The position numbers and the translations under genes were made by a program. The notes under the pieces are model-generated. The model had not been told where the DNA came from. It made no database searches and saw only the letters and a program-made list of their open reading frames with translations. DNA of 17,082 nt, taken from Octopus sinensis (lineage: Eukaryota). This document shows positions 1-17,082 of the stretch, one piece after another (position 1 is the first letter of the stretch; each line of letters opens with the position of its first letter). Location: the NCBI RefSeq assembly GCF_006345805.1, contig NW_021824953.1, forward strand, positions 1 to 17,082, written 5' to 3'.

Positions 1-336
1 AAAATATTTTTGTTTCTTCTATCTGTATATCAGCTAAGTACGTGATATTTTATTGTTCAATCCACGCCATCCACTTTGAATATTCACTCGTTTATTAATG
101 GCTGCTATGGTGATACATATCAGCAAGACTTGAAATTATCTGCCAATGTTCATATTTATATATTTTCCCTCCCATTTCCTTTGACTGTTACAATGCATAC
201 ACCGCTCTTTGTTCTTTCATTACAAGCTTACTTTCTGCCGTAATATAAACATCGCATATCGACGGCATTTTATCGTCTGCCTTCCTAACGCTAAAATGCA
301 AACAAACAGACGAGCGACTGTCATCAGCTGTACTGT

Positions 337-348
337 ACACACACACAT

Positions 349-387
<39 letters not shown>

Positions 388-461
388 CACACACATGCAC
401 ACACACGTACACACACACGTACACACACACGCACACACAGGCACACACATACAAACACACA
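337..461. repeat. (CA)n microsatellite, interrupted
   Basis: Direct CA dinucleotide run with CATG/CGTA interruptions. Confidence 0.95.
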
Positions 462-922
462 TATGTTCTATGTCTACAAGCTTTCTGTATTTTATGGCAT
501 GCATTCCGAGATAGTATTTTCATTTCAGTTTATAACATAATAGAAACGACTGGCAAACTACCAGACGCAGATACAACGAGAAACACCTTTTCTCTATTTT
601 CAGATACTGACAATCCGTCGAGACAGAACTGAATAACTTGTAAGATTTTCTCTTCCATTAAGATCTATTTACTTCAACGATTTAACAAAATTTATTTAAC
701 GATGTTGTGGCACTGAATATTTCCATTCCTTTAGGAACACAAAATGATTGCAGCCATTCCGATCCACTTTCACCATTAACCATCATCATCATTTCACCAC
801 CATCGCTTTTTCAAATTTTCACACCAATACTCATAATAATAATAAAATGTATAAATACATACGTACAAATATTCATACAAACATACATTTACATGTGTGC
901 ATACATATCTATCTATATTTAT

Positions 923-926
923 GCAC

Positions 927-962
<36 letters not shown>

Positions 963-1039
963 ACACACACATATATATATATAATATGAATTATATATAT
1001 ATATAATAATAAAATATGAATTATATATATATATATATA
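923..1039. repeat. Compound (CA)n/(TA)n microsatellite with a short local duplication (AATATGAATTATATATATATA twice)
   Basis: Seen directly. Confidence 0.9.
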
Positions 1040-1326
1040 CCTACACAGACGAACACGCGCGCGCGACCCCCACCCCACACATTTGTACTGAATTTTCTTT
1101 TACTCGCGAATTGAGTGTCACGGTCCACAATAACACTTTAGTATTCAGGCAGGTTTTATACAGTATAAAGCTACTTATTCAATTCGTCCTCCCTTCTATG
1201 TTTACACTTTCCATTTGCTATTTTCCCATGTTGTATTAGAGATTTTTTTTATGGTTGTTTGTATTTCATTTGCAAAGTTTTATTTGCTCTAACTTTCCCA
1301 CAGATGTTTTTCAATATATATATGTT

Positions 1327-1329
1327 GTG

Positions 1330-1364
<35 letters not shown>

Positions 1365-1372
1365 GTGTTTGT
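1327..1372. repeat. (GT)n microsatellite
   Basis: Seen directly. Confidence 0.95.
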
Positions 1373-2005
1373 GCTGTTTCTACTAAATCCTGTCACTTCT
1401 AAGTTGTCTATTCTCCTATTGTTCATCATCATATTCTTTTCTGCTCGTCAATTCAATGTGTTGTTTCTGCTTGTTTATTGCCGAAACGTGTCATGTTTTT
1501 CTTTGCCATCACATATGCTCGCGTTGTGTATTTGCTCATTCATTAGTTGTTCTGCATCTGCCTGTTGCCTACACCGCTCATGTCCTGTTTTGCTAACGCT
1601 GTGCATCTGCCTACATCATCAGCAGTTATTTCATATCTGAAGTTGCTAATCATTATCATATAAACAATGGCATTCTTAATTTGATATCTTAAGCCTGTAA
1701 TCTATTATTTCTGTCTACAATTTAAATTGTATTTCCGTTGCACTTTATAATCGGAATATCGCCCAGTTTGCAGTTTCGCCTAGTTTGAAGTGATGAACTC
1801 ATTCCGCTGTCTGAGATGTTAGATTTTCTAGATTTTTCTGCTGAAAAAATAATTTTGTTCAGTAATTATATTCTATACACCAAATAAGAGTTATCAGGGA
1901 TAAATTTGTATTCGCGGTGAAGTCTTGCTTTTCATTTGATATATATTTGCACACTATTATCTCTAGACATGCTAAAATGATTTTACATACAGATATACAC
2001 GCAAG

Positions 2006-2007
2006 CA

Positions 2008-2071
<64 letters not shown>

Positions 2072-2207
2072 AAACGTACACAGGGAGGATTATGTATGTG
2101 TGTACATATGCTTATATATGTAAGTAAATATGCTCGTGTATATGAGAGCGTGTGTATGCATGTATATAGATATATAGATATATGTATATCAACATATATA
2201 CATAGAT

Positions 2208-2265
<58 letters not shown>

Positions 2266-2495
2266 TATAATACATAGATACATACATATATGTATATAGA
2301 TATATGTATATATATATATATATATATACATACATATATATGCATACATAGATACTATATATGTATATATATTATAGATGTATATATATATATATACATC
2401 CTTATATATATACATATATATATATATAAACACATATTTATATATACACAGAGATGAATGTATTTAAATATGTATATACAATCCGTGTATGTGCG

Positions 2496-2526
<31 letters not shown>

Positions 2527-2829
2527 GCACATATATATACATATCTATATATATATATACATTATATGAACTTATGTATATATAGACATATATACACATA
2601 TATATATACATATATATATACACACATATATATATACACATATATACATACATATATACACATATACACACATATATATACACATGTATATACATATATA
2701 TATACATATATATATATGTACATATATATATATACACATATATATATACACATATATATATACACATATATATATATATATACACATATATATACACACA
2801 CATATATATATACACATATATACAAAATC

Positions 2830-2860
<31 letters not shown>

Positions 2861-2882
2861 CACACAAATATATATATATACA
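2006..2882. repeat. Long compound (CA)n then degenerate (TA)n/(TATACA)n low-complexity tract
   Basis: About 880 bp of alternating purine-pyrimidine repeats. It explains all ORFs between 1859 and 2994. Confidence 0.95.
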
Positions 2883-3225
2883 TGCTCACACCTACCTGTA
2901 CGTTTGCATATGACAAAATATACCAATCTATCTCTGTATCTCTGCCTACATACGAGCGTCTGTGCAAATAACCAGGACTCCTTAACAATGTCATAATAAT
3001 AATTTCTTTAGTCGCCTCTTTTATTTATCTCCGTATGTTTCCGTATATTCCCGCATCTGTCTGTGAAATCCCCGCTCCCTCACTCCGCTCATCCTTCTAG
3101 GAGAAGGTAACTCAGGTAACTGGGATAACTCCGACATAAAACCTGCGGCTCAGTGGTTATCGATGATGTTGACTTGTTCTTCTTTTCGGATTATGGCTGC
3201 TGTTACTTAGTGAGTGGGATTGACT

Positions 3226-3340
3226 CAGTGGACGGCCTTTCCTCACTTTGAAAAAAATCTTCTTGCACAGGCATTGCACGATAACAACATTGATTAAGCT
3301 TCGTGCAATGGCCATACTCGATAACGAGGGGGCAGCCACC
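3226..3340 (+). mobile_element. Probable 3' end of an RTE-clade LINE (degenerate)
   Basis: AGT GGA CGG CCT TTC CTC ACT TTG (SGRPFLTL) resembles the CGRxCxS-type C-terminus of RTE ORFs. It is followed by a 10-bp stem (3272-3281/3301-3310) and CATACTCG-ATAA-CGAGGGGGCAGCC, which resembles RTE 3' terminal stem-loops, then runs directly into a microsatellite tail. Family call is from recalled similarity only. Confidence 0.45.
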
Positions 3341-3627
3341 ATATATGTGTATATATATATGTATATATATGTGTGTGTGTATATATATATGTGCATATAC
3401 ATGTGTGTATATATATGTGTATATATGTGTGTGTATATATGCATATATATATATATGTGTATATATGTATATAAATTATATGAATATATATATGTAGGTA
3501 TATTTGTGTGTATATATGTGTATATATATGTATGTAATATATATATGTCTATATATATATATATACATGTATATATATATGTATATATATATATATATGC
3601 ATGTATATGTATATATATGTATATATA
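3341..3627. repeat. Degenerate (TA)n/(TG)n tract
   Basis: Seen directly. Confidence 0.95.
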
Positions 3628-3745
3628 TCACCGTCACCGTCACCGACCAGGCTATCAGATGTTGCTACAAATCGCTGGTCACAATGCGATTTGCATTGTT
3701 TTAGCCTTCAAATGACACCACCCCGCTGGCTAAGCGAGCAGGTCA
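3628..3745 (+). mobile_element. Unclassified ~118 bp structured interspersed repeat in a TA tract, copy 1
   Basis: Closely matches the reverse complement of 11540-11658 (GACCAG...GATGTTGCTACA...CTGGTCACAATGCG...CATTGTTTTAGCCTTCAAAT...CCCCGCTG.CTAAGCGAGCAGG). Strand is arbitrary. Confidence 0.85.
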
Positions 3746-3957
3746 TGTATATATATATATATATATATATGGCTATGCATATATATCCATATGTTACGTA
3801 TATACATACACTTACATATTTAAACACACAGTCATATATATATATATATATTATATAAATTAGAGACAAAACCACTATTATGGAAATCAAACAAAGAAAG
3901 ACTTAATCCAATACATAAATTAATTTATATTATTTAGTAATTTAACAATTTTTATAT

Positions 3958-4021
3958 CCACTACGATCGTTTCATGTCTTCTTTTCATCACATCTTTGAG
4001 TGGTAGACATTCTTCAGGTGG
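3958..4021 (-). ncRNA. Minimal type I hammerhead ribozyme
   Basis: Minus strand reads CCAC-CTGAAGA-ATGTCT-(25 nt)-AGACAT-GAAA-CGATCG-TA-GTGG. All core nucleotides are present, with stems I and II and a palindromic stem III. Confidence 0.85.
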
Positions 4022-4084
4022 TTTCAAACATTCTTGGCGAGTTTAAACTATGAACTAGTTTAAACTCGCCAAGAATGTTTGAAA

Positions 4085-4148
4085 CCACCTGAAGAATGTC
4101 TAATACTCAAAGATGTGATGAAAAGAAGACATGAAACGATCGTAGTGG
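4085..4148 (+). ncRNA. Minimal type I hammerhead ribozyme
   Basis: CCAC(4085-88) CTGAAGA(4089-95) ATGTCT(4096-4101) loop AGACAT(4127-32) GAAA(4133-36) CGATCG(4137-42) TA GTGG(4145-48). Predicted cleavage after GUA at 4144. Confidence 0.87.
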
Positions 4149-4264
4149 ATATTAATAATTGTTAAATTACTAAATAATATAAATTAATTTATGTATTGGA
4201 TTAAATCCTAAATCTGATTTTTCCCTGTAAGTTTGGATTTATTCCCTAATATTTATTATTAATT

Positions 4265-4295
<31 letters not shown>

Positions 4296-4486
4296 GTGTG
4301 TGTCTATTCGTCCTCTATATTAAACATATCCAGCCTTGCTTCAAATGGTGCGAGTCATTATTTATCAACCTGACAAATGCCGGAAGATGGCAGAAGCACA
4401 AGCTGCTGCCGCCGGTGGTTGTTGCGATTGTGGTGGTGGAGATGATAATGATGATACATAGTTCGATGTAATGAGATGAGGTTGTT

Positions 4487-4516
4487 TGTGTGTGTGTGTA
4501 TGTGTCTGCGCGTCAT

Positions 4517-4547
<31 letters not shown>
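4487..4547. repeat. (GT)n and (GA)n microsatellites
   Basis: Seen directly. Confidence 0.9.
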
Positions 4548-4551
<4 letters not shown>

Positions 4552-4947
4552 AGCGAGAATGTTAGAAAGAATATGTAAGAGAAAGATGTAGAGTGAAGGA
4601 CAAAGAGCGTGAAGGACGGAGGTAGAAAGAGAGAGTGTGTAAGTTGAAAATTGAGAAGCAAGAAATTGTGTTCAAATGAGCAGACAAAGAGGAGAAGTTG
4701 GAAGGAATATTAAAGTACAATTCCTTAATTCTGAGTTCAATAAAAATGTTGGCGTCGTTAAATAGATGAGTGTGACGTTATATATGGCCGACAAATTATT
4801 GTTAATTGTTCCCGCGGTTTCTTGAAATTCGATTCCGACTTTGCTTGGACTGAATCAAACTAAGAAACAGATTTTAAGAGGATTTTGCTAAATTCAGGGC
4901 CGGGACACGGAAGGGATTCTGTGAACTTTTGCATAATGTCCATTCGA

Positions 4948-5076
4948 TGGTTGATTGGTTGGATAGTTAAAGCCTCGGAGAAATTTGTCATGTCCCTACT
5001 AAGATCAAATTCCAACGACGACAAATTTGACTTTCATCTGCGGGAGATAAATTAATAAAACAACCAAACGCTGGGG
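4948..5076 (+). mobile_element. Highly degenerate tRNA-derived SINE, same family as 6549-6700
   Basis: GATCAAATTCC...TTTGACTTTCATC...GATAAA resembles the reverse complement of 6549-6700 (GTTCAAATTCTGCCGAGGGCAACTTTGCCTCTTATC...GGATAAAA). Confidence 0.5.
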
Positions 5077-5302
5077 TTTGTTCTTTCTTTCTTTCTTTCT
5101 TTGTCACGTTTACCTCCTCTCTTTCTCTGTCATTCACTTTCCCACACTTTCTTTTTGTCTATCACTTTCTCTTTCTCTTTCTCTCACACTTAAATTCCCC
5201 ACTCTCTCCCTCTCTCTCTTACTCACTATCTCTCTTCTCTCTCTCTTTCGGTCTGTCTGCTTTGCTCCCATTCTTTTTGTCCCCACCTCTCTCTCTCTCT
5301 CC
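5077..5302. repeat. Polypyrimidine (CT/CTTT) low-complexity tract
   Basis: Seen directly. Confidence 0.8.
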
Positions 5303-5484
5303 CGAGAGAGAGGCTAGTAGCCGACCATTCCCCTTGTCCCTTTTCTCCAACAAATAGGGACGGGTTGCATTGGGGCCAGCAAAGAACTTGTCCTCATCCA
5401 ACACGCCCTAAACACCGTCCAAAACATTAAATATTGAAAACCGAAAAGTCATACTCCTGAAAATATCTTCCAAAGTTTCGAAGA

Positions 5485-5608
5485 GTTGTATGAAGGATGC
5501 ACTTACGATCGCGAGATGACGGTTTCGATTCTCAGATTGGCTGTGCGTTTTTACTTGAGCAAAGCACTTTATTTCATACTGCTTCTGTCCGCTCTGTAGT
5601 AAACGGGG
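5485..5608 (+). mobile_element. Degenerate tRNA-derived SINE, second family
   Basis: B-box-like GGTTTCGATTC at 5521-5531, followed by TTGAGCAAAGCACTTTATTTCA...GTCCGCTCTG. The body is homologous to 14452-14528. Confidence 0.6.
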
Positions 5609-6120
5609 TACGAGGGATGATGGTGATTCCGAAAACCACCCGAACGGGGGAGGGTCACGTGAGCTATATTTCGTATTCAGTGATCAAAAAGTGAATAGGA
5701 CATTTCGTACTGTGCATCCAGACTTGTTGTCGAAAGATTAACATGGGACAACAGAATCGCATCCGATAAACTTCTAAGCAGCCAAGGCATTGAGGTGGAG
5801 CGAGGTTTCATATCTGCTACGTCGTCTGTGCCATCATGGATGTTGTTATTATTTAACTCCGGCGTTGCTTTCAGTTAGTAATTCTACGATTAAAGTCATT
5901 CCAGCCGTGACCTTAATTTCTAAATGTGCAAGGGACACAGAACCATTTGTTGCACGTTCGGCAAACGGCTTTTACCATAGACTAGGACCCGAGTGAGAAA
6001 AAATTGAGACGGGAAATGAGAGGAAGCACCTCAGAGAGATGATTAAATCAGAAATTCTAAAATTCATTTGCCTTCTTAGTCGTATATTCTGCTACGGTGA
6101 CACACCACCAGCAAATAAAC

Positions 6121-6122
<2 letters not shown>

Positions 6123-6192
<70 letters not shown>

Positions 6193-6252
6193 CACACACA
6201 CACACACATACACACACACACACACACACATACACACACGCATACACACATA
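6123..6252. repeat. (CA)n microsatellite
   Basis: Seen directly. Confidence 0.95.
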
Positions 6253-6548
6253 TGCACGAAAAAATACGATAAACACGAATATATATAATTTGTTCCTGCG
6301 TACGTTTCACTGTTGTGGCTGTTTTGAACTCGACATTCGATGTTCCACACTCACTATTTTTATCGCATTATGTCTTCTAAACTTTAGTGTTCCCAGAGGA
6401 TCCATTATGATTAGGCATCCGATTACTTGCAGTATCCGCTGCAGAGTTCCAAACAGTCACAATGGTGCATCGTATGTAGGGAACAAATGATATAGATTGG
6501 TGTTTATCATCTTTCCTCCTACATTTCCTCAGTATACCATAACTAGTA

Positions 6549-6700
6549 ATATTGGTTCTAAATTTTGGTACAAGCTAAGTACTTTCGGAAGAGAGGGGAA
6601 GTCAACTGTTACTTGTTTTATCCACCCCGAAATGATAAGAGGCAAAGTTGCCCTCGGCAGAATTTGAACTCAGAACATAAAGACGGTCGAAATGCCGCCT
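6549..6700 (-). mobile_element. tRNA-derived SINE, 5' truncated
   Basis: Minus strand GGCGGCATTTCGACCGTCTTTATGTTCTGAGTTCAAATTCTGCCGAGG... contains a Pol III B-box-like GAGTTCAAATTC. It resembles an abundant octopus SINE as recalled, and a related copy lies at 4948-5076. Confidence 0.7.
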
Positions 6701-7009
6701 TATAATAACAAATAATATTACCAAGTATTAGAGTAGCTGAACGACTGGAAGCAGAGCGGGTGATTATAACCTACATGGACCTCAAAGCTCAATATAAGTC
6801 TATTAGTACAAGCAAGATATTGTATATGTTTATCTGTGTGTGTGTGTGTTTGTTTGTATGTATATCCGTTGTTGAGTATCGATCCAGAGAAGGAGTACTC
6901 CACACAAAGATAGAGTGCAATAGTTTATCTAAGCTGGTCTGTTACTATTGTGCAACCTCAGCTACACAGCGAAACCTCCAGGATAACAAATCACAAGACC
7001 AGTTTAAAT

Positions 7010-7020
7010 TCTCTCTCCCT

Positions 7021-7057
<37 letters not shown>
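7010..7057. repeat. (CT)n microsatellite
   Basis: Seen directly. Confidence 0.95.
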
Positions 7058-7059
<2 letters not shown>

Positions 7060-7677
7060 ATCCTCGTATATGTGTTTGTGCGTGTGAATGTGTTGAATAA
7101 AAAAGAAAGTTACAGAGTCTGACTACACAGTTCAGTGTTCTCTGTCCCGTAATCAAATACACCCTCCTCTTCTAATTACTTTCAACGTATAATCAGCGGT
7201 ACACGAATAACATCTTTCATTACCTTAGTTTCGATTTAACCAACTTGACACGAAAAACATTACAATTTTTGTCCTTTCTTAAATCAGTAATTCATTTCAT
7301 AAGCGTGGTAAAGATTTATGATATTTAACTGATTAGTATTACTAATTAGTAATCAATATAACTAATTAGTTATTGTGAGAGTGTTGCACGGGTGGATTGT
7401 AAGGTGTTTATAGAAACATATAACTATAATGATGTCTGAATTATCGAATATTGATCATTAATGAAGGTTTTTTCAGCTGAAAAGTTTATCGAGTATTCGG
7501 TATGTGTAGGAAAAGTTTAAAATAGATGCAAATATATTTTTCACAAGTATCAGGAGTATTGTGAAACGATGGGTTTTGAATGGTGACTGACTTAGAAACG
7601 GTAGGGGAATATTCCACTGGAAGCAGCTCTCTACCATTCTGAATATCTGTTTACACACACACACGGATATATATATC

Positions 7678-7869
7678 CGAGGGTGTGTTTGAAAAGTTTC
7701 TTGGTTTGGGTAAAAAACATACAGGTGGAGGATCAGTTAATTTATTCAACACATTCCCTTCTCAGATTCACACATTTATTGCAACGGTCCTTCAGGCATT
7801 CTAAGTCCTGTAAAACAACTCGGCTTTTTATGAAACCCTTAAAACCAAGAATGTTTCACCCTCTACTCG
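7678..7869. mobile_element. Tc1/mariner-type MITE, degenerate
   Basis: Imperfect terminal inverted repeats CGAGGGTGTGTTTGAAAAGTTTCTTGGTTT / AAACCAAGAATGTTTCACCCTCTACTCG, followed by TA. CGAGGG-type termini in a TA context are typical of mariner. About 190 bp and non-coding. Confidence 0.65.
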
Positions 7870-7905
7870 TATATATGTCTGTATACATACACCACACATA
7901 CAAAC

Positions 7906-7906
<1 letters not shown>

Positions 7907-7969
<63 letters not shown>

Positions 7970-8012
7970 GTGTGTGTGTGTGTGGTGTATGTGTGTGTGT
8001 GTGTGTGCGTAT
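7907..8012. repeat. (TA)n then (GT)n microsatellite
   Basis: Seen directly. Confidence 0.95.
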
Positions 8013-8281
8013 ACACCCACAAATACATACATATATACATGCATACCTACACAACACACATATACGTGTACGCACATAGATACATGCATGCACACTTCTA
8101 TACATGCACATATATTGATATGTGTCATATCGCATTCTATTATTTCGTGTTGCTGTATTGTGTGCTGATGCCCATCCTTACTCGTTTCCGGATGTTAGTT
8201 TTTGATGAAACATGAAATACTAGAGTTTTCAATAGATTTAGAATAACAAACTTGACAGCCATATAACATAGCTCTAATATT

Positions 8282-8357
8282 AACAACAACAACAACAACA
8301 ACAATAATAACAGCAGCAAGAAGAAGAAGAAGAAGAAGAACAACAATAATAATAATA
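8282..8357. repeat. Compound trinucleotide repeat (AAC)(AAT)(AGC)(AAG)(AAT)
   Basis: Seen directly, with one phase kept throughout. Confidence 0.9.
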
Positions 8358-8849
8358 TTTGTTCAGGCGATGTTGAAATTATAACAGCAAGCCTCTTTGA
8401 TATGACGAGATGTGTGCAATATTACAGTGGTAAATAATACGTCTGTGGCGGCAGCATTTCTTCCAATAATCCACTCGTACAATAATATCATATTTATGAA
8501 TGTGTCTCTCTTTGCAAACACTAAACAATCAATCAACGACAATTTGACAGATATGAGAGCTAAATAGAAAGCCAAACGGATGCATCAGCGCTGTTTCACA
8601 TTGGTTTTCTTTGTCCAGTTGTCCAGTTCATCGGGGAATCAATACAAGTTCGTTAATGAATGACTGACCACAAGTTTTTTTGCTGGTCTCACTTCGTTTA
8701 CACTCGTCATTAGCTGACATGGTCTATTTATTAGCCATTTAGAAAAAAACACTATCTCTCAGCACCATTGCTTCTCCTGTGTTTATGTTACACTTCGCTA
8801 AACATTAACTTATGGTTATACAGATTCCGGAACACTCACTTACACATTA

Positions 8850-8910
8850 CTCTCTCTCTCTCTCTCTCTCTCTCCTTTTTTCCCTCTCTAGCTTATACAC
8901 ACACACACAC
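8850..8910. repeat. (CT)n and (CA)n microsatellites
   Basis: Seen directly. Confidence 0.9.
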
Positions 8911-8919
8911 GCATAAACA

Positions 8920-8960
8920 CTTGTATGAACATCTTGTATGAACATCTTGTATGAACATCT
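8920..8960. repeat. 13-bp tandem repeat CTTGTATGAACAT x3
   Basis: Units at 8920-8932, 8933-8945 and 8946-8958. Confidence 0.95.
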
Positions 8961-9339
8961 ATACGTATAGATGTTTCTAAGCATACAGAGATATGTATTT
9001 ATAAGTATATATATATTTATATATGTATAAACAAAAACGGGCTAAGAGATTTCAGATTGGCCACTGGGACTAATTTGAGCAGCACAAACACCATATATTA
9101 GAAACTCCTGATTTATTAAAAGAATCTTTGCTTCTATAATATGTGTCATGATTATCACATGGAAATTCAGACAAGCTCCATATCTGAAGGGCACAGAATC
9201 GCAATAATAAGGTGTTCTCCAAACATGACATCCGCCTTTAATTTCTTTTTGACACCACTACAACATTTTTTAAACACTTTCCCTCTCGTGTTGCCTTCTT
9301 TTTTTGTTTATTGCCTGACATGAGATACACAAGCCCAAA

Positions 9340-9381
9340 CTGGTCACAATGCGCTTCCTCGCTTTGCCTTAGCTTACAAAT
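9340..9381 (+). mobile_element. Degenerate fragment of the ~118 bp repeat family
   Basis: CTGGTCACAATGCG is identical to copies 1 and 2, followed by a diverged ...TTAGCTTACAAAT. Confidence 0.5.
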
Positions 9382-9395
9382 ATTTCCACTGCGTT

Positions 9396-9434
9396 GTATG
9401 TATGTATGTATGTATATATCTATATCTATATCTG

Positions 9435-9472
<38 letters not shown>

Positions 9473-9509
9473 CTATCTATCTATCTATCTATCTATATAT
9501 ATATAGATA

Positions 9510-9550
<41 letters not shown>
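9396..9550. repeat. Compound (TATG)n/(TATC)n/(TA)n microsatellite
   Basis: Seen directly. Confidence 0.95.
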
Positions 9551-9558
<8 letters not shown>

Positions 9559-9764
9559 TAATTAGGGCTTAGTAAAATAAATTACTTTGCCACATACTGA
9601 ATTTTCTAGAATAGCAGCCAATAGCTGCTATTTCTAGAAAGTAATTATTTTACTAAGACCTAATTATATAATGAATATTTGAATACGCCTTAAATGGTCC
9701 TTTTACATACTGAACACTACTTGGTGAAAATTGATTAATAACTAATTAATTTTACCTCAATTAT

Positions 9765-9798
<34 letters not shown>

Positions 9799-10022
9799 AT
9801 ATCAATAATTGAGGGTAAACTTAATTAGTTATTAATCAATTTCACCAAGTAGTGTTCAGTATGTAAAAGGACCATTTAAGGCGTATTCAAAATATTACAT
9901 TATATAATTAGGTCTTAGTAAAATAAATTACTTTCTAGAAATAGCAGCTATTGGCTGCTATTTCTAGAAAATTCAGTATGTGGCAAAGTAATTTATTTTA
10001 CTAAGCCCTAATTATATAATTT
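9551..10022. mobile_element. Two inverted copies of a ~216 bp TA-embedded fold-back element forming a ~470 bp palindrome
   Basis: 9551-9766 is the reverse complement of 9803-10022 around a central TA run. Each copy has its own hairpin (apex TAGCAGC-CAATA-GCTGCTA) plus an unpaired tail. Confidence 0.8.
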
Positions 10023-10056
10023 ATATATATATATATATATATATAGATAGATGAAA

Positions 10057-10226
10057 TTGGTGAAATTGATTAATAACTAATTAAGTTTACCCTCAATATT
10101 GATATATATATATATTATATATATCAATAATTGAGGGTAAACTTAATAGTTATTAATCAATTTCACCAAGTAGTGTTCAGTATGTTAAAAGGACCATTAA
10201 GGCGTATTCAAAATATTACATATAAT
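10057..10226. repeat. Partial further copy of the centre of the 9551-10022 palindrome
   Basis: TTGGTGAAATTGATTAATAAC...CCTCAATATTG-(TA)n-CAATAATTGAGGG...GGCGTATTCAAAATATTACA repeats about 9721-9900. Confidence 0.85.
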
Positions 10227-10290
10227 ATATATTATATATATAATATAATCTATATTATATCTATATATTATATATAATATATATGTTATA

Positions 10291-10985
10291 CAATACAAAA
10301 TGGGACAAGAATGCAAGGCAACCAGATAGTTAGGGGATACAAAAAGGGGACAACGAAATATCCACACAGGCGTTACAAGGAAAACAAGGATGGGTCATTC
10401 GAAGTTTTCTATCCTCAGTAGAGTTCCAGATTATCTTTGCAATTTCGGCTGGTTATACTCGAGATTGCTACAATCTGGCCACCCCAAGGAAAAAATAAGC
10501 TAAGAGCATTAGATTCCTTGGAAGAAAGCAGCGAATGTGTATGAAAACAAGGACGGAAAATGTTACAATGCAATTAACAGGACATAACAACAGGTGTCTT
10601 TCGACTAAGGACGAATTAAATTAAGCTGGCATGTGTAGAAGTAAAGCCTTACAACAGGAACATGCGATATAACAGGCACAGGGAGGAATATAGATGCTGC
10701 ACGGATGATAGTCGATCCAAGAAAGAAAGGTCAGGCCTGGCCGAACACCGGTCACGAGGGGAGAGAAGAGAGAGAGGCACAGGGCTAGAAGAATTAAGGA
10801 GGGGCGAGAAAAAATGAGACACAGTAAAGTGAGAGAGGAGAGAAAGTGAGCATGAAGTGAAGGTGAGGAAATGTGAGAGAGAGGGACGAAAGAACGAAGA
10901 GTGGAATGAAGGAAGAGTGTAAAATGACTGACAGAAGAAAGAAAAGAATGAAAGAATACAAAGAATAATAGAGTCGTACAAAATT
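10291..10985. mobile_element. Unclassified interspersed repeat embedded in a TA tract, possibly a Penelope-like 3' fragment on the minus strand
   Basis: A ~700 bp purine-skewed, higher-GC block with sharp TA-repeat boundaries on both sides and internal hairpins. No credible ORF. Confidence 0.4.
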
Positions 10986-11033
10986 TATACATATATATAA
11001 TACTCATATATATTATATCTATCTATCTATCTA

Positions 11034-11120
<87 letters not shown>
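10986..11120. repeat. (TATC)n/(TA)n microsatellite
   Basis: Seen directly. Confidence 0.95.
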
Positions 11121-11125
<5 letters not shown>

Positions 11126-11417
11126 TTCGAGATAAAACACTATTTTGCAAATCAAACAAGGAAAGACTTAAGATTAAAACTGACTAGAAGATCGGAAATC
11201 CACCTGACGAATGTCATTTGAAGACATGAAACAATTGTAGTGGCGATTTATTTACTTTATATTAAAATTTTTTATGTATTGATTAAGTCTTCCTTGTTGA
11301 TTTGGCAAAATAGTGGTTTTGTCTCGAATTAATATTATATAAATATTTACTATAAAATTGGATTTAATCCTAAATCTGATTTTTTTCCCTGTAAATTTGG
11401 ATTTATTCCCTAATATT

Positions 11418-11422
<5 letters not shown>
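11121..11422 (+). mobile_element. Fold-back Penelope-like (pLTR-derived) element with hammerhead ribozyme, copy 2
   Basis: ~51 bp inverted repeats (11121-11171/11283-11333), an internal hammerhead, and a 3' tail (ATCCTAAATCTGATTTTT...GGATTTATTCCCTAATATTTATTA) shared with about 4205-4258. Flanked by TA repeats. Confidence 0.75.
11200..11243 (+). ncRNA. Minimal type I hammerhead ribozyme
   Basis: CCAC-CTGACGA-ATGTC-ATTTGAA-GACAT-GAAA-CAATTG-TA-GTGG with an intact core. Predicted cleavage after GUA at 11239. Confidence 0.9.
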
Positions 11423-11457
<35 letters not shown>

Positions 11458-11500
11458 TAGATATATATATATATATATAATATATATATATATATAATAT
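11423..11500. repeat. (TA)n microsatellite
   Basis: Seen directly. Confidence 0.95.
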
Positions 11501-11539
11501 GAGTATGTATACATGTTGCGTGTATATATATATACAATT

Positions 11540-11658
11540 GGGCCTGCTCGCTTAGGCAGCGGGGTGACGTGATTTGAAGGCTAAAACAATGCGAGGCGCA
11601 TTGTGACCAGCGATGTGTAGCAACATCTAATAGACTGGTCGGTCCCGTGATCACGCGA
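11540..11658 (-). mobile_element. Unclassified ~118 bp structured repeat, copy 2 (inverted relative to copy 1)
   Basis: Reverse complement matches 3628-3745. Flanked by the direct repeat TATACATGTTGCGTGT. Confidence 0.85.
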
Positions 11659-11809
11659 TATATATATATGTATATACATGTTGCGTGTGTGTGTGTATAT
11701 ATATATATATGTGTGTGGTGTGGTGTGTGTGTGTGTGTACACACATACATGCGTATGCATAGATATCACCATTTGCAGCAGCAGTAGCATTTCTCGCCGT
11801 CTCTGCCTG

Positions 11810-12002
11810 CGACAGATTGTGCATTGTTCTGAGATAGTTATCCCCCATAATAATCGATCTTTGGGAAGAGAGTTCAGAAAAATGTTGCCGCTGTCCATGC
11901 TGTAACGTTCCAATTCCATTTCTAAGGCTGCCGAGCTCTGTTGTTTTTTCTGTTGACGCCTTCCAAACAGATCTTCTTCGTTCATCCATTCCAGCTTGCA
12001 AC
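11810..12002 (-). pseudogene. Degenerate LINE (RTE-like) AP-endonuclease N-terminal fragment
   Basis: Minus strand reads VASWNG*T (cf. ASWNVRT), then after a frameshift SAALEMELERYSMD (cf. TALxAxELxRYxID), then after another shift FSEL (cf. LSET). Motif order is right, but there is a stop and there are frameshifts. Confidence 0.5.
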
Positions 12003-12447
12003 TTGTTTACTATTTAAGGACGTCATGAACGTCTGTTTCGCGGTAGATCTCTTCCAACAGGTAGCCATATCACATCACGACCAAACTTGATGTTGCTGCA
12101 GTATGGCCATATTCATTTCACTCAATCAATAAAAGAAATCAGAAATCATACCTGAGTTATAATTGCTTCATATTGAGCTAATTAATATATTCATTGATTT
12201 TTATATGTCCAATCCGTTAATATACATCCGTAGAATCACATATATCGATCTGCGAGAGACGATGCTTTTTTTTGTTTGAGTTTTTGAGTTTTACTTCGTT
12301 AAACTTTTAGCCTGAATAAATTGTGTTAATTGCTAAGAATCTATCGTTGTTGGAATTTTATTTGGGTTCTGTATAGTTAAAAAAAATTTTTTATATAAGA
12401 ATCAGTGAAATTCGTTGATTGGAACCAGTGCCACAAAATAGAGCAGG

Positions 12448-12700
12448 AAGAAGATCGTGGGAAGACAGACAGACAGACAGAAAGAATAAGTAGGGGTTAG
12501 AAGAAGAGAAGACAAAGAAGAACACGAATAAGATGGAGGAGAAGAAGTGTAGGAGGAAGACAAAGAAGAAATGACCAGAGAAGAAGCTATATAAAAGCAA
12601 AAACGATGACGATGATGACGACTACGAGTAGAGGTAGTGAGAAAACAAGATGATTCACTAATTAGATAGAGAGAGTTTTGAAAGAGAGAGAGAGAGAGAT
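12448..12700. repeat. Purine-rich low-complexity tract with (GACA)n, (GAA)n, (GAT/GAC)n and (GA)n
   Basis: Seen directly. Confidence 0.75.
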
Positions 12701-13360
12701 TAGACGAAACGGTTGTAGGTCTTCTTGATGTTTGCTTTTTGTGTCTTTCTTTATTGGAGGCGGTTTAGTGTTTATTAAAAAGCTAAGCAACAACAACAAC
12801 AACAATGGGTTAGTGGAATCAGGAATAGGAGAATGTTTAATGATGTGTATTCGACAGATTCTACCCCACCCCACCCACACACTCACACATACGGACAGAA
12901 GTGATAGGAAAGAAAGCGTAGAAGTGACACAATGTCAGATTGATATCTGACAAGCAAGTTTATCTTACGTCCGACAAATTTGAGAAGAGATAAATATGAA
13001 TTTCTCTTCTCTTAGTAAATTATACAAATATTTCCGATTTCCAAGCAAAAATATGTATAAACTGTAGAGTTTATACATATTGTATACATATGTACAATAT
13101 TGACTACTTATTTCTCTCGTATGTAAAAACAATGTATATAATATAATATATATATATATATATATATATAGTCAGGTAAAAAATAATAACTCGTAGAATA
13201 ATGTGGAAACTCGTCCACAGTTCTTGGCTACCTGATATCATCATAGAGTAGAAATGCATACGCTATTGGATTTACTTCAAGAATTGCATAGTGTCCGTGG
13301 AACTTAAATAAAACGATCAGAGATAGAAACTGGAATTCATGAGTTTCTTCATTCAAAATC

Positions 13361-13932
13361 TTTTAAAGCAAGATCCTTGCTATATCTTCTCGGCATTTCA
13401 CTTTGCCTTTTAATAATGTAGAGCTGGGTAGGTGTTGCCCTTTAGCAGCTCTCAGATAAAACTGAGAAACAAAAAACACCTACGGTCAAAAGTAAAATAC
13501 ACTGATAAAATTTCATAGACAAATAAAAAAAGTACATAAGATAAAACATACATGAAATCAATATAAAGATATAATTAATAGAAATCCCAAAAAATGCATT
13601 AAAGGCGTTCATTTGATTATAAACTCCCATCAGATAGAGGAAGAAAAAATTTCATAGACTAGGAAATAAAGAAAGGGCTAGATAATAGTTGGGGGTCAAA
13701 ATGCGACTGGTCACTGAGTACATGTCAGTTAGGCCTAATTTCCTTTCTTCTGAGTCTACCTGGCGTCTACCTTATCTTACGACAGATGTGTGCCTCCAAT
13801 TTAGAGTTAATGTATTACCATCAGTTTAATACCTCGTCTGAGAGCTGCTAGAATGCAACACCTACCCAGCTATACATTATTAAAAGGCGAAGTGAAATGG
13901 AAAAAATATATAGCGAGGATCTTGCTTTAAAA
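13361..13932. mobile_element. MITE-like or fold-back element with ~95-105 bp imperfect inverted repeats
   Basis: 13361-13456 (TTTTAAAGCAAGATCC...GCTGGGTAGGTGTTGC...AGCAGCTCTCAGA) is the reverse complement of 13837-13932. The spacer is ~380 bp and non-coding. Confidence 0.75.
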
Positions 13933-14087
13933 TTCCCCGAGGAAGTGAATTCAACACCTGTGATGCGAGACAATTGATTGCACAGCATCTCACACTTGAG
14001 CTACAGGTGCGAGAATGAATTAAAACAATGGTAGTGGATTTGGATAATCCTGTGAATTCCATTTTAGGTCTCTGATATATCTACGAA

Positions 14088-14205
14088 CACATGCATACAT
14101 ACATGCATACAGGCAGGTAAGCAGGCATACATATACATGCATGCATACACACACACACACACACACCACACACACACACACACATAACACACACACACAC
14201 ACACA
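14088..14205. repeat. (CATG/CATA)n and (CA)n microsatellite
   Basis: Seen directly. Confidence 0.9.
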
Positions 14206-14451
14206 GAAATCCACGTACGTGGATTTACGTAGCACGAATGAGAGTGAGAATGCTAACTCTATCTTGTAGTGGATATGGTTTTCATTAAAATTGAAACTGA
14301 AATCTTGTCTCGTAACTGGAAACTCTTGTCCAGTGTTTCCACCGGATGATACCAGGGGCGTAAAAGGGAAGTCTGGTGACAGACGTTCAGTTTCACTTTC
14401 CGTACACACTATATATACGTATATATACAAGTGAGTATGTATTAATGCCCT

Positions 14452-14528
14452 TTACCGGGCATTGCGTTCTACCCCTGAGCAAAACACTTCACTTCAGGTT
14501 GCTGCAGTCCACTCAGGTGAAAATAAGT
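14452..14528 (+). mobile_element. SINE body fragment, same family as 5485-5608
   Basis: TGAGCAAAACACTTCACTTCAGGTTGCTGCAGTCCACTCAG aligns without gaps to TGAGCAAAGCACTTTATTTCATACTGCTTCTGTCCGCTCTG. Confidence 0.6.
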
Positions 14529-15336
14529 GTTAACGTAATTTGGGGACAGTTCTGTATCTCCCCAACAGCGAATTCCCCGTTATTTTGCTGCACCAAGGTT
14601 TAAAAAGCAGGGAAGGTGCCCCTGTCTTCTAATAGGCGGCTAAATTAATAAGAGAAAGAATGGTACAAACTACCAAGTTATACTCGCTCGACAGTGTCGG
14701 CCGACCTTAGCCTAATCCTCTAAGATGCTGTCTAGACAGTTAGTCTAGACTTTACTTGCGAGGTTTAATGAGACTAAGATATACCAGAGTTGTCACTGTT
14801 CATGTCAAAGACCACATTTAGTCCTCACTGTATGTAATCCCCATCGAATTCTTAATTATTTTGGTTATCGGAATTTAGTCCCTTGTATTTCTTGACCAGA
14901 ATTAAATATCACATCTGATGATATTCTCTTTGTATGACGGGAGTACATTTCTTTAATTAAACTTGTTTATTGTTCCTTACAGCTTGTATGTTAGTTCTGA
15001 CTTAACTGCGTACGTTAAATAATTGTTTCATATAACAAAGTTGTTTTAGATAGCAGACGACCCCCAGTGAGTCAATACTTGACTGACAGACTGAATGACA
15101 TCAAACATTGTACATATTTTGATATTTCTCGTTGGTTGCCACATGCTAGTAGCAACAATAGACACTGACGGTCGATGAAAAATACTCGTGATTTAGCGAA
15201 GACCATTTTAACAAACAAAGAAAATAAAAAGTTTCCTCTATAAATTGCTTTGGAAATCGTGGTAAACATTAAATTATATCGCTGTTGCCGTTGTATTTAC
15301 AGCAACACTGCAACGAAGTGAACACAGACGACGATA

Positions 15337-15497
15337 TAGCTATGTGGTTAAGAATCTCGCACAAATTTGCTTTTGAGCCGCGTGGTTTTAGTTTCGATCT
15401 TCTGGTGCGACAATTTGCGCAGCTACCGTCTACCGTAGCTTTGGGTCAACGAAGGTGTTGGCAATGAAATTAGATGAACGGAAATCCGTCGGAAGAA
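15337..15497 (+). mobile_element. Degenerate tRNA-derived SINE, third family
   Basis: A-box-like TAGCTATGTGGTTAAG and B-box-like AGTTTCGATCT. The body resembles a recalled octopus SINE (…GCAAGTGTCTTCTACTATAGCC…GACGGAAAC). Confidence 0.5.
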
Positions 15498-16409
15498 ATG
15501 TTCCTTTTGGACGTTAGATTTAATCTATGGTTTAACGCAACCACCTGGTCCTTAGCTATCTTTGACCGATTCCAATTTGTGGGTTGCATGCATTCGGACC
15601 AGGTGCCTGGCTTGAAGATAACTTCCTCCTGCCATCTTTCCGCCAGTCACAAGAGCTTTGTCAAATGGTCATGACATCCCCTTACCAGCGAGAGAGGTGG
15701 GAGTAGATAAAGGGAGAGAGAGATTGAAAGAGAGAGAACGAAAGAAAGCAAAACTCTTGCAAGTCGTAGAAAGGATGTTATTAGCACTTTAAGACTGAAA
15801 CGGTAGATTAACAACAGACTTGGGTTGTTTAAAGTAATGAAGTCCTTTCTTCTTTGTCGTCAGTTCATAAACCATCTTTGAAAATATGATGAATAAACAT
15901 GACTCATAGCTTACAAGATGGCCGCCAACACAGCTCTGATTCCGTCTTGTATACAGTTCTATAAACAAAGAGAAAAAGAAAGGATGCATCAGTTTCCTTC
16001 AAATAGCTACTTGTTATGCTTCGATATACAATAGCGTTCATTCTTTTACATTCCTTTACGGTCTATCGAGACCTAGCTTTTGTTTTTATATATTGTTTTA
16101 CTCTTCTAGTTTCTCTGATCTTTGCTGTTATTTCACGGCAAACCCTCTCAAGTAACTCTACAGCTGCTGCTGCAACACCGCCTCCTCTTCCTTCCCCTCG
16201 CCTCCTCCCCGGTATGATTGTAAAGTTTACTCCATTAACACCTTCACTTAACATTGCTTCTCATCATCGTCCATAATGTTTAGAGCTACAACAACCAAAC
16301 ACATCGCCTCCATTTTTCTGTGGCTTTTCTTTCTTTACTTTCATGTTTTTTTTTGCTTTTCTTGAAATATATTTTATGCAATATATCGCTCGACGAGAAT
16401 TCACGCAAA

Positions 16410-16468
16410 CGCACACACATGTACGTATATAGACACAGAAGCACACATACCCACACACATATACACAC

Positions 16469-16501
<33 letters not shown>

Positions 16502-16670
16502 TATATATATATATATGTGTGTGCTCACATATGCATATGTATATACGTATACATATATACATACGTATGTATATATGCATATGCATATATATATATATCC
16601 TCACACGTATATAATATACTTATGGCTGTTATATATATATATATATCTATATATATATATATATATATAT

Positions 16671-16726
<56 letters not shown>
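16410..16726. repeat. Compound (CA)n/(TA)n/(GATA)n microsatellite
   Basis: Seen directly. Confidence 0.95.
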
Positions 16727-16727
<1 letters not shown>

Positions 16728-16884
16728 CACGCATATATGGATCTATATCTATCTACCTACCAATCTACACACACACATATATATTGATTTTACCAGTAAA
16801 ATTATCAGATTGTTTTATGACCTGCTGTGAGAATAAAACCTCTTGATCTCTACCCCTCATATAACTAAAATATTATCATTACTA

Positions 16885-16934
16885 GTTATTATTATTATTA
16901 TCATTATTATTATTACTATTATTATTATTATTAC

Positions 16935-16982
<48 letters not shown>

Positions 16983-17020
16983 CATCATTCGTAGTATCAT
17001 CATCATCATCATCATCATCA
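16885..17020. repeat. (ATT)n then (ATC)n trinucleotide repeats
   Basis: Seen directly. Confidence 0.95.
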
Positions 17021-17082
17021 GGTCTCCATGCTACTGTTTTTGTTTATTAGTTTCCATTTTTCATGAGTATTTTGGCTTCATT

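Follow-up and report, generated by a model that had tools for sequence, protein, structure and literature searches.

A hammerhead-bearing palindrome in an Octopus sinensis contig as a probable head-to-head insertion of a non-autonomous Penelope-like element

The stretch of Octopus sinensis DNA analyzed here (17,082 nucleotides; hereafter the window) contains a large fold-back at 3903–4204. Its arms occupy 3903–4050 (148 nt) and 4056–4204 (149 nt) and align with 145 identities over 148 positions, three mismatches and one 1-nt gap; the innermost 47 arm pairs are free of mismatches, and the loop comprises 5 nt (4051–4055). An earlier note, made from the sequence alone, had described arms of about 148 bp, a 5-nt loop and few differences, among them ACCA versus AATA in loop II and a small indel, and the alignment bears out each of these points. 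The left arm, on the minus strand, is an inverted copy of a terminal repeat encompassing a leader, a hammerhead and an AT-rich spacer, while the right arm, on the plus strand, is the direct copy. The two meet head to head at a junction (4040–4066) in which a local 10-nt palindrome lies on either side of the loop. Folded as RNA, 3890–4215 reaches −225.5 kcal/mol (z = −39), a stability matched by none of 100 shuffled sequences, and cruciform extrusion of 3903–4204, judged from the sequence, is plausible.

The element is larger than the arms. It spans 3852–4264, between an (AT)n microsatellite on the left (3834–3851), the likely target, and a (TA)n microsatellite on the right (4265–4288), and its ends are unlike: the left end is module A (3852–3902, minus strand), the 3' end of the inverted copy, and the right end is module B (4205–4264, plus strand), a one-sided tail. 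Module A matches 11119–11171 (87%) and 11283–11338, and module B matches 11358–11412; these matches fall in a second, diverged family member at 11116–11412 (plus strand), which also has (TA)n on both sides. Sequence comparison resolves this second copy into an inverted A (11116–11171), a 29-nt leader, a hammerhead (11200–11243), a spacer, a direct A (11283–11338), another spacer and B (11358–11412). Its hammerhead has a compact loop II, and the palindrome of its helix III is compensated; its link to 3903–4204 is absent from the earlier note.

Both window copies confine module B to the right end, as a one-sided tail of 60–80 nt, and in both a 29-nt leader (20 identities) precedes helix I, so that the 5' end of the family looks fixed. 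The inverted segment measures about 200 bp at 3852–4050 versus 56 bp at 11116–11171. In the Penelope-like (PLE) reading developed below, the terminal repeat is about 210–240 nt long and consists of leader, minimal hammerhead, spacer, module A and module B. The right arm of 3852–4264 departs from this order, as module A and its spacer are absent there, between two 9-nt direct repeats. Contigs of four sequencing runs have loose ends at 4195 (38, 37, 26 and 6 contigs), which indicates that the spacer precedes B in most family contigs, as it does in 11116–11412; the right arm of 3852–4264 would then have lost module A and spacer between the two 9-nt repeats. A target-site duplication is unreadable within (TA)n, and the four runs, in which the flanks have no cover, contain no joint across the element. 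The window contains no tandem array of period above 33.

MITE and foldback DNA elements are small, palindromic and present at high copy number in TA-rich sites. A DNA-type element of this kind, or a Helentron-like one with a subterminal inverted repeat, that had captured a hammerhead and moved by cut-and-paste or rolling circle would fit the inverted repeats, the small size, the very high copy number of the ends and the TA-rich target, as well as a similar layout at 9553–9762 that lacks the CUGAnGA core. We compared modules A and B as possible diverged copies of each other. While the full comparison was suggestive (17 of 2000 shuffles as good), kinship was rejected once the shared 9-nt anchor was removed, as 613 of 2000 shuffles were then as good, and 895 of 2000 for the second element. 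The ends are therefore not terminal inverted repeats. Unlike MITE and foldback elements, 3852–4264 has unlike termini, the length of the inversion varies between family members, and a ribozyme whose core is conserved across the family lies inside. We consider a DNA-type origin quite unlikely.

Other inverted structures occur in the window. A 468-bp fold-back at 9553–10020 has arms that are 95% alike, arranged tail to tail and centered on a (TA)n tract; like 11116–11412, each arm consists of an inverted module, an internal module and a tail that runs into (TA)n, but a CUGAnGA core is lacking. Further partial copies lie at 10057–10217. Two inverted copies of 96 bp at 13361–13456 and 13837–13932, 89% alike and separated by 380 bp, lie about 190 bp from a (TA)n tract and are possibly another inverted insertion, and a diverged inverted pair (about 80%) at 6252–6331 and 6444–6524 lies beside a long (CA)n tract. 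In addition, a 100-bp SINE-like repeat is present at 3642–3742 and 11543–11643 in opposite orientations (90% alike). One copy lies to the left of 3852–4264 and the other to the right of 11116–11412, in both cases 110–130 bp outside the element, an arrangement that may be due to chance in this repeat-dense region.

The earlier note had also placed an intact, outward-pointing hammerhead on each strand. Both motifs are found, as minimal type I hammerheads at 3958–4021 (minus strand; predicted cut 3' of 3962, GUA) and 4085–4148 (plus strand; predicted cut 3' of 4144, GUA), but they are intact only in the sense of a dimer-type minimal motif. The motif at 4085–4148 has a helix I of 4 bp, the core CUGAAGA/GAAA, a helix II of 5–6 bp with a long loop, and a helix III made of a self-complementary 8-mer. 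A general descriptor, requiring the core, a palindromic helix III and minimum lengths of 3 bp for helix I and 4 bp for helix II, matched the window only at 3958–4021, 4085–4148 and 11200–11243, and matched none of 500 shuffled windows; a minus-strand CUGAGGA word at 6532 does not fit it. Alignments to Rfam Hammerhead_1 (RF00163), the sole ribozyme family matched, were full-length, with scores of 16.2 bits (E 0.14) and 14.5 bits (E 0.45), below the cut-off of 34. A whole-window Rfam search gave no ribozyme among the 150 of 152 matches listed. A microRNA at 4003–4103 was considered and rejected, microRNA models matching the hairpin far below cut-off.

In RNA folding of a single copy, helix III comprises only 2 pairs, with a pairing probability of at most 0.02, while the minimum-energy fold of two copies is a dimeric hammerhead for all three motifs. 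Helix III is thus predicted to form only between two RNA copies, and a single arm should cut poorly; according to these models, the single-arm RNA (4056–4260) that the earlier note had put forward as a cleavage control would probably be nearly inactive too. Inside the motif, the differences between the two subfamilies in the window are limited to N7, loop II and a double change in helix III that preserves its self-complementarity. Variant sites in 4085–4148 (six substitution and two indel sites, at more than 3 in 100) all fall at N7 or in loop II, with none in the 32 core and stem positions, a pattern that points to selection on the fold at the level of the family. In the PLE reading, the hammerhead would be inherited with the terminal repeat and would depend on dimers.

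The support for the palindrome in sequencing data was assessed by comparing the window with contigs of four runs, including X1, X2, X7 and X22, three of them deep; two subsurface metatranscriptomes with a small window share (0.04) were left out of the comparison. Part of the window is present in 21 of the 22 runs listed, and more than half of it in one. Among the pieces listed, difference-free contigs at 4021–4085 cross the loop in two of the four runs, X1 (depth 5.4) and X2 (depth 2.1), and their length of 65 nt is the span expected from words unique to the 5-nt loop, assuming k = 31. A contig without differences, carrying the exact right-arm allele 4056–4133, is likewise present in X1 (depth 25.8) and X2 (depth 7.0). 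No centre-spanning piece is among those listed for X22 or X7, where holes prove nothing. A joint from 4080 to 4026 in X1, mirror-symmetric about the loop, was set aside as a mapping effect.

An assembly or library fold-back artefact could be suspected, given that in X1 and X2 the junction contig reaches only 0.2–0.3 of the depth of the adjacent right-arm allele, that the assembly may derive from X1, and that the flanks (3775–3843 and 4258–4395) have no cover in any of the four runs, where repeat masking and filters apply and holes prove nothing. However, low depth at a hairpin centre would be expected from loss of the hairpin by snap-back during short-read library preparation. Moreover, the arms are distinguished by 4 differences and by the family modules in which they end, which is not what a simple assembly fold-back gives, and the same asymmetric junction occurs in two runs that have different study and organism codes, even if these may be related data. 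An artefact is thus very improbable, and we conclude that the 3903–4204 palindrome is real. Palindromes of this type may be under-assembled in general.

The repeat belongs to an abundant family. With mirror bins added, the summed contig depth in X1, which is not a copy number, is about 2,300 near the centre, 9,000–14,000 over the hammerhead, 670,000 over module A and 1,500,000 over module B, and very high values over module A recur in all three deep runs. From centre to hammerhead to ends, depth rises by about 1:5:300–1000 in both X1 and X2, and in X1 there is no step at the predicted cut site (11,900 to 14,200). If the right-arm allele is single copy, these depths correspond roughly to 60–90 copies of the centre, 270–550 of the hammerhead and tens of thousands of the ends, as orders of magnitude. 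The high depth of the ends fits 5' truncation, but may in part reflect better conservation of the ends.

Another fold-back at this position occurs in the family. Two X2 contigs carry loose letters before 4062 that, continued into the window, give a perfect palindrome whose centre differs; the longest loose end stops 15 letters past that centre, which is the signature of a perfect palindrome at an assumed k of 31; for this second centre a library chimera is possible. The recurrence bears on whether a single hammerhead copy was inserted and later duplicated in place, by a replication template switch at a local palindrome, in which case the fold-back would say nothing about transposition. Both arms do belong to one subfamily and differ at only 4 places, a 10-nt local palindrome is present at the junction, and the window holds another large fold-back (9553–10020). 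Such an event would nevertheless have to coincide with the other fold-back centre at the same position in X2, with the same inverted module A at the left end of 11116–11412, and with two ends that stop at family-defined modules instead of at random places. A template switch in place is accordingly an improbable origin of the palindrome.

We did not find a description of this hammerhead-repeat family in the literature, and it may already sit in a repeat library under another name. Five pattern scans, for the hammerhead or for the tail, gave no matches in collections of viral, metagenome and prokaryote sequences. The repeats of the window appear to resemble those of cephalopod (Octopus) DNA. Penelope-like elements have been reported to make up 6.83% of the O. 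vulgaris genome, in a study whose supplement mentions hammerheads 0 times (PMC13282606), and 235 Hammerhead_1 hits have been listed for the giant squid (PMC6962438).

The earlier note had proposed that in a read-through transcript from either direction the antisense arm could block the ribozyme, and that the resulting duplex could be a substrate for ADAR or Dicer. Both consequences would follow if the locus is read through. The masking holds in folding models, in which the hammerhead stems have a pairing probability of 0.000 in read-through RNA of either strand, and a duplex of 148 bp is of the kind that ADAR and Dicer generically accept. As to the clustered A-to-G changes that the note had suggested looking for, the single run guessed to be RNA contains no more than two A>G or T>C sites, which stand isolated and of which one also occurs in a DNA run, and it provides no contig depth over 3959–4073; both observations are weak either way. 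Complete masking in the folds, together with the small RNAs that PLE copies yield in rotifers (PMC3846280), would be compatible with a selected regulatory device, in which read-through of the locus would bring the ribozyme under silencing by the antisense arm, and the duplex, as an ADAR or Dicer substrate, would have a function for the host. We give this idea very little credence: the junction transcript is not seen in the one RNA-guessed run (a weak point), the exact junction is absent for X22 among the pieces listed, no host gene was located in the window, and the mechanics of PLE insertion account for the layout, so that a regulatory purpose is unneeded. If transcribed, full-length fold-backs would provide long duplexes on which editing or small-RNA pathways could act directly.

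The features observed directly are the anatomy with its unlike ends, the flanking (TA)n, membership of a high-copy family and the recurrence of the fold-back; we read them as those of a non-autonomous PLE retroelement. That 3852–4264 is such an element, reduced to its terminal repeat and inserted as a head-to-head pair, is in our assessment likely. The layout is a known one for the PLE class, and the family itself, repeat libraries aside, appears to be a previously undescribed member. A point against this reading is that no reverse transcriptase (RT) or endonuclease frame was found in the window, where none of 84 frames (stop-to-stop, at least 45 aa, low-complexity frames dropped) gave any match above a Pfam cut-off. 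The window contains no tRNA gene. By analogy with published PLE work, an RT/GIY-YIG protein encoded elsewhere would nick the (TA)n tract; a PLE protein, a predicted dimer, is reported to nick AT-rich DNA on both strands and to act without a need for hammerhead cleavage (PMC11167929).

The element RNA would then be reverse-transcribed from one of two starts, the end of A or the end of B, consistent with reports of PLE reverse transcription from two RNA sites that bound the tail (PMC11167929), and we propose that the choice between these start points produces the one-sided tail. At the fixed 5' end of the RNA, the short local palindrome may serve to prime the cDNA, which would snap back on itself or anneal with another cDNA started from the opposite strand, and would thereby give rise to an inverted copy, long at 3852–4050, where it includes the hammerhead, and short at 11116. 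The burial of the hammerhead in a 148-bp duplex in read-through RNA would be a by-product of this process and not a selected switch. Further points against the PLE reading are the tail, longer than the published 30–40 bp, the departures of the hammerhead from the published consensus, the unreadable target-site duplication and the right arm without module A, which needs an extra deletion or a template jump.

A more specific possibility is that the self-complementary helix III serves as an RNA dimerization signal. Two element RNAs, pairing by way of their hammerheads, would be bound by a dimeric PLE protein and reverse-transcribed from the two nicked strands, with joining at the fixed 5' ends, such that the twin-hammerhead palindrome would be the direct imprint of a transposition intermediate. 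Should a subfamily without module A exist, the arms of 3852–4264 would stem from two different RNAs and simple snap-back would be ruled out. We regard this proposal as unlikely, since inverted insertions are also made by Naiad elements, which lack canonical hammerheads (PMC8557442), and since mutants defective in cleavage retain insertion in vitro (PMC11167929).

As a single locus, 3852–4264 is of little weight, being one insertion of an abundant repeat. The formation of inverted structures in PLEs is, however, stated to be open (PMC8557442), with self-priming only inferred (PMC3846280), and the family is useful in this regard. It can be read in one piece, its 5' end is fixed and its two 3' ends are defined, its subfamilies are diagnostic, and the copies with a hammerhead probably number in the hundreds. 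In a family this short and marker-bearing, a genome-wide count of how often the two arms share subfamily marks would separate snap-back from two-template models.

The arrangement has close counterparts among known PLEs. PLE insertions often carry an inverted, 5'-truncated copy at their 5' end and a 30–40 bp tail at one end; their hammerheads sit in the terminal repeats, and their (TA)n bias is known (PMC8557442). Abundant head-to-head inverted repeats with junction palindromes have been described and read as the result of self-priming (PMC3846280). Like the PLE pseudo-LTRs with an adjacent inverted copy (Pen2a_Av and Pen3a_Av; Craig et al. 2021, Fig. 2; PMC3846280, PMC8557442), 3852–4264 has an inverted copy head to head with a direct terminal repeat, a junction palindrome, a tail at one end only, an AT-rich/(TA)n target and a repeat near 200 bp. 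Unlike them, it has no reading frame between the repeats, its tail is 60–80 nt long versus the published 30–40, its ends are present at very high copy number, and its target-site duplication is not readable.

The ribozymes likewise resemble the minimal hammerheads of metazoan PLEs (PMC4209133) in being type I, with a short helix I, a small palindromic helix III, a predicted dependence on dimers and an AU-rich 3' flank. Minimal hammerheads of this class are dimer-dependent, with no cleavage by a single motif (PMC4209133; Cervera and De la Pena 2014), and in Schistosoma hammerhead pairs lie on opposite strands, 100–700 bp apart (PMC4209133, 2014). The motif at 4085–4148 has an A10.1–U11.1 pair and no extra nucleotide after A9, and is therefore off the published consensus (>80%), which has an extra nucleotide after A9 and a G10.1–C11.1 pair (PMC4209133). 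The closest motifs in form are those of Marsupenaeus japonicus and Drosophila willistoni (Fig. S3 of PMC4209133), and the shrimp PLE motif also has A10.1–U11.1, lacks the extra nucleotide and is cleaved after A. As both departures are shared with the shrimp, the 4085–4148 motif is a variant form. The 3903–4204 subfamily differs from the metazoan PLE motifs in its loop II of 25–27 nt and in harboring two motifs within one near-perfect palindrome.

Animal non-LTR retrozymes (PMC7229834; bioRxiv 10.64898/2026.07.22.740005) are similar in that they are short and non-coding, carry a type I hammerhead and have been proposed to originate from PLE terminal repeats. They form head-to-tail arrays in which neighboring hammerheads dimerize in one RNA (bioRxiv 10.64898/2026.07.22.740005; PMC7229834), whereas the copies in 3852–4264 are head to head, so that one RNA never carries two sense motifs. 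The Penelope promoter lies inside the repeat (PMC2377424), which makes outward transcripts from the centre possible, each with an unmasked motif.
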